Origin: a virus
Taxonomy: Duplodnaviria > Caudoviricetes
IMG/VR virus record: IMGVR_UViG_3300006752_000019
Location: 1-64,000 of that record
Reading direction: 5' to 3' (one strand)
Length of the DNA stretch: 64,000 bases
In this document: positions 1 through 64,000 of the stretch, in pieces
Layout of the letters: each line of letters begins with the position of its first letter
How positions within the stretch are numbered: position 1 is the first letter of the stretch
Notes under the pieces: generated by a model
Database searches by the model: none
Seen by the model: only the letters and a program-made list of their open reading frames with translations
What the model was told of the DNA's origin: nothing
Translations under genes and position numbers: made by a program

Positions 1-121
1 CCCACTTCCACCAAAAGCCATCGCTGTCCTCAGAGTATGTCTCGTTGCCGTTGGCATCGTGTATACTAAAAGGATACGATACTTTCCCGAATTGTTCTTT
101 GTATGCTTGTGCTAGTGTCAT
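1..121 (-). CDS. Repeat protein, paralog of 123..509 (runs off the left edge of the window)
   Basis: ATG at 121 reads MTLAQAYKEQFGKVSYPFSIHDANGNETYSEDSDGFWWKW..., closely matching the N-terminus of 123..509. Not in the ORF track; translated by hand. Confidence 0.85.
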   Translation of the reverse strand, partial: MTLAQAYKEQFGKVSYPFSIHDANGNETYSEDSDGFWWKW

Positions 122-122
122 A

Positions 123-509
123 TTAAAGTTCCTTTAGTTCATATTTCTTACCATCAACCTCCACGATCTTGCCTTCACAAGAAGACTTTCTTTTATCACG
201 CTTAACACCATCACTATTCTCATAATATACCTGTTTACCTTTGGCATCGTATTCACGCTTTGACCAAAAGCCATCGCTATTTTCATAGTGTGTCTCATTG
301 CCATCGGCATCGTATTTATACTTAGCATAATTAGTCCAATAGCCATTGCTATTTTCATAGTATGTCAGTTTGCCATTGGAACCGTATTCACACTTAGTCC
401 AATAGCCATTGCCAGTTTCATGGTATGTCAGTTTGCCATTGGAATCGTATACTCTAAAAGGATACAATACCTTTCCAAATTGTTTCCTGTATGCTTGTGC
501 TAGTGTCAT
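123..509 (-). CDS. Phage protein with tandem ~22-aa YDxNGxxxYxExxxGxW (YD-like) repeats
   Basis: Four repeat units are visible in the translation, with matching DNA repeats (e.g. tagtccaatagccattgc twice). Confidence 0.8.
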   Translation of the reverse strand: MTLAQAYRKQFGKVLYPFRVYDSNGKLTYHETGNGYWTKCEYGSNGKLTYYENSNGYWTNYAKYKYDADGNETHYENSDGFWSKREYDAKGKQVYYENSDGVKRDKRKSSCEGKIVEVDGKKYELKEL

Positions 510-583
510 GTTTTTTTGTGGTTTGTTTGGGGTTCAGGATGAATGATTTATTATTTTTGTTCATAATCAATTAACTTTCTTCG

Positions 584-712
584 TTATCCTTGTCCTCTAT
601 ACTTTTTCTTATACAGCTTAGAATGCTTGTGATTGGAGGTTTTGGTTTTGGCGTGAATGCCTTTACGTGTGATCTTCTTGGTTTCTAGTTTTTGTGTTTT
701 ACCTTTTTTCAT
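584..712 (-). CDS. Small basic protein, 42 aa, ending YKKKYRGQG
   Basis: Hand-translated as MKKGKTQKLETKKITRKGIHAKTKTSNHKHSKLYKKKYRGQG; preceded by TTGACA-17-TAGACT. Confidence 0.65.
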   Translation of the reverse strand: MKKGKTQKLETKKITRKGIHAKTKTSNHKHSKLYKKKYRGQG

Positions 713-750
713 GATTGTAGTCTATTATCGGTTGTTTGTTTTGTCAATGA

Positions 751-1164
751 TTATCGTATACCAAGTTTATCTTCAATAGTCTCCAATCGGCGCGTGTTAA
801 ATTCAACATCATCAATCATGGCGCGAAACGCTTCAAGGAAATCTTGTGTTAATCCCATGATCAGACCTTCTTGTGCCGCATTGTTTTTTTCTTCTTTTTC
901 TATTAGCTTTAATAAGTTATCGTAAATAACAACAAGTGCTTGCTGATGCTCAGACGAGCGTTTTAAATTGTATTCAGAGAATTTCTGCTGAATTTCTCTG
1001 TTTTTGTGCAAGGCTAGTATGTTGTCATTTGTATGTTGCAGGGATTTATCCTGTCTGATGCTTATCCTGTTAAACAAAGAAAAAGACCAAACATTTAACA
1101 TCATTGATGCCGCGAATCCAAAAACGAGACAGTAATTATAAAAAGATTGATAGTTGTTTTTCAT
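751..1164 (-). CDS. Hypothetical protein with N-terminal hydrophobic segment and helical/coiled C-terminus
   Basis: ORF track; hydrophobic stretch CLVFGFAASMMLNVWSFSLF. Confidence 0.6.
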   Translation of the reverse strand: MKNNYQSFYNYCLVFGFAASMMLNVWSFSLFNRISIRQDKSLQHTNDNILALHKNREIQQKFSEYNLKRSSEHQQALVVIYDNLLKLIEKEEKNNAAQEGLIMGLTQDFLEAFRAMIDDVEFNTRRLETIEDKLGIR

Positions 1165-1373
1165 TGTTTAAATAGGTTAGACTCTACCATCTTGGAGTAT
1201 CCAGTAGGAGTATTATCATCAAGATCAAAAACATAACTCCAAAGCCAATCCTCTGATTCGGGCGCAAGTTCATCTTTTATTTCTTGATACAGTTCATTAA
1301 ACTGTATATAAATATGCTCTTGTTGAGCGCGGATTGCGGCGCGAACCTGATCGACTCTTTGTTTTGTGTCCAT
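1161..1373 (-). CDS. Hypothetical protein
   Basis: ORF coupled by overlaps to both neighbours. Confidence 0.6.
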   Translation of the reverse strand: MDTKQRVDQVRAAIRAQQEHIYIQFNELYQEIKDELAPESEDWLWSYVFDLDDNTPTGYSKMVESNLFKQ

Positions 1374-1606
1374 TAGTCTTCTAACTTGATATCAAGCTTG
1401 GGGGTTGAGGTTGCACGATTGGATGCTTCGATCTTTGGTTGTGAATCAGCCACGTTTATATTCATGTCCTTGAGCCACACACGGCGAACAGGGATTGCTT
1501 GTTTCGCGCCGAAAAATTCCTGCAACTGTTCCATAGAAACATTTACAAAATCTTGCATACCCTTGGGACGACCTCGGCCTCGTTTGGTTTCTGTATTGTC
1601 AATCAT
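1373..1606 (-). CDS. Small AT-hook-containing putative DNA-binding protein
   Basis: KRGRGRPKG AT-hook motif near the N-terminus. Confidence 0.55.
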   Translation of the reverse strand: MIDNTETKRGRGRPKGMQDFVNVSMEQLQEFFGAKQAIPVRRVWLKDMNINVADSQPKIEASNRATSTPKLDIKLED

Positions 1607-1684
1607 AATTATTAAAGGTTGTGGGGTTCTAGATATCCGAAGAATATGGAAGCGGTGAGCTTCGCCTTGTTCCCCGTTTTGAAA

Positions 1685-1852
1685 TCAGCACTTGTTTGCA
1701 ACGTAGCGTTGAGTCGAGCTAAGAATCTCAACAGAATCTCCATCTTCAATCATCTCAGCTTCATAAAGAATATCCTCCAGCATAAGAGCGACAGAATAAC
1801 CTTCTGCTTCAAAGACTTCGCCGTTGTCAGTTTCAAGGGTTAGTTTCATCAT
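1685..1852 (-). CDS. Small acidic hypothetical protein (start re-assigned to MMKLTLE)
   Basis: TTGACT-17-TATAAA promoter lies directly upstream of ATG 1852. Confidence 0.55.
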   Translation of the reverse strand: MMKLTLETDNGEVFEAEGYSVALMLEDILYEAEMIEDGDSVEILSSTQRYVANKC

Positions 1853-1895
1853 GAGTCTTTTATAATGGATTTTTATTCCGAAGTCAAGGAGTTTT

Positions 1896-2813
1896 TTAGT
1901 TAATAGCGCCATCCAAAACTTGTAAGATGGCATGATCTTTTGCCTTGACCTCACACTCAAAAACGATATGAGGATTGTCGTGAACAAACTTAGGAACACA
2001 TGAGAAATAGTCTGTATGCTTGCGTGTGTTGTCAATACCTTCGCTCCAATGGAATACAGGAGTTAATGCACCCCATGTCTTGGAAAACGCTGATATGCAT
2101 TCTTTGGTTGAAAGATTGTGAGGATTGTTACAGGCATGATGCAGATTGTCGAACACCAAAGGGAAGTCGCCGCCCAAACTATCAAAAAGTTTCTTGCAAT
2201 CCCAATACCCCTTGTCCTCGTTCTCAAGAACAATACGATTGCGAACACCAACATCACAACGATCAAAGGCAGAATAAAAGCGAGAAATATAATCTTCTAT
2301 ATCCTCGTCTGGTTTTGGGTTAAGACCAAGATGCAAACACATAGGCACACTGTAATCTTGTGGACAACCCATAAGGTCTAGCACATAAGCCTGATGATTA
2401 AGCTCACGAATCGTGCGTTCAACAGTGTCAGGATTGTGAGACGCTAACACATTGAACTGATCTGGATGCGAACTAAGAGAGATACCATGATTGAGTGCAT
2501 AATCACCAGAAGATTTAAGATTCTCGCAAATTTCTTGGAAGTCAGGCAGATCATCATAGGACATGCCAAGTGTTGCATCTGTTACGAGCGGAAATATATT
2601 GCTGCTAATGCGATAATGGCTGATACCAGAATGCTTGCAATGAAGCAAGGTGCGCTGCATAACTTGGGTATTGATAAGTATGCGTTTAGAAAGCTCTGTC
2701 AAAGCATCGGCGCGATCAAGGTTGTTGAATTGCTTGCGCGTCATGACGCGAAAACGACAATCTTTGTTTTTTTGTTTCAGAATCTCACTGATACATACAA
2801 GTCCTAACTTCAT
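1896..2813 (-). CDS. uvsE: UV DNA damage endonuclease (UvsE/UVDE family)
   Basis: Motifs YRISSNIFP, HPDQFNVLAS, LENED, LVFDNLHH, FHWSE, EVKAKD. Confidence 0.92.
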   Translation of the reverse strand: MKLGLVCISEILKQKNKDCRFRVMTRKQFNNLDRADALTELSKRILINTQVMQRTLLHCKHSGISHYRISSNIFPLVTDATLGMSYDDLPDFQEICENLKSSGDYALNHGISLSSHPDQFNVLASHNPDTVERTIRELNHQAYVLDLMGCPQDYSVPMCLHLGLNPKPDEDIEDYISRFYSAFDRCDVGVRNRIVLENEDKGYWDCKKLFDSLGGDFPLVFDNLHHACNNPHNLSTKECISAFSKTWGALTPVFHWSEGIDNTRKHTDYFSCVPKFVHDNPHIVFECEVKAKDHAILQVLDGAIN

Positions 2814-2820
2814 GTTTTGA

Positions 2821-2849
2821 ATATTAATTAATTTTTATTCACTTGTCAA
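2821..2849 (-). promoter_or_regulatory. Sigma70-like promoter upstream of uvsE (representative of at least 14 similar sites)
   Basis: TTGACA-17-TAATAT, 7 nt before the ATG. Confidence 0.7.
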
Positions 2850-3081
2850 CAAACAAATCATCCAAATAATCACTATCGAGAATATAACTATCTTTTTTTT
2901 CTGGATCGCGTGGACAAATAGCAGGGTCTTTCTTTGGTTGCCAGTGAGGGTAAATTTCTTGAATTCTTTTAATTGATTCGCGAACCATACTTGGCGCGTA
3001 AGTGGAACGACCATGTGCATAGCGAATAGCCATCCACACAACATCTTCGTATGCTGATAATAGTTTTTGTTCTTTATTCAT
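2839..3081 (-). CDS. Hypothetical phage protein
   Basis: ORF track; in operon context. Confidence 0.6.
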   Translation of the reverse strand: MNKEQKLLSAYEDVVWMAIRYAHGRSTYAPSMVRESIKRIQEIYPHWQPKKDPAICPRDPEKKDSYILDSDYLDDLFVDK

Positions 3082-3085
3082 TGTC

Positions 3086-4027
3086 TTATACTACATTAAG
3101 TTGTTTTGCAAGAGCTTGTCCTTTAGCTGTCAGCTTGCGGCGACCATCTACTTCCATGAGTCCCTTCTGCATGAGAATCGACTCGTATTCTTTTTGAATC
3201 ACCTGAGCCTCAAAGCCAGTGACGCAAGAAAGGTTGGTGAGTGTCAAGCCTTTGCTTTTGCCAGCAAGTGCGCCAATCAGACGCTTTTCATTCTTGTTGA
3301 TACCGCAAGGGAATACACCCATAATAGAACAAAACTCTTTCCACAGGCTTTTGGTCACACGCGAAACTTGTTTTGCTGCGATAAACGTATTCATGTTCAT
3401 TGCTTTCTTAACAGCATCGCGAGGATTGCCGCGCAAGGTGTCTTGCACAAAACTCTTTACATCCGAATCAATAGACGCACCATCAATCTTATCGCAGAAG
3501 ATTTGATACAGTTCATCAATGCTGTAATCATCAAAGCAAACATCTTCAAAACGATCACGCAAAGGCTTAACAAGTTTTTGTTGATCGGTAGTTGCAGCCA
3601 AGAAACTAATCTTGCGGAAGTCAAATACATAAGGAATGTCCTCATAAATAACCTCACGAATTGGATCATCCTTTACGTCAAGAATGTCGAGGAAGATTTG
3701 TTGGAGTTGCTTGGGGATGTTGTGAACTTCATCCAGAAACAAACAAGCATTGTTGTTTACCCACTGAGGATAGACCTGCTCAAAGAACTGGTCAACACTG
3801 GTAAGGGTCGCGCCATTCAAAGGAAGAAGAGGAGGACGCGAACCATCGGAACGCTTCAAGCCTTCGCGGAACTTGCGAGCGAAGAAAGACTTGCCGCCGC
3901 CTTTAGAAGTAATAAGGTTGATGAAAGGCAGACGATTGGTATGCTTATATGCGTCAATAAAAAGACTAAGCTGTTGTTTTACGCTATGCTGTCCAACCGC
4001 GCCGTCAAAGGTGGAATTGATCTTCAT
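3086..4027 (-). CDS. ruvB: RuvB-like Holliday junction branch-migration AAA+ ATPase
   Basis: VGQ..VK..L, deviant Walker A TSKGGGKS, FLDEVH, ATT, LRDRF, RGNPR, and a C-terminal winged-helix-like end (YE..L.Q.GL...GR.LT.KG). Confidence 0.8.
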   Translation of the reverse strand: MKINSTFDGAVGQHSVKQQLSLFIDAYKHTNRLPFINLITSKGGGKSFFARKFREGLKRSDGSRPPLLPLNGATLTSVDQFFEQVYPQWVNNNACLFLDEVHNIPKQLQQIFLDILDVKDDPIREVIYEDIPYVFDFRKISFLAATTDQQKLVKPLRDRFEDVCFDDYSIDELYQIFCDKIDGASIDSDVKSFVQDTLRGNPRDAVKKAMNMNTFIAAKQVSRVTKSLWKEFCSIMGVFPCGINKNEKRLIGALAGKSKGLTLTNLSCVTGFEAQVIQKEYESILMQKGLMEVDGRRKLTAKGQALAKQLNVV

Positions 4028-4222
4028 GCCACCCATTATATAGGGAATGGCGGTAGAGTCAAGATGTTTTTTTGAATTTAAATTGATTAAAAAATTAACA
4101 CCAAACTTTTTTTGTTGTTTTTCTCAACTTATCATAACTCCATGATAATCAATGTTTTACAAAAAATCAAGTCAAAAATGCAACTGCTTATTTGCAATTT
4201 TTCGAAATAAACTTGGACTTTT

Positions 4223-4837
4223 TTACTTCAAGCCAAATACACCACAGTATTCCTTCATCAATTCCATATCAATATTTTGAAATGTCTTCATCGGAAGAAT
4301 CTTGGTTGGCATAAGTTTCTGAAGGTGAGAATCATAAAGTTTGTGGGTTCCAGACCACGAATCAACTAAAAAGCAGTAATGATAAAAATAAAAGTAACAA
4401 TTAGCACGTTGAGCGTATCGCTCTTCATTGAATAACCCGCCAAACTTCTTGGACATTTGTATGCTACGCATCTCGCAGTCGCGCTCCATAGCGATAATGC
4501 TTAATGTGGAATCCCAAGCATCAATGCCTATTTTCTTCTTCTCCATGTCCCACCAAAACTTATCATCACATTCTGTGTATGCGGGAGCCTCTTTCGTATA
4601 TTGCTGGAAGTGGCAAAATTCATGTATGAAAATTTGCTCAAAAAGAGGGTTTAGAGCCGCCGAAACGATTTTCTTGCCGTCTTCCTCAAAAAAACCACAG
4701 CAGCTCGCAGATTGAACCCTGACGCGCTTAGAATTGCGGAAATCAAAGACTCCACCATGTTTTTTTCGATACTCGTCAGCAAAAGCGTAAAAATCCTTGA
4801 ATTGCTTGCTGCGGCCTTTGAGATCGAGCTTCTTCAC
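4223..4837 (-). CDS. Hypothetical protein with HEXXH zinc-metallopeptidase-like motif
   Basis: IFIHEFCHFQQ with a downstream ExxxE; GTG start. Confidence 0.5.
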   Translation of the reverse strand: MKKLDLKGRSKQFKDFYAFADEYRKKHGGVFDFRNSKRVRVQSASCCGFFEEDGKKIVSAALNPLFEQIFIHEFCHFQQYTKEAPAYTECDDKFWWDMEKKKIGIDAWDSTLSIIAMERDCEMRSIQMSKKFGGLFNEERYAQRANCYFYFYHYCFLVDSWSGTHKLYDSHLQKLMPTKILPMKTFQNIDMELMKEYCGVFGLK

Positions 4838-4877
4838 ATTATTATTTTACACTGTGAAGATTAAAAAATCAAAATTT

Positions 4878-5255
4878 TTATTCTGGCTGGTCTGTTGGTT
4901 CTAGTGCTGGATCTAGCTCTTGTGCTGGATCTTGTTCTGGTTCTGGCTCTGGCTCTGGCTCTGGTGGCGCAACGTAAGTGATACTGCCATCTTCATTAGC
5001 TACAAAAACAGCAGGGTCAGGCGCGGTCAAGCCATCAGCTTCGCCAAGAGACTCAAGAACATTATAAAGCGTTCCATAAACGGTTACAGCTTCAGATGCA
5101 TTTGTGCCAAGAACGTCAAGAATTGCTTGTTCTTCGCCTTCAGTTGTAACGAGTGAATAGGCATTTTTTGCTTGCGAGCGCAAAAAGCTAATCGTTTGCT
5201 CGTTGATTTTTTCAATTCGGGCTGCGATTTGGGTTGATTGAGGTATTAACGTCAT
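4878..5255 (-). CDS. Probable tail fibre-associated small protein with Pro-Glu repeat tail
   Basis: Directly downstream of a fibre-like gene; C-terminal PPEPEPEPEPEQDP. Confidence 0.5.
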   Translation of the reverse strand: MTLIPQSTQIAARIEKINEQTISFLRSQAKNAYSLVTTEGEEQAILDVLGTNASEAVTVYGTLYNVLESLGEADGLTAPDPAVFVANEDGSITYVAPPEPEPEPEPEQDPAQELDPALEPTDQPE

Positions 5256-5273
5256 AATTTTTATTATAATAAT

Positions 5274-6572
5274 TTATTGAATCTTGTGTGCAATCATGTA
5301 TGAACCTTTTAGAATACGTGTCCAATTCGCATTGGATGAGTTCTGCGCCCATTGCGGTGCAAAGGTTCCAGCAGTTGAGCTTGTTGCAATCGTGCCTTTT
5401 ATAATTATATTGGCCTCGGCATTTATCTGACCGAAGATCACAGTTATATCAGGAGTTGCAGTTGTGAACCTCCTGCCAATGGCTCTAGCAGCTCCAGAGC
5501 CAGCGAGATTGTATACAGCTTCAATAGATGACCCTGCTGGTTGTGACGATGAAAATCGAACACCCCCGTGACCCGATGCCACCTGCGTTTGATAAGTCAT
5601 CTGGATTTCAAATACATAAACTGAATTTGCTTCAAGAGTTAATGCAAGGTGCTGATCGTCAGCAGCAGTGGCATCATTTGTTTTATCTTCGTTCGCTGTT
5701 TTATACGAGATCAAAGTTCTGGCGTATCGAGCATCACCAAGGCTTCGGGTCATTAGGCTATCATCTGTGCTTGCAGCTTGACTTGTGGCTTCAACTTGAC
5801 CTCCTATGTTTACAGCTCCGTTAAATGTGAAAGTCCCACCGCTTTCAGAACCCCATTGACTAAAACCTCCTCCATCATAAAAATTAGAACAAGCAAGGTA
5901 ACCAAGAGATATAATTGCATTTCCGTTTACATCAAGGTCTTGAATATTATATATAGTGCCATTAATGCGGGTGTCGCCGTTTACATCAAGTTTATATGAG
6001 CTATCTGGAGAAGTTGTTCCAATCCCCACATTCAGATTATTGCCATCAACAAACAAAGTTTCAAAACCAAGTGCTGTATTGCCAGCAACATCAAGAGTGT
6101 GAAATGGAGTATTAGTTCCAATACCCACGCGATCATTAGAAGAATCAACGTGCAGCGTGGTGCTATCTACGGTTAAATCACCAACAACACTAAAATTATC
6201 ACCAGTGATTCTATCTAAGTTTGCATCAGTCAAAGCATTTGTGTTAGCGTTGCTTTCATATTTTGTTTTAATTGATGCGGCTGTTTCGGCGGTTGATTCA
6301 CCTAACTGAAGAACCCAACCTGTATCATCAACATCATAGATGTAACGCACAACATCCTCTGCAACTCCAGAATCAACATCAGCATAATAGCCTCCTTCTC
6401 CAGTAGGATAAGCGCCTGTCAGTGAGTCAAAATCAACATACAAACCTTTATATTTGCTAGTTTCAAGACCTTCAAGCTTTGTTTTTTCGGATTGAGTATA
6501 TGCTTTTGTTCCTAGAGAGTCTAAAATACCGCTTTTAGTCGCTGCATCTGTTGTTGTGATTTCAATGCTCAT
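5274..6572 (-). CDS. Probable tail fibre / virion protein
   Basis: Repeated VGIGTxxP beta-motifs, G/T/S-rich composition, GTGTAA motif upstream. Confidence 0.7.
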   Translation of the reverse strand: MSIEITTTDAATKSGILDSLGTKAYTQSEKTKLEGLETSKYKGLYVDFDSLTGAYPTGEGGYYADVDSGVAEDVVRYIYDVDDTGWVLQLGESTAETAASIKTKYESNANTNALTDANLDRITGDNFSVVGDLTVDSTTLHVDSSNDRVGIGTNTPFHTLDVAGNTALGFETLFVDGNNLNVGIGTTSPDSSYKLDVNGDTRINGTIYNIQDLDVNGNAIISLGYLACSNFYDGGGFSQWGSESGGTFTFNGAVNIGGQVEATSQAASTDDSLMTRSLGDARYARTLISYKTANEDKTNDATAADDQHLALTLEANSVYVFEIQMTYQTQVASGHGGVRFSSSQPAGSSIEAVYNLAGSGAARAIGRRFTTATPDITVIFGQINAEANIIIKGTIATSSTAGTFAPQWAQNSSNANWTRILKGSYMIAHKIQ

Positions 6573-6833
6573 ATGTTACTCAATTTTACACAAAAAACAA
6601 CCCATTGTCGCGCAAACAATGGGCTGTTTTGGAGTTTGGGTATTTTTATTATTTAAATATTTAAAATTTAGCAAATCATCACGTTTACTTCTTTGCTGCC
6701 CAAATCATTCCAATATTCGCCGCCGCATAAGCATACCAGATCAATGCCCACGGCCAGTTTTGTTTCAAGGCATAGCTTGTGCCTGTTGCAAAATACAACA
6801 AGAAAGCCGCGCCAACTGTGAAAGATTCAAAAG

Positions 6834-7277
6834 TCATATTTCTTTTAGGTTTATTCCTGCTTGTTCAAACATGTCGCGGCCAACCTTGATTGATTCGCAC
6901 CAATCTCCACCGCCAAAAGTTTCTTTTTGTTTTTCTCCAATCACGGCAACGATGCCAGATTGAATAATTAATTTAGCACATTCATTACAACAATTAGAAC
7001 CAAAAGAAGTATACATGGTTGCACCTTTCATCCTGATTCCAAGCCTAGCGCAATTTGCTATCGCATTAGCTTCTGCATGAACAACTCTTTGATATTTGAT
7101 CGACCTGTCTGCATATAGTTCTGGATTATCGTCTACACCTCTTGGAAAACCATTGTAACCAATCCCAAGAACAGTGTTGTCTTCACCAACGATGACAACG
7201 CCGCACTTGGTCGATGGGTCTTTGGATTTAGTGGCAACATACTTCGCCATGCCAACAAAAAATTCATCCCAATTCAT
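6834..7277 (-). CDS. dCMP deaminase
   Basis: SKDPSTKCG, GYNGFPRG, HAEANAI, CxxC (CNECAKLIIQSGI). Confidence 0.92.
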   Translation of the reverse strand: MNWDEFFVGMAKYVATKSKDPSTKCGVVIVGEDNTVLGIGYNGFPRGVDDNPELYADRSIKYQRVVHAEANAIANCARLGIRMKGATMYTSFGSNCCNECAKLIIQSGIVAVIGEKQKETFGGGDWCESIKVGRDMFEQAGINLKEI

Positions 7278-7756
7278 ACCCACAATCTTTCGTAATGTTT
7301 GATAATAATGTTAAGAGCTTTTTGATCATGTTCACGCATGTAATTTTCGATCTTGATGCTCTCATTGAGAATTGCTTCCTGCTGTTTTGGAATTATGTCA
7401 AAAAAATCAACTCCCTCAAATGCTTTATCAAGTAGGTCGTTTTCATATGCTTTTTCTCGTGGACGATCACATTTAATGTAAACATATGCCCACTCCAACT
7501 CTTCTCGTGCCTTATTGGTAGCGTCAGCTTCTTCCTGAGAAATATGACCTGCTTCAACTTCGTCAGACCAATCCCAACCGAGATTATCAAAAGCTTTTTC
7601 TTCCTCAATAAAATTCACCAAACACTCAAAGAGAATATCTCTAATAAGTTCTGGCTTATCGCTCCAACTACGTGGGATTTTTTTAGTGAGCCACTTCTGC
7701 TTCGGTGCGAACAGGTCGCAAATCCATTGTTTTATTTGAAAGATTCTATATTTCAT
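7274..7756 (-). CDS. Hypothetical phage protein
   Basis: ORF track; ATGA coupling to the next gene. Confidence 0.65.
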   Translation of the reverse strand: MKYRIFQIKQWICDLFAPKQKWLTKKIPRSWSDKPELIRDILFECLVNFIEEEKAFDNLGWDWSDEVEAGHISQEEADATNKAREELEWAYVYIKCDRPREKAYENDLLDKAFEGVDFFDIIPKQQEAILNESIKIENYMREHDQKALNIIIKHYERLWV

Positions 7757-7757
7757 A

Positions 7758-7988
7758 TTATTGTCTCATTCTTTTTAAAATCTCTTTTAAGAGAATCTCA
7801 ATGCCCTCATAGTTTTGAGGAATCTGATCTGGAATATCTTCGCGGAATGAGTCGTGCGGATCATAATGCCACTTTTCAACCAACCATTTATACCAATCAA
7901 GTATTTCGATGTTTCTGTATGATTCTAAATCCATAACTGATTCAAAGAAGTATTTTCCAGTATTTAGTATCCATTGTTTCTTCTTCAC
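7758..7988 (-). CDS. Hypothetical protein (start uncertain)
   Basis: ORF track. Confidence 0.45.
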   Translation of the reverse strand: MKKKQWILNTGKYFFESVMDLESYRNIEILDWYKWLVEKWHYDPHDSFREDIPDQIPQNYEGIEILLKEILKRMRQ

Positions 7989-8466
7989 TGTTTAGTTTAG
8001 AAAGTTTTTCAAACAATGCTTCTTTCGTTTCAAAAACCAAACCCATGTCTACTAAGCCAACCAACCAAAGAGGCATTTGGCTTTTATCTTCAAGAATAAA
8101 CAGCATTGGTTTTCTTTGTTCAGAGGCTTTAACAATCTCGTGTGTTGTGCCAAAAGTAGGTCGCGAAGGTTCTAGCTTAACAATCATAAAAGTGCTAAGG
8201 TCTACGGCGCGGAGATCGCGGCGAATAATTTGCTGCATGATATGGTGAAGCTCTACCCATTCTCCTTGTTTACGCATTTCTTTAAAGCTTTCGCGCATTT
8301 CTTCTGATTCATGATATTGTTCATGAAACATTGGGCGAGTTGGGTTCAGGGTTTTAACCCCAAACTTAGCCAGTTCTTCAGCAAAGTCTTCGCGCCAATC
8401 TTCGGCATCTTCTGTGCTTTCTAAATTACCAGCGAGATAACAAAACGTGTTCTCTAGTTTGTTCAT
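7942..8466 (-). CDS. Nucleoside 2-deoxyribosyltransferase-like protein
   Basis: YLAG, LNP, D..AVD.S, GTTHEI..A....KP pattern. Confidence 0.75.
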   Translation of the reverse strand: MNKLENTFCYLAGNLESTEDAEDWREDFAEELAKFGVKTLNPTRPMFHEQYHESEEMRESFKEMRKQGEWVELHHIMQQIIRRDLRAVDLSTFMIVKLEPSRPTFGTTHEIVKASEQRKPMLFILEDKSQMPLWLVGLVDMGLVFETKEALFEKLSKLNSEEETMDTKYWKILL

Positions 8467-8474
8467 GACTTACA

Positions 8475-8633
8475 TTATACATAAGTTTTCTCGTAAGTCA
8501 AGGAAAATTGCCATTTTCCACAATACCGAAGATTAAGAAAGAAAACATGAACTTTTGCTGTCCATTTGCGTTTATGTGCTTTAACAACACAGGGTGAGCC
8601 TTTGACTTTAATTACCCAACGCTTTGCTTTCAT
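8475..8633 (-). CDS. Small basic hypothetical protein, 52 aa
   Basis: Hand-translated MKAKRWVIKVKGSPC...; ATGA overlap with 8630..8836. Confidence 0.4.
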   Translation of the reverse strand: MKAKRWVIKVKGSPCVVKAHKRKWTAKVHVFFLNLRYCGKWQFSLTYEKTYV

Positions 8634-8836
8634 TTTTCTACCATTTGTTTTTTACGTTCTGACTCTTGAAGTCGGCGGCGTTCGGTTAGAGCTTCGACTC
8701 CATCTTGATCACAGGGCAAACATGCAATAGCACTATGAAGTGCGCCTAGCATATTATCATAACTAAGGTCATGCTCTTCGCCAACCATAAGCCAGCCACT
8801 GACATATTTCTCAAAGTCTTCTACTGTAATTTTCAT
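8630..8836 (-). CDS. Hypothetical protein
   Basis: ORF track. Confidence 0.6.
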   Translation of the reverse strand: MKITVEDFEKYVSGWLMVGEEHDLSYDNMLGALHSAIACLPCDQDGVEALTERRRLQESERKKQMVEK

Positions 8837-8844
8837 TTTATATT

Positions 8845-9342
8845 TTAAGAGCGTTTTCTTCTGAGAAGAAGTAGCATCCCAATGCCTCCGAGAAGCATCG
8901 TGCTTGGTTCTGGAATCGCATATGCATTCAATACACGCAAGCGCAATCCGTTGTTGCCCATATATTTTACAATATCCACGTTAAACTGTTGGCTATTGTT
9001 GTGATGCGCTGTAGCAGTCACTGTAAGAATGTTGCTCTGTTGAATATTTTGAAGATCAGCCAACTCTAGCTCGTATGGATATATTACCTTGTTGTCAAAG
9101 AACCAATCTTTTAGCGAAAGACTTTGAAGCTCAACTCTGTCTCCGAATCCTTGCATACGAAAGAAGTCTCCGTTTGTGAATTGAACCATCTCTGTATCAT
9201 TGTTGAATGCCACATCGGGCTGATTGGCCAGCAAGTCATTGCCAACGATGTTGACATTGGTAGTGTTAGAAATGTTGCTGATGGTGGTTGCGCCAGAGGC
9301 GAGGCTTGCGGTCGCAAGCAGACTTAATATGGTGTTTTTCAT
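8845..9342 (-). CDS. PEP-CTERM sorting-domain surface protein 1
   Basis: Signal peptide MKNTILSLLATASLASGA; C-terminus IPEPSTMLLGGIGMLLLLRRKRS. Confidence 0.9.
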   Translation of the reverse strand: MKNTILSLLATASLASGATTISNISNTTNVNIVGNDLLANQPDVAFNNDTEMVQFTNGDFFRMQGFGDRVELQSLSLKDWFFDNKVIYPYELELADLQNIQQSNILTVTATAHHNNSQQFNVDIVKYMGNNGLRLRVLNAYAIPEPSTMLLGGIGMLLLLRRKRS

Positions 9343-9356
9343 TTTTTATATTTAAA

Positions 9357-10046
9357 TTAACGCTTTCTTCGAAGAAGGAGTAGTGTGCCGATACCTCCAA
9401 GCAGCATGGCACTTGGTTCGGGAATGCTGTTTGCAGCCAAGTCCACATGAAAAGCTCTGTCAGTTCCAGTGTATGCGTTAATGGTTGATGCGCCATCAGC
9501 GAAACTATAACGATAGCCGCCAGCATAAACATCTGATCGGTTGTAGTTTGTATATGGAATACCATTTTTCCAAGAACCTGCTCCTGTCATTTCCAAGTCG
9601 ATACCATACATTGTATTGGCATCAAGCAAGTCAAATGGGTATTGAGTGTCAAACCCTACTGTCATCCAATCTCCTTGTGACCAAGTTGCTCCTGAAATAC
9701 TAATACCTCTTTGCATGTAGATCGTGTTGACATTGATGTTGTCAGGATCAATCTCTACAAGACGAAGATTAAACGTAAAGTTTTGTGTTTTTGGAGAACC
9801 GTCACTATTAAATTGTGACGAGCTATTCAATTGAAAAGAAACAGAGTTAACGGTATAACCGCTGGCATCGTTACCTGTGGTAAATGACTGCCCGATATTC
9901 AGGGTGTCAGCATAAAATTTGTCGTTACGATCATATACAGAATTGAAAATATCATCGTTGTTTACGTCAGGAGCGGCTGACTGAAAGGTAACTGCGCCAG
10001 AGGCGAAACCTGTGATTGCAAGTAGGGTTAGGATTGTATTTTTCAT
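9357..10046 (-). CDS. PEP-CTERM sorting-domain surface protein 2
   Basis: Signal peptide MKNTILTLLAITGFASGA; C-terminus IPEPSAMLLGGIGTLLLLRRKR. Confidence 0.9.
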   Translation of the reverse strand: MKNTILTLLAITGFASGAVTFQSAAPDVNNDDIFNSVYDRNDKFYADTLNIGQSFTTGNDASGYTVNSVSFQLNSSSQFNSDGSPKTQNFTFNLRLVEIDPDNINVNTIYMQRGISISGATWSQGDWMTVGFDTQYPFDLLDANTMYGIDLEMTGAGSWKNGIPYTNYNRSDVYAGGYRYSFADGASTINAYTGTDRAFHVDLAANSIPEPSAMLLGGIGTLLLLRRKR

Positions 10047-10360
10047 CTTATATTAACTTCTGTAGTAGGTTTAGGGTTAATTATCTGTTGTTCTCTAATG
10101 AACTTCAGCAATTCTTGTGGTATGAGTTTTTTGTATATATCTTCGTCTACTTTGAGTCTATAGATTACACATGCATCACACAGTTTGTCGGGTGATTTTC
10201 TGCATACTCTATATTCTACGAACTTTTGAGTGTTTTCGCAAGTTTTTTCTTTGCAGGTTTTGCAAATTTTTACTATACCAATTCTTTCAACGTAGTAAGT
10301 TTCTGCTGATGCTTGTGAGCAGAATATCAGCGCGGCTATTGCGAGTAAAGCTTTTTTCAT
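10043..10360 (-). CDS. Secreted Cys-rich protein
   Basis: Signal peptide ending SQASA; two CxxC plus two single Cys in the mature part. Confidence 0.65.
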   Translation of the reverse strand: MKKALLAIAALIFCSQASAETYYVERIGIVKICKTCKEKTCENTQKFVEYRVCRKSPDKLCDACVIYRLKVDEDIYKKLIPQELLKFIREQQIINPKPTTEVNIR

Positions 10361-10611
10361 GATTGGTAAAAGGTAATGTCTCCGTTTTCTTCTATCTTTT
10401 TATCTTCGTAAGGAGCAACCTTGCGGCGATAAAATTCTTGTTGAATGCCTTGAAGTGCGCCCATTACATCGTTGCAGGTTTGGTAGTTCAAGCCATTGGT
10501 TTCAACGTATTCCTCAATAAACAAATGAATCTGATAATTCAATTGACCTGCGGTTACTGGAGTGCAACCTTCAGCAATTGATAATCTTTCGTGTTCTGGA
10601 ATGTATGGCAT
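10357..10611 (-). CDS. Conserved small phage protein (DUF6899-like)
   Basis: MPYI...GQLNY.I...MGAL.G...EFYRRKVAPYEDKKI.ENGD, recognised as a widespread phage family. Confidence 0.7.
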   Translation of the reverse strand: MPYIPEHERLSIAEGCTPVTAGQLNYQIHLFIEEYVETNGLNYQTCNDVMGALQGIQQEFYRRKVAPYEDKKIEENGDITFYQS

Positions 10612-10648
10612 ATTATTATGTTAATGAATTTTTGTCTTTTTGTCAAGC

Positions 10649-10756
10649 TTATTTGTCTTCGTCTTTTTCAAATAGTTCTAAAATTCCGTAAATCAAAGCA
10701 CAAACACATGGAAACGCCATTATAAATAGTAAAAAAACTGACAGATTTTCAACCAT
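10649..10756 (-). CDS. Small single-pass membrane peptide, 35 aa
   Basis: Hand-translated MVENLSVFLLFIMAFPCVCALIYGILELFEKDEDK; TAATG coupling. Confidence 0.45.
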   Translation of the reverse strand: MVENLSVFLLFIMAFPCVCALIYGILELFEKDEDK

Positions 10757-10980
10757 TATTGTGTTTCGTTTGTATTTGAAAACTGTTCGCAATAGGCATC
10801 TGCAAACTTGGCGGTTACAATTTCAACCCAATAAGATGGCCAGCCGTCTACGACTTCAATGGCTACGCTGCAAAAATCATAAGGAAGATTTCCTGTTTTT
10901 CTCAAATAAGCAAAAGCTTTTATATGTTCTTCGTTATGCACATCAAAGTATTCAACAATATTCATTGTCTTTATTGTCAA
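10756..10980 (-). CDS. Hypothetical protein
   Basis: ORF track. Confidence 0.55.
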   Translation of the reverse strand: MTIKTMNIVEYFDVHNEEHIKAFAYLRKTGNLPYDFCSVAIEVVDGWPSYWVEIVTAKFADAYCEQFSNTNETQ

Positions 10981-11007
10981 TACATTGAATCAAATGTCAA
11001 TAGAAAA

Positions 11008-11013
11008 GTGTAA
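11008..11013 (+). promoter_or_regulatory. GTGTAA motif, putative late promoter (representative of 11 sites)
   Basis: 8 nt before ATG 11022; the same motif and spacing occur upstream of many structural/lysis genes. Confidence 0.6.
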
Positions 11014-11021
11014 TAAAAAAT

Positions 11022-11618
11022 ATGACGACTTATGAAGATATTCGCAATGAGTTAAAAACTGGAGATATTGTTTTATTCAGTGGAAAAGGTTTTATTAGCT
11101 GGGTAATTAAAAAGGTTACAAAAAACGAATATTCTCATGTTGGAATGATTATTAGAATTGATGGGTTTGATTTTGTAGCACTTTGGGAATCCACCACTCT
11201 AAGTGATGTTCCTGATATCTGGCATAAGAAAAAGAAGGGTGTGCAAATTGTTCAGCTCAGTAAGCGACTCGAAAACTATAATGGAAAAGTTTCTGTTCGT
11301 TTGTTGCAAGATTTTACCATTGGGTTAGAACAAGAAGCTATTATCGCTAATTTGCGCCACGAAGTAAATGGTCTTCCATACGAAAAAAACTGGTGGAGTT
11401 TGGCTAAGTCTGCTCTTGATCGCACAAAACTAGGAAAAAACAAAAAGCAGGATTTGAGTAGTTTGTTTTGTAGTGAGCTAGTGGCCGAAGCTTATATGCG
11501 TCTTGGACTAATCGAGAATAACCAAGTATCTAGCGAATACACTCCAGCAGACTTTTCCGAAAAAGGCGGCTTGCAGCTTATCAAGGGTAAGCTTGGGCCA
11601 GAAATCATTATAAAATAA
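11022..11618 (+). CDS. Permuted papain-like amidase (YaeF/YiiX, NlpC/P60 superfamily)
   Basis: LKTGDIVLF, YSHVG (His before Cys), FCSELVAEAY. Confidence 0.85.
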   Translation: MTTYEDIRNELKTGDIVLFSGKGFISWVIKKVTKNEYSHVGMIIRIDGFDFVALWESTTLSDVPDIWHKKKKGVQIVQLSKRLENYNGKVSVRLLQDFTIGLEQEAIIANLRHEVNGLPYEKNWWSLAKSALDRTKLGKNKKQDLSSLFCSELVAEAYMRLGLIENNQVSSEYTPADFSEKGGLQLIKGKLGPEIIIK

Positions 11619-11655
11619 TAATTAATTATAAAAACCAGTAACACACCAAATTATT

Positions 11656-11928
11656 ATGAGGCTGACACAAAACGCAATTCACACAAACTTTTCTACAGAT
11701 TATCAAACTTGGATTAATTTTCGAGCCGAAGTTATTGGTCAATACGATCAATTAAGAGATGATGACTTTAATGATCACTTAGCAAGAGAGTTTAATAAGA
11801 AAATTGATGAATTGGGTCTATCGGAAGATTTGCTCCTAACTCCGCATGATGCAGGTTTTAGATATATTGGTGTGGGTGTTTTCGGGGATGATAGTTTTAC
11901 TTATACTTTTGATTTGACGCTTTCTTAA
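11656..11928 (+). CDS. Hypothetical protein
   Basis: ORF track. Confidence 0.55.
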   Translation: MRLTQNAIHTNFSTDYQTWINFRAEVIGQYDQLRDDDFNDHLAREFNKKIDELGLSEDLLLTPHDAGFRYIGVGVFGDDSFTYTFDLTLS

Positions 11929-11971
11929 TTTTTGCGTGATTTAATTGTAATTAATATGTGTAAAAATTAAT

Positions 11972-12760
11972 ATGCCACAACAAAACCCAAATATATCACA
12001 AAAGTCCACAGGGGATACCCTGACTGCCGCAGAATTTAATATTTTGGTGAATACTGTTAGCGGTAACGCTACAGATGCACAAAATCGTTTTGTTGATGCG
12101 GTCGGTGGTTATGAATTCACCGCAGCATTCTCTGATAGGCTCAATGGACAAGCAGGAGCAAACGATGTAGGTGAATTTGTCCAATACACCCAAGCAATGT
12201 CTAATTCAGGACAATGGATGCGTTTTGGTTTTTCTAGTGCCTCTCAAGCTGCTAACGATGTGCCTTATTGGACTAATCCTGCGCCAGCAGATGCTTCTGG
12301 AATAGGGTTGTTTGGTGGTGCATATATGCCAGAGGGTGTTTCTAGTATGTTTGACTTTGACTTTTCTCAGGCTTCATATACTGATGCTATCAATACTGGT
12401 AGTTTCCAATATACAGAGGCTTCGGGGTCTTATGATTTTTCCCAGTGTAAAGCAGGAGATTTAGCTCTTATAAGATTTGACTTTAATGTTATACCTCAAT
12501 TTGCTAATACAACTCTAGAGGTAGGTTTGATATGGCAAACAAGGGATACTGAAGGAAATCCTACATTTACATTTCCGCTGACTACCCAACCTATATTTTT
12601 TGGAGAAGGAACGGTAGGCAGCACTTATTTGAATAGACCAATTATATCTGCTTATTTTGCATCTAATGAAGATGTAAATGCTGTTGCTTTACCTGCTATA
12701 CGAGCTAATAATCAGATTCAGGTCGCTCCCCTTACAACTCTAGCAACTATTCAACGATAA
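11972..12760 (+). CDS. Probable virion structural protein
   Basis: N-terminal KSTGDTLTAAEFN.LV motif typical of fibre/baseplate N-termini; beta-rich; GTGTAA upstream. Confidence 0.6.
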   Translation: MPQQNPNISQKSTGDTLTAAEFNILVNTVSGNATDAQNRFVDAVGGYEFTAAFSDRLNGQAGANDVGEFVQYTQAMSNSGQWMRFGFSSASQAANDVPYWTNPAPADASGIGLFGGAYMPEGVSSMFDFDFSQASYTDAINTGSFQYTEASGSYDFSQCKAGDLALIRFDFNVIPQFANTTLEVGLIWQTRDTEGNPTFTFPLTTQPIFFGEGTVGSTYLNRPIISAYFASNEDVNAVALPAIRANNQIQVAPLTTLATIQR

Positions 12761-14334
12761 TGGCAATACAAGTAATTCGCAATGACGCTGGAAACTGCGT
12801 CAACTTTTTAGGAAGTTCTAATCCCGTTTATTGGAACGCATGTCTCAGCGCAGAAGTAGATAGCACTTATTCTAATCGAATAAATGTTATCAATGATATA
12901 CGCACAATAATTGAAGGAGAGAATGTATACGAGTTCTTTCAGGTTCCGTATAATGACTTTGCTCAAGCAGATGGCACGGCTTTTTCATCGGCTACAGAAG
13001 CTGCTACTTACATTACAGCACAATGCAATGTAGCCAGTAATACTGGTTCTTTTGTTTTGTCTGCTACAGATAGTCTGGACTTCTCGATAGACAATACTAG
13101 CACCACAATATTGCTCGCCAATGGAGATGCTTATGCGGTTAATTCTATTCAAGCTGTAGCAAACGATGATAACCATATAAATATCGTTAAACATACCTCT
13201 GGAACAGTTTTATACAAGGATCTAAGAGTAGCTAATGCGAATATCAATGGAGCTACTGTAACTCAGGTCTTGGCAACAGCGGTAAATGAACTTAACAGCT
13301 TGTTTACCAACACAGCCTCTGTCTCTGGAGCTGTTCCGTCAATTACATCTAATACAACGATTAATCTCACTGAAGGGGATACTCTAAATTACGAACTCAC
13401 TGCCACAAATGGAGTGGCATACGAGTGGTCGGGCTTGCCTAGCGGCGTAACCACTGTTGATGGGAATATACGCAAACTAATCGGTGGATCATCTCTTGCT
13501 GTTGGGTCTTATTCAATAATCGCTAAAGCAATCAACTACTATGGCCAAGATTCTGAAACTATCACATTGAACGTGTCTGCTCCTCCTTATTCCAATACCA
13601 AAAGTATTGAATTTGAGAGTCAAGATTATCTAGGTGCTAATGCAGCCCTTCTGGACAGTGTTTTGGGACGTTCTGGAAATGGAGCTGGAAGTGGAGATGC
13701 GTGGACACTTCATATCTGGTATAAGCCCGATAACTTTACAGGAGGTCAGACTATGTTTTACTTCGGAGATGCAGATACCACTAATAGTGGACACTTAGAA
13801 CTCCGAACAACAACCACTGGAAACTTGAGATTTACATATGGCTCTAATAACAATTATGTCAGGAGAACCACTAATAATCAACCACTGACTACAGGGACTT
13901 GGCATAATATTATTATTACATATGACGGTGGCACTACTGGAGCGTCTTCTGCTGATGTTTCAGACTATTATAGTCGCTTTAATATTTATATTGATGGAAG
14001 TGCTGCCAGCCTAACAAATAGTCATGGTAACTACGGTTGGTCTGGTCAGATTGACGGAGAAAACCTTCGTGTAGGCCGCTATGCAAGTGGCAACTATATC
14101 AATGGCGGTCGCGTGGACGAGATTGCTATATGGGACTCAGATCAAACATCTAATATATCTTTGATCTATAACTCAGGAACTACACATGACTTGTCTCAAT
14201 TATCCGCTGGCCCTGCTCATTGGTGGCGCATGGGTGACGGAGATACATATTCCAATATACAAGACAATGTAGGGAGTGCTGTTTTCGTCATGTATAATAT
14301 GACCGCAGCTAACATCGTTACAGATGCCCCTTAA
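12760..14334 (+). CDS. Probable virion adhesin with Ig-like and LamG/ConA-like domains
   Basis: Ig-like segment (SGLPSGVT..GSYSI...A.N..G) and LamG motifs (WHNIIITYD, IYIDG, GRVDEIAIWD, HWWRM). Confidence 0.7.
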   Translation: MAIQVIRNDAGNCVNFLGSSNPVYWNACLSAEVDSTYSNRINVINDIRTIIEGENVYEFFQVPYNDFAQADGTAFSSATEAATYITAQCNVASNTGSFVLSATDSLDFSIDNTSTTILLANGDAYAVNSIQAVANDDNHINIVKHTSGTVLYKDLRVANANINGATVTQVLATAVNELNSLFTNTASVSGAVPSITSNTTINLTEGDTLNYELTATNGVAYEWSGLPSGVTTVDGNIRKLIGGSSLAVGSYSIIAKAINYYGQDSETITLNVSAPPYSNTKSIEFESQDYLGANAALLDSVLGRSGNGAGSGDAWTLHIWYKPDNFTGGQTMFYFGDADTTNSGHLELRTTTTGNLRFTYGSNNNYVRRTTNNQPLTTGTWHNIIITYDGGTTGASSADVSDYYSRFNIYIDGSAASLTNSHGNYGWSGQIDGENLRVGRYASGNYINGGRVDEIAIWDSDQTSNISLIYNSGTTHDLSQLSAGPAHWWRMGDGDTYSNIQDNVGSAVFVMYNMTAANIVTDAP

Positions 14335-14335
14335 T

Positions 14336-15172
14336 TTAAGAGTGTAAAGCAATACTAAAGTCGGCATTAACAGAACCGTTATTGCCATTAGCATTAACAA
14401 CATTTATCAAAACATCTGTTTTTGGTGGTAAAATAAAAGGATTTACTAGTGTTTGAACGTGAGAATTTTCTGTTGTAATCGAAGTTACTTCTTTTACTCT
14501 AAACACCTTTCCGTATTCTCTTGTTTTCAAATGAAGAGTGTATCCGATACTAGAAGAGCTTTGAGTATTTTGCGCCGAAGCTTCGTATTGCAGTAGATAG
14601 CCTGTTGTGTTTTCTGGTATTGTGTAAACAGCCATCAAGGTTTGGTTGTTCGATCCTAGTATTTTTGCATAGGAAAGGCTGTCGTCCCCATTCGCATGAA
14701 TATTAATATCTCCTGCAAAATCAGTATTGTCGTTATTGAATGACCTGAAGATTCTAGACCAAGTTCCATCCACGTTTACGTCAGTTAGTCCATTTAAGCT
14801 ACCTGTCCAGCTAACCTCGTTAAAGTTTTCATCTAAACCTTGAATAATGATTTCTTGAGAATCTCCGCTATCATCTGATTTGACTTGAATGCCCGTTCCA
14901 ATATCAGGCGGGAAAACATATTCTGTAGATCCATCCCAAATCGTTTCTGGAGAAGCAACGCTAACACCATTGCTTATATTTGGATTTGACCCAAATTTGA
15001 AAATTCTATCGCTAGCCTTTGCAGATACGCTATCAGAGTAAGACCCTATATCGCCAACCTCCATTGGTCGCCAATAACCACTTGCAGAATCCCAAATGTA
15101 ATTAAATGGTATATTGTGGTTTCTATTAGGAGAAACTCCAAAAGCGTCAGTGAATGTTGGTTGATTGTTCAT
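14336..15172 (-). CDS. Probable virion-associated protein
   Basis: Beta-rich; KFG.NP....ETIW motif; GTGTAA upstream. Confidence 0.55.
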   Translation of the reverse strand: MNNQPTFTDAFGVSPNRNHNIPFNYIWDSASGYWRPMEVGDIGSYSDSVSAKASDRIFKFGSNPNISNGVSVASPETIWDGSTEYVFPPDIGTGIQVKSDDSGDSQEIIIQGLDENFNEVSWTGSLNGLTDVNVDGTWSRIFRSFNNDNTDFAGDINIHANGDDSLSYAKILGSNNQTLMAVYTIPENTTGYLLQYEASAQNTQSSSSIGYTLHLKTREYGKVFRVKEVTSITTENSHVQTLVNPFILPPKTDVLINVVNANGNNGSVNADFSIALHS

Positions 15173-15193
15173 AATTGTTATTACACTTCAAGA

Positions 15194-15550
15194 CTATTTA
15201 TTTTTATCTGGAAGGTGTCTTTCCTGCAAGCGTTCATAAACACGCTTAGAATCTTCAACTACATTAGGGTTACAATTCTTAAACCAACCAAGATGTCCAA
15301 CCAACAAATGACAATCAATACCCTTTTTCTTTACTCGACAAAGAGTAATAAGGTTTGATTCTTCCAGTTCTAGCTCAGGGTGGGAATGAAATGGTTTAAT
15401 GTGGTGAACTTGTAGTTTCTTATTGCCGCCGCAACAAGCGCATACAGGATTTTTTTCCAGAAAAGCATCGCGCACTTTTGGCCATTTTGAGGATCTTTTT
15501 GCGGAAAGCGGGGCTTTTCCTTGCCATGCATCTGTAATTCTTTCAATCAT
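15194..15550 (-). CDS. Small HNH endonuclease
   Basis: CACCG, VHHIKP, NLITLC, CHLLVGH. Confidence 0.85.
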   Translation of the reverse strand: MIERITDAWQGKAPLSAKRSSKWPKVRDAFLEKNPVCACCGGNKKLQVHHIKPFHSHPELELEESNLITLCRVKKKGIDCHLLVGHLGWFKNCNPNVVEDSKRVYERLQERHLPDKNK

Positions 15551-15565
15551 GTTATATTTTTACAC

Positions 15566-15603
15566 AAAAAAAGACCCCTCCCCCGCTTTTGCGGGAGAGG
15601 GGT
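15566..15603 (-). terminator. Rho-independent terminator
   Basis: 13-bp GC-rich stem with a U-G wobble only on the minus strand, AAAA loop, then 7 U. Confidence 0.85.
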
Positions 15604-15665
15604 TGTAACACTCCCCGAATTACGCATGGCGATCCGCTAGATCGAAGAGGCGCGGGGAGTCAAAA

Positions 15666-16208
15666 TTAAATATCTTCAGGGCTGGCTTCATAACCCAATA
15701 TGCCTTTGATTTGACCATCTGTATTTTTCAAAAGCATCTTACGAACATAAACAACTTCACCGTCTGGCAATTTTTCTTCAAAGGTTTGCGCTTTTCCAGA
15801 AGCCCATACAAGAAGATCGTTGGCTTTGAAGCCTTCTGCGATTTCTTTTGGCCAGCCAACTTCTAAATCAGTCTTTCCAATGTAATCGGCGCGAGTAATG
15901 CCATAAGTCATTGCATAATGTTCGTTGACTTCCAGCATACGAAACTCGATACTATCATCGCTGTTGGTTTCAGCAATCTTGATCCAAGCTGGGCTATCAA
16001 AGCCATGAATAATGTAAGATACTGTGCCGTTTAGTTTTCGAACACTCATATCTGTATGGTTTTTTACTCCTCTTTCAGCTCTGTCGATTTTCTTTTGAAC
16101 GTCTCTCTGAATCTTTGCGTATGCTGCCGCTAAACCACCAAACAGAACAATCAATTGAGATACGCCTAAAATGATCAATTCTTTGATTTGTTCAAACGTC
16201 AGTTCCAT
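15666..16208 (-). CDS. Membrane-anchored stand-alone PAS-domain protein
   Basis: TM segment LIILGVSQLIVLFGGLAAAY, helical linker, PAS pattern WIK...VN..Y...G.....IGKTD.E...E.A..F...D..V..SG...EE...DG.I.G.LG. Confidence 0.75.
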   Translation of the reverse strand: MELTFEQIKELIILGVSQLIVLFGGLAAAYAKIQRDVQKKIDRAERGVKNHTDMSVRKLNGTVSYIIHGFDSPAWIKIAETNSDDSIEFRMLEVNEHYAMTYGITRADYIGKTDLEVGWPKEIAEGFKANDLLVWASGKAQTFEEKLPDGEVVYVRKMLLKNTDGQIKGILGYEASPEDI

Positions 16209-16287
16209 ACAATTGTTTACACAAAATCCTTTTAAAATCAATAAAAAACAAAGGAAAGAAAGAAAATTTTCAGTCTCTAGTTTGAGA

Positions 16288-16362
16288 TGGTGACTCCACC
16301 AAGAATCGAACTTGGAATACAGGTTTAGAAGACCCGTGTTATATCCGTTTAACTATAGAGCC
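16288..16362 (-). tRNA. tRNA-Arg(UCU)
   Basis: Full cloverleaf, anticodon loop CT-TCT-AA, encoded CCA. Confidence 0.95.
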
Positions 16363-16367
16363 TTAAA

Positions 16368-16440
16368 AGGTCACTGTCAGACTTGAACTGACGACCTGAG
16401 CATTACAAATGCCCTGCTCTACCAACTGAGCTAAGTGACC
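16368..16440 (-). tRNA. tRNA-Thr(UGU)
   Basis: Full cloverleaf, anticodon loop TT-TGT-AA; CCA not encoded. Confidence 0.93.
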
Positions 16441-16449
16441 ATGAAATAA

Positions 16450-16552
16450 TGTTGAGGTGGGATTCGAACCCACATTTATCGCCTTGACTAGAGAGGACTT
16501 GAACCTCATAAATCCATATTTCTATGGTGCGTTACCGTTGCGCCACTCAACA
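16450..16552 (-). ncRNA. Atypical tRNA-like RNA (4-nt anticodon loop, two T-arms)
   Basis: Acceptor TGTTGAG/CTCAACA, D-stem GCG/CGC, CCATA-GAAA-TATGG, insert ATTTAT...ATAAAT containing GAGG-TTCAAGT-CCTC, T-arm GTGGG-TTCGAAT-CCCAC. Confidence 0.7.
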
Positions 16553-16567
16553 AAACTTTATATAAAA

Positions 16568-16641
16568 TGGTGCGATCATAGAGATTCGAACTCTAACGAC
16601 TGACTTGGAAGGACAGGATGCTACCGTTACATCATGATCGC
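16568..16641 (-). tRNA. tRNA-Gly(UCC)
   Basis: Cloverleaf, anticodon loop CT-TCC-AA, encoded CCA. Confidence 0.95.
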
Positions 16642-16649
16642 TGGAAAAT

Positions 16650-16972
16650 TGCGGAGGATGGCTTTCCCAAGCCAGAGCCTCCTATTGTATGTGTTATTAG
16701 GCGTATCAGCCTCGCCGCTTTTAGATCAAGCAGACCACTACACAATTATCGCCATCCTGTAGCCAAGCAGTCGGATCAACCATTTTGGCTGGTTTCGAAG
16801 CCCTCATTTTTACTTCTTGAGTCGAAGGGGAGAATCTGCGAGTTAATAGGTATAAATAGCTATCTCTACGTCCATAGGACTTAATTGGGACTCGCGGCTC
16901 CAATAATTTTTTGTTCTGCATAGGTTAGCGTTTTAAGAATAACACAGCACGTTACTCCCTACCGAACAAAAA
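16650..16972 (-). ncRNA. Candidate structured non-coding RNA inside the tRNA cluster
   Basis: Several nested stems found by eye; no convincing ORF; flanked by tRNAs. Confidence 0.35.
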
Positions 16973-16973
16973 T

Positions 16974-17048
16974 TGGTATTCCCACGGGTAATCGAAACCC
17001 GATCTTTTGGTTGAAAACCAAATGTCCTGACCTTTAGACGATGGGAAC
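16974..17048 (-). tRNA. tRNA-Glu(UUC)
   Basis: Cloverleaf, anticodon loop TT-TTC-AA, encoded CCA. Confidence 0.95.
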
Positions 17049-17198
17049 ATTATATTCTAAAACGAAAACATCATTAATGCCCTCATTTTAAAACATATAC
17101 TTCTAAAATTATTAGGCGCTCTCTCTTAGAGTATCATCGCAACCCCCATTTTGGTCTTTCCGTTTCTGGATTTCGGATTCCTTCTTTATTGTTTAAGC

Positions 17199-17227
17199 AC
17201 TATATCGCGCCTTGTGAAAACTGTCAA
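17199..17227 (-). promoter_or_regulatory. Sigma70-like promoter likely driving the tRNA cluster
   Basis: TTGACA-17-TATAGT about 150 nt upstream of tRNA-Glu. Confidence 0.6.
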
Positions 17228-17254
17228 CAAAAAAGCCCAAAAAAATATTCAACA

Positions 17255-17683
17255 TTATTCAGAAAAGAAAAGATTGTTTAGCCATTTATTCGGCACATCG
17301 AAATCTTCAAATTTGTTTATGTATTTTAGAGCGGGGTTTTTAACAAGCGAAGCAAGAGGCAAAATATCCATCTTTTCATCCATGCTTAAACTTTCAATGC
17401 TCCCATCAACTAGAATCTCGTCTGGATTTATGCCACAAAGAGCTAATTCATTATATCGCGGAACAAAATTTAAAGAACCACCCTGTTCAAACACAATGCG
17501 GCTTTTTGTGTAACCTGCGATGTAATGTTTGAGATTGGCTTCTTTGAGAGCTTCGTGAGTTTGTTTGATTACCAACTTGTTATCAGAGTAAACTACAATT
17601 TGTTTCGTAGGGTTATCTGCAATTCTAAGAAGGCACAATGCTGTGATATTGTTTATCATGTTAAGCCTATTAATGGTTTCCAT
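17255..17683 (-). CDS. Hypothetical protein, weak resemblance to part of a terminase/helicase ATPase fold
   Basis: IVFEQGGSLNF...LCGINPDEILVDG resembles the terminase I.F.NGS.I.F...LRG...D....DE segment. Confidence 0.4.
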   Translation of the reverse strand: METINRLNMINNITALCLLRIADNPTKQIVVYSDNKLVIKQTHEALKEANLKHYIAGYTKSRIVFEQGGSLNFVPRYNELALCGINPDEILVDGSIESLSMDEKMDILPLASLVKNPALKYINKFEDFDVPNKWLNNLFFSE

Positions 17684-18228
17684 TCCGAGCGAATCTCTCC
17701 AACATCCAACATGAATTTGGGAATTGCTGGAGGTTTTGGAATCTTGCCGTTTAGATCGTAAAAAGGAGTAAGGCTACCTTTTTTTCTATTGCAGGTTCCG
17801 CAAGCAAGCACACGGTTCGCATGAACGTCTTCTCCTCCCTTGCTTTTTGGGCGAACATGGTCTATTGTTAATTCTTTCAGAGGAAACTTTTCAAAACAGT
17901 ATTGACACTTGAAATCGCAAATCTTTGCTAATTCATGAAGACTGAGTTTTGCTTTTTGAGGGCGGCGAAAGAACTTGCTGGTCACGATCACGATAGTAGG
18001 AATCGGCCATGCATTATTTGGGCTAGTGATATAAGGCTGATCATCGTAAAACTCAGCCAACTCATTCCATGTATCCAAAGTATGAAAATACCCCATGTTT
18101 TTATCAACAGAGGTAACTCTTTTTTTGTATAAATGTTGAAACGCAGCACGGGCAGTAATCACCGTGATTGGTTGCCATGCGTTGTTTAGAAGAAGAGTGG
18201 TCTTCTGATTTGCTTTAACAGCCTTCAT
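17656..18228 (-). CDS. HNH endonuclease (McrA-like phage family)
   Basis: LLLN..WQP, CQYC, LTIDHV.PKSKGG, N.VLAC..CN.KKG. Confidence 0.9.
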   Translation of the reverse strand: MKAVKANQKTTLLLNNAWQPITVITARAAFQHLYKKRVTSVDKNMGYFHTLDTWNELAEFYDDQPYITSPNNAWPIPTIVIVTSKFFRRPQKAKLSLHELAKICDFKCQYCFEKFPLKELTIDHVRPKSKGGEDVHANRVLACGTCNRKKGSLTPFYDLNGKIPKPPAIPKFMLDVGEIRSEWKPLIGLT

Positions 18229-18230
18229 TA

Positions 18231-18467
18231 TTAATAATCTTCAAGAATTTCAAAAAGCAATCGGTCTTCATCACTCGCCTCGCGTATTGCTTTGGTTTCT
18301 GTAAATGTATGAGTAGTGCAATAGATTTCATCTACAACAATCCACCCACTCTGCTCTTCGATATATGATCTTGCTGGAATGCGGTATTTGTCGCGCAAAT
18401 ACTCTAGCGCGATTTTTTGCTTTTGCTGTTGTGTGAGTTCAACTTTGATTGTTGCGTCAACCGTCAT
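18231..18467 (-). CDS. Hypothetical protein (start re-assigned to MTVDAT)
   Basis: TTGACA-17-TATCAT ends 6 nt before ATG 18467. Confidence 0.6.
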   Translation of the reverse strand: MTVDATIKVELTQQQKQKIALEYLRDKYRIPARSYIEEQSGWIVVDEIYCTTHTFTETKAIREASDEDRLLFEILEDY

Positions 18468-18562
18468 TTTGCCATGATAGTTGACATTAAAGAGTCTGTC
18501 AACGAAAAAGCGCCCCAATTTCTCAGGACGCTTCTTGTTTGGGTTTTTAAATAATTAAAAAA

Positions 18563-18958
18563 TCAATCGTAACTCACAGAAATAGTAGGCTTCTGAATGT
18601 CGTAAGAGTCGCCAAGGCCAAGTGTTTCGAGGGCTTCTTTCATTTTACCTGCATCTTTGATTGCTGGAAGGTGACCTTTTTTGTGTTCAGCAAGACCTTT
18701 ATACATATATGCAATGTCTTCGCGCATGAATTTCATCTCATAAGACATGGACTTGTGATAATTTTCCATGTCGGCGTAGGTCATGTATTCTGACTTGGCT
18801 TCTTCCTCTGGTAATTCTTTCTCGTCCATGTAGGAAGCATAAGAAATTTCAAAGCCATCTTCTGTCTTTTCCAGAGAAGGGTTCAGATTAAGCTGTTTGC
18901 CTTCTTCAATTGCGGCGTTTGCAATAGCTTCGTTAAGAATATTAAAAGATTGTTTCAT
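18563..18958 (-). CDS. Acidic hypothetical protein, possibly head-associated
   Basis: ORF track; GTGTAA motif upstream. Confidence 0.55.
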   Translation of the reverse strand: MKQSFNILNEAIANAAIEEGKQLNLNPSLEKTEDGFEISYASYMDEKELPEEEAKSEYMTYADMENYHKSMSYEMKFMREDIAYMYKGLAEHKKGHLPAIKDAGKMKEALETLGLGDSYDIQKPTISVSYD

Positions 18959-18973
18959 TTGAGTATATTACAC

Positions 18974-19189
18974 TTACTCTTCTCTGTGGCCGTCTAGTTT
19001 AAGTCTGTTTTTGAACTCAGTGTAAGTAATTTTTTTGTCGCTAGGATCAAAAATCAAAGGCCCACCTTCAATCCTCGTCCACTCATTAAATGTGCGTTTA
19101 GCGAAAGCTTTGTCGTAGGTTTTGCGCCCTTGTTTGCTGTAAGCGCGGGATTTAATCAAATCATTCGTAACGTCATTTTTTGCTGTCAT
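18974..19189 (-). CDS. Hypothetical phage protein
   Basis: MTAKND.T.D.I.S.......YD pattern seen in small phage proteins. Confidence 0.55.
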   Translation of the reverse strand: MTAKNDVTNDLIKSRAYSKQGRKTYDKAFAKRTFNEWTRIEGGPLIFDPSDKKITYTEFKNRLKLDGHREE

Positions 19190-19292
19190 GTGTTTCAGAG
19201 TCTAGTAAAATATTTACAGCATATATTATGCGAAATGCATCGAAACTTCAACAAAAAGTGTAATTATTTGCAGAAAACCGATATAATTAATA

Positions 19293-19592
19293 GTGAAAAC
19301 AATCGTTAAAAAAACAATCACTCTCGAAACTAAGCGTCATGATTTTAATAATGAGTTTGCTTATATTGAAGTCTGGTCAAATACAGTATTGAAAGACTGT
19401 TATTTTGCAGAGAAAGAGTTCTTGTTTAGAGATGGAACTCTGAAGAACGGCGGGATCAAGTATTTCTATAGTGCTAACAAAGAAGACCCTGAGAAAAACA
19501 TTAAGTCTATTAATTGTAGCGGATTCAATGGTTTTAACAGTCTCTACTATCTTGACGAGAATGGAGATATTCAATCTCTTTGCCGCGAATGA
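19293..19592 (+). CDS. Hypothetical protein
   Basis: ORF track; ATGA overlap with the next gene. Confidence 0.5.
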   Translation: MKTIVKKTITLETKRHDFNNEFAYIEVWSNTVLKDCYFAEKEFLFRDGTLKNGGIKYFYSANKEDPEKNIKSINCSGFNGFNSLYYLDENGDIQSLCRE

Positions 19593-20599
19593 GTGATTTT
19601 AATATAAGTGCTGACTGTAGTGATTCTTATCGTAGTATTTTAATGACTACGCCGTTTCACCCTAAAGTGAAACAAATCGAAAAAAATAAATGGGAAGCTA
19701 CCTTTAATCAAGGTTATGTTTTTGATTACTTGGGAGGTTCGTCTCTTAATGATCCAATTGTTATTGATGGCATGAATGAAGCTTTTACTCTTTCAAATGA
19801 AGAGGGAGAACCACAATATAAAACAACAAATTACTATGTAAGAATTGAAGTAGATACTTCAAATGGTTCGATTTATTATGCTGAATTTGAGCAATACACT
19901 GACGATCAAGACCCCCCTCTTTCATCTGACACTTTAAATATTGATGGTGGCGAGCAAACCACTGTGACTCAATATATTAAAGTCGCCTCTTTTACAGAAC
20001 AGTTTATAAAAAACCTTTATTTAAGAGACAATATTCACTGGTGGGGCAAAAAAATTATTCAAGAAAATAATGCAATTGAAAGTGTCGGACACCCTATTAA
20101 TATTGACACTGGCTCAACTGGCCAAGGTGCATCTCGCCCACTTGCAATAAAAACCATTAGTGGGTATGGGGAAACAGATTATAAAATAGTTGATGTTTTT
20201 GATGGGAAAAGTGATAATATAATTGTTTCTGGTATTACTGGATACGGAGTAATGTATGGCGATGGTGCAGCAGGGCAAGAAACTTATGAGTTTCTTGATT
20301 ATCCAGAAGGTGTTGCTCAATCTGCAAATGATTCCACTGAATCTAATGGATGGGAACACCGATTAGTTGCTGCTGACGATCCCCCTAGTGCGCCAGCTTG
20401 GGCAGAAAGACAATATTTGCCACAAGTAGCTGAAGGCGCAGCTCAGGGGGATATACTATACTATAATGCAACAGAGCAACAATGGGTTGTTTTGGCGGCT
20501 CCAGATCCTCTTGATTTTCAAGGCGATCCAGTTTTGCAACATGATGGAACTGCTCCATACTGGGGTCAAGATGACTATGATCTACCTATGGTGGATTAA
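19589..20599 (+). CDS. Probable virion structural protein
   Basis: Acidic and beta-rich; GDILYYN...WV.L motif typical of tail proteins. Confidence 0.55.
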   Translation: MSDFNISADCSDSYRSILMTTPFHPKVKQIEKNKWEATFNQGYVFDYLGGSSLNDPIVIDGMNEAFTLSNEEGEPQYKTTNYYVRIEVDTSNGSIYYAEFEQYTDDQDPPLSSDTLNIDGGEQTTVTQYIKVASFTEQFIKNLYLRDNIHWWGKKIIQENNAIESVGHPINIDTGSTGQGASRPLAIKTISGYGETDYKIVDVFDGKSDNIIVSGITGYGVMYGDGAAGQETYEFLDYPEGVAQSANDSTESNGWEHRLVAADDPPSAPAWAERQYLPQVAEGAAQGDILYYNATEQQWVVLAAPDPLDFQGDPVLQHDGTAPYWGQDDYDLPMVD

Positions 20600-21292
20600 C
20601 TTATGTAATAGCGTCTTGTTTTTGTCCTCTTGGTTCATTTTGCAATAGATTCGACAATTTCTATCGAATAAATGCACCAAGCTAGGGTTGGCGCACATAA
20701 TGCATTCGGGGTCTAAATCCATTAATGCTGTTTTGACGCGAAAATTGCCAAAACATTCCATTCTTGTTTTCATGCCGTCAATGATTTCAATTTCTTGTAA
20801 CCAAGATTCTCTTGACGCTCTTTTGAGAAAGCTATTGCCAAATGCAAGCTTGCCCCAATTTGACTTTGATGTTTGGACTATTTTGTGATTGTGTTCTGAC
20901 CAGCGTTTATAAAATACGCACTCTTTTGATGATCCAAGAATTGCGTTGTTAAGCCCCATTCTGTGTTTAATCGGAACGCCAACAATAAAACCACCTTTAT
21001 TTTCAATCGTTTCAAAAAGATAGTCAAACTCTTTGATAGCTAAAACATCTTTATCAACCCAAATGCCGCCATGTTTAACCAAAAGCTCAATTCTTATCAA
21101 GTCGCTTATATCAATCACATGACTCGCATTAGAAAAATAATCTGGAACATCCACATAATCATGGATAGATTTATCGTCTAATGCAAAAAGATTGTAACCA
21201 CTTTCATCACAGACTTGTTTTAGTCTGCCCTCCAATTCAATTATCAAATCTGGCTTTGAACCTTGCCAATAAGTGAATACGTTTTTGGTCAT
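20582..21292 (-). CDS. Glycosyltransferase, GT32 / capsular polysaccharide synthesis-like
   Basis: FTYWQG, SDLIRIELLVKHGGIWVDKDV (DxD), NNAIL. Confidence 0.8.
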   Translation of the reverse strand: MTKNVFTYWQGSKPDLIIELEGRLKQVCDESGYNLFALDDKSIHDYVDVPDYFSNASHVIDISDLIRIELLVKHGGIWVDKDVLAIKEFDYLFETIENKGGFIVGVPIKHRMGLNNAILGSSKECVFYKRWSEHNHKIVQTSKSNWGKLAFGNSFLKRASRESWLQEIEIIDGMKTRMECFGNFRVKTALMDLDPECIMCANPSLVHLFDRNCRIYCKMNQEDKNKTLLHKLIHHR

Positions 21293-21960
21293 TGGGCTTG
21301 CTTGATAGGGTGATATATTTGTTTTTCGCCAGTATAGGTCATTGTTGAATGATGCACGAATGGTAGGTCGATTTGCCCGATCCTTGCTCCTTCAATGCTT
21401 GCGGCTGTGGGAAATCTCATTTCGCTAATTATATTCTTTGAGTAAGCTTTGTTCCATCTTTTTTTACATACAGCGTCTAATACGGATCGTCTCATTAAGA
21501 AACAACCCAACGAAACTAAACCACAAGCCCGTTCTCCCTCATTCAATTCTAATCGCGGAATTTCTCTCCACCACCACCAGTTGTCTGGAGTCCACTTTGC
21601 GTCCTCTTGGCTTCTGCGCCTCCATTTGCCTCTTAGGTGAAATGGCTCTTTCATGTATTGAGCGCCAACTAGATCAAACTGTTCTGGAATTGCAGGAAGT
21701 TCGCAATTAACTAGCGTGTCCCATTCGATCACGGCAACATTTTCTGTTGCAACTAGATTAGAGTTTTCCAGCCACCACTTTCTAAGTGGTTGATCGCCAT
21801 TGCGCCAATTATATCTTTTGCCTTGCGCGTGATCTTCTCCAACAACTATATGCATATTGCATTTTGGGTTGTTTTGCTTAAAGACTTCTAGATGCGGCGT
21901 GAGGACTTTACCGCTGGCTTTGTTTTTATGAGTTAGTATTAAGCAAGTATAGTTAAACAT
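21289..21960 (-). CDS. Putative glycosyltransferase-like protein
   Basis: EWD motif in a GT-A-like position; within the GT cluster. Confidence 0.4.
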   Translation of the reverse strand: MFNYTCLILTHKNKASGKVLTPHLEVFKQNNPKCNMHIVVGEDHAQGKRYNWRNGDQPLRKWWLENSNLVATENVAVIEWDTLVNCELPAIPEQFDLVGAQYMKEPFHLRGKWRRRSQEDAKWTPDNWWWWREIPRLELNEGERACGLVSLGCFLMRRSVLDAVCKKRWNKAYSKNIISEMRFPTAASIEGARIGQIDLPFVHHSTMTYTGEKQIYHPIKQAQ

Positions 21961-21974
21961 ATTATTAGTGAGAG

Positions 21975-22706
21975 TTATTTATAAAGCAATATATTGCGTG
22001 TTTTCCACAGGTGCAAGAATCTTTGTGATTCGCGTCTATGAGGAATATTTTTGTGAGTTTTAATTCTTTCTTCTAATTTTTCAATAACATTTTTGTTCCA
22101 CTTATAGTGTTGAACGATTAATACTTCATCATTAAAAGTAGAAATGGCTTTTGCTTTTTCTGTAAGGTAGTGACTGCCACCAGTTACATCTAAATCACCT
22201 CTTGTGATTGGAATTTTTCTGGTTTCGGCTCGCAATACAGATCGTGTTATGTCGTAAGTCAGCGGAAACTGTTCTGACAAAGTTGTGTCTTGTTTGATTT
22301 CTGGCAAAGACCCATCAATTGCAATTCTGTCAACCATTATGCCGCGACAACAGTTTTCGCCATTAGATATCATTTCTTCAACCTTGTCTTTTAAAGTGCC
22401 GCTATCGGTTTCAACGTGTTCGTCTATATCAACATTGATAATCCAATCATTGCTAGTGACCGCTAATTGTCTTAGTAATTTATATTTATGTTCTTCGGAG
22501 AATTTAGCATTCCACTCGCCATAAGCAAAAAACAAGCTAACATTATGAGCGCAATACTTTTTTTCAAAGTATCGTTCATCAATATCTTCGTTTGCGTTAA
22601 AAATCAAATAACAATGATCTACACCTTGGTCTTGATAGTATTGCAAAAAATGAGGCACGTATGCTTCATCGTAATGAGCGTGGCACATAGTAAGTGTTGC
22701 AATCAT
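21975..22706 (-). CDS. Glycosyltransferase, GT2/GT92-like
   Basis: FLQYY...GVD, WIINVDIDE, K.P, G.H, HYKW. Confidence 0.7.
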   Translation of the reverse strand: MIATLTMCHAHYDEAYVPHFLQYYQDQGVDHCYLIFNANEDIDERYFEKKYCAHNVSLFFAYGEWNAKFSEEHKYKLLRQLAVTSNDWIINVDIDEHVETDSGTLKDKVEEMISNGENCCRGIMVDRIAIDGSLPEIKQDTTLSEQFPLTYDITRSVLRAETRKIPITRGDLDVTGGSHYLTEKAKAISTFNDEVLIVQHYKWNKNVIEKLEERIKTHKNIPHRRESQRFLHLWKTRNILLYK

Positions 22707-23440
22707 AAGTATTTTTTTCTCCAAGGTTGTCTGGCCGCAAAATGACGAATAATTGTGTCTTTGGGCTGTGTTTTGTTGATGAATAGTGGTTTAATCCTTG
22801 CGGCGCGTCTATTGTCAATTTCGTCTTCTAATAGAGTGCAATCCCAAATTGGAGATTTAACGTCAACGTGTTCTCGCAGCTCTTCTAAAGAATACACTCC
22901 TGTATCGACAGAGTGAAATCCATGATCTTTCTGATGCAGGTAAGACTCTTTGCAAGAAGCATCAATGCCAGCCAAAGTATACCATGCCGCCTGTTCTCTG
23001 AAAAACTTCCAGTGTCTTGTGGTCTTATGGGTTTGATATAGGTTTTCGTCCAGAATGTCGTTTACAAGCTGCTTGCTCCAATCATTGATGTTGATGCAGT
23101 AGTTTCCCATGCAATGGCTGTTACAGCTATCTATGGCGTAAGAAAAGCTCTTGTCTGTCTTGTATTCAAGCTCTGGCTTAACAACAACCATGTCGGCATC
23201 GAAATTAACAATCGAGTCACCGTCTTTTAAAATACCTTTTTTAATCCAATCCTGCACAAGATAAAATTTCATCCAAGTGATATTGCCTCGAAAATCGGGA
23301 ATATCCCAATCGCGGTCTACTTCAATATATTGAATGCCATGACGCTCACAATAATCCTTGTTTTTGGGCGCAATGTAATCTTGATACATTTTCTGTATCA
23401 CATTATTGTATCGCGCTATAACAAATAGATGCTTATCCAT
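22703..23440 (-). CDS. Glycosyltransferase, GT34 (GMA12/MNN10)-like
   Basis: NKDYC.RHG, W.KFYLV, FDADMVV, REQAA, HFA. Confidence 0.7.
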   Translation of the reverse strand: MDKHLFVIARYNNVIQKMYQDYIAPKNKDYCERHGIQYIEVDRDWDIPDFRGNITWMKFYLVQDWIKKGILKDGDSIVNFDADMVVVKPELEYKTDKSFSYAIDSCNSHCMGNYCININDWSKQLVNDILDENLYQTHKTTRHWKFFREQAAWYTLAGIDASCKESYLHQKDHGFHSVDTGVYSLEELREHVDVKSPIWDCTLLEDEIDNRRAARIKPLFINKTQPKDTIIRHFAARQPWRKKYL

Positions 23441-24086
23441 AATACCTCCTCATGCATTGGGTTCTGGATTGTGAATGGTCAGGCTGAGAGTGTAAGCCAT
23501 TGAAAAAACCATCTTGTCTCCTAAGCCTTCTCCTCATAAAACTTGGCACGACTTTTTTATCTAAGAAAGAAGAGACGACAATATCATCTTCTATTCTTGG
23601 GTTTTCGGCGCAAACGTCAAATAAATCTTGTGGTATTCTTAGGTTTTGCTTTTTAGCAAATAAAAACCCGCCCTTTATGATATCAACTGTCTGATCTTGT
23701 CGAGCAAGGAAGATGTGTTTTTGATCAAAGTAATCTTGTGAATGGTCTATAATTTTAACACCACTGTAACCGATAGCGTCACAATCATTTTTATCAAGAT
23801 AATCAATAGAGTCCTCGATCATGCGATTGTCTGCAAAGAGCATATCGTCATCTAAGGAAAATACATAATCAGTTGTGACGTAATTTGCCATCAACCATCT
23901 TGGCCAGCACATTAAATTCTTAGAAGAATTAATCTGTAGGTCTACGGGATATTCTGTTTTATCTTCAGCACAATTATTCCACAAAAAAATATCTACTGAT
24001 TTCGTTTGTTCGCGCAGATTGGCGATGATGCGATCAAGATTTTTTTGTCTTTCAAATGATAATAATAGTGCTGTTGCTCTAGTCAT
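23433..24086 (-). CDS. GT-A fold glycosyltransferase (GT2/GT64-like)
   Basis: LLSFER..NL, VFSLDDDM, EDDI. Confidence 0.65.
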   Translation of the reverse strand: MTRATALLLSFERQKNLDRIIANLREQTKSVDIFLWNNCAEDKTEYPVDLQINSSKNLMCWPRWLMANYVTTDYVFSLDDDMLFADNRMIEDSIDYLDKNDCDAIGYSGVKIIDHSQDYFDQKHIFLARQDQTVDIIKGGFLFAKKQNLRIPQDLFDVCAENPRIEDDIVVSSFLDKKVVPSFMRRRLRRQDGFFNGLHSQPDHSQSRTQCMRRYYG

Positions 24087-24625
24087 GGTCGTAACAACTC
24101 CATCGGCTGTCGATACTCCTTGTAAGGAAGAATCCAGTGGTCGCACTCTGCTAAAACGTCAGAGAGCTTAACCATTGTCATAAGGTCTTTGCGATCCTTG
24201 CGGGTATAACCTTTGTATAGACAATCTTTTGCCTTGGAGACTTTACTTCTAAGGTTGCAAATCTTTTTAGTAAGTTCATATAAGTGAGTGTTTTTCGCAC
24301 ACACAAAGAAAATACCAAAGTCGAAAGCGATCCACTCAGGAGTGTTTTGATCGTTGCACCAACCTTTTTTACCTTGGACATTCTTGAGTTCAAGAAGGAT
24401 ATTTCCATTTTTGTGGCTATCCTTCAAACCTTTAACATCAAATGTTACCTTATCTTTTACGATAAAATCGACATGTGCAATATCGCTTTTTTTACCTGTT
24501 TTTTTGATGTTCATTCCTGCCGCCTTGCAGCTATCATAGAATCGTCTTTCGCCGCTTGCTCCTACATTAATAGATTTTGCGATGTGTTGTCCAGAGGACA
24601 TTCCTTGTGCTTTTTTTGAAATCAT
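24083..24625 (-). CDS. PD-(D/E)xK-like phage nuclease
   Basis: GERRF, HVDF, FDVKG, ELKNV.G..GW, WIAF. Confidence 0.6.
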   Translation of the reverse strand: MISKKAQGMSSGQHIAKSINVGASGERRFYDSCKAAGMNIKKTGKKSDIAHVDFIVKDKVTFDVKGLKDSHKNGNILLELKNVQGKKGWCNDQNTPEWIAFDFGIFFVCAKNTHLYELTKKICNLRSKVSKAKDCLYKGYTRKDRKDLMTMVKLSDVLAECDHWILPYKEYRQPMELLRP

Positions 24626-24629
24626 AGTA

Positions 24630-24938
24630 TTAAAAATATTCTCCTGCGAAATATCGGTCAGAATTAAATGACTTATCATCAATATAAAAATCGTATGCTG
24701 GTTTGCCCATTTTTAGTTCATGATGCTTGCAGCCCCAATCTTTTAATTGTTGTTCTGTGAGTTGCGTCCAATCCTTGCCAGAGTTACCGCCACGAGCAGT
24801 CCAGTAGACAATGTGAGCGCCCGACTCGTAAAGTTCATTGATGGCTTTGATGCGATCCTCTATGGGTTGAGCTTTTTCATACTCTCCATTGGTGAGGGTG
24901 CAGATTGTCCCATCAATATCTACAAAGATTTTCTTCAT
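24630..24938 (-). CDS. Small HAD phosphatase (capsule biosynthesis phosphatase-like)
   Basis: FVDIDGTIC, YWTARG, MGKP.YD..IDDK. Confidence 0.85.
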   Translation of the reverse strand: MKKIFVDIDGTICTLTNGEYEKAQPIEDRIKAINELYESGAHIVYWTARGGNSGKDWTQLTEQQLKDWGCKHHELKMGKPAYDFYIDDKSFNSDRYFAGEYF

Positions 24939-25447
24939 TTAATGCTATTAATGATATTCGTTGAACTTACATTATCAAGCAATGGAAGAAATGTCAAATG
25001 AATATTCATTTTCTTCGCTATATTTGACTCATATGCGTTTAAACTTGGACTTTTTTCGTAGTCGCCACCTTTGAACCAAATATCAGGGCGTATCATCTTT
25101 AAATACTTGCCGACTGTTTTCTCAGAAAAAACAAAAACATAATCTACGGCAGAGTGGCAAGCGACCATATAAGCTCGTTGTTTATGTGGTATAATTGGTC
25201 GAGAATCTCCCTTGTTGCCTCTGACACTGGAATCACTATTGACTCCCACAATAAGTTTTGCTCCCGCCCCAAGAGACTCCTTGGCGCAATTTAACAGAGA
25301 GGCATGGCCAGCATGAAAAAGGTCGTAGCATCCATTTGTAAACCCAAGACGAGTATGGAGGCCAAATTGTCTCATGTCGTGAATCTGCCTTATTTCTTTT
25401 TGAAGGCTGTCAATCGTGACTATTTTTTTATGTTTTAAATTGTGCAT
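24935..25447 (-). CDS. hldC: Heptose-1-phosphate nucleotidyltransferase-like (RfaE domain II / HldC)
   Basis: FTNGCYDLFHAGH, VGVNSDSSV..NKG..RP, KGGDY, SST.II. Confidence 0.8.
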   Translation of the reverse strand: MHNLKHKKIVTIDSLQKEIRQIHDMRQFGLHTRLGFTNGCYDLFHAGHASLLNCAKESLGAGAKLIVGVNSDSSVRGNKGDSRPIIPHKQRAYMVACHSAVDYVFVFSEKTVGKYLKMIRPDIWFKGGDYEKSPSLNAYESNIAKKMNIHLTFLPLLDNVSSTNIINSIK

Positions 25448-26190
25448 ACACCCTTTTTTGCTACAACTTTGGCGCAGCATTTCTGTGCGTAATTGATTGA
25501 TAATTCAATATTTTTGACGACCATATATTTGTAAGCATATGCGGCTAAGAAAGTGTCTCCTGCTCCTGAAACATCAAATACCTGAGTTGATTCGCAGGGA
25601 AATGTTTGGCCGCGATACGTGCATCCTTCTGCACCCTTGGTGACAATTAGCTTGTCGTTGATATGCTCTCTGTATGCCTTAAAACCATTTTCTCGATATT
25701 CTTTATCATTGATCTTAATAAAATCAAACCAACCAGCATTTGAGGCTGTAAACTTTTTCTTTGTGTCTAAGAAGGTGATAATGTCTTCTGTTTGTTTTCC
25801 AATGTAAGCAAGGTCATTAGTAGAGAGAAAACCTTTATTGTAATCAGAAATTAATACAGCTTCGTAATCGTCAAAATTAATATCTTCAAGCTTGCGGAAA
25901 GAGGTATATGTATCATTATCAACGCGCATAATCATCTGGTTGGATGATTGATCAACATATCGGGTTTTGCTTCCTTCGCAAGTATTTGTGAAAAGATCAA
26001 AACGATTAGTTGTTTCGCCGTGTTTTTTAGCAATGGCTTGGATATTGGCCAATACATTTGCCGCCATGCCAAGATGGTTGGTTTCGCGGGTTGGGCGAAA
26101 TACTGGAACTGGAGCTTCTGGACAGATGCGCTCAACTTTTCCATAAATAAACTTGTCGTTGCAAGTTTCTCCTATAACTAAAATTTTCAT
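25435..26190 (-). CDS. hldA: PfkB-family heptose kinase-like (RfaE domain I / HldA)
   Basis: ILVIGE...D, RICPEAPVPV, GMAANV, SDYNKG, DVSGAGDTF. Confidence 0.85.
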   Translation of the reverse strand: MKILVIGETCNDKFIYGKVERICPEAPVPVFRPTRETNHLGMAANVLANIQAIAKKHGETTNRFDLFTNTCEGSKTRYVDQSSNQMIMRVDNDTYTSFRKLEDINFDDYEAVLISDYNKGFLSTNDLAYIGKQTEDIITFLDTKKKFTASNAGWFDFIKINDKEYRENGFKAYREHINDKLIVTKGAEGCTYRGQTFPCESTQVFDVSGAGDTFLAAYAYKYMVVKNIELSINYAQKCCAKVVAKKGVCTI

Positions 26191-26567
26191 CCTTGTGAGT
26201 CTCCCTTGCCAATTCGATAAGAGTCGTCATTAAAATGTTGAGTGCTAACCTCAAAAATCATACCTTTGCCTTGGCTAATGTTTTTAAGCTTGTGTGGAAC
26301 GCTTGGAAGCAGGTGAACGGTATCGCCTACATTTAATTGAGTGGTTTTTATCTCGGCTTTTTCGAGATCGTAGTATTCCATTTCAAATATCCCTTGCATC
26401 ACACCCCATGTTTCTTCTTTTACAACATGATAGTGCATCGAAAATGATGCGCCCTCATTAAATTCTAAAATTTTACCACAATACTGGGGGATATTGGCTA
26501 CCCAAATCTCGCGCCCCCAAGCTTTTTCGTGTTGTTCTACTTTGCCAAAAACAGGTTTTCTCTGCAT
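26187..26567 (-). CDS. Cupin, putative sugar isomerase/epimerase
   Basis: KAWGRE.W, YCGKIL, SMHYH..KEETW, HKL, FEVST. Confidence 0.75.
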   Translation of the reverse strand: MQRKPVFGKVEQHEKAWGREIWVANIPQYCGKILEFNEGASFSMHYHVVKEETWGVMQGIFEMEYYDLEKAEIKTTQLNVGDTVHLLPSVPHKLKNISQGKGMIFEVSTQHFNDDSYRIGKGDSQG

Positions 26568-26607
26568 ACCCGATTATATATGTAAGCAATCAAAAAATCA
26601 ACCTTTT

Positions 26608-26907
26608 TTAGATCTTAATAGTGACAGGAGCAATGCTGGCAATAGAGTTCGAAACCTTTTGGATTTCAACACCGCTCATGTTTGAGGCTTTTTCCTTTAG
26701 GGTTGAAAGATGTTCTTGGAAATTAACAAATGCTTCGTTTTGCGCGATAAATTGTTTAGTGTTTCCATTGTAGATGCATGTTTCGTAAACCTCGAAAACT
26801 GAAGGGTCGATTTGCTGCTCAATTGGGCAATAAAGAGTGTTGCCCACAACATAGCGAAAAATATCTTCGCTTTGAATCTTTTTGAGAGAAAGGATGTCGT
26901 CTGTCAT
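26608..26907 (-). CDS. Hypothetical protein
   Basis: ORF track. Confidence 0.55.
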   Translation of the reverse strand: MTDDILSLKKIQSEDIFRYVVGNTLYCPIEQQIDPSVFEVYETCIYNGNTKQFIAQNEAFVNFQEHLSTLKEKASNMSGVEIQKVSNSIASIAPVTIKI

Positions 26908-26938
26908 GATTCTATCCTAGTAGGTTTTATATTAAATG

Positions 26939-27604
26939 TCAAATACAAGATTCGACTAATGCGGCCTCGGCATCTCGGCGGTAGAGTAGTCCTTTTAAGC
27001 CTTTATTTTCCCACAGGCGCTTCATGTTGCGGATTTGTATTGCAATCTCCTTGTAGTCCTTGAGTGGCACTACGGCGCGAATGCGGCGCATCTCGGCGCG
27101 TGTGGAACCACGCATGGATGCTCCACGATTAAAAACAATAGAAACTAGCGCACCGAAGGCATCGGGGTGAAGTTCTTCGCATTTTGGAAAAGCTTTTAAG
27201 GTGTAGTTGATGAATTTTGGAACAGTTGTTTTTTCAAAGACTGCTACAGCAGCTTCCCAAGGAATATGAATATCCATTACTGTGTCTGCGTGTCGTGAAG
27301 CTACATCACCTCGATAACCGCAAACCGCAATCAGTCTATTTAGGTCGCGTCTGGAGAGATGGTTTTCCCAATCAGAGCGAATGGTTTCTTCGGAATTATA
27401 CCCTAAATCATAACCAATACCAATTGTAACTCCGCTTGCTGCTTTTGGCCAAGTCGGATGATCTAGGTATTTTTCATAGTATGCCTTGCTGCCTACTTCG
27501 TATTTCAGTATAAGATCAAGAGATTTGGGGGAAAGAGAATAAATATCTGACTTTTGTGATACTTTTGAGGAACCTCTTTTTTTAAACCAACTAAATAAAC
27601 CCAT
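26939..27604 (-). CDS. Endolysin / lysozyme-like muramidase (pesticin C-terminal-like)
   Basis: LILKYEV, SGVTIGIGYDLG, ALVSIVFNRG, MKRLW, GL..RR.AEA. Confidence 0.85.
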   Translation of the reverse strand: MGLFSWFKKRGSSKVSQKSDIYSLSPKSLDLILKYEVGSKAYYEKYLDHPTWPKAASGVTIGIGYDLGYNSEETIRSDWENHLSRRDLNRLIAVCGYRGDVASRHADTVMDIHIPWEAAVAVFEKTTVPKFINYTLKAFPKCEELHPDAFGALVSIVFNRGASMRGSTRAEMRRIRAVVPLKDYKEIAIQIRNMKRLWENKGLKGLLYRRDAEAALVESCI

Positions 27605-27612
27605 ATAATTTT

Positions 27613-28458
27613 TTACACATTATATTTGATGTAGTCCACCACTTTTGTCCACTCTAAATTTCCGATAACTTTTGTTAGTTTACTGTTGTCAGCCTTTGTA
27701 TACTGTTGGTATCCTTTTTGAATAGATGGAGGCATTGGAATACGTTCTATTTTTGCGTTATATTTATCGGCAATTAATTCAGCAACTCTTTCAAAAGAAA
27801 CATTGTGTCCTGTTCCTACATTATAGACCCCTGTATGGCCGCAATATAACATTCTGTAATGAGCCTCGCACACATCATCAACATGAACAAAGTCCCTGTA
27901 AAATCTATCGCTGCAATAGAATAGTTTGATTACGCCGTTTTCTTTGGCTTGTTTTGTGAAGGTGTGGATTGGGCTGGCTTGTCCTTCCTTGTGATCTTCA
28001 CATTTTCCGTAGACATTGAAATATCGAAAACCTTGGTATGGAAAAGTTTGTGTTTGAAGCCAAACATCAAACATATACTTGCTCAAGGCATACGCATTAA
28101 TAGGATAACAAAACTGATCTTCTTTGAACACTACATTCTCATGATTACCGTAGACGCTTGCGCTACTAGCATATTGGAATTTAGTATTCGTAAGTTTACA
28201 TTGGTTGTATAGTTCCTGAGAAAAGATAAAGTTTTGCTTGAGGATTTTAGGCAGGTTTTTTTCTGTGGTTGACGAGTTTGCGCCAAGATGAATGACTGCA
28301 CTAAATCCTCTAAGGTCTGGAACGTAATACGCTGATTCACCACCAAACGGGATGTTTTTAACGTCATAACCAACAACATCAAAATCACGAGCAGACAAAT
28401 ACTCGCACATATTCTGGCCAATAAAACCTTCGCTTCCCGTTACTAAAATTCTAGTCAT
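27613..28458 (-). CDS. hldD: ADP-L-glycero-D-manno-heptose 6-epimerase-like SDR
   Basis: VTGSEGFIG, HLGANSSTTE, YASSASVYG, P.NAYALSK, FRYFNVYG..E.HK...ASP, RDFVHVDD, YQQYT.AD. Confidence 0.88.
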   Translation of the reverse strand: MTRILVTGSEGFIGQNMCEYLSARDFDVVGYDVKNIPFGGESAYYVPDLRGFSAVIHLGANSSTTEKNLPKILKQNFIFSQELYNQCKLTNTKFQYASSASVYGNHENVVFKEDQFCYPINAYALSKYMFDVWLQTQTFPYQGFRYFNVYGKCEDHKEGQASPIHTFTKQAKENGVIKLFYCSDRFYRDFVHVDDVCEAHYRMLYCGHTGVYNVGTGHNVSFERVAELIADKYNAKIERIPMPPSIQKGYQQYTKADNSKLTKVIGNLEWTKVVDYIKYNV

Positions 28459-28498
28459 GCCACATTATAGCGGCGTTTAAAGCAAGAGTAAAGAAATT

Positions 28499-29908
28499 TT
28501 AGATATTATCTTCTTCAACCTGATCTGTGACTTGAACAAGTTCTGGATTCAGGATAAGGATATCTTCTTGGGCTGGCAAGTCGTCAATATCTACATCTTC
28601 AATCATGTCTGAATCAGATGCGGTAATTTCTGAAACCGACTTTGTAGACCACATTTTACAAGACCAGTAGCGAGCTGAAGTCTTATCCTTGGCAGTGTCG
28701 CACTTGTGTCGAGCGCGGAAGTTTTTTCTAGCATCTGGATCGTCACGTTTGATTTCCATGTTTGGATCACCAAACTTAACCATGATAGTGTTTCCAGTTT
28801 TTGGGTTTTTAACATAAACGCCAAACTTCTTTTTGCTGCCAGAAGGCAAACGGAAAGGTTTATTTAAAGTCTTTTTTTCTGCCTCTGTATAATCAAGGTC
28901 TTCGATTTCTTGATAAGACTCGTCATAGGCGGCTACCTTTTCTAAATCTTCGGCGGCAGCAACAAAATCAACATCTTCGAAATCAACAAAGGATTGACCT
29001 TCTTGTTCAATGTAGTATTCTTCGTGACCCTTTGCAACGTCTTGATCTGCTTCGCGGTAAGATTTTTTAACTTTACCTCCGCGCATCATTTTGAGGAACA
29101 TGTTGACTCTGGCCATTGCCCATGAACCGCGAGTTTGGTTTGGGCGGTGACTAGAACTAAATGCGCCAGCACCACGGCGATATACTTTTTTAAGTTGAGA
29201 AAGAGTGACTTTTTTAGAGTGCTTGTCGTTGTGTTCCTTAACTTTGTTTTTAAGAGAAGTGGTAACCTTTTCAGAAAAGGTGATTTTTTTACCATCTTGA
29301 CCTGCACTACCCTTGGGATTCTTTTTGGAACCCTTTTTGCGCTCACTCGGTTTTGCTGGAGTTTGGGCTGCGCTTTTTCTGCCAGCTCTTTTTGCTGATT
29401 CAGATTCAACAAAATTATTTAATTCTTCTGAGAGAGTTAGTCCCTGTAATCCTTTTGTATAAGAATTACTTTCTTTTTCAGATACTCCTGCTTTTTTGAT
29501 ATCCAATCTTGCGACCGCGAAATCAAGTTCTTGATAATCAAAAAATACTTTATCGCTAGTCTCTACGTCATATTCCAAATCTCCATCTGCGATATCACGA
29601 TCTGCAATTTTGTATGCTTTGGAGACTTTCTTGCCTTCATGCATATAGAGAAAGTTATTAACACGAGCGAATGCCCATTGCATAGTGCTTTTACCAGCAC
29701 AGTAAACGCTTTCGGTTACAGATTGACCTCTATTAAAAACACTTATTAGTTGATCAACAGTAACCTTGTCGTTAAAATTATCATTATGAAGGTTAGCTTT
29801 AACCTCCAAATAATCAGAAACACGATCCTCCATAGACAGAGGTTGATCCTCTGATTTCGGGTGCGCTTCTAAAAATTTACGAGCTTCTTGAGAAAAGTCA
29901 ACGTCCAT
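28499..29908 (-). CDS. Multidomain phage protein with a duplicated WAxARVNxFL domain and C-terminal RARH.C/YWSC domain
   Basis: Two related ~110-aa units plus KKFGVYVKNP...FGDP...ARKNFRARHKC...YWSCKMW. Confidence 0.65.
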   Translation of the reverse strand: MDVDFSQEARKFLEAHPKSEDQPLSMEDRVSDYLEVKANLHNDNFNDKVTVDQLISVFNRGQSVTESVYCAGKSTMQWAFARVNNFLYMHEGKKVSKAYKIADRDIADGDLEYDVETSDKVFFDYQELDFAVARLDIKKAGVSEKESNSYTKGLQGLTLSEELNNFVESESAKRAGRKSAAQTPAKPSERKKGSKKNPKGSAGQDGKKITFSEKVTTSLKNKVKEHNDKHSKKVTLSQLKKVYRRGAGAFSSSHRPNQTRGSWAMARVNMFLKMMRGGKVKKSYREADQDVAKGHEEYYIEQEGQSFVDFEDVDFVAAAEDLEKVAAYDESYQEIEDLDYTEAEKKTLNKPFRLPSGSKKKFGVYVKNPKTGNTIMVKFGDPNMEIKRDDPDARKNFRARHKCDTAKDKTSARYWSCKMWSTKSVSEITASDSDMIEDVDIDDLPAQEDILILNPELVQVTDQVEEDNI

Positions 29909-29924
29909 ATAGTTATGCTTACAC

Positions 29925-30179
29925 TTATTTCAAGTCGAGGGCTTTGTAAGTTTGGACTTTTTGATCGTCCGTCATTTCTTCAAATTGCTTTTCCAAACTA
30001 TCTGCTACAAAAGAAGAAACAATCTTAATAGTATCTGTGATCGAGGTAGCATTCATCATCTGTGCATGGAGAACCTGTTTGAGTTGAAGCTCTTGTTCTT
30101 CGGTCAGCGATTCTTTGCCAAATCCAGCGATTGCTTTATTGATATCTGCCGATTCTTGTGGGGTTGTTTTGTCGCTCAT
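29925..30179 (-). CDS. Hypothetical protein
   Basis: ORF track. Confidence 0.55.
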   Translation of the reverse strand: MSDKTTPQESADINKAIAGFGKESLTEEQELQLKQVLHAQMMNATSITDTIKIVSSFVADSLEKQFEEMTDDQKVQTYKALDLK

Positions 30180-30388
30180 TTTTTAAGTTTTTTATTGATT
30201 CTGCGGGATTTTCGTGCCATTTTGTTTTTAGTGCGGCGCTTGGCAGTTTTGTTGGCCTTGCTTTGTGCCAGAAGCTTTCTGCGCTTCATTTGTTTAACAA
30301 TAGAGGCGATTTGTTCTGGAGAAAGCTGCAATGCAGGAGAATCTTTGGGGGATTCTTGTTGTGCTGTTTCTTTGTTTTCTTCGCTCAT
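30176..30388 (-). CDS. Small protein with highly basic C-terminus
   Basis: ORF track; RRTKNKMARKSRRINKKLKK. Confidence 0.6.
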   Translation of the reverse strand: MSEENKETAQQESPKDSPALQLSPEQIASIVKQMKRRKLLAQSKANKTAKRRTKNKMARKSRRINKKLKK

Positions 30389-30591
30389 GCGTTATTTTTG
30401 GGCTTGGGCTTGCTAACGTAAACGCGCACATCTGCTTCGTTGGAGCCGTCTTTCTTGAAAGTGTTGAGATAGGCAACAACTTCTTGTCTTTCGCCATTTA
30501 CCTCAACATAACCAGAATAAAAGTCTCCCTTGGTTCCTTGCCTAAGCCATAGGCCACCACATTCTCTTTGTTTCCATTCTTCTTTAGACAT
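30385..30591 (-). CDS. Small DUF736-like phage protein
   Basis: GGLW.....G.FYSG...N.FK.....D.RVY pattern. Confidence 0.55.
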   Translation of the reverse strand: MSKEEWKQRECGGLWLRQGTKGDFYSGYVEVNGERQEVVAYLNTFKKDGSNEADVRVYVSKPKPKNNA

Positions 30592-30597
30592 AATAAT

Positions 30598-30762
30598 TTA
30601 ACTCTTGTAACTAAGTTGATTAATCATAGCAGCCTTGTATGGGGCTGGCATACGGGTATAATGTTTTTTAAACGTATTGTAGGTTCGCTTTTGGATTGGG
30701 TTAGCGTTTTTGGCATCGTATTTCAATGCCTTGCGGATTTTCTTTGCTGTTTTACCACTCAT
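30598..30762 (-). CDS. Small basic protein, 54 aa (MSGKTAKKIRK...)
   Basis: Hand-translated; fills the gap between neighbours. Confidence 0.55.
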   Translation of the reverse strand: MSGKTAKKIRKALKYDAKNANPIQKRTYNTFKKHYTRMPAPYKAAMINQLSYKS

Positions 30763-30773
30763 AAAATTAAAGG

Positions 30774-30837
30774 TCGGGAGCTAGAGGACAATGTTCTAAT
30801 GATATATATGCTTGTAAGTGATTCCTCTAGCTCCCGA
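30774..30837. repeat. Perfect 15-bp inverted repeat with 34-nt spacer
   Basis: tcgggagctagagga (30774-30788) / tcctctagctcccga (30823-30837). Confidence 0.9.
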
Positions 30838-30844
30838 TTAAAGG

Positions 30845-31054
30845 TTAGACAAGGCTAACTCGTGCAATGCTGGTCTTAGCCAACTTACGGGTTTGCGAAT
30901 TGTTGCGGTCATAAACCTCAACATACCTTGGGCTGTCACTACGGAACTGAGCATTGATCGCTTCGCCCTGAGTAGTGTAAAGGCCAAAGAATCGACCTCG
31001 CGAATTACGCATAGCGGTAACCGCACGGCGCTGATTATTGTTTAGTTGCTTCAT
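30845..31054 (-). CDS. Hypothetical phage protein
   Basis: ORF track; TTGACT-17-TAATAT upstream. Confidence 0.65.
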   Translation of the reverse strand: MKQLNNNQRRAVTAMRNSRGRFFGLYTTQGEAINAQFRSDSPRYVEVYDRNNSQTRKLAKTSIARVSLV

Positions 31055-33417
31055 GTTGTTATATTACGTTGCTTTTTATCAAAAGTCAAGAGCTTTTCGA
31101 GGAAAATTTGCTTTTCTCCCTTCAAAATGGCTGGGGCGAGGCGTTTTTTGACCTCTTTTTCAAAATGGTCATTCAATGACTGTATTTTATTGTCCTCTTC
31201 GGCAATATTGTCCACGAAGTTTTTAATGAATTTAAAATCAAAAACCAACTCGACTCCGCTCATTTTGAAGTTTTTGTTCATCTGGTGAAGTCGATTCCAA
31301 AGAACACGGCGCAAATCTCTCTTATTGAGTTCTCCAAGGAAAATATTGCTAGTAAAATACTTTGAGAGCGCTGGAGAGACTAATGATGTTGCCTCACCAC
31401 TATTTCCGTTAAAACCCATAGACTTCTCGCTGGTTACATCACTTGTCAGGAAGAATTTACAGTTTGAGAAATCAGCAATTTCTCCAGATGGCATCTGAAG
31501 CCTTCCATCTTTGAAGATCTCAGAGAATAGAGTGTATGTATTAGGATTGACTTTATGGAAGTCGTCAATAATGATTACGCTATTAGGGTGGATCAAGACT
31601 TTCTCGCAAAGAGAAGTGTTATTTAGTCTTTCTGGAATGATCTTGTATTGTGCGTGTGCATCTGAGAAGTGAACGCCATTAAATGAAATAACATTCGCGC
31701 CCTCAATATCAAGGCATTCTTTTAGAAGCTTAGAAAACATACTTTTGCCGCTAAACTTCTCGCCATTCAAGCAGAACACGGCCTGAGAACCCTCTGAATC
31801 GTCAAATCCTAGATTTGAGAGCCTGATGTTTTCGTGCAGGTTTCTAATCTGTGCGTTGTTACCAACAAAGTGCTTAGAGAGATTGTCGAAGAAATTCTTT
31901 AGAGTTTGATCTTTGTGTAGGGGGTTTTCTTTTGTATCAAAAAATGATTTGAGTTGCTTGAGTGTTACAATTGCGGGTTTAGTATCTCTTGAAGAAACCC
32001 AATCGGTAAACTGAGACTCAAACTCGGAAAAAAGCTTATCTGATTCTTTTACTGTCTCGTCAAGCACTTGATCCTTGAGTTTCTGCAAGTCTTCGCTAAT
32101 GCTCCAGAACTTAACTTTAGCTTGAGCGCCGCAATGATCAATTACGTCTACTGCTTTGTCTGGATAGCATTTGTTGGGCATGAACCGTTCGCAGTAATCC
32201 AAAACATTATCTAGAAATTCTTTTGAGTAGGTTACATGATGAAACTCTTCATAAAATTCTACGATAGATGGAACAATTTTTTCCATTTGGAATTTAGAAG
32301 GTTCTCTTACGGCTACACGCTCAAAGCGGCGATCCAATGCGCTGTCTTTTTTGATTGTGTTGGTATACTCGTTAATGGTGGTTGCGCCAATACAACTAAT
32401 TGTGCCTCGCGCCAATTCTGGTTTAAGCATATTAGAAGCTTCCAGAGAGTTTTCTGAACTACCACCAGCACCAACTAAAGTATGAACCTCGTCAATAAAT
32501 AGAATCAAGTTCTCATGCTTCTTGGCTTCATTAACAAAGTTTTCCAAGCGTTCTTCAAATTGACCACGATACTGTGTGCCAGCAACCATGTTCGACAAAC
32601 TCAAAGAATAAATTACTTTATTAGCTAGTAGCTCTGGAGACTTTCCTTCTACAATGCTTGAGGCTAGTCCTTCTACAATCGAGGTTTTGCCTGTTCCTGC
32701 GGGGCCAACCAAAATGGCGTTAGGCTTTTTCTTTCTGCATAGGATGGTTGCCAGTTCTGCAATTTTTCCGTCAAAATCAATCACCTTGTCGAATTTGCCT
32801 TCAGCGGCTTTAATATTAAGGTTTTCAGCGAACTGAGAAAGGATTTCGTTCTCAGCAAACATATCCAGAAACTCTGCCGTGGGTTCTGTGGATTCTGAGG
32901 ATTCAAAGAGTTCTGGCACACCGCCATTACGGGGTTCAAATTCATTTTGCTCCTCAAATTCTTCGTCTCGCAAATAACAAGCAACCTTATCAATTAGCTT
33001 ATCGGCAAATTCTGTATAATCGCCGTCTTCGTAAAATACTTCTTTAAAGACGGGAGGTGCAAATTCTGGAGTAAGAAGATTGATAAAGATTGCTTCGGGG
33101 GCAACATAATCAAGCTCAAATACTTCAAGAGAGATTTCTTCGCAGCATTCTAGGAATCTTTCAAGCTTAAAGGTGAAGTGGATGTTTTCCCTGTATTCGT
33201 ATTTTCTCTTTTTTTCAACGCGCTTGATGCTCTTTGATAGAAGTGTTGCAAGAACTTCTTTGTTGTTAATGATTGTCAAGCACCCCAACCCTAAATTAGA
33301 AAGAAAAACTGTGACAAATAAATCAATGTCAACGCTTTTTAGTTTAAGGTCTTGCGCGGCGCGTTTGCATTTTTCAAACACACCTTGTGTTTCTGGCAGG
33401 TATTTATCGTGTTTCAT
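31051..33417 (-). CDS. clpA: ClpA/ClpC-like AAA+ chaperone (Clp protease ATP-binding subunit)
   Basis: D1: GPAGTGKT, AGTQYRGQFE, FIDEVH, LKPELARG, IGATT..EY, ALDRRF. Degenerate D2. No ClpB M-domain. Confidence 0.8.
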   Translation of the reverse strand: MKHDKYLPETQGVFEKCKRAAQDLKLKSVDIDLFVTVFLSNLGLGCLTIINNKEVLATLLSKSIKRVEKKRKYEYRENIHFTFKLERFLECCEEISLEVFELDYVAPEAIFINLLTPEFAPPVFKEVFYEDGDYTEFADKLIDKVACYLRDEEFEEQNEFEPRNGGVPELFESSESTEPTAEFLDMFAENEILSQFAENLNIKAAEGKFDKVIDFDGKIAELATILCRKKKPNAILVGPAGTGKTSIVEGLASSIVEGKSPELLANKVIYSLSLSNMVAGTQYRGQFEERLENFVNEAKKHENLILFIDEVHTLVGAGGSSENSLEASNMLKPELARGTISCIGATTINEYTNTIKKDSALDRRFERVAVREPSKFQMEKIVPSIVEFYEEFHHVTYSKEFLDNVLDYCERFMPNKCYPDKAVDVIDHCGAQAKVKFWSISEDLQKLKDQVLDETVKESDKLFSEFESQFTDWVSSRDTKPAIVTLKQLKSFFDTKENPLHKDQTLKNFFDNLSKHFVGNNAQIRNLHENIRLSNLGFDDSEGSQAVFCLNGEKFSGKSMFSKLLKECLDIEGANVISFNGVHFSDAHAQYKIIPERLNNTSLCEKVLIHPNSVIIIDDFHKVNPNTYTLFSEIFKDGRLQMPSGEIADFSNCKFFLTSDVTSEKSMGFNGNSGEATSLVSPALSKYFTSNIFLGELNKRDLRRVLWNRLHQMNKNFKMSGVELVFDFKFIKNFVDNIAEEDNKIQSLNDHFEKEVKKRLAPAILKGEKQIFLEKLLTFDKKQRNITT

Positions 33418-35965
33418 GTTTTTTGAAGTCACTCAGCTTCATAAGAACAGAGGAGTTGATAACTTTGACGCTTTCTGCGAAAGAGCTATCGCTATCGCTC
33501 TTTGAACCAAAGATAACTACTATGTCTTCCTTTTTGACTGTATTGCGTTCCAAGAAATCTGTAAGTTTAGCACTTCTAGCGTTATCCATAAAGATGAACT
33601 TGTGGTTGGCTGAGTTATCATTACCAAAGATCATCATATACTTATTACCATTTCTTGAAGTCCTTGTAAAGACATCTTTTACTTGTAATACAGATTTAAA
33701 GTTACAGCCCTCGGAAAGATCAGAAACTTCTTTTAGGTCTTTGAGCATATTGTATTCATTATCAAAACAATCTTTTAGTTTGTAAGAATAGCTATAGCCC
33801 AGCAAAGAGTTTTCATACCACCAGTATGTAAACTTGTGATGCTTCTTGTTTTCATTATAGATGCCGCGATATTCAGAAAACTTTTTCTTAAATGTTTCGA
33901 ATCGACTTGTCTTCATGATTGGGCGATTATCATCGCCAAGAGTTTGTTTTTCTACCACTTCTGCAATAGAATCAAGAAGATCAAAGTTAAACCTCTCGCC
34001 AATCTTTTCAAAGTTGCGTTTCTCGCGATCTGTGAGCAGATTGAATGCTTGTGCTTCTAAGACTAGACGAATGCGGTTCTCAGTGTTACTATCCATTGTG
34101 CCAGCCTGAATCAGAGCGGCGAGAACAGAGATGTTGATACCACACTCCTTAGCTGCAACGAAGGCGTGATATTTATTATCAAATGTATTACCGCGAAACT
34201 TAACCAAGCTCTCAAGAGACTTCATAGAGATTCCTTTGATGCTGTTGAGTCCATAGCGAATATTGTCGCCCTCGATCTTGAAGTTTAAATCAGATTTAAA
34301 TAAATCAGGTGGCAGTAACTTGATGCCGAAATCACAAAGCTCTTGATTTACAGATGAAATTGTGAGAAGGGGGTCTGGTTCGAACTCTGCTGCCTCCAGA
34401 ACGCTCAAGAAAAACTCTTGAGGGTGTTTGTATTTGAGATACACTGTCTTTGCCGCCAGAGTCGCGTAAGCGAAGCTGTGAGACTTGTTGAAGGAGTAGT
34501 TAGCCGCAGCATCAAGGGCAGTCCAGAAGTAATCTGCAACAGATTCTTCCATGCCTTTTTCTTGAGCAGCATTGTAAATCTTTTCTTTCCAAGGTTGCAT
34601 TTTGTCAACCATTTTTTTACCCACGATGCGGCGAACATCATCGGCATCCTGAAGTGAGAAACCGAAGACTTGAGAAATACACTGCATGAGTGTTTCCTGA
34701 TACAAGAATACGTTCTTGCTTTCACGCAGTAGTTCATCCATCACGGGGTGAACACCAAGTTCGCTTGGTGCGGTTTTCTGAGTGATATATTCATTAACGA
34801 ATTGCAAGCTTGATGGTCGCGCCAAAGCCACAACGTCAGAAAGCTCTGCTAGGTTCATTGGTTTTACATCACGACAAACTTGATAGTTTGTGTCAGCAGA
34901 AATTTGAAACAGACCCATCGGGTGATTGAAGTCTTGTAGCACACGATAGATTTTATTATCGTTTGGGTCGATATCTTCAAGTCTCTCTCCAATCTTCTGA
35001 CATGTCTTGTGGGCGATAGTCAGGGTGCGAAGACCAAGAATATCAAACTTAACCATCAAATCAGCAACATCATGCATATTGTAGCCTGTTACAAGATCGC
35101 CATCCTTACTACGTTGAAGAGGGACAACATTGGTAATGTCTTGGCTACAAATTGCAATGCCTGATGGGTGGACACCTGTATTCTTAATTAGACCTTCGAT
35201 AATCAGCGCGTTCTTAATTGTGCGTTTATGCTTCTTAGTCCACTGCTCAAACTTTTCGTCTTCTTCGATTGCTTTGCTAAGAGGAAGAACGATGCCGTGT
35301 GCTTTAGGGATTAGATCACTTACGCTCTTTGCATCATCTTCAGATGCTTCATCAAAATATTTAGTGGCTTCGCGAATGCAAAGCTTAGAACTGAAAGTAT
35401 TAAAGGTAAGAATTTTTGCGGTTCTACCTGCGTGAGTTTTTTCAATGTATTCAATAACCTTGCCACGCTTCTCGTAAGAGATATCGTTATCAATATCAGG
35501 CAACACGCTACCAACAAGAAACTCTTTGCCATGTTTGTCTGTAACCTTTCGCGCACGACTCTTGGATACGAATCGTTCGAAGAAAAGTCCATGAGGGATT
35601 GGGTCAATGTCTGTAACACCAAGAAGATACAGAACCAATGATCCTGCCGCACTACCGCGACCACCGCCAACTGGAATATCATTATCGTGACAGAAGTTAA
35701 TTACATCCCAATTCAAAAGAATATAATCAATAAAGCCAAGTTCGCTCAAAGTTTCAAGTTCAAACTTGACGCGATCAATATAGTCCTGATTCTTTTCAAG
35801 GCCACGCTTGAGCATACCTTGATAGCAAAGCTTGCGAACGATTTCATAGTTTGAGCTGCCTTCTTTTAGTTCTAGCTCAGATAAAGTTTTTGCGTCAACA
35901 GGAGTGTTAGGAAGTTCGACTCCTTTCGGCTCTGCGTCATCGTATGGTTGGAAGTTTTTAAACAT
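33404..35965 (-). CDS. dnaE: DNA polymerase III alpha-type (family C) core lacking most of the PHP domain
   Basis: GRGSAAGSLV, FERF, PDIDND, HPSG, KFDILGL, Y.FNKSH, IRYGL..IKG, C-terminal OB fold. Confidence 0.93.
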   Translation of the reverse strand: MFKNFQPYDDAEPKGVELPNTPVDAKTLSELELKEGSSNYEIVRKLCYQGMLKRGLEKNQDYIDRVKFELETLSELGFIDYILLNWDVINFCHDNDIPVGGGRGSAAGSLVLYLLGVTDIDPIPHGLFFERFVSKSRARKVTDKHGKEFLVGSVLPDIDNDISYEKRGKVIEYIEKTHAGRTAKILTFNTFSSKLCIREATKYFDEASEDDAKSVSDLIPKAHGIVLPLSKAIEEDEKFEQWTKKHKRTIKNALIIEGLIKNTGVHPSGIAICSQDITNVVPLQRSKDGDLVTGYNMHDVADLMVKFDILGLRTLTIAHKTCQKIGERLEDIDPNDNKIYRVLQDFNHPMGLFQISADTNYQVCRDVKPMNLAELSDVVALARPSSLQFVNEYITQKTAPSELGVHPVMDELLRESKNVFLYQETLMQCISQVFGFSLQDADDVRRIVGKKMVDKMQPWKEKIYNAAQEKGMEESVADYFWTALDAAANYSFNKSHSFAYATLAAKTVYLKYKHPQEFFLSVLEAAEFEPDPLLTISSVNQELCDFGIKLLPPDLFKSDLNFKIEGDNIRYGLNSIKGISMKSLESLVKFRGNTFDNKYHAFVAAKECGINISVLAALIQAGTMDSNTENRIRLVLEAQAFNLLTDREKRNFEKIGERFNFDLLDSIAEVVEKQTLGDDNRPIMKTSRFETFKKKFSEYRGIYNENKKHHKFTYWWYENSLLGYSYSYKLKDCFDNEYNMLKDLKEVSDLSEGCNFKSVLQVKDVFTRTSRNGNKYMMIFGNDNSANHKFIFMDNARSAKLTDFLERNTVKKEDIVVIFGSKSDSDSSFAESVKVINSSVLMKLSDFKKHETR

Positions 35966-36585
35966 TATAGATCAAGACCTTTCTTCAATTTACAAAACAC
36001 CTGAAAACACATCTTAACATCATACAACGCATTATGTAGCATCTTGGGGTCATGGTCAATATCCAAATGTTTCAAAAGCACACCCTGACTAACTTTGCTT
36101 TTTAGGCTGCGATCATTAATGATCTTGTATTGCCAAGAAAGGAAGTCGCCACTAGGCTTATCAAGATTCTCGCGGTAAGCCTTGCCTAGTGCGCGAGTAT
36201 CGTAGATACGATCAATATAACTAAAGTCTGGTTCGATACCAAGCATTCGTTGCATTATAGCAACCATATAAACATCAAAACCAAGTAAGTTCTGGCCAAT
36301 GATAATATATTCTGGATCATAAAGATACTTGGCTAGATCATCATAAACGGCGCGAATACTTTCTTTCTTAGAATCATATGTGCGCTGATTATAGCCTGTC
36401 AATTTTTTAATCATGTCGGAAAGCTCAAGATCAGAATACTTGATAAAGCGATCTTGCTCTTCGACCACTTTATTGCCTTCTCCCAAAACCCAAGATACTT
36501 GCCAAGGGCGAGAATAATAAAGATTCAGCCCTTCTGTTTCTGTATCGAAGCAGATGTATTTTTGATTGTATTTAAGCTTTTTCAT
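35965..36585 (-). CDS. DEDDh 3'-5' exonuclease (proofreading, epsilon-like)
   Basis: FDTETEGL, GQNLLGFD, DT, HNALYDV. Confidence 0.88.
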   Translation of the reverse strand: MKKLKYNQKYICFDTETEGLNLYYSRPWQVSWVLGEGNKVVEEQDRFIKYSDLELSDMIKKLTGYNQRTYDSKKESIRAVYDDLAKYLYDPEYIIIGQNLLGFDVYMVAIMQRMLGIEPDFSYIDRIYDTRALGKAYRENLDKPSGDFLSWQYKIINDRSLKSKVSQGVLLKHLDIDHDPKMLHNALYDVKMCFQVFCKLKKGLDL

Positions 36586-37264
36586 TTTCTTTCCAGCTTT
36601 CCCAAGAAAACTCTTGAGAACAAAAATGGTTAAGGTTTGGATTACCGAAGGTTGGAGACTTGCCGTGTGAGCGTTCGCATACAGCCTTGAACATTTGAAA
36701 CGCCTCAAAGTCTTTACGATTCTCGTAGTAAATGCTTTTTACGGGTTCTGTAGCCACGCGCATCTTGTCGAGTGCGCGTTGAATCTGGAAATCAAACGGA
36801 TGTTGATTGTTTTCTGAAAAGTAAACATGATCCACACCATCAAGATCCATCATGCTCATTCCAAAATGAAAAACATTATTGTAAACATATGAATCATAAA
36901 ATGGAACTGCCACAAGAATATCATCTAGCTCAGATTTAACTTTGCCAAAGTCAAGAATATTCTTTTCGCTTGTGTAGGTTTTTGTATAGAGATTCTTTGC
37001 TTGCCTGATACCCTCGTTGTTTTTGGCGAAGAAGACAAGCTTGCTTGGTTTTTCATCGCCGTCATAAACCACGGGAAGTTGAATGCCGAATATAAGCTTT
37101 TGTTCTGCATCAATACATTTTTGATTCAGATCTCGGAATCCATAGAAGCTATCCTCAACAACTGTCAAAGTATCTAGCTTTGCTTCTTGAGCAAGGTCTA
37201 GTATTTTTTGGATTGACAAAATAGATTTGCCAACACTATACTGCGACTTTAATAAGGGTGTCAT
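36572..37264 (-). CDS. Stand-alone PHP domain homologous to the DnaE N-terminus
   Basis: KSQYS....L.I..I...A, FYGF, K.IFG, AKNNEG....NL; metal-binding His residues appear lost. Confidence 0.75.
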   Translation of the reverse strand: MTPLLKSQYSVGKSILSIQKILDLAQEAKLDTLTVVEDSFYGFRDLNQKCIDAEQKLIFGIQLPVVYDGDEKPSKLVFFAKNNEGIRQAKNLYTKTYTSEKNILDFGKVKSELDDILVAVPFYDSYVYNNVFHFGMSMMDLDGVDHVYFSENNQHPFDFQIQRALDKMRVATEPVKSIYYENRKDFEAFQMFKAVCERSHGKSPTFGNPNLNHFCSQEFSWESWKENEKA

Positions 37265-37307
37265 TGTTTATATGATACCCGCATTGCTTAAAATGTCAAG
37301 ATAAATT

Positions 37308-38516
37308 CTACTGATTTGGATCAGGAAGGTCTAATTGTTGATCCTCTTCTTTTTTATGATTTTTTAATGCTTCCTTGAAGTCAATCATGGGGAGTTGGTG
37401 ATGAACCCACTTATCCTCATAAATAAATACATCTAAGCCTTCAATTGTCCAGCCATGTTTCTTTAGTAGTCCTGCATAGAAACTCATTTGAAGAGCATAC
37501 TTGGTTAGCTTGTTGGCTGGCAAGTGATCAAAAGGCGGCAAAGCTTTATGGTGTGACTCAATTACTTCAGCATTGATATTAACCTTGTAGTCCTGCACAC
37601 GCGCAATCTTTTTGCGGCGATCAATAATGGCAAGTCTATCGACAAGACCGCCCCAGCCTGTAGCTGAGTCTGTAATCAAAGCCTCTGCCACTACCTCTTC
37701 AACTTCAAACTTCTTGTCAAGACCATGCACGAGTCTATTGCAAGACTTGATGATCTTTTTAAGAATAGGATGCTTTGGCATCGCATAGTTTTCTGTTTGA
37801 GGTTTGCCAGATTTTTTACGTGCAGCGGTGATTGTATTGCCTGTTGCTTCGTGATTAATATAATGTTCAAGAGCATAGTGAACCACGGTTCCAAAGTCTC
37901 CAGCAAGTTTGCCGTTTGAAGCCCAAAGGTCTTGAATCTCGTCTGATTCAACGCCCCAATATTTTGCACATTGACGCGATACTCTGTCACCATCAAAAGG
38001 TTTGTAGAACCTCTTAATGAAAGTTGTGCCGCCTTTTAGCACTTTGTATTCTCCGTTGTAGCGCATATTGTAAATGTGCTGAGTATCATTGAAGTCAACG
38101 ATGATATCAGGCTCGGAAAAAGAATGCTTGGTAATAATTACATCATTTTCAGAATAGTCCTTGTCTGGAACCTTCAGGATAACATCAATACCAATTATCT
38201 CACAATTCTCAGACTTATCAAAACTAATAGAACCGTCTTCTCCCTTATACCATATCTGATCAATTTCTCCATGAATAACATCAAGATTGCTGTGACACCA
38301 AGATTGAATAACAAAAGGAACGCCATCTTTCTTGCGAGGAACATAACCAATCTTTTGTTTTTGGTATTCGATACGAATAGCTTTGGGATCGTATGTGTTT
38401 TCTGGCTCGGCAAAAAGAAACACGGTTTCTCCAATCTTAATATCTGCATATTTAAGATCTGGATTTTCTTTGAGAGTAAATGAAATACCCGCTACACCTA
38501 CTGTTATTTTATTCAT
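37308..38516 (-). CDS. HIRAN domain fused to a PD-(D/E)xK exonuclease
   Basis: N-term VAG.SF...EPENTYDPKAI....IGYVPR; C-term GTVVH..LE, E..I.D....G.VD, DYK, YALQMSFY. Confidence 0.75.
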   Translation of the reverse strand: MNKITVGVAGISFTLKENPDLKYADIKIGETVFLFAEPENTYDPKAIRIEYQKQKIGYVPRKKDGVPFVIQSWCHSNLDVIHGEIDQIWYKGEDGSISFDKSENCEIIGIDVILKVPDKDYSENDVIITKHSFSEPDIIVDFNDTQHIYNMRYNGEYKVLKGGTTFIKRFYKPFDGDRVSRQCAKYWGVESDEIQDLWASNGKLAGDFGTVVHYALEHYINHEATGNTITAARKKSGKPQTENYAMPKHPILKKIIKSCNRLVHGLDKKFEVEEVVAEALITDSATGWGGLVDRLAIIDRRKKIARVQDYKVNINAEVIESHHKALPPFDHLPANKLTKYALQMSFYAGLLKKHGWTIEGLDVFIYEDKWVHHQLPMIDFKEALKNHKKEEDQQLDLPDPNQ

Positions 38517-39576
38517 AATGGAATTTGTATTGTTTCTTAAATTTAAGCAGACTTGACCCGAAGGATTTGTTTGCGTTCTTCTTTCGGAACTCTGCGTCCA
38601 TACTCTCTGCAATTTCAATCAGCGCTTCACAAGAAGCTTTGTGATCATAGTTTTTGCAACGAGTGTGATATAATTGTATATCTTCGGGAGGCATGACTCC
38701 AAAATCGTTTTCATGCGGTGGCACAAAAAAGACAGTTTGAAAATCAACAACGTCTATCAACTTAAAGACAGACTTAACTGCACCTTCAAAGCCAACATTG
38801 TTTTTGCTGTCAAAATCATTGTTGTATGAAATATAAATTCTTTTCAAGTCTAATGCTGAAAGTCTTGAGATAAACTTGGGTGACATGGATACGCCGAAAG
38901 AAACTAGATTGTTTTTGATGCCCTCTTCGTAAAGTGAGAGAGAGTCACCAACAGACTCAACAATATGAACAGATTTGTTTTCTGCGATTGCTTGAGAGAT
39001 AGAGTCGTCTACATAGTAGGGATAAAAGAAAGTGTTTTTCTTTCCTGTAATCAGCCATTTTGGGCCTTCAAACTCTGAAAGTGTTTTGCGACCTGTAAAG
39101 CCATGAACTCGCCCATCAGAACGAACAATTGGAAAAACAAAGCGGCGATACATCTTGCCTTGCGTTGCAAGTCCTCCTTTATAAACTCTAAGAGTCTTTT
39201 CTGAGATTTTCTTGTTGATCTTTTGATATAGATCATACTGAGGCAAGAGTCTTTCGACACAACTGATTGGGTAGCTTTTTTCTTCTCTCAAGAGTTGTTT
39301 ATGAGGTTGTCGCTCACCTTTGATAACACTGTTTGTGTTTTTTAGATAAGCTTTGAGTTGAATAGGATCGTTAGTTCCAAGTGTTTTTTGAACCAGAGCT
39401 TGAAAGGGCAGGTAGAGACTATCTTCTACAAAGTCTTTCCATACTCCAGAATCTTTATAGATTTGGATTGCTTGAGGGTTGTCGCCTCCACGATATACTG
39501 CTGTTGTTTGCCAGTATGCACCACAGTCCTTGAGGTTGTAACCCAAGTCTTCTAAAACTTTTTTGAAGTCGCTCAT
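38509..39576 (-). CDS. dnaG: DnaG-like primase
   Basis: R.VFPI....G.V.GFTGR, KW, Toprim VESVGD, YNND...N.G; Cys-less zinc-finger-like N-terminus. Confidence 0.8.
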   Translation of the reverse strand: MSDFKKVLEDLGYNLKDCGAYWQTTAVYRGGDNPQAIQIYKDSGVWKDFVEDSLYLPFQALVQKTLGTNDPIQLKAYLKNTNSVIKGERQPHKQLLREEKSYPISCVERLLPQYDLYQKINKKISEKTLRVYKGGLATQGKMYRRFVFPIVRSDGRVHGFTGRKTLSEFEGPKWLITGKKNTFFYPYYVDDSISQAIAENKSVHIVESVGDSLSLYEEGIKNNLVSFGVSMSPKFISRLSALDLKRIYISYNNDFDSKNNVGFEGAVKSVFKLIDVVDFQTVFFVPPHENDFGVMPPEDIQLYHTRCKNYDHKASCEALIEIAESMDAEFRKKNANKSFGSSLLKFKKQYKFHYE

Positions 39577-41129
39577 TATTGTAGAATTTCAGGAAGCTCT
39601 GATTCTTCATCTGCTGTGGTTGGGTTCGGGGTTTCTCCTCCGTGAGCAATGAAGTTAGCAATGTCTTGTCCATCGCCGCATTCTGTTACAGAGAAGTTAT
39701 GGATTTTGAGGTTAATCCAGTTGCGTTTCTTGGTTCCATCGTGCCAGTTGACAGGGTTAATGTGTCGCAGAGCATCGCGACCCAAGTGACGCGATTTCAG
39801 GTTGATGAATTTATGGGTTCCAAACTCCACACCCTCTTCAGTAATTTCTTCGACTACTTTCTGACGAAGTAGGAAAAGGTGAGAACAGAATTGAGTAATC
39901 GAGTCTGAAAGAGATACAACGCTTTCGTCATCGACAATAGAATCTGCACCACGGTTTGTAGTGATGCCAAGTCTATTAGACTGCACAGAGCTAAACATAG
40001 ACACACATGGCTTGCCATCGAAACAAAGATCGCGATGAATTGTTTGTTTAAACTTGTGAACCATATAAGCAACCTGTTGCCAGCCGTCAGCCTTGCCCAT
40101 GCTTGCGAAGTCACTCTTAATATAGTCAAAACTAAAGATAGCCTCGTTGCCGCGACCTACTTTAGAGTAGTAGACGCGCTTAAGAAGCGATGCCATTTCA
40201 TCTGCACTAAGACCAGCAACATTAGCGTAATAAAACCTCATGCCTTGGCCTTCTTTGATCTTCTTAAAGGTGTTTCTGACTCTTCGAACAACTTCTTCTG
40301 CTGGAAGTCCGTTGTAGCTGGTATTGCGCCACTTTCCTGTTTCTAGAAGGAACATTGGGATTCCGCTCATTGCAGAACATTGACGCATAACAAGCTCTTC
40401 CTCGCTCATTTCTCCGTTATCGAAGTGAATCACGGGAACATCATGCTCCGCGCCGACCTTCGTGCAGTAGTCTAGAGAGACTGTTGTTTTGCCTTGACCA
40501 GAACGCGCAACAACAACTGTGATATTGCCAGCGCGAAGAAGTGAGCCATAAATCTCATTGATGCGCTGATGCGGCCCCATTAGGCCAAAACTTTCTTGCG
40601 GATTATTGCCTCGCTCTTCGATCATCTCCTCCATAATATCAAAGAGGTTTACTGGGCCAGAATCGCCGCCTTCAAAGCTCTGAAGGTCTTTGTTGTAAAG
40701 TTTGTCTGCTTGATCAATCAACTCGCCATAACTAAGCTCTGGATCGGCTTTTTTTACAAACTTAGCAACCTTTGAGCAGGATTCATATACAACACGGCGA
40801 GCCGTAATCTTCTTTAGCTCCTGAACGTGAGAAATGAATACTTCCTCTGTAACTTTAAAATAAGCAAGAGAGTGAATATATTCACCAACATCAATGCTGT
40901 CAGGGAATGAAACACCCAAACGCTTGATCTGCTCAAGAAGAATTGTATCGTCAATCGCATCTCCTTTGTTAAGCGCACCACGAATAAGCTTGAAGATCGA
41001 AATATTAACTTTCGAGTCTTCGCTATAAAAGTCGATCTCGCCAATGAAAGAGGCAACCTCTTCCCATTTGTGCTGATGCTGAATAAGTCCACCAAGGACT
41101 TTCTTTTCTAGGTCAAAGGAGTGGATCAT
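39576..41129 (-). CDS. dnaB: DnaB-like replicative helicase
   Basis: ARSGQGKT, GEMS..E...R, FDY, VQ.NR, S.SITQ, K.RH. Confidence 0.88.
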   Translation of the reverse strand: MIHSFDLEKKVLGGLIQHQHKWEEVASFIGEIDFYSEDSKVNISIFKLIRGALNKGDAIDDTILLEQIKRLGVSFPDSIDVGEYIHSLAYFKVTEEVFISHVQELKKITARRVVYESCSKVAKFVKKADPELSYGELIDQADKLYNKDLQSFEGGDSGPVNLFDIMEEMIEERGNNPQESFGLMGPHQRINEIYGSLLRAGNITVVVARSGQGKTTVSLDYCTKVGAEHDVPVIHFDNGEMSEEELVMRQCSAMSGIPMFLLETGKWRNTSYNGLPAEEVVRRVRNTFKKIKEGQGMRFYYANVAGLSADEMASLLKRVYYSKVGRGNEAIFSFDYIKSDFASMGKADGWQQVAYMVHKFKQTIHRDLCFDGKPCVSMFSSVQSNRLGITTNRGADSIVDDESVVSLSDSITQFCSHLFLLRQKVVEEITEEGVEFGTHKFINLKSRHLGRDALRHINPVNWHDGTKKRNWINLKIHNFSVTECGDGQDIANFIAHGGETPNPTTADEESELPEILQ

Positions 41130-41350
41130 AGAAGTTCGTTTTCTTCGGTGTAAATCTTGAGGGTTGAGTGCAAAGCAATATTTGCACATTGGTTGGATGT
41201 TCTTGATGTTAGTGTAGGTTCTCCGTTTTCATTGATAAAGAAAAGAAGATATCCTTTGTTCGCGCCATCTGGCGAACCAGTTGCATCAAATAATTTTGAT
41301 AAAATGGATATTGGAAGTTGAGGGTCTTCTGTTTGTGTTTCTGGAGTCAT
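41126..41350 (-). CDS. Hypothetical protein
   Basis: ORF track; coupled on both sides. Confidence 0.6.
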   Translation of the reverse strand: MTPETQTEDPQLPISILSKLFDATGSPDGANKGYLLFFINENGEPTLTSRTSNQCANIALHSTLKIYTEENELL

Positions 41351-41757
41351 TATATTGCGCCTAGTTCTTTAAGTAAGTCTACAGAGATTGAATCAGATTG
41401 CAAGACCCTAATCATGGTAATTTCATTATTTTCACAAAAAAGCTCTTTGTCGTTATCTCTTTTTAATTGTTTTAAAAAATTGTGCTTGCTTCCTTGGTGT
41501 AGATGTTTGTTATAGCTATAATGCTGTGCGCCATCAACCTCTAGTGCGATCTGTCGAGATGCGTTATAGAAGTCAATGCTCATTTTAGTGCCAACCACGG
41601 GCAGTTCTTCAAATACAACATCTGCAAACCAATAAGGGTAAAGAAGGTCTTTTACGCTTTTCTGAAGCTTACTACGACAACCAGCATCCCAATCAATACG
41701 ATACTTGTGGGAGCTTGCTAGTTTTTTCTTTGCGCCATAAGCTGTATAAAAAATCAT
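41350..41757 (-). CDS. Vsr/DUF559-like endonuclease
   Basis: IDFY, ALEVDGAQH, RD..K..FC..N.I..IRV. Confidence 0.75.
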   Translation of the reverse strand: MIFYTAYGAKKKLASSHKYRIDWDAGCRSKLQKSVKDLLYPYWFADVVFEELPVVGTKMSIDFYNASRQIALEVDGAQHYSYNKHLHQGSKHNFLKQLKRDNDKELFCENNEITMIRVLQSDSISVDLLKELGAI

Positions 41758-42896
41758 ACGTGAAGAATATTTTGCTCAACGAACTTTCTCAAATACTTGG
41801 TGAGTGATTCATCTGATTCAAGAAGATCGTAGATTTTGTTAATACCCTGAATAGACTCTGGAAAATCAAAGCCACCTTCTGTGATGTATTTGAAAAGATC
41901 TTCTTCAGCCTTGAACCAAGAACCCTTTTTGGAAATAAATTCCCAAGAAAGAAGAAGGTCAACAATTTCACGCTCGATCCAAACGCTCTTGCCGCCCTGA
42001 CGACCATACTTAACTGGATATCTAATAATACGTCCAGAAGTTTCATTATCAGACTTACAGATTTTTGCTTTGACGTAATGACCAATCGCTTTGTTGCTGT
42101 CGCTCATTTGAGCAGCAGGATTTTCAAGAATCTTGTCTTTAGAGAATTGACGCTGAAACTCAAGAATCCAGTTTGGATAGTGGAGTTGTGCGTTTGATCC
42201 AGAAGCAGAAGTTTGGTTATTTGGGTCTGCGCCTTCGTATTGTCCTTTGATTGCTGTGCGAACTTGAGAAATCATAATACAAAGGTGGCCAAACTTACCC
42301 ATACCCAAGCTTACCCTTCTAAGGAAGTCTGAAGAAAGTAACGCACCTGCGGCGACTTTGTTTGCCTCGCTGGTTGTTTTATGAATATCTTCTTTTGAAA
42401 CAAGACCATCCATGCTATCAATAATCATGCAAAAGCGGGTCTTGTTTGGGTTGTTTGTCATAATGCCACGAATAAAGTCAAAAACCAAATTATAAACATT
42501 TGATTGTAGAACTAGACAAGTGCCATCTACCCATTCTTCTGCTTGATAAACAAACTTCACTCCAGACCTTGCTCGCATCTTTGGCCCCAATCGACCCTCC
42601 GCTTGAATGTATAGTCCACGCGAACCTTCTTGGTTGGCGAGCATCTCATACATGATTTGCAATGCTTCGCTAGTCTTGCCGCACTCGTTGCCGCCAGTAA
42701 AACGAAGAAGACCTGACACAAAGCCACCACCGATCTCAGAATCCATAATCATTGATCCGCTGGATACAAAACTGTCATCAGCAATAGACTCCTCAAAGTT
42801 GAGGTGGTCTTGCTTGTTGGATTGCATGAAGTTAGCGGCGAAAGTTGCCACATCTGCCTTTTTAGGCTCCTCTTTAGTTTTCTTTTTTGCTGCCAT
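41754..42896 (-). CDS. recA: RecA/UvsX-like recombinase
   Basis: SSGS...D..IGGG, GGNECGKTS, IIDSMDGL, ISQVR, G.NA..HY, K.GSWF. Confidence 0.85.
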   Translation of the reverse strand: MAAKKKTKEEPKKADVATFAANFMQSNKQDHLNFEESIADDSFVSSGSMIMDSEIGGGFVSGLLRFTGGNECGKTSEALQIMYEMLANQEGSRGLYIQAEGRLGPKMRARSGVKFVYQAEEWVDGTCLVLQSNVYNLVFDFIRGIMTNNPNKTRFCMIIDSMDGLVSKEDIHKTTSEANKVAAGALLSSDFLRRVSLGMGKFGHLCIMISQVRTAIKGQYEGADPNNQTSASGSNAQLHYPNWILEFQRQFSKDKILENPAAQMSDSNKAIGHYVKAKICKSDNETSGRIIRYPVKYGRQGGKSVWIEREIVDLLLSWEFISKKGSWFKAEEDLFKYITEGGFDFPESIQGINKIYDLLESDESLTKYLRKFVEQNILHV

Positions 42897-43338
42897 TTAA
42901 AAAATCTCTTAGTGTTCGTATTTTGGGTTTCACTGTATCTTCTCCAATTTTGTCGATTTGTTCAACAAAATCTTCTTGGTTTTTTGGTAAATATAAGTAT
43001 TCTCGATGTTTTTTTTCAAGATATTTGCGCCCATCTTTAGAACGAAGATATCTAATTGAGTTTTTAAATTTAAATGGAGGTTTTACCTTAGATAAAAATT
43101 CAATATCGTTATCAAACCATTTAAAAACCTGAGTTGCCACCATCATGTCCATAGACATATCTTCAGACTTTTCGCCATCCAACATGCGAACAACAAATTT
43201 TTTTCTTTCTCTAAAGAAAGGCTTGGCTTGTTTCTTGGGCTTGGTTGCGCTAAAAACTTCTCCACAGTGATTGCACTTGGATGCTCTTGCGCCAATTAGT
43301 TGCTTGCATTTTGGGCATTCTTTTTTACCACGGGGCAT
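42874..43338 (-). CDS. Zinc-ribbon protein
   Basis: CPKC...C.HC at the N-terminus. Confidence 0.6.
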   Translation of the reverse strand: MPRGKKECPKCKQLIGARASKCNHCGEVFSATKPKKQAKPFFRERKKFVVRMLDGEKSEDMSMDMMVATQVFKWFDNDIEFLSKVKPPFKFKNSIRYLRSKDGRKYLEKKHREYLYLPKNQEDFVEQIDKIGEDTVKPKIRTLRDFLNGSKKEN

Positions 43339-43371
43339 ACGATATTAGTATGCCTTGCTTTGAAGAATTTG

Positions 43372-43485
43372 TCAATCTTCTTTTGCGACCCAGCAAATAA
43401 AACCAATAATGCAGACAACAGCAGCAAGCGCAGAAACTGTTTCAACTGGAGTAATTTTAATATTCGTAGGATTGTCGATTTCCAT
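43372..43485 (-). CDS. Small single-pass membrane peptide, 37 aa
   Basis: Hand-translated MEIDNPTNIKITPVETVSALAAVVCIIGFICWVAKED. Confidence 0.45.
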   Translation of the reverse strand: MEIDNPTNIKITPVETVSALAAVVCIIGFICWVAKED

Positions 43486-43486
43486 T

Positions 43487-44521
43487 TTAATTTAATTTTA
43501 AATCGTTTTCTACCATCTTACGAACCAAATCTTGAAAAGAAGATTTTGGTTTCCATCCTAGTTCTTGGCGAGCAAGCGTTGAATCGCCGTGAAGAAGTGA
43601 AACCTCTGCTGGGCGATAATATTCAGGGTTGATTTTTACCAAGACCTGAGAACCGTGCATATACATTTCGTTTTCTTTCTCACCAACCCATTTACAATTT
43701 TCTTGACCAAAGCCAGCATACGCAAAAGCAAGCTCTACAAACTCACGAATACTGTGAGTTTCATTTGAAGATAAAACATATTCTTTTGGAGATTTATTGT
43801 TTAACATTAACCAAACGCCCTCAACGAAGTCTTCCGCATCACTCCAATCGCGTTTTGCATCTAGGTTGCCAAGTTCAATAGCTGTAATAGGCTCGCCTAG
43901 GCGAGCTTGGTGAAAAATTTCAGAAACGCCTTTGGTAATCTTGCGAGTAACGAATTCTTCTCCACGGCGAATCCCTTCATGATTAAGGAGCCAGCCTTGA
44001 ACTGCGTAAATATTATATGATTCGCGCCAAACCTTTACAAGCTGTCGAGCAGCTACTTTTGAAACACCATATGGGCTTCGTGCTTTTGCTGGATGTTTTT
44101 CATCTTGAGGGCTATAATCTACATTTCCCCATTCTTCAGATGAACCTGCGTTGTAATAACGACAATCAGGACAGTGTTTGCGAATAGCTTCAACCTGATA
44201 TAAAACCGCCATGAGGTTGGTGTTCATGTGGTTAACTGGCATATTCCAGCTATTACCAACAAAAGAATTAGCTGCAAAATTGATAAAGTAGTCTGGTTGT
44301 TCGTTTTGGATTACCCACTCAACATTGGCTTGGTCGGTTACATCTAAATCAATTAGCTTGAATCTTTCGTGGCCAACAAGGTGTTCGATGTTTTGATGGT
44401 TCTTTACAGACAAACGCCTGATCCCGCCAATGATTACATTTTCAGTGTTGTTAATTAGATAATCGGCCATATGGCTACCATCTTGTCCTGTTACGCCTGT
44501 GATTAGAACTTTTTTACTCAT
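43487..44521 (-). CDS. gmd: GDP-mannose 4,6-dehydratase
   Basis: ITGVTGQDGS, AANSFVG.SW, AGSSE, SPYG.SK, NHE..RRGEEFVTRKIT, LGNLDAKRDW, YYRPAEV. Confidence 0.93.
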   Translation of the reverse strand: MSKKVLITGVTGQDGSHMADYLINNTENVIIGGIRRLSVKNHQNIEHLVGHERFKLIDLDVTDQANVEWVIQNEQPDYFINFAANSFVGNSWNMPVNHMNTNLMAVLYQVEAIRKHCPDCRYYNAGSSEEWGNVDYSPQDEKHPAKARSPYGVSKVAARQLVKVWRESYNIYAVQGWLLNHEGIRRGEEFVTRKITKGVSEIFHQARLGEPITAIELGNLDAKRDWSDAEDFVEGVWLMLNNKSPKEYVLSSNETHSIREFVELAFAYAGFGQENCKWVGEKENEMYMHGSQVLVKINPEYYRPAEVSLLHGDSTLARQELGWKPKSSFQDLVRKMVENDLKLN

Positions 44522-44834
44522 CTTCTTCTGTTGTGGGAAACAGAGCGTTTTGCAAGGTCTTCTTTGCCAAGAAAACTTTTTCTCTGTAGTTGTTTATATT
44601 CTTTGCTTTTCTTTTAAAGGCCATATCGTATTCGCGATTAGCTTCTAATAACTCATCATATTCACTGGAACCCAAAACATCCAATAATTCATCAACACCA
44701 AGCTCGACACTGAGGTTCAAAGAACAATCAACTAAAGATTTTTCTGTTTCTTTAGTCTGTTTCTTTTCGTGTTTAATTTTTAATTTACAATGATAATCAA
44801 ACGCATCCGATTCTTTTACTAAAAGTTTAATCAT
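44514..44834 (-). CDS. Hypothetical protein
   Basis: ORF track. Confidence 0.55.
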   Translation of the reverse strand: MIKLLVKESDAFDYHCKLKIKHEKKQTKETEKSLVDCSLNLSVELGVDELLDVLGSSEYDELLEANREYDMAFKRKAKNINNYREKVFLAKKTLQNALFPTTEEDE

Positions 44835-45703
44835 GGGTTAGTGAATTGTTCTATTTTGTTAATTAGTTCTGTTTCTATGAGAGTTTCTTGGTTTTCGTCT
44901 TCGAAATTCATCATAAAACTTTTACCGTTTTGAGCAATATCTTTGCACTTTTGGTCGTTATTCATGCACCAATCTAATACTGCATTAAAGTCTGAAAAGT
45001 CTCTCTCAACAGGAATGTAGTGAACATATGGTTGTAGAAGGTGTTCGCAAAGCCACGAATGGTATCGTGGTAATGGCATAATTGGAACTGAGTTCGAAGC
45101 AAGAATCCAATTGAGACTGCTGGACTTGTCGTTACCATCAATTACTGGCAAGTATTTGTGTTGAACAAATTCATTTACTCCAGAAAAACCTTTAAGCCAT
45201 TCTATTTTGTATAAAGGATTATGTGTTTTTATGTTTTGCGAATAATCTGAAAACGCTACATCGTAAACACCGAAATACTTTTGCACAAAATTAATGCGCT
45301 CATTAAAATGCATATTGTGGCCTGTGTCTGCGCCTCTCCAAAACACAGTGTTGCTTTTATCTTCCCAATTTATATCGTGGGAAGCATTTATTGTCCAATG
45401 GCGTTTTTTGTTTAGGTTTGCAATAACGCCTGTAGACTGTTGGTTAAATGTATCTCTTGTCTTTACTAGAACTGGATAGTTTTCGCCTATATATGGCTTG
45501 TCTCCACAGCAAAACCAAAGGCTTTTATTTTTAGATAGATTATGATAGCGAATGATATCATCATTATAATGAAGACGAGATGGTATCTCCTTGTCAATTT
45601 TGAAAGGATGATCAAAAGGTAAAAAATGAATGTTCGGAGGCTCTTGATTAGTCCAAGCCTTGCCAAGATAAAATTTTATTCTTTCAGAGGTAGATATTTT
45701 CAT
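44831..45703 (-). CDS. Glycosyltransferase family 90 (CAP10/POGLUT-like)
   Basis: FWRGADTG, KY...IDGN..S..L.W.L.SNS, L.PYVHYIPV..D.SD, IA.NG..F. Confidence 0.82.
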   Translation of the reverse strand: MKISTSERIKFYLGKAWTNQEPPNIHFLPFDHPFKIDKEIPSRLHYNDDIIRYHNLSKNKSLWFCCGDKPYIGENYPVLVKTRDTFNQQSTGVIANLNKKRHWTINASHDINWEDKSNTVFWRGADTGHNMHFNERINFVQKYFGVYDVAFSDYSQNIKTHNPLYKIEWLKGFSGVNEFVQHKYLPVIDGNDKSSSLNWILASNSVPIMPLPRYHSWLCEHLLQPYVHYIPVERDFSDFNAVLDWCMNNDQKCKDIAQNGKSFMMNFEDENQETLIETELINKIEQFTNP

Positions 45704-46560
45704 TTTACTTTTACTAGGTTTTCAAAGTCAAAATCTTCTTCAATATCTTTATTTCCATCAACGTAAAATTTATAAAAGTCATTTAGATACTTTTCTTTTT
45801 CAATGCAAGCTTTAATTGTGTCATTATACTCTCCTGCAATCAAAAAATCTTTTACAGCTTTAAAATCTTGAATGTCGATATTGAGTTTTTGCATCTCATT
45901 GAAGAAAGCGGCTCTAACCTGATATCTAAATTGAATAAATTTTTGGTCATGCTCACATTTAAGAACAAGATGGTTCGTGTTTGGGAAAAGATAATATTTC
46001 AGATTATGGTCGATAAACTCATACTTGTCTCTGTGTAGATGACGCACATTCTGCCAATATTCATCCTTCCAAAATGGCATAGTGGTGATTTCAAAAGATT
46101 TACTGATGCCAGCCATGCCGCTATGAGGGTTGAGTTGATAAGCAGAGCGTTCATTGTATTTAAAAAGAAAGTGTTTGTTTCTGAGGAAGACTCCATCAAT
46201 TCCATTGTCGTCAAATCTCTTAATAAGGTTTGGCAGCATTGCGGCGAAGTCTACATGCATACGCTCAAGCGTATCAATGGTCATAAACCAATCGCCGTAT
46301 TTGATTGGCCCGTGATAGAGTCCAATGTTGCGACTAAAGTCTGTGCGGTTACACCAAGGAGCGCGAAGAATCTTACCTTGTTTCTTGTTGTTATAAAGGT
46401 ATTGTAATCCTTCTTCTAGCCTTTGGCCAGCCTGTAAATTTTCTTGATCTGTATGATAAACCCATACCAATCCATCAAAGTATTCTTTGATAGGCTCGAT
46501 CAATTCTTTCAAGTGGTCGCCGTTGTTGGCGTTGGTCATTCCTGTGAGCCATAGTTTCAT
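45700..46560 (-). CDS. Putative glycosyltransferase-like protein
   Basis: GT-A-like order (APWCNR.DFSRN, WF..ID..E, HNLKYY); start re-assigned using the upstream promoter. Confidence 0.45.
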   Translation of the reverse strand: MKLWLTGMTNANNGDHLKELIEPIKEYFDGLVWVYHTDQENLQAGQRLEEGLQYLYNNKKQGKILRAPWCNRTDFSRNIGLYHGPIKYGDWFMTIDTLERMHVDFAAMLPNLIKRFDDNGIDGVFLRNKHFLFKYNERSAYQLNPHSGMAGISKSFEITTMPFWKDEYWQNVRHLHRDKYEFIDHNLKYYLFPNTNHLVLKCEHDQKFIQFRYQVRAAFFNEMQKLNIDIQDFKAVKDFLIAGEYNDTIKACIEKEKYLNDFYKFYVDGNKDIEEDFDFENLVKVK

Positions 46561-46602
46561 TTGAACTATTCTAGGCTTAGGATATGTATTTTTCAAAAAA
46601 AA

Positions 46603-47325
46603 TTAACCTATATGCTGAGAATAAATCTTTTCAGGATTGTAAAAAGAGAAAGGTGTTTGCGACTCTGTTAAATTCTTTAAAATGTCACCAGAAAGAAGCT
46701 CGCAGTGATACTGTCCTAAGATATCCAAATGGTTTTGTGCAGCCTTCCATGCAGCATAGATTTCACTCGTTCTGTTTATATTGGGCTGAAACGTGAAAGT
46801 TGACCCCCATTGCGTATATTTTAAGCCCTGAGTAAAAATATCTTTGCTTGCTGATTGAAAGTGGTCTTTATCGCATTTTTTAAATTCTTCAGCACTATTA
46901 AACCTTACGCATAGCTGGTTTGTATTGTTGTCTAAGAAATTTTCTGACTCACGCAGCGCGGAAATAAGATCGTATTTTTGTGTTTTTAAAATCCAATCAT
47001 CTTCTAGCCAAAACGAATATTTTTGTTTTCTGATTGTGGGGTCAGAATAAACTTTAAATACGTCTTTAAAATATTCAGCAGAGTGAACTTGATGATTGCT
47101 TGAATGATGAACCACATCAGCTTTGCTTTCAATGATTCTAAAGTTTTTGTCTGCGGCAAAGTTTTTAATCTCTTCTGCTTTTTCTTCTTGAGAAGGTTTG
47201 GTTTTTAGGTGCAGGATCCTGTCAGAGAAATAGTCTTTCGTCTGATTTAAGATAGATTCAATGGTTTCTTGGTAGGTGTGTCGCCCACCATGCCCCATTG
47301 TTGTGCAGAAAACGATTAGGTTCAT
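46603..47325 (-). CDS. Putative GT-A glycosyltransferase-like protein
   Basis: FWLEDDW, VRFN, TFQP; start re-assigned to MNLIVF. Confidence 0.5.
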   Translation of the reverse strand: MNLIVFCTTMGHGGRHTYQETIESILNQTKDYFSDRILHLKTKPSQEEKAEEIKNFAADKNFRIIESKADVVHHSSNHQVHSAEYFKDVFKVYSDPTIRKQKYSFWLEDDWILKTQKYDLISALRESENFLDNNTNQLCVRFNSAEEFKKCDKDHFQSASKDIFTQGLKYTQWGSTFTFQPNINRTSEIYAAWKAAQNHLDILGQYHCELLSGDILKNLTESQTPFSFYNPEKIYSQHIG

Positions 47326-47362
47326 TACGCCATTATATAAAACATTTACAAAAAAATCAAAC

Positions 47363-47392
47363 AAAAAACCCCTAGTCCACTCGGACTAGGGG
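47363..47392 (-). terminator. Rho-independent terminator downstream of nrdA
   Basis: CCCCTAGTCC-GAGT-GGACTAGGGG followed by TTTTTT on the minus strand. Confidence 0.88.
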
Positions 47393-47437
47393 TAAAGTCA
47401 ATCTACTGTGTTTTCGACTTATTTGACTTTTTTTAAA

Positions 47438-49084
47438 TCATGCCTCGCAGGAAGCACATGTCAGGATAGACCTAGCAAGTTCTTGACTTGGATTTGCGCT
47501 ACGCTGATAGTAGAAGCCCTTTACTCCCTGCTCCCAACCAAAAATAATAAGCTGGTTGATGTCCTTTACAGGTGTCTTCGGCGGGATCATAAGGTTTAGT
47601 GATTGTCCTTGGTCAATATATTTCTGACGTTGTGCGGCTTGAATCACAATCTCCTTTTGAGAAATTTCCTCAAATGTTTTGAATACTTCTTTCTCTTCTT
47701 CTGTAAGGAATTCAAGATGTTGAACAGAACCTGCCTTGAGTAGAATACTCTTCCAGACTTCAGGGTTATTTTGACCTTTTGCTTCCAGTAGTTTTTCGAG
47801 GTATGGATTGAGATAGGTAAATTTACCTTTAGCTAGGTTCTTGGTAAAGTAGTTTCCATTGAGAGGTTCAATTGACGGAGAAACTTGGCCCAAGATAAAG
47901 GAGCTGCTAGTGGTTGGTGCAATAGCCATTGTGGTTGTATTGCGGCGACCATAGCCTTTGAGAAGTTCTGGTTCTCCAAGTAGCTTGGCGAGTTCTTCTG
48001 TCGCGGCATCGCAGCGATCACGAATAGTGGAAAAGATGTTGGCGTTCAACATTTTTGCCTCCATGCCTTCGAAAGCAATCATTTTACTTTGAAGAAAAGA
48101 ATGCCAGCCCAAAACCCCAACACCAATAGCGCGTTGACGCATTGCAAAATTACGACACGATTCCATAAACATAACACCTTCTGTTTTTTGGATATATTCT
48201 TCCATAACAGCATCAAGGAACATGGTGAGTGTTTCAACTGCGTCTGTATTCACGATTTCATCCCAATTAACGAGATTGATAGAAGAAAGACAACAAACAA
48301 AAGATTCGTCTGGACTTGAAGAAAGAGCGATCTCATTGCAGAGGTTACTGGCGTAGATTTCTTTTCCTTTGTCCTTGTATGCTTGTGGAGCGTTTTTATT
48401 TGCAGTATCTTTGAAAAAAAGATATGGGTATCCACTTTCAGAGCGTTTCTTTAGAACCTGCGCCCAAATCTTACGCTTCTCTGTATCGCCATCAATCATG
48501 GACTGCATCCATTCATCACCAATAGTTACAGCGAAAGACATATCTTGAATTGCGTGTCCTTCGTTGCGAATACGAAGAAACTCTTCTACATCAGGATGCT
48601 CAATTGGAAGGTATGCGGCAAAGCTACCACGGCGAATACCTCCTTGGGAAACAACAGAAGCTGTTGTGTCAAACTTTTCCATGAAGTGAACGGGGCCAAA
48701 TGAAGTTTTTCCATCGCTGATGTTTGCACCACGAGGGCGTAGATCGCCAAAGTATCCAGAAGTGCCAGCAGCATTCTTTGTTTGCATACCAACTTCTGCA
48801 TCTTTAAGAAGGATTGATTCCATTGTGTCTTCAATGTAAACACCGTTACATGAAATAGGCAAACCTCTCTTGCGGCCAAAGTTAGCCCATACAGGACTAG
48901 CCAGAGAGTAAAATCCTCTCGACATATATTCTTCAAACTTAGCAGCAAAACCCTTGATACCAAGGTATTTCTCTGCTGTGTTTGCTATGTCTTTTATTCT
49001 TTGTTCTGGAGTTTCGCCTTCTACTAGGTAGTCAATAAGGAATTTGCGGGAGTCTTCGTTTAGCCAATAATATTTTTCGTTCAT
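47438..49084 (-). CDS. nrdA: Ribonucleotide reductase class Ia alpha subunit (short form, no ATP cone evident)
   Basis: GLPISC, RRGS, SNLCNE, CCLSSIN, IAPT.SSS, Q.YIDQGQS.NL, KG.YY, C-terminal CASCEA. Confidence 0.95.
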   Translation of the reverse strand: MNEKYYWLNEDSRKFLIDYLVEGETPEQRIKDIANTAEKYLGIKGFAAKFEEYMSRGFYSLASPVWANFGRKRGLPISCNGVYIEDTMESILLKDAEVGMQTKNAAGTSGYFGDLRPRGANISDGKTSFGPVHFMEKFDTTASVVSQGGIRRGSFAAYLPIEHPDVEEFLRIRNEGHAIQDMSFAVTIGDEWMQSMIDGDTEKRKIWAQVLKKRSESGYPYLFFKDTANKNAPQAYKDKGKEIYASNLCNEIALSSSPDESFVCCLSSINLVNWDEIVNTDAVETLTMFLDAVMEEYIQKTEGVMFMESCRNFAMRQRAIGVGVLGWHSFLQSKMIAFEGMEAKMLNANIFSTIRDRCDAATEELAKLLGEPELLKGYGRRNTTTMAIAPTTSSSFILGQVSPSIEPLNGNYFTKNLAKGKFTYLNPYLEKLLEAKGQNNPEVWKSILLKAGSVQHLEFLTEEEKEVFKTFEEISQKEIVIQAAQRQKYIDQGQSLNLMIPPKTPVKDINQLIIFGWEQGVKGFYYQRSANPSQELARSILTCASCEA

Positions 49085-50058
49085 TAAAATAAGTCTTCTT
49101 CTGTAAATGTTTGGTTTTTCTTTGAGTATTCTACTGGGCGCGAATGGAAAAAGTCAGTAGCGTTATTGCCTAACAATTCTTCTTCGAACCACAATGTTTT
49201 TTTGATGATATCTGTGTCAATTTCGTCAAAAGCTTTTGGAAAGCCAATGCCTTCTAGAGACTCATTAATTCTGTGCTTGACAAATTCTTTAAGCGTCTCG
49301 GCATCTAATCCTTCTTCTTTCATCCCATTAATCATCCAATCAATAAGATTAGATTCTGCAATAAAAGCTTGTTGAGCTTCATGAAGCACTCTATCTTCTA
49401 ATTCTTTATCAAAAAGTTCAGGATATTCCTCTTTGATTGTATTAATAATTTTCATACCAGCAAGCGCGTGGATCATTTCCTCGTTGCGGGTATACTTAAC
49501 CTGCTGGTCTGTATCTTTAAGCACATTCTTGAAGCGGCCAAACCAGTTAATTGTATAGAATTGAGAAAACAAAGATACATTTTCTACAAATAAGGTAAAA
49601 AGAATAAGCGCATAAACGTATTGCTTCTTACTGTCCTTGTAAAAACGATGATTGTATTTCTTTAAGTATTTGACTCGACCTTCGATAAAATCAAGCTTAA
49701 GATTTTTTTCGAAAACTCCCTCAAGCCCCAAGACTTCCAGTAGACGCTCGTAGGCGTTATTGTGGATAACCTCAACATTACCCATTGCGATCCCTAGATC
49801 GTTTAAAGAAGGGTGAGGAAGGTTGTCGCCAAGCTTTACCCAAAACTTCTTGACAGCAACCTCGATTTGGCCAACAGCAGACAATGTGCGAACGATTGTT
49901 TCTCGCTCTTGATCCGAAAGGTTCACATTAAAATCGTGAACGTCAGATGTAAATGAAAATTCTTTGTCTGTCCAAAATCCGTTATAGATGGCCTCAATGA
50001 AGTCCTCTGTCCACGGATAATTATTCGGCTTTCTCGATACTTGTTCTTCAAAAATCAT
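49084..50058 (-). CDS. nrdB: Ribonucleotide reductase class Ia beta subunit
   Basis: FWT..E, E.IH..AY (radical Tyr), EN..LFSQF, NEEMIH, DFF..RP..Y. Confidence 0.93.
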   Translation of the reverse strand: MIFEEQVSRKPNNYPWTEDFIEAIYNGFWTDKEFSFTSDVHDFNVNLSDQERETIVRTLSAVGQIEVAVKKFWVKLGDNLPHPSLNDLGIAMGNVEVIHNNAYERLLEVLGLEGVFEKNLKLDFIEGRVKYLKKYNHRFYKDSKKQYVYALILFTLFVENVSLFSQFYTINWFGRFKNVLKDTDQQVKYTRNEEMIHALAGMKIINTIKEEYPELFDKELEDRVLHEAQQAFIAESNLIDWMINGMKEEGLDAETLKEFVKHRINESLEGIGFPKAFDEIDTDIIKKTLWFEEELLGNNATDFFHSRPVEYSKKNQTFTEEDLF

Positions 50059-50372
50059 GGCTGTTGTAATTTACACAAACATACCGTGGCTAGATCTAAA
50101 AAGCAAGAAAAAAGTTAGCACATCTAGCAACTTTTTTATGGGAAATTTTTTCTTGGGGAAAAGCCTTTAAAAATCCCATTTTTTAAAAGATTTATATTAT
50201 GAGCGAAGCGAATAATTTAAATCTTAATCCGAAGCTTGATCTTTACTCATTAACTATCGGGGCAAGCTTAGGTATATATATTATTATATGAGATTTAAAA
50301 AAAGCGTCAAGAAAAAGTTTGAACTTTTTTTGTTTGACTTTTTTAGTTATATGAACATAATACTGTATAGCC
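50059..50372. promoter_or_regulatory. Divergent intergenic control region with back-to-back sigma70-like promoters and palindromes
   Basis: Minus TTGACG-16-TATAAT; plus TTGACT-16-CATAAT; AAAAAGTT-TG-AACTTTTT (50312-50329) between them. Confidence 0.6.
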
Positions 50373-50975
50373 ATGCAAATAGATAAATTCAGCGATCTTA
50401 AATTAACAAAACTTGTGCAGGAGGATTCGGACGATGAAGCTCTTAAGGAGCTTGTGGTTCGTCACTCTGGTATCTACATGGATATGCTCAAGGCATACGG
50501 GGCAAAATCGTTTAATAACAATCAACTAGATGACTTTATTAAACAAAAAGACTCTGTAATATACGAGGCGGCTCTAGATTACAATCCCGAAAGAGCTAAA
50601 TTCTCAACCTTTTTGGCAAACAAGACCAAGTATATGTGTCTTTCAGAAAGAACCAAGTTTCAAAAACTATCTAGAGAAGTTAGCTATGATGATATGGATT
50701 GGGGGCAAAGCGATACAGCCCTAACGCCCGATGAAAGCTGCGTTCATAGCGAGACGATAAATAAAATCATGGATATGATTGAAAGCTACCACGATCAGCG
50801 TGTAACAAAAATCTTTCACCTTCGTTATTTTGGAAGTGAAGGTAGAAAAATGCTTCCTTGGAAAGAGGTGGCAAAGCACGTTAGCCTATCAGCACAAAGC
50901 TGTATCAATATTCATAACAAAACCCTTGAAATCTTCAAAAATAGAGTAAAAAATGAACAAACTATTGAATTTTGA
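50373..50975 (+). CDS. Sigma-70 family RNA polymerase sigma factor
   Basis: A..ELV.RH, region 2 YNPERAKFSTF, region 4 IF.LRY...WKEVA....S. Confidence 0.8.
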   Translation: MQIDKFSDLKLTKLVQEDSDDEALKELVVRHSGIYMDMLKAYGAKSFNNNQLDDFIKQKDSVIYEAALDYNPERAKFSTFLANKTKYMCLSERTKFQKLSREVSYDDMDWGQSDTALTPDESCVHSETINKIMDMIESYHDQRVTKIFHLRYFGSEGRKMLPWKEVAKHVSLSAQSCINIHNKTLEIFKNRVKNEQTIEF

Positions 50976-52041
50976 TGCCCCGCTCAACTCTCTGAGCCTT
51001 GGCAATGTCAGCTACAACTTTTTGCGAGAACTGCAAAGAAAAGATATCAATGTCAATCTTTTTGCTGTTGGTGATCGCGCCGAGCTACAAGCTTACGATA
51101 AAAAAACACCAGAACTTGTTGAATATATCAAGAACGCTGGACACTCTCGCTTTAGAAACCTCAATTCAAATATTCCAACGCTCAAGGTTTGGCATATCAA
51201 TGGAAGCGAAAAACAAATTGGCTCTAATCAGTTCCTTTATACTTTTTATGAGCTTGATTCTCCCACTGAGACAGAAGTAGCTATCGTAAAAATGCAAAAG
51301 CATGTTTTCTTTTCTTCTTCTGAGGCTTGCGAAGCATTTAAAGCTGCTGGATGTGATAATGTTTCTCATGTGCCTCTTGGTTTTGATGAAGACTTTGGTA
51401 AAACAGATAAGACATATTTTGAAGAAGATGTGATTCACTTTGGTTTGATTGGCAAATTTGAGCGCAGAAAGAATACCGTGCCTATTATTCAGACTTGGCT
51501 AAAGCGTTTTGGTAATAACCCAAAGTATCAACTTTCATGCTTGGTTCATAACCCCTTCTTTCCAGAAGAGCAAATGGATCAGCTTCTCAAAAATTGTATG
51601 ATGAATGAACAATGGAGTAACATTAACTTCTTGCCTAGACTTGAAACCAACTCCGAAGTCAATGAGCTAACGAACTCTATAGATATTGATCTCTCTGGAC
51701 TCTCTAATGGCGAGGGATGGAATCTCCCTGCTTTCAACGCGACAGCTCTTGGCAAGTGGAGCATTGTATCCAACTGCTCGTCTCATACAGATTGGGCAAC
51801 CAAAGAGAACAGTATTCTTGTTGACCCTGTTGATAAGCAAGACTGCTACGATAATGCGTTTTTCAAAAAAGGACTACCATTCAATCAAGGTCAATACTAC
51901 AAAATCACTCCAGAGCAAATTATCAAATCCTACGATACTGCGGTCGTTATGGCAAAACAACCAAACACCGAAGGTGAAAAGCTACGCGAGAAATTCACCT
52001 ACAAAAAAACAATTGAACAAATCCTTAGCGTAATTTACTAA
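50953..52041 (+). CDS. GT-B glycosyltransferase (GT4-like)
   Basis: VPLGFD, FG.IGKFERRKN, GEGWNLP...A.A.GK..I.S..S.H. Confidence 0.8.
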   Translation: MNKLLNFDAPLNSLSLGNVSYNFLRELQRKDINVNLFAVGDRAELQAYDKKTPELVEYIKNAGHSRFRNLNSNIPTLKVWHINGSEKQIGSNQFLYTFYELDSPTETEVAIVKMQKHVFFSSSEACEAFKAAGCDNVSHVPLGFDEDFGKTDKTYFEEDVIHFGLIGKFERRKNTVPIIQTWLKRFGNNPKYQLSCLVHNPFFPEEQMDQLLKNCMMNEQWSNINFLPRLETNSEVNELTNSIDIDLSGLSNGEGWNLPAFNATALGKWSIVSNCSSHTDWATKENSILVDPVDKQDCYDNAFFKKGLPFNQGQYYKITPEQIIKSYDTAVVMAKQPNTEGEKLREKFTYKKTIEQILSVIY

Positions 52042-52042
52042 T

Positions 52043-52429
52043 ATGCCAATTTACCTTTACAAAAACGAAGAAACAGGAGAAGTTAAAGAGGTTGTGCAAA
52101 CAATGTCTGAAGAACATGTTTATTTTCAAGACGGAGTGGATTGGAAACGCGTATACACAAAGCCCAATGCCGCAGTTCAATCTGTTTCAAAACTAGATCC
52201 CTTCAAGAAACGAGACTTCATTGACAAAACTGGAAACATGAAGGGAACAGTTGGGGACATGATGGGTTTATCTGAGGAAATGTCAGCAGTCAGGGCAGAA
52301 AAAGCAGGAGGCGAAGACCCAGTAAAGCGTGAGTTCTTCGACAACTACGAAAAAAGTGTAGGCAAAAAACATATGCACGATAAACCCAAGAAAATCGAAA
52401 AGAACGGTATCTCTGTAGACCTCGATTAA
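52043..52429 (+). CDS. FmdB-like ribbon protein lacking Cys
   Basis: MPIYLYKN..TGE..E...M pattern. Confidence 0.55.
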   Translation: MPIYLYKNEETGEVKEVVQTMSEEHVYFQDGVDWKRVYTKPNAAVQSVSKLDPFKKRDFIDKTGNMKGTVGDMMGLSEEMSAVRAEKAGGEDPVKREFFDNYEKSVGKKHMHDKPKKIEKNGISVDLD

Positions 52430-53118
52430 ATATACTGACCAGTTACTCTGATCTTCTTGCCGCCAAGATCAAACACAATAATTCCTTGGCCAACAGAAGT
52501 AGAGCCATCGTTTTCAATAATTGATCCAGCACCACTGATTCCTGTTACATCAAGGAATCTTGTAACACGATCCCCACTTATAGTTAAGTTTCCACTAACA
52601 GTAACATCATCCTCAAAAACTGTATCATTAATAAATCGTTGACCGCTTGCAAAATCAAGAATTAGCTTTCTGCTTTGATCTACTGTTCTGATGGCTGTAT
52701 CATCACCCATCATTGTGCTACCCACCACACCGCTTTCGAATGTAACAGTATTGCCTCCAATTAGCATATTTTGTTGAGAGCCTGTTTCAAAAGTAGAGTT
52801 ATCACTAAAAAGAATGGTGTTGTCTTCGCCGTAAATAGTGTTGTTGTTTCCATTGATCACAACATTATATTCACCACCAATCGTGTTGTTTGTCCCACCA
52901 ATCAACATTCCGCTATTGCTGTTAAACACTGTGCTTGAAGCTGTAGTTAAAACCTGACTGTTATTGACTGTGAGATTTCCAGAAAAATCAAAATCTCCAA
53001 CCAAGTCTCTTTTTAACTCAATTTTAAAACCCGTATTTAGGTCAGAAAGCAAAAAATCCCCACTAGCACTAAAAAAAGTAGGTAATTGTAGTTGTTCTGG
53101 TTGAATTTTATTAAACAT
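52426..53118 (-). CDS. Probable tail fibre-like virion protein
   Basis: GGxNN-type beta-helix repeats; V.GNLTI. Confidence 0.55.
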   Translation of the reverse strand: MFNKIQPEQLQLPTFFSASGDFLLSDLNTGFKIELKRDLVGDFDFSGNLTVNNSQVLTTASSTVFNSNSGMLIGGTNNTIGGEYNVVINGNNNTIYGEDNTILFSDNSTFETGSQQNMLIGGNTVTFESGVVGSTMMGDDTAIRTVDQSRKLILDFASGQRFINDTVFEDDVTVSGNLTISGDRVTRFLDVTGISGAGSIIENDGSTSVGQGIIVFDLGGKKIRVTGQYI

Positions 53119-53155
53119 AGTCCTATAATGGGTTCCTTAAAATTACACGGAAATT

Positions 53156-53710
53156 ATGAAATATCCTATTTACAAACCAAACAAAAACTGCACGGGGGCC
53201 GCAGGAAGCTTTGCTGTAACAAAATTCGGCAAAGACCAAAAAACCAACCTTTTTGTCGAGCTTTTGCTCCAAAAAAGCTGGGACGACAAGAAAAGAACAG
53301 GTTCCTTTAATCCAGAAAAAAAGGTAACCTTTAAGCTTAGTCTCTCTGAAGCTGGTGAAATTCTCTCCTCTCTAAAAACTAGAGTTCCATTTACTGCTTT
53401 CCACAAGTTCGGTGAAGATACCACTGTTATTAATATGACTCCTTGGGATAAAGCTAAAACCGTCAAAACAAAAGATGGAGATAAAAAATACACGACTCCA
53501 GCTTGGGGACTAAAAGTAACCCGCAATTCTAGTGAAACATACAAACTACCACTAGAGGCTGGCGAAGCAGAGGTTCTTGCTGTCGTGCTTACTGAGTTTA
53601 TCCAACAAGTTCTTCGTGAAAACTCTGCAATTGATGCTCAAAACAGAGCAAAAGCAGGTTCTGAATCCTCAAAAGGAGGAGCAAGAGAAGAAGATGACGT
53701 TCCATTCTAA
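53156..53710 (+). CDS. Single-stranded DNA-binding-like protein with acidic DDVPF tail
   Basis: C-terminal EEDDVPF matches the SSB tip; the core is not an obvious OB-SSB. Confidence 0.6.
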   Translation: MKYPIYKPNKNCTGAAGSFAVTKFGKDQKTNLFVELLLQKSWDDKKRTGSFNPEKKVTFKLSLSEAGEILSSLKTRVPFTAFHKFGEDTTVINMTPWDKAKTVKTKDGDKKYTTPAWGLKVTRNSSETYKLPLEAGEAEVLAVVLTEFIQQVLRENSAIDAQNRAKAGSESSKGGAREEDDVPF

Positions 53711-55443
53711 TGGATAAGAAAATCAAGGTATTAGTTCATTCGAATTACTCTCGTCTAGTCACGGGGTTCGGGAAGAATATGCGAAATGTTCTTCTCGCGC
53801 TCCATGACAGCGAGGAGTTCGAAGTGGTAGAAGCTGCAAACGGCGTAATGTTTGGTGTAGACTTAATGACTCCTTGGAAGAGTTATGGAACTTATGCAAC
53901 ACCAGATGTTCAACAAAAAATCAAAAGCGATGATTCAAAAAAACGCGCATCTTCTTATGGTTATTACATGATCGACAAGATCATAGAAATAGAACAGCCC
54001 GATATTTATCTTGGTATTGAAGATATTTGGGCTTTCAGTCAATTCGAAAACAAGCCTTGGTGGAACAAACTAAAAACTATCCTCTGGACTACTCTGGATA
54101 GTCTTCCTATTCTTGATCAAGCAGTTCATATGCACAAGAACTGTGATAAAATGCTTGTGTGGGCTACATTTGCTGAAGCAGCAATGAATAAAAAAGGCTT
54201 CAACACACAAACTATTCATGGGGCGATTAATTACAACGATTATCACCCACTACCCACAGAAGAAAGAAACTCTCTTCGCGCACAACATGGACTTTCGGAT
54301 AATTATGTAATTGGTTTCGTTTTCAAAAACCAACTACGCAAATCTGTTCCTAATATCTTAGAGGGTTTCAAACTATTCAAAAAGCTAAATCCTGACTCTA
54401 AGCCCAAGCTTCTCCTGCATACAGATTGGGCAGAAAAAGAACAGGGCTGGGATATCGTAAAATATATTGAGGAAAAAGAAATTGATCCTGAAGATGTTTT
54501 GGCGACTTATCTTTGTCATAAGTGCGGTCAGTATTTTGTTACCCCATACAACGGAGAGAACAAAGATTGTAAAGTTTGCGGCGCAAAAGAAAGCGTTAAA
54601 ACAAAGAACAGTGGTAAAGGTGTTAACGAAACCCAATTGAATCAAATCTATAACATGATGGATGTTTACTGCCATCCATTTACCAGTGGTGGTCAAGAAC
54701 TTCCAATTCAAGAGGCGAAAGCAGCAGGGCTAATCACTCTTGTTACAGAATATTCTTGCGGCATTGATTCTTGTTACAAACATCAAGGAGGTATTCCTCT
54801 TGATTGGAGCGAGTATCGCGAACCTCACACTAATTTCATTAAAGCTACAACCTGCCCTGCAAGCATTGCTCATAACCTTGAGGCTGTTTATCAGATGGAC
54901 GAAGATACAAAACAACAGTATCTAGAAAACGGCAAAAAACATCTCGATAAAAACTTTTCTGTAGATGTGATTGTAGAGAAGCTGAAAAACACTCTGCGCG
55001 AAGTCTACGCGCAAGAAAAGCATTCAAGCTCTGAAACAAGTGAAGATACTCTTTCTGCGCCAGACCTCGCTGACATGCTGGATGGAGAAGCAGAAGACCG
55101 AATCTTGATCGTAATGCCAGAATCGGCTGGAGATGTGTTTATCACAACCTCTTTGCTTCCTTCTCTTGCAGAAGCATATCCCAATAAAGATGTTTACTTT
55201 GCAACAAAAAAACAATTCCATCCAATTTTAACAGGCAACCCTTACATCCATAAAGTTTTGGAATTCCACCCCCAAATGGAAAACCTGCCTATGATGGAAG
55301 GAGCGGGTCAACACAAAGGCTATTTCAATCTTTGTTTCCTGCCTCACATTGGAACTCAACGCATGCTTGATTATCTTCACCAAGGAGACGGAGATAAGAT
55401 AATGTTCAACATCCATTCAGAAAATTACAATGCACCTCATTGA
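53710..55443 (+). CDS. GT4-like glycosyltransferase fused to a GT9-like N-terminal module
   Basis: KNQLRK, HPF.SGGQELP..EA.A.G; C-term ILI....AGDV......L...YP....FAT......GNPYI. Confidence 0.78.
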   Translation: MDKKIKVLVHSNYSRLVTGFGKNMRNVLLALHDSEEFEVVEAANGVMFGVDLMTPWKSYGTYATPDVQQKIKSDDSKKRASSYGYYMIDKIIEIEQPDIYLGIEDIWAFSQFENKPWWNKLKTILWTTLDSLPILDQAVHMHKNCDKMLVWATFAEAAMNKKGFNTQTIHGAINYNDYHPLPTEERNSLRAQHGLSDNYVIGFVFKNQLRKSVPNILEGFKLFKKLNPDSKPKLLLHTDWAEKEQGWDIVKYIEEKEIDPEDVLATYLCHKCGQYFVTPYNGENKDCKVCGAKESVKTKNSGKGVNETQLNQIYNMMDVYCHPFTSGGQELPIQEAKAAGLITLVTEYSCGIDSCYKHQGGIPLDWSEYREPHTNFIKATTCPASIAHNLEAVYQMDEDTKQQYLENGKKHLDKNFSVDVIVEKLKNTLREVYAQEKHSSSETSEDTLSAPDLADMLDGEAEDRILIVMPESAGDVFITTSLLPSLAEAYPNKDVYFATKKQFHPILTGNPYIHKVLEFHPQMENLPMMEGAGQHKGYFNLCFLPHIGTQRMLDYLHQGDGDKIMFNIHSENYNAPH

Positions 55444-56563
55444 ACGCTACGCCCTTTCTACAGGCTTAAAAATTGACAATCCGTATATTCACACACCATT
55501 CTATCCTGTTGTGGCAGATAAGTATGTTGTGTTTCATACTTCTGCAAAAGACAATTTGCGCGACTATGATTACTGGAAAGAAGTGAAGGCAATGCTTGAT
55601 CCACTTTTTCAAAAACATAACCTAAAGACAGTTCAAATCGGTCTAGAAAAAGACCCTTCGGTTAATTGCGATATTGATCTTCGCGGCAAAACTACAATCA
55701 ATCAAATGGCTTATGTCATAAAAAATTGCGACTACTTTATTGGAGTTGATTCTTTTCCCGCGCACCTTTCTGGATTCTATGATAAAAAAATGCTATCAAT
55801 TTACGCTAACTCTTATTCTGCTTGTGTTTACCCATATTGGGGGTCTAAAGAGAATAAGAAGATTATTGAAACCCATCGCCCCGATGGAGAGAAGCCGTCC
55901 TTCTCCTTCAATGAAAACCCAAAAACCATCAATAGACTTAAGCCCCACGAAATTGCAGAAAGTTTTTGCGAACTCATCGACAGCAACTTTAAGTCTCTGA
56001 TTCCAAAAGTCTCTTACATTGGAGAGAAATATTTGGTTGATCAGGTTGAGATTGTGCCAGACATTCCTTATGCGATTCAGCATCAGAATATTTTTGTTCG
56101 CATGGATTTAGAACACAACGAAGAAGCATTACAAGCAATTCTACAAAACACACAAGCTTCTATCCTAACCAATAAACCAATCAACGAAAATCTTTTGCAG
56201 CCATCCAAGGTCAAACTCATTAATTATATTGCTGATGAATTTGATGAAGAGTTTGTAAAAAATGTAAAGTCTCGCGGCATCGACCTTCATCTACTCTGCA
56301 CAAACAAAGAAAATCTTCAAAAAGAAAGAACAAGATTTTTTGATTATAAAGTCTTACCATTTGACAAACAATCAAAAATTGAAAAGTCTCGCGAAAAAGT
56401 AAGCGAAGAAGAAATCAAATCTTCGCGCATCACAAGCAATAAAAAAGTATTTAAAAATCAAAAACAATATAATAGCCACTACGAAGCTAATAATTGTGAA
56501 AACATTGATGATTTATTTCTTGACTTGGAGTGGATAATGTTGTATACTGCACCCAATGAGTGA
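55430..56563 (+). CDS. GT9 (heptosyltransferase-like) glycosyltransferase
   Basis: VVFH, R.Y..W, VQIG, DLRGKTTI.Q.A.VI...D..IGVDSFPAHL. Confidence 0.78.
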   Translation: MHLIERYALSTGLKIDNPYIHTPFYPVVADKYVVFHTSAKDNLRDYDYWKEVKAMLDPLFQKHNLKTVQIGLEKDPSVNCDIDLRGKTTINQMAYVIKNCDYFIGVDSFPAHLSGFYDKKMLSIYANSYSACVYPYWGSKENKKIIETHRPDGEKPSFSFNENPKTINRLKPHEIAESFCELIDSNFKSLIPKVSYIGEKYLVDQVEIVPDIPYAIQHQNIFVRMDLEHNEEALQAILQNTQASILTNKPINENLLQPSKVKLINYIADEFDEEFVKNVKSRGIDLHLLCTNKENLQKERTRFFDYKVLPFDKQSKIEKSREKVSEEEIKSSRITSNKKVFKNQKQYNSHYEANNCENIDDLFLDLEWIMLYTAPNE

Positions 56564-57314
56564 TAAAAAGAAACCCACGGGCCGCGAACTTTATAAGCGT
56601 GATGAAGACAATATGCTTGAAAACGTAGACTACGTTTACAATAAAGATGGGTCTGTCGATTGGAGAGCAATGATTCCTCAAGAATTTTTGTATATCCGAA
56701 AAGAGTGGTTTGAGAAGTTCGGTAAACCTATTCCTGATTCTCCAGAGGGTTTGAAAGATAGTCAGCTTGCCATTATGCTTGGCGGCATTAAGCATCTTGC
56801 CAAGATCAGAGGTTTTGAATCTGTCAAGTTTGATACCAAAAAAGAAGGCACTAACTATGTAACTTCAAAATGCTCTATCGAATGGTTGCCAAACTATGAA
56901 ACCGATCACCGCCGCGTGATGTTTGAAGACTATGCAAATGCAACTGGAGATAATGTCAATGGTTTCGGCTTAAAGTTTTTGGAGGCTATTGCTTGCAACC
57001 GCGCCTTTGTGCGTTGTGTGCGTAATTTCCTTGGTATTCATATTGTTGGTGTTGATGAACTAGATAGTTCTGAAGAAAAGAATGAACCTGCGCCAGCAAA
57101 GGCTACCAACGATAGCTTCGGCCCAAGTGCTAAACTACAAGAGTTAGTGGCAGACAAGTTTGGAGATGACTTTGAATCATTTAAAGAAGCAACGCTTCGT
57201 GAATGGTGGAAAAACGAAACCTATCAAAACAAAGATACCAAAAACTGGGAAAGCTTTGAAGATATTCCCGCAGCAGAAGCAAGGAAGTTGATTAAACTTG
57301 TAAAGGAAGCTTAA
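56556..57314 (+). CDS. Putative single-strand annealing protein (Rad52/Sak-like)
   Basis: L.G...LA, G.A...N, A.NRA..RCVR...GI...DEL, plus a helical C-terminal domain. Confidence 0.4.
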   Translation: MSDKKKPTGRELYKRDEDNMLENVDYVYNKDGSVDWRAMIPQEFLYIRKEWFEKFGKPIPDSPEGLKDSQLAIMLGGIKHLAKIRGFESVKFDTKKEGTNYVTSKCSIEWLPNYETDHRRVMFEDYANATGDNVNGFGLKFLEAIACNRAFVRCVRNFLGIHIVGVDELDSSEEKNEPAPAKATNDSFGPSAKLQELVADKFGDDFESFKEATLREWWKNETYQNKDTKNWESFEDIPAAEARKLIKLVKEA

Positions 57315-59701
57315 AGTCCAAAGAAGTTCTTTTGGCGAGCGCTAAACTTATTGCTGCTTGATCTCTGGTTAACGGCTTTGTTAAACTGACCAACAACAAT
57401 AGAATCATCCTCTGGAATAAGATCCTTGTTGGATTCGCTAATTGTTGTTGAAATACCATTACCGCCATTTAGCTTAATTGAAACTGAATTCATAGTAATA
57501 TTATATTCTGACTCTGTTGGTATCTTAAGACTAAAATAAGTTCTAGATGCACTTGTCATTGGTTGTCTAGGCAATGTATTTATAAAGGCGGCTTCTACCT
57601 GAAGAGCTTTGACTTCAGCAATACTGCCATTAGTCACATCTAATGTAACAGGCTTCAATGGGTCGCCATCACAAGCACCAAACAAAACATCGTAGTATTT
57701 TCTTTCGAAATCTGCGGATACGTCTTCTCCAGAAGATGAAGTTTGTTTATCTTCATTGCTATCATCATCTTCTTCGTCTGTTTTTATGCGCTTTCTTTTT
57801 GTGTAAGGTATTTTAATTCTTTTGTCATACACGCCCTCAACTTCAGCAAATAAAGCTTTCGACCTTTCGATTGCCTTGCCCATTGTTGTCATTGTATCTT
57901 CTCTGTATCCAACAAAAGAGTTATCCACGATTGGCGAGTTAAAAACCATATCTACGTTTTTCTCAGTCAAATAATCACTAAAATCTAATGATTTATTCTC
58001 GTCCTTGGTTACATCTATGATCGTGTTTTCATTTGACTTCAAAGCCAAGAAAACGAAATCATTAGAAACAGAAAAAACTGTTGTCGTATCATTTGTTTGT
58101 GTGTCAGTTTCTGGAAAGAGGTCTTCTATTACAAGATCACCATCATCTTTAAAATACTCCAAAAGAGGTTTTAAGAAATCCAGTTCATCTACATCACTGA
58201 TTTTTTTTGTTTTATCAAACGGGCCAAGCACATCAATATCATCTCCACCAAACTCCATTTTTTTTGCAGTATTTTCGGGATATGTCCTTGAAATATACAA
58301 ATGCTTTCCAATTGTATCAAAATATGCTTTTATTGCTGGATATATTTTATGACTGCTTGGCTTCAGCATTGTTTTGCCAGCTAAGTAAGAAGGGTTCTCT
58401 TCTTTTTCTGTGGTTGAAAAAGCTGCAAGATTATAGTAATACGCGTCTGAGCGATCACCAAAAGGTGAATTAGCCTGTTTGGTTTGCTCGACCAAATCTA
58501 CATCGTATCCAATCAGTTCTTTAAAAGGCTTACTTTGCGGGTCTAGCGGTATTAACTCAGGTAGGTCTGGATAAGTGTTTTCATCAAAAAAGCCTTTTGG
58601 AATATACTCAAAAAGATTGTAATAAAAGAATGCATCAAACATAAAGTTATTCCAATTTTCCGTTGCCCAAAGACCATACAGATGCCCCAAATTAATGTAA
58701 AATTCTGGACTCAAATATTTCTCAGGCGCAACTAGATAAAAATTAGTCTCTCTATCTCTGTCTTTATCTTCGCCATCTTGTTGCTCATCCCTAAAGTCAC
58801 CAATAAAAGAATTCAAGATTACTTTTTTAATCTTTGATTGACTATAGCTTGAGTTTTGGATATTAACTTTTTCTGATTGAGGTAGATTGCGCGGATCTTG
58901 AACAAAAAGCTGCATCGCCTCCATTGAATTAATAAACTCAATTTTTCCATTGAACGGATTAATCGTCCAATAGTAACCTAATGATTGTGCAATAGAACTA
59001 ACTACAGATTCCAATGAGCCAGAAGTTTCAAAAAGCTTATGGGCAGAAGGCATTGAAATTGCATCAATACCAATCATTTTTAATGCTGTTTTTACATTGC
59101 CTGTTGTGTAGCCGTATTTTAACGAGTAATCAGAAAGATTATTGGAATTTGAGTCTTGTGATGCAATTTCAAGATTGTATGAAAAGTTATCCTCGATTTC
59201 TTTGTCCCGATATGTAACAAGATAAGGGTCAAGTCTAAACTCGTCTTGCTTAGAGGAATAAGTTTCCCCCATAACAAAGCAGCCTCCATACTTTTTGATA
59301 CCAATTTCTGGAATTGAATTTACTGGACTATTCGGATGTTCACTGTATTTATAAACATTTCCTTCGAACTCTAATTCTTCATATGGCGATGCAGAAGTTC
59401 CGCGACATAAAACAGCATGAGACTTTAATTTAAGAGATACAATATCTTGAAACTTTGTAACCTTCGTTTCTACATTATTTGAATCTTCAGAAATTGATTC
59501 CTCTATAGCTACGAACTGCTTCATCAAATCTTGAATATCGGAATTAGAAAAAGAATACCTTTCTCCCAATGACCCATTTAACACCCCAAGCTCCGACTCT
59601 CCAGAAACACTGACAGAATTTAAAACAGTAGTAATACTGGCAGTATGACCACCGCCATTATTAACAAAGTTCAAATCTAATGATGTAATAACCTCGCTCA
59701 T
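57311..59701 (-). CDS. Large probable tail/baseplate protein
   Basis: 796 aa, acidic, last gene of a coupled structural operon. Confidence 0.55.
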   Translation of the reverse strand: MSEVITSLDLNFVNNGGGHTASITTVLNSVSVSGESELGVLNGSLGERYSFSNSDIQDLMKQFVAIEESISEDSNNVETKVTKFQDIVSLKLKSHAVLCRGTSASPYEELEFEGNVYKYSEHPNSPVNSIPEIGIKKYGGCFVMGETYSSKQDEFRLDPYLVTYRDKEIEDNFSYNLEIASQDSNSNNLSDYSLKYGYTTGNVKTALKMIGIDAISMPSAHKLFETSGSLESVVSSIAQSLGYYWTINPFNGKIEFINSMEAMQLFVQDPRNLPQSEKVNIQNSSYSQSKIKKVILNSFIGDFRDEQQDGEDKDRDRETNFYLVAPEKYLSPEFYINLGHLYGLWATENWNNFMFDAFFYYNLFEYIPKGFFDENTYPDLPELIPLDPQSKPFKELIGYDVDLVEQTKQANSPFGDRSDAYYYNLAAFSTTEKEENPSYLAGKTMLKPSSHKIYPAIKAYFDTIGKHLYISRTYPENTAKKMEFGGDDIDVLGPFDKTKKISDVDELDFLKPLLEYFKDDGDLVIEDLFPETDTQTNDTTTVFSVSNDFVFLALKSNENTIIDVTKDENKSLDFSDYLTEKNVDMVFNSPIVDNSFVGYREDTMTTMGKAIERSKALFAEVEGVYDKRIKIPYTKRKRIKTDEEDDDSNEDKQTSSSGEDVSADFERKYYDVLFGACDGDPLKPVTLDVTNGSIAEVKALQVEAAFINTLPRQPMTSASRTYFSLKIPTESEYNITMNSVSIKLNGGNGISTTISESNKDLIPEDDSIVVGQFNKAVNQRSSSNKFSARQKNFFGL

Positions 59702-60471
59702 AAACTATAAGAAGAGTTTTCTGGCTGATTAATTGGAGTAATAGCCTCCAAACCAGTTGCAATTAAGTTTACACCCGTATATGTTTGCAGAAAGGAAGAT
59801 TCTTTCTGCTCCATACCATTAATATAAAAGTCTACTTGATTTGGAATGAATTTTTGGCCGTATACATCAGGATTATCCTGCTGATCAATTTCAAGAATTT
59901 TTAAAGGTTTTTTAATACCGAAGAACTTGCCTGTTGCAGTTAATGCCAAACCTGATGCCTCATCGTAGTTGGCTAATTTTTGACCATTCGCAAAAACGTT
60001 CCAACCTGTAAACAAATCGCCACTGATTGTGGAGCCACCAGAAAGCTCTCCTCGATCAACAAGAGAATTAACAAGCTCGCCAAGCGCTCCTGTTGGATCA
60101 CCTCCCGTCCAAACAGAAACAACGCCAGTATAAGGGTCTACAACATCATACAGCATTGTAGAATTATTATCTACCGAAATAGCATCGTCTGTATATACTT
60201 TGCCTCTGTTTTGAATATTTTCAAAATCAAAATAATAATCTCCAGAGTCTATATTGTAAATAGTCTGATTAACTCCTGTATATGCCGTTGGTTCGTCTTC
60301 TAGAAGTGTTTGAGAATTAAGAGAGGCCATGCTACTCAACCTGCCAGTGACAACGCTGGCATCTACATAGTATTTATCGCCAATAGAGGCAACGTTATTT
60401 CTTTCATCAATATCATATTGACTACCAGAAATATCCGCTGCTCCCGTTGATAAAATATAGTTATAGTTCAT
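59698..60471 (-). CDS. Probable virion protein
   Basis: T/G/S-rich; V..NGQKL, .YING.EQ repeats. Confidence 0.55.
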   Translation of the reverse strand: MNYNYILSTGAADISGSQYDIDERNNVASIGDKYYVDASVVTGRLSSMASLNSQTLLEDEPTAYTGVNQTIYNIDSGDYYFDFENIQNRGKVYTDDAISVDNNSTMLYDVVDPYTGVVSVWTGGDPTGALGELVNSLVDRGELSGGSTISGDLFTGWNVFANGQKLANYDEASGLALTATGKFFGIKKPLKILEIDQQDNPDVYGQKFIPNQVDFYINGMEQKESSFLQTYTGVNLIATGLEAITPINQPENSSYSL

Positions 60472-61838
60472 AATCTCTGACCCTTGTAATAAATATAGTC
60501 TTTTTTAAGGTCTGCCGAATCAACATCGAATACGATTCCAGAAGACGCTGGCCCCGTTCTAGTAACCGTTTCTGTCAATGGCGTTCGCGTGACACCACTA
60601 AGCTCATAAAGAACTCCTGTTTGTTCGATCCTTTGATAAATCTTATGACTACCTGTTTTTAAGGTAGCATCTAGCGTTAAGTCGATATCACCAGAAACAG
60701 TAAAGCTGCCTGTTTGCAGACCTAGAGTATCAAATGCGTTTTCTCCCGTTGGAGAATATTGGAAATTATTATCCGCATCCAAGTAGCCGATTTTTTCTTT
60801 ATAGGTCGTTTTGAATTCGCCATTGTCAAAGTTGTAAAAAACGTATGTGTCATCACCTTCATTGTTTGAAGATACTTCTGACGTTCCAGTAAACAACCCA
60901 GTGTAGTAATGTCTTCCTGTCGATACATTTAGCGTTCCCGCTTCCTGCAATGTCACACCAGTAATCCCTGTCTGGTATGAAATTGACTCAAGATAACCAG
61001 TAACAACCTCTTCAGTTGTTTGAGTTCCTGTGTTGTGATAATAGTCGCCCAAAATTCCGCTACCAATATCTTTGAGAGTGCCTTGAGGAATAAAACCAGA
61101 AAACAATGCTATTTCATGAATAGACCCACTCAGCGTCTTGATAGCAGGATCGGTTATATTTAAAAAATTAGTAGACCCGCCAACATAAAAGTAATCTGGA
61201 TTGGCCAAGTTCTGCCTACTCACAAAAGTGCTTTCCTCATAAACCTCGTCATTAAAATAATCAAACTGAGCAAAGCTAACCTCATCCTTAGATATAGAAA
61301 GGCCAAGAATATTTCTTTTTGACAGCTCTATACCCGTGGCGGTAAAAATAGCCTGACCGCTAGGTAAAAAAGAATGAAAGAACAATCCCCCACGATCATC
61401 CACACCAAAGTTCCAGCCCTTTGAGCCAGTTACGGTTTCTGATCCTAATGTTTCCTCAAAAACATCGAATGAACCCAAAATGACCCCATTCTCCACTTCT
61501 CCGTTCCACTCAAAATCAATAATTGCAGACATGTTGTTTGCCTGTAATTCCTGTCTAGGTATGCGGAGATTGCTCTCTGAGAGCCTTGCGGCTCCGCTGG
61601 CTGCGCCAGTAAGCAAATTTAATGCAGCGGCTTCAGAAGCGCCTGTAGCGCTCAAAACATCAATTGTGTGTTTTCCTGTGTCGTAAGCTGGAAACTGATT
61701 ATAAAAAACCCCTGTATATGGGCCTGTTGATTCTGGATCGACCTCGCCGTTAAATGAAGCAAAATCATAATAAGCGGCCAACCTCTTGCTACTACCAAGA
61801 AGACTCCTCATCATATAATTTAATCCACTAGCGCTCAT
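60468..61838 (-). CDS. Probable virion protein with LamG-like domain
   Basis: LAAYYDF, YVGG, GSIHEIALF. Confidence 0.6.
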   Translation of the reverse strand: MSASGLNYMMRSLLGSSKRLAAYYDFASFNGEVDPESTGPYTGVFYNQFPAYDTGKHTIDVLSATGASEAAALNLLTGAASGAARLSESNLRIPRQELQANNMSAIIDFEWNGEVENGVILGSFDVFEETLGSETVTGSKGWNFGVDDRGGLFFHSFLPSGQAIFTATGIELSKRNILGLSISKDEVSFAQFDYFNDEVYEESTFVSRQNLANPDYFYVGGSTNFLNITDPAIKTLSGSIHEIALFSGFIPQGTLKDIGSGILGDYYHNTGTQTTEEVVTGYLESISYQTGITGVTLQEAGTLNVSTGRHYYTGLFTGTSEVSSNNEGDDTYVFYNFDNGEFKTTYKEKIGYLDADNNFQYSPTGENAFDTLGLQTGSFTVSGDIDLTLDATLKTGSHKIYQRIEQTGVLYELSGVTRTPLTETVTRTGPASSGIVFDVDSADLKKDYIYYKGQRL

Positions 61839-63406
61839 TAATAATATCTAGAAAGGTTAAAGGTAATATTGTTTACACCCTCTGACTGACTGCTGGAGAA
61901 AACGAAGTCACCAGAAGTGAGTCCAGAGATTATTGACTTCAATGTATCCATTTCGTTTTCAGATTCATCGCAAGACGCAGAAACAGAATACTCTCCAAGA
62001 GTTCTGTCATAAACAACCTGAGAAGCAAATCCTCCAATTGTTGGAACAGTTTTTGTCAACTGAAGAGGAACCTTGTTTGTTATGGTAATGCCAAGATTAT
62101 CAAGCAAACCACTACTGTAATCAACAGAAGTATCGTATGTGTGGTTGTATGATATTTTATTTTGAATTGGATCTTTGGTTACACTTCGTGACTTTGGAAA
62201 TGTATTGAGGAAACCGTTGAATCCAGAAAAGTCTGACGCGCCGCTTCTGAAATCCATCAAACCCCTGTAGGCCACCAAATATGGATCAATATCACTAAAC
62301 CTTGATTCAATTTCTTGAAACCTTTGAGAATTTTCATACTCACCTGTAGAGATAACTGAATCAATCCCATTAAAATACAAGTCCCCTTGAACCGCGATAG
62401 ATAAGTTTGCGTTATCTTTGTTTGCTTGCACAGATACATTATACCTATGAGCTACATTGCCAACTTGATCAACATTATCAATATCAACAAAACCAAAAGA
62501 AAAATCAATCTTGTTTTCTCCAGTGTTGGTAGTATAGTTGTATGTGGTTGGGCCGTTTCGGACAAAAGAAAAGGCTCCTGATTCATATTCAGACATAGAG
62601 GCTGCGACATAATCAATCAGGCTATTTGTTGCATCTTGAGGTGTAAACATTCCAGTGGTCACCAATTCCCCATCAAACCCGCCGTAAATAGAGCCGTTGA
62701 TACCAACAGAAAGATCGCCTTGTCTATTGACGCTCATGGTTGTATCGTAAGTAACAATTCCAGATGTTGTTTCTTGGGTATCTGACCCATCAAAATGATA
62801 GACTTCCGTGATGGAATAATTGGAAGTTTTTCGATTAATTTTTTCGCTTCTTGATTTTAAGAAAGCATTATCTCCTGTCAACATTGGCGCTGCATTTTGA
62901 AACCCAGTAAGCCCTGTGACAAAATCAATTGCATTTTGCAGAGGATCTTGTGCGCTAACTTTCTCGCCCTGTGCTGAAATCGTGTGAGTAGCTTGTATAA
63001 TCTTGTTCTCTTGCTCTTGAAACTGCCACTCATTGGTTGGAGAACTCACTCCAAAAAACTGAGAAAATGACTCGCCAGAAAAAACAGTAAAGCTTACTGT
63101 GTATGGCAAATATGTTGTCATATCGCTATCAGCAAAATCAATACTAATAGGCAGGGCATTAGAATAGGTCTTAGCATCTCCACTTACAGAAATATTTAGA
63201 TCTCCATATTCATTCAGCATACCACTAATTAGCTGCTGTTTCTGAAGATGCAGTCCACTCAGGTTTGAACCTGTAAAATAACCCACAAGCTGCACATCTA
63301 AAACAGAATGATCATATACACCACTAGCATAAACAGGTTGAGGTGTCTCAACAAGAAATGGAAGAGGATCAGGGAAATTATAACCAGAATATTGAACAGA
63401 ACTCAC
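61838..63406 (-). CDS. Probable tail/baseplate protein
   Basis: Beta-rich and acidic; within the structural operon. Confidence 0.55.
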   Translation of the reverse strand: MSSVQYSGYNFPDPLPFLVETPQPVYASGVYDHSVLDVQLVGYFTGSNLSGLHLQKQQLISGMLNEYGDLNISVSGDAKTYSNALPISIDFADSDMTTYLPYTVSFTVFSGESFSQFFGVSSPTNEWQFQEQENKIIQATHTISAQGEKVSAQDPLQNAIDFVTGLTGFQNAAPMLTGDNAFLKSRSEKINRKTSNYSITEVYHFDGSDTQETTSGIVTYDTTMSVNRQGDLSVGINGSIYGGFDGELVTTGMFTPQDATNSLIDYVAASMSEYESGAFSFVRNGPTTYNYTTNTGENKIDFSFGFVDIDNVDQVGNVAHRYNVSVQANKDNANLSIAVQGDLYFNGIDSVISTGEYENSQRFQEIESRFSDIDPYLVAYRGLMDFRSGASDFSGFNGFLNTFPKSRSVTKDPIQNKISYNHTYDTSVDYSSGLLDNLGITITNKVPLQLTKTVPTIGGFASQVVYDRTLGEYSVSASCDESENEMDTLKSIISGLTSGDFVFSSSQSEGVNNITFNLSRYY

Positions 63407-63411
63407 TTAAA

Positions 63412-63999
63412 CTATGCTTCAGGGATTACATAGTTTATTACACGATTTGTAGTGCCATTCGCCAAATCAATGGTATTTTGATCGTTTACAATGTAATATT
63501 CTGAGGCGTTGAGCAAATTATTTAATTCCGTAGTCTTAGAATTTAAAAAGTTTTTTCCATGAAATTTACCATAAGATGGAATGGACACACACATAGCTGT
63601 AATTGTCACCTGCACCAAAGTGTTATTATCTGAAACTGTAAGTTTTTCTTTTAGGGTTTCAATGTCAGCGACCCTAGTAATACGCTTCACAGCATTGGTG
63701 CGATTAATTGTAACTTGATATTTTAAAATACCTTCAGGCAGATCATTCTCATAAGAATCATCATCTGTGAAAACTACCGTATCAGTTATTGATCCTTGCG
63801 CGTAATTTAAAGCAGTGGTCTTTGTTTTTTCATAAACTGAACCAGCATCAGAAAAGAAAGAAACCACTCTTGCGGCAAAATTCGACACATCAGAATACCA
63901 AAAATCTCTTGCTGATTGAATTCTTTGTTGATTGTTGACTCCCTTTGATGTATACGTGGCGGCAACTGTATACTCCTCAAACTCTCCTGATTTTTGTTT
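63412..63999 (-). CDS. Probable structural protein, 5' end beyond the window
   Basis: The frame of the 63412..63888 ORF stays open to the window edge (KQKSGEFEEYTVAATY...DVSNFAAR). Confidence 0.6.
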   Translation of the reverse strand, partial: KQKSGEFEEYTVAATYTSKGVNNQQRIQSARDFWYSDVSNFAARVVSFFSDAGSVYEKTKTTALNYAQGSITDTVVFTDDDSYENDLPEGILKYQVTINRTNAVKRITRVADIETLKEKLTVSDNNTLVQVTITAMCVSIPSYGKFHGKNFLNSKTTELNNLLNASEYYIVNDQNTIDLANGTTNRVINYVIPEA

Positions 64000-64000
64000 G

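What the first reader, a model, noticed from the sequence alone, without database searches (positions are those of the whole stretch)
8845..10046. Phage-encoded tandem PEP-CTERM surface proteins: probable hijack of the host exosortase
Two adjacent genes share an N-terminal signal peptide (MKNTIL..LA....ASGA) and a PEP-CTERM tail (IPEPS.MLLGGIG.LLLLRRKR) but carry unrelated passenger domains. This looks like a modular cassette. PEP-CTERM tails are established substrates of exosortases in Gram-negative, often EPS-producing bacteria, and this LLGG.G..LLRR tail style is typical of Verrucomicrobiota. No exosortase is in the window. The inference is that the phage displays its own proteins on the infected cell envelope using host machinery, for superinfection exclusion, receptor masking or changed adhesion. 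The phage glycosyltransferases might decorate them.
Basis: partly seen in the sequence, partly recalled or inferred. Interest (0 to 1): 0.82.

Follow-up and report, generated by a model that had tools for sequence, protein, structure and literature searches.

The report
Phage genes with host-matched PEP-CTERM tags
An uncultured tailed phage carries two adjacent genes for secreted proteins that end in the PEP-CTERM sorting tag in the form typical of Verrucomicrobiales bacteria. The phage probably sends its own proteins to the infected cell's surface through the host's exosortase, which I did not find described for phages in the papers searched.

Summary
Observation confirmed. Two minus-strand genes, 8845-9342 (165 aa, "PepS") and 9357-10046 (229 aa, "PepL"), share only a signal peptide (14/21 identical) and a PEP-CTERM tail (22/27 identical). 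Their middle domains are unrelated.

- **Tag:** PepS passes PF07589 and TIGR02595. PepL misses PF07589 by 0.8 bit, but 32 of 35 aligned family members hit it.
- **Context:** the window is phage DNA (DnaE polymerase, helicase, RNR, tRNAs). GC is uniform, and the pair recurs on 12-13 contigs, so it is not an assembly chimera.
- **Host:** the tail style occurs at 102 loci among 185,579 species genomes. 101 are Verrucomicrobiota, and five genomes carrying this tail style all encode exosortase. The window does not.
- **PepL:** a lectin-like beta-sandwich from a cellular PEP-CTERM family found in Luteolibacter.
- **PepS:** a family found only in phages, in at least three phage backbones. Its passenger is 52-62% conserved, but its tail matches PepL rather than its own homologues.
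- **Selection:** 12 synonymous against 2 non-synonymous codon differences in the tail show the tag is maintained.

Sorting by a host exosortase is the best explanation but is inferred. The biological role is unknown, and decoration by phage glycosyltransferases has no support. This scan has reported phage PEP-CTERM genes before on other DNA. I found no paper describing them.

The parts
9357..10046 (-). PepL: 229-aa secreted PEP-CTERM protein with a lectin-like beta-sandwich passenger (residues ~19-206)
   Evidence: ORF. PF07589 19.9 bits. 212 relatives at E<=1e-3, mostly with signal peptide plus passenger plus PEP-CTERM. 32/35 family members hit PF07589 and 5/35 hit DUF4082 weakly. AlphaFold pLDDT 90.8. 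VIA Z 12.4-10.2 to a PBCV-1 capsid protein domain, a phi812 baseplate protein, the Cwp84 lectin-like domain, the Bxb1 tail tip and PHR domains, then many CBMs.
8845..9342 (-). PepS: 165-aa secreted PEP-CTERM protein with a small beta-rich passenger (residues ~37-142) from a family found only in phage and metagenome DNA
   Evidence: ORF. PF07589 25.3 bits and TIGR02595 17.1 bits. Homologues at 45-58% identity, nearly all with signal peptide and PEP tail. 9 IMG/VR loci and none confirmed in 185,579 species genomes. Model pLDDT 80 with no fold match.
9993..10046 (-). PepL signal peptide (residues 1-18, ends ASGA)
   Evidence: Read from the sequence. 14/21 identical to the PepS N-terminus. Of the first 20 codons, 8 are identical, 6 differ synonymously and 6 non-synonymously.
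9289..9342 (-). PepS signal peptide (residues 1-18, ends ASGA)
   Evidence: As for PepL. The homologues of PepS in other phages have different signal peptides and lack the 10-aa Asn/Ser/Thr-rich stretch that follows.
9360..9425 (-). PepL PEP-CTERM tag (IPEPS, short hydrophobic helix with LLGGIG, then RRKR at the C-terminus)
   Evidence: The exact style PEPxxMLLGGIG occurs once in 185,579 species genomes, at the C-terminus of a 227-aa protein in a Verrucomicrobiaceae MAG.
8848..8916 (-). PepS PEP-CTERM tag (IPEPS, LLGGIG helix, RRKRS)
   Evidence: Of 22 tail codons compared with PepL, 8 are identical, 12 differ synonymously and 2 non-synonymously. 16/18 residues after PEP match PepL, against 11-32% for the tails of PepS homologues.
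10043..10360 (-). Upstream 105-aa secreted Cys-rich protein; its stop overlaps the PepL start (ATGA)
   Evidence: ORF with a signal-peptide-like N-terminus. No Pfam, NCBIfam or PHROG hit. The overlap ties PepL to the phage gene string.
10357..10611 (-). First gene of the probable transcription unit (DUF6899, 84 aa)
   Evidence: PF21840 at 81.4 bits. A promoter-like site lies just upstream.
10618..10646 (-). Sigma-70-like promoter candidate (TTGACA-17-TAACAT) ahead of the 10611 start
   Evidence: 10 of 12 matches. The number of such sites in the region (9) is not above shuffles (7.2 +/- 2.3), so this is weak evidence.
8630..8836 (-). Downstream 68-aa gene, probably the last of the unit
   Evidence: ORF with no family hit. 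The next strong promoter-like site is at 8501-8474.

Best explanation
The two genes encode phage-made cargo for the host's exosortase. They lie in a minus-strand gene string (about 10611 to 8630) among nucleotide-metabolism genes of an ~87-kb tailed phage, and are made during infection. Proposed steps:

1. The signal peptide sends each protein through Sec.
2. The C-terminal helix and its RRKR cluster hold it in the inner membrane with the PEP motif at the periplasmic face.
3. The exosortase of a Verrucomicrobiales host recognises PEP plus the LLGGxG helix, cleaves it, and passes the passenger on to the outer envelope or exopolysaccharide layer.

PepL is a lectin-like beta-sandwich recruited from the host clade's own exosortase-cargo family. 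PepS is a small beta domain that moves between unrelated phages and takes on a tag that fits each host. My committed guess for the role is that they bind or cover surface glycans or receptors of the infected cell. That would hinder adsorption of further phages, or loss of progeny on debris, as the lipoproteins Llp and Cor do through the Lol pathway.

Shown: the gene anatomy, the tag, its clade specificity, selection on it, and the phage context. Inferred: export, exosortase processing, final location and biological role.
For: - **Tag present:** PF07589 and TIGR02595 hits. PEP is invariant or nearly so in both families: P144 and E145 invariant and P146 at 90% or more in the phage-only PepS family, and P209, E210 and P211 in the PepL family. 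A plain membrane anchor would not need this motif.
- **Selection on the tag:** 12 synonymous against 2 non-synonymous codon differences in 22 tail codons between the two genes.
- **Tag tracks the genome, not the passenger:** 16/18 tail identity between PepS and PepL, against 11-32% between PepS and homologues whose passengers are 52-62% identical.
- **Tag is clade-specific:** PEPxxxLLGGxGxLLLLRR occurs at 102 loci, 101 of them Verrucomicrobiota. 62 of 64 strict matches end within 8 residues of a stop.
- **Candidate hosts have the enzyme:** all five Verrucomicrobiales genomes tested encode exosortase above the PF09721 cut-off. The window has none.
- **PepL family is cellular:** two full-length copies in a complete Luteolibacter MAG (E 5e-68, 37% identity). 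In Haloferula rosea, PepL-like domains at 126-142 kb lie between exosortase genes at 107 kb and 160 kb on the same contig.
- **Glycan-binding-type fold for PepL:**
- **Phage context:**. Recurrence on 12-13 contigs and in 9 IMG/VR contigs of at least three backbones, including T7-like ones.
Against: - No experiment shows export, cleavage or surface display.
- The host is inferred only from the tag style and the PepL family. No CRISPR or tRNA evidence was available, and the one other attempt (GDP-mannose dehydratase) returned a single Flavobacterium hit at 60%.
- The candidate host genus inspected has a much higher GC than the phage's 35-42% (my reading of the ORFs).
- PepL falls 0.8 bit under the Pfam cut-off, and TIGR02595 did not list it.
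- About 23 kb of the phage contig lie outside the window and I could not read them, so a phage exosortase there is not excluded. Earlier notes list only structural genes in that part.
- The receptor-masking role has no direct support. PepS and PepL show no sequence similarity to the phage's tail-fibre-like proteins.
Confidence: 0.6

Rival explanations
1. The proteins are plain C-terminally anchored periplasmic proteins. After Sec export they stay in the inner membrane by the tail helix and act there, for example by blocking DNA entry of superinfecting phages as T4 Imm and Sp or P22 SieA do. No exosortase processing is involved.
For: The topology fits: a signal peptide plus a C-terminal helix plus a basic cluster. 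The genes sit among early or middle genes. No exosortase is in the window. One homologue (L005) reads PEI instead of PEP.
Against: PEP is invariant or nearly so across two unrelated passenger families. The helix copies the clade-specific LLGGxG style found at the C-termini of Verrucomicrobiota proteins. That specificity serves no purpose for a generic anchor. PepL descends from a cellular family that carries the tag.
Confidence: 0.2
2. The proteins are decoy substrates. Made in bulk, their tags saturate or jam the host exosortase. This stops the host from displaying its own PEP-CTERM proteins or building its matrix, which could ease release or spread of progeny.
For: There are two tandem genes with near-identical, host-mimicking tags under selection. 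The host clade has many PEP-CTERM proteins (one search lists dozens of candidates per genome).
Against: The passengers are well conserved and fold with high confidence (52-62% identity in the PepS family; pLDDT 80 and 91). A mere decoy would not need that. There is no evidence on expression level.
Confidence: 0.08
3. The proteins end up on or help build the virion, for example as envelope-located assembly or adsorption aids, given that the PepL fold resembles domains of phage baseplate, tail-tip and capsid-decoration proteins.
For: The top fold matches of PepL are virion proteins: a PBCV-1 capsid protein at Z 12.4, phi812 baseplate at 11.8 and Bxb1 tail tip at 10.6. In the window and in L005 and L007, the PepS gene lies 2-4 kb from homologous tail-fibre-like genes.
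Against: Tailed-phage virions assemble in the cytoplasm, while these proteins have cleavable signal peptides and membrane tails. The same fold is common in CBMs and surface lectins. The closest sequence relatives of PepL are cellular PEP-CTERM proteins. In T7-like contigs the PepS homologue sits next to the integrase and RNA polymerase genes, not the virion genes.
Confidence: 0.05
4. The segment is an artefact or dead cargo: a host fragment misassembled into a phage contig, or recently captured host genes with no function for the phage.
For: PepL has cellular relatives. The window's own contig was not found in IMG/VR.
Against: GC in the region is 0.41, against 0.35-0.42 across the window. There is a start/stop overlap with the neighbouring phage gene. 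The identical pair is on 12-13 contigs from several sources. The PepS family is found only in viral or metagenome DNA. Synonymous divergence with a conserved protein sequence argues for function.
Confidence: 0.03

Closest known systems
Bacterial PEP-CTERM / exosortase (EpsH, XrtA) sorting system and its cargo (Haft et al. 2006, BMC Biol 4:29, from my own knowledge; PF07589, TIGR02595, PF09721). One example is PepA of Zoogloea resiniphila (Gao et al. 2018, seen only as an entry in the reference list of PMC12642866).
   Same: Signal peptide, variable passenger, then PEP motif, hydrophobic helix and basic cluster at the very C-terminus. The tag style is that of one bacterial clade, and genomes carrying this tail style encode exosortase.
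   Different: The genes are carried by a phage with no exosortase in the 64 kb read. One of the two passengers (PepS) was found only in phage and metagenome DNA. The curated PEP-CTERM subfamilies (NF038120, NF038126, NF038129 and others) score far below their cut-offs.
Cellular PepL-type PEP-CTERM proteins of Verrucomicrobiota (uncatalogued; weak DUF4082 PF13313 matches), for example two genes in Luteolibacter MAG CP121322
   Same: Same length and architecture, and shared motifs (GQ[ST]FTTG, YGxD, GIPY, FHxD). 37% identity over the passenger; profile E 5e-68.
   Different: The phage copy is AT-rich, sits in a phage gene string, and is paired with an unrelated second cargo that shares its signal peptide and tag. 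The family is sporadic in cells: 6 of 201 sampled Verrucomicrobiota genomes at E<=1e-15.
Phage-encoded envelope proteins that use a host sorting route for superinfection exclusion or receptor masking: lipoproteins Llp of T5 and Cor of phi80/T1/N15 through the Lol pathway (own knowledge)
   Same: Small phage-encoded secreted proteins that rely on a host envelope-sorting signal. In three phages the PepS gene lies a few kb from tail-fibre-like genes, as llp lies beside the receptor-binding protein gene of T5.
   Different: There is no lipobox Cys, so these are not lipoproteins. The sorting route would be exosortase. No functional evidence exists for exclusion. This is a works-like comparison only.
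Lectin-like, PHR and carbohydrate-binding-module beta-sandwiches (Cwp84 lectin-like domain 4ci7, PHR domains 3gbw and 3no8, CBM32 and CBM35, phage tail-tip and baseplate domains)
   Same: The PepL passenger model aligns over 133-156 residues at Z 9.3-12.4 and rmsd 3.2-3.7.
   Different: Sequence identity is 8-15% and no ligand site could be assigned. A shared fold does not show function.

Membership tests
PEP-CTERM sorting-signal proteins (PF07589 / TIGR02595) | PEP motif, then a hydrophobic helix, then a basic cluster, at the extreme C-terminus | tested here: met
   Both proteins end IPEPS-x-MLLGGIG-x-LLLLRRKR, with 0 or 1 residue before the stop.
PEP-CTERM sorting-signal proteins (PF07589 / TIGR02595) | HMM score over the curated cut-off | tested here: inconclusive
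   PepS scores PF07589 25.3 (cut-off 20.7) and TIGR02595 17.1 (cut-off 16): met. PepL scores PF07589 19.9, which is 0.8 bit short, and TIGR02595 did not list it. However, its tail is 22/27 identical to the PepS tail, and 32 of 35 of its relatives hit PF07589.
PEP-CTERM sorting-signal proteins (PF07589 / TIGR02595) | N-terminal Sec signal peptide | tested here: met
   MKNTIL, a hydrophobic run, then ASGA in both proteins, with small residues at -3 and -1 and no Cys. Judged by eye, as no predictor was available.
PEP-CTERM sorting-signal proteins (PF07589 / TIGR02595) | An exosortase encoded in the same organism | not testable with these tools
   None in the window. The host is unknown. Five Verrucomicrobiales genomes with the same tail style all have PF09721 over the cut-off. 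The last ~23 kb of the phage contig could not be fetched.
PEP-CTERM sorting-signal proteins (PF07589 / TIGR02595) | Exosortase-dependent removal of the tag and transfer out of the inner membrane | not testable with these tools
   This needs expression in wild-type and exosortase-knockout cells.
Curated PEP-CTERM subfamilies (NF038120 QFxxD, NF038126 FxDxF, NF038129, NF038125 THxN, PepA NF033554, XDP1 NF041927) | Whole-protein score over the NCBIfam cut-off | tested here: not met
   The best score is 21.1 bits against a cut-off of 80. All matches cover little more than the tail.
PepL-type PEP-CTERM family of Verrucomicrobiota (uncatalogued, DUF4082-like) | Full-length similarity of the passenger, including the conserved motifs | tested here: met
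   212 relatives at E<=1e-3 and 63 at E<=1e-10. Alignment A3. Luteolibacter copies at 229 and 187 bits against the family profile, one of them 37% identical to PepL.
Phage superinfection-exclusion lipoproteins (Llp, Cor) | Lipobox with an invariant Cys at the signal-peptide cleavage site | tested here: not met
   Neither signal peptide contains a Cys. The comparison is functional only.

The most novel reading that the evidence does not exclude
The PEP-CTERM tag, together with the signal peptide, is a swappable, host-matched address module in phages. One phage-specific cargo family (PepS) travels between unrelated phage backbones (a T7-like backbone, an ~87-kb DnaE/RNR backbone and a third type) and takes on the tag dialect of each new host's exosortase. 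If so, the tag predicts the host of uncultured phages, and PepS is an exosortase-delivered surface protein that masks the phage's receptor.
Probability: 0.35. Interest if true: 0.75.

Novelty: new variant of a known kind. Interest (0 to 1): 0.6.

Why it matters
- **A tractable substrate.** Exosortase sorting is widespread in environmental Gram-negative bacteria but poorly understood. The acceptor and the final location of the cargo are still unknown. Small phage-borne cargo whose tags are under clear selection would give compact, natural substrates for studying it.
- **A new route for phages.** It would add a third host envelope-sorting route exploited by phages, beside Sec/Tat and the lipoprotein pathway.
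- **A host marker.** The tag dialect is nearly exclusive to one bacterial order here. It therefore gives a host assignment (Verrucomicrobiales) for an uncultured ~87-kb phage of a phylum with very few known phages. This may be a general host-prediction marker.

Tried and rejected
- **Close cultured relatives:** none. Megablast of 25 kb found nothing, and the DnaE polymerase is at most 33% identical to any record.
- **Window's contig:** not in IMG/VR by an exact 42-mer, and not in JGI metagenome contigs by an exact 49-mer or by PepL peptides. The last ~23 kb of the 86,971-bp contig stayed unread.
- **PepL relatives in IMG/VR:** none found by pattern scan.
- **PepS fold:** no match. Foldseek against PDB gave a best E of 0.13, VIA wide a best Z of 4.9, and BFVD a best E of 0.044.
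- **ESM Atlas:** only PEP-CTERM clusters, mostly Verrucomicrobiota, at 0.92 with few shared features. This is a lead only.
- **Host by GDP-mannose dehydratase:** one Flavobacterium hit at 60%, uninformative.
- **Tail style of the T7-like PepS homologues (PEPETxxLIAGL):** one Mariniphaga hit, so their host clade is unresolved.
- **Ser/Thr-Gly glycosylation signature:** not enriched.
- **Similarity to the phage's tail-fibre-like proteins:** none.
- **PHROGs:** no family for either protein.
- **Literature:** four searches combining PEP-CTERM or exosortase with phage, prophage or viral terms, or Verrucomicrobia and Luteolibacter with phage. None found a description of phage-encoded exosortase cargo. 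One 2026 preprint mentions a PEP-CTERM domain in a Dehalococcoides mobile element.

Full report
**What is there.** On the minus strand lie two ORFs 14 nt apart: 9357-10046 (229 aa, here PepL) and 8845-9342 (165 aa, here PepS). BLASTP between them aligns only residues 1-21 (14/21 identical) and the last 27 residues (22/27 identical). The middles do not align. Both begin MKNTIL, then a hydrophobic run, then ASGA, which reads as a Sec signal peptide with small residues at -3 and -1 and no lipobox Cys. Both end IPEPS-x-MLLGGIG-x-LLLLRRKR at the C-terminus. PF07589 scores 25.3 bits for PepS (cut-off 20.7) and 19.9 for PepL. TIGR02595 scores 17.1 (cut-off 16) for PepS only. The curated PEP-CTERM subfamilies match the tail alone, far below their cut-offs.

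**The DNA is phage DNA and the pair belongs to it.**
- The window encodes a DnaE-like polymerase, a DnaB-like helicase, ribonucleotide reductase, a Lon-like protease, RecA-like and RuvB-like proteins, UvdE, dCMP deaminase, a nucleoside deoxyribosyltransferase, a GDP-mannose dehydratase, glycosyltransferases and four tRNAs.
- No cultured phage is close: no megablast hit, and polymerase identity is at most 33%.
- Earlier notes of this scan place capsid, portal, tube and tape-measure genes in the overlapping second window. I did not check these.
- The stop of the upstream 105-aa secreted Cys-rich gene overlaps the PepL start. The string DUF6899, 105-aa gene, PepL, PepS, 68-aa gene runs from a promoter-like site at 10646-10618 to about 8630. 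The promoter evidence is weak.
- GC is 0.41 here, against 0.35-0.42 across the window.
- The two proteins, at 97-100% identity, are on 12 and 13 contigs from JGI, ENA, Logan and MetaClust. The longest contig for both is 86,971 bp.

**The tag points to Verrucomicrobiales.**
- The exact style PEPxxMLLGGIG occurs once in one genome each of 185,579 prokaryote species, at the C-terminus of a 227-aa signal-peptide protein of a Verrucomicrobiaceae MAG.
- The looser PEPxxxLLGGxGxLLLLRR occurs at 102 loci. Of these, 101 are Verrucomicrobiota (Luteolibacter, Haloferula, Akkermansiaceae, Roseibacillus, Verrucomicrobiaceae) and one is a Pirellulaceae MAG.
- In 62 of 64 strict matches the stop follows within 8 residues, so these are real C-terminal tags.
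- All five such genomes that I searched encode exosortase above the PF09721 cut-off.
- The window has no exosortase. tblastn and phmmer with two of those exosortases gave E of 0.9 or worse, and no long polytopic ORF exists.
- The host assignment is an inference from the tag dialect plus the next point. No spacer evidence was available, and one other attempt was uninformative.

**The two passengers have different histories.**
- PepL has 212 relatives at E<=1e-3 among 1.84 billion representative proteins. Most are 220-250 aa with the same plan, and 32 of 35 aligned members hit PF07589. Five hit DUF4082 weakly.
- A complete Luteolibacter MAG has two full-length PepL copies (E 5e-68; 37% identity to PepL). 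Six of 201 sampled Verrucomicrobiota genomes hit at E<=1e-15. In Haloferula rosea, PepL-like domains lie between two exosortase genes on one contig.
- The PepL model (pLDDT 90.8) is a lectin-like beta-sandwich. It scores Z 12.4 to a PBCV-1 capsid protein domain, 11.8 to a phi812 baseplate protein, 11.1 to the Cwp84 lectin-like domain, 10.6 to the Bxb1 tail tip and 9-10 to PHR domains, followed by many carbohydrate-binding modules.
- PepS has relatives only in metagenome and viral DNA: five protein clusters at 45-58% identity and nine IMG/VR loci. None was confirmed in the species genomes.
- These PepS contigs are of at least three kinds. Some are T7-like (RNA polymerase, gp2.5-type SSB, primase-helicase, DNA polymerase), and in L006 the gene follows the integrase directly. 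L005 and L007 share tail-fibre-like genes with the window. L001 and L002 form a third type.
- The PepS model (pLDDT 80) is a small beta domain with no fold match in PDB or BFVD.

**The tag is a selected, genome-matched module.**
- In the 22 tail codons, the two genes have 8 identical codons, 12 synonymous differences and 2 non-synonymous differences. The signal-peptide codons give 8, 6 and 6. This is not a recent copy; the peptide is being kept.
- PepS is 52-62% identical to its homologues in the passenger but only 11-32% in the tail after PEP. It matches PepL at 16 of 18 tail positions.
- PEP itself is invariant or nearly so in both families.
- The simplest reading is that both proteins must fit the same recognition partner, the host's exosortase, and that PepS acquired the local tag and signal peptide.

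**Mechanism and limits.** I commit to Sec export, retention by the tail helix, cleavage at PEP by the host exosortase, and delivery to the outer envelope or exopolysaccharide (confidence 0.6). The most likely role is binding or covering surface glycans or receptors. This is analogous to the lipoproteins Llp and Cor, which is a works-like comparison and not membership, since no lipobox is present.

Rivals are a plain inner-membrane anchor (0.2), an exosortase decoy (0.08), a virion-related role (0.05) and an artefact or dead cargo (0.03). None of the processing steps is shown. Decoration by phage glycosyltransferases has no support: the Ser/Thr-Gly signature is not enriched.

**Novelty.** Four literature searches found no description of phage-encoded exosortase cargo. 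This scan has noted the theme many times on other DNA, with several follow-ups reaching similar readings. New here are:
- the Verrucomicrobiales tag dialect, which serves as a host pointer;
- the pairing of a host-derived cargo with a phage-only cargo under one shared address module;
- the codon-level evidence for selection on the tag.

**Tool limits.** The rest of the contig could not be fetched.

Noticed in passing
window 10043-10360 (-): A 105-aa protein with a signal-peptide-like N-terminus and many cysteines (CxxCxxxxC and further Cys). It has no family hit. Its stop overlaps the PepL start, so a third secreted protein may be co-expressed with the pair.
   Followed up: partly
L006:1706-3220; also L004, L008, L009, L003: PepS homologues sit in T7-like marine phage contigs upstream of the single-subunit RNA polymerase gene. 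In L006 the gene follows a tyrosine integrase gene directly, which is a typical moron or lysogenic-conversion position.
   Followed up: partly
window 11972-15172; L005:1-5377; L007:1778-7631: A block of three genes is conserved between the window and two IMG/VR contigs: a 262-aa protein, a Laminin_G_3 protein of 524 aa here and 1057-1207 aa there, and a phrog_8198 protein. In all three it lies 2-4 kb from the PepS gene in divergent orientation. This is probably a tail-fibre or host-recognition module.
   Followed up: partly
window 9262-9291 (-), PepS residues ~18-27: The window's PepS has a 10-residue Asn/Ser/Thr-rich insert (with NxS/T-type sequons) right after the signal peptide. All its homologues lack this insert.
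   Followed up: no
G002 contig C69, 107-160 kb (Haloferula rosea; loci L114, L123): Several PepL-like domains, some in 1104-1123-aa proteins, lie between two exosortase genes on one contig. This looks like an exosortase cargo island.
   Followed up: no
L005:8121-8606: This PepS homologue reads PEI instead of PEP in its tag (IPEIAAFPLILGLL...RRKGR). It is either a natural variant of the motif or a decaying tag.
   Followed up: no
window 33404-35965 (-): The replicative polymerase is a DnaE-like Pol III alpha. Its best cultured relatives are Streptomyces phages at ~33% identity, so the phage backbone is far from anything cultured.
   Followed up: partly
window 8845-10046 upstream regions: Neither PEP-CTERM gene has a Shine-Dalgarno-like sequence before its ATG; the leaders are A/T-rich.
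   Followed up: no
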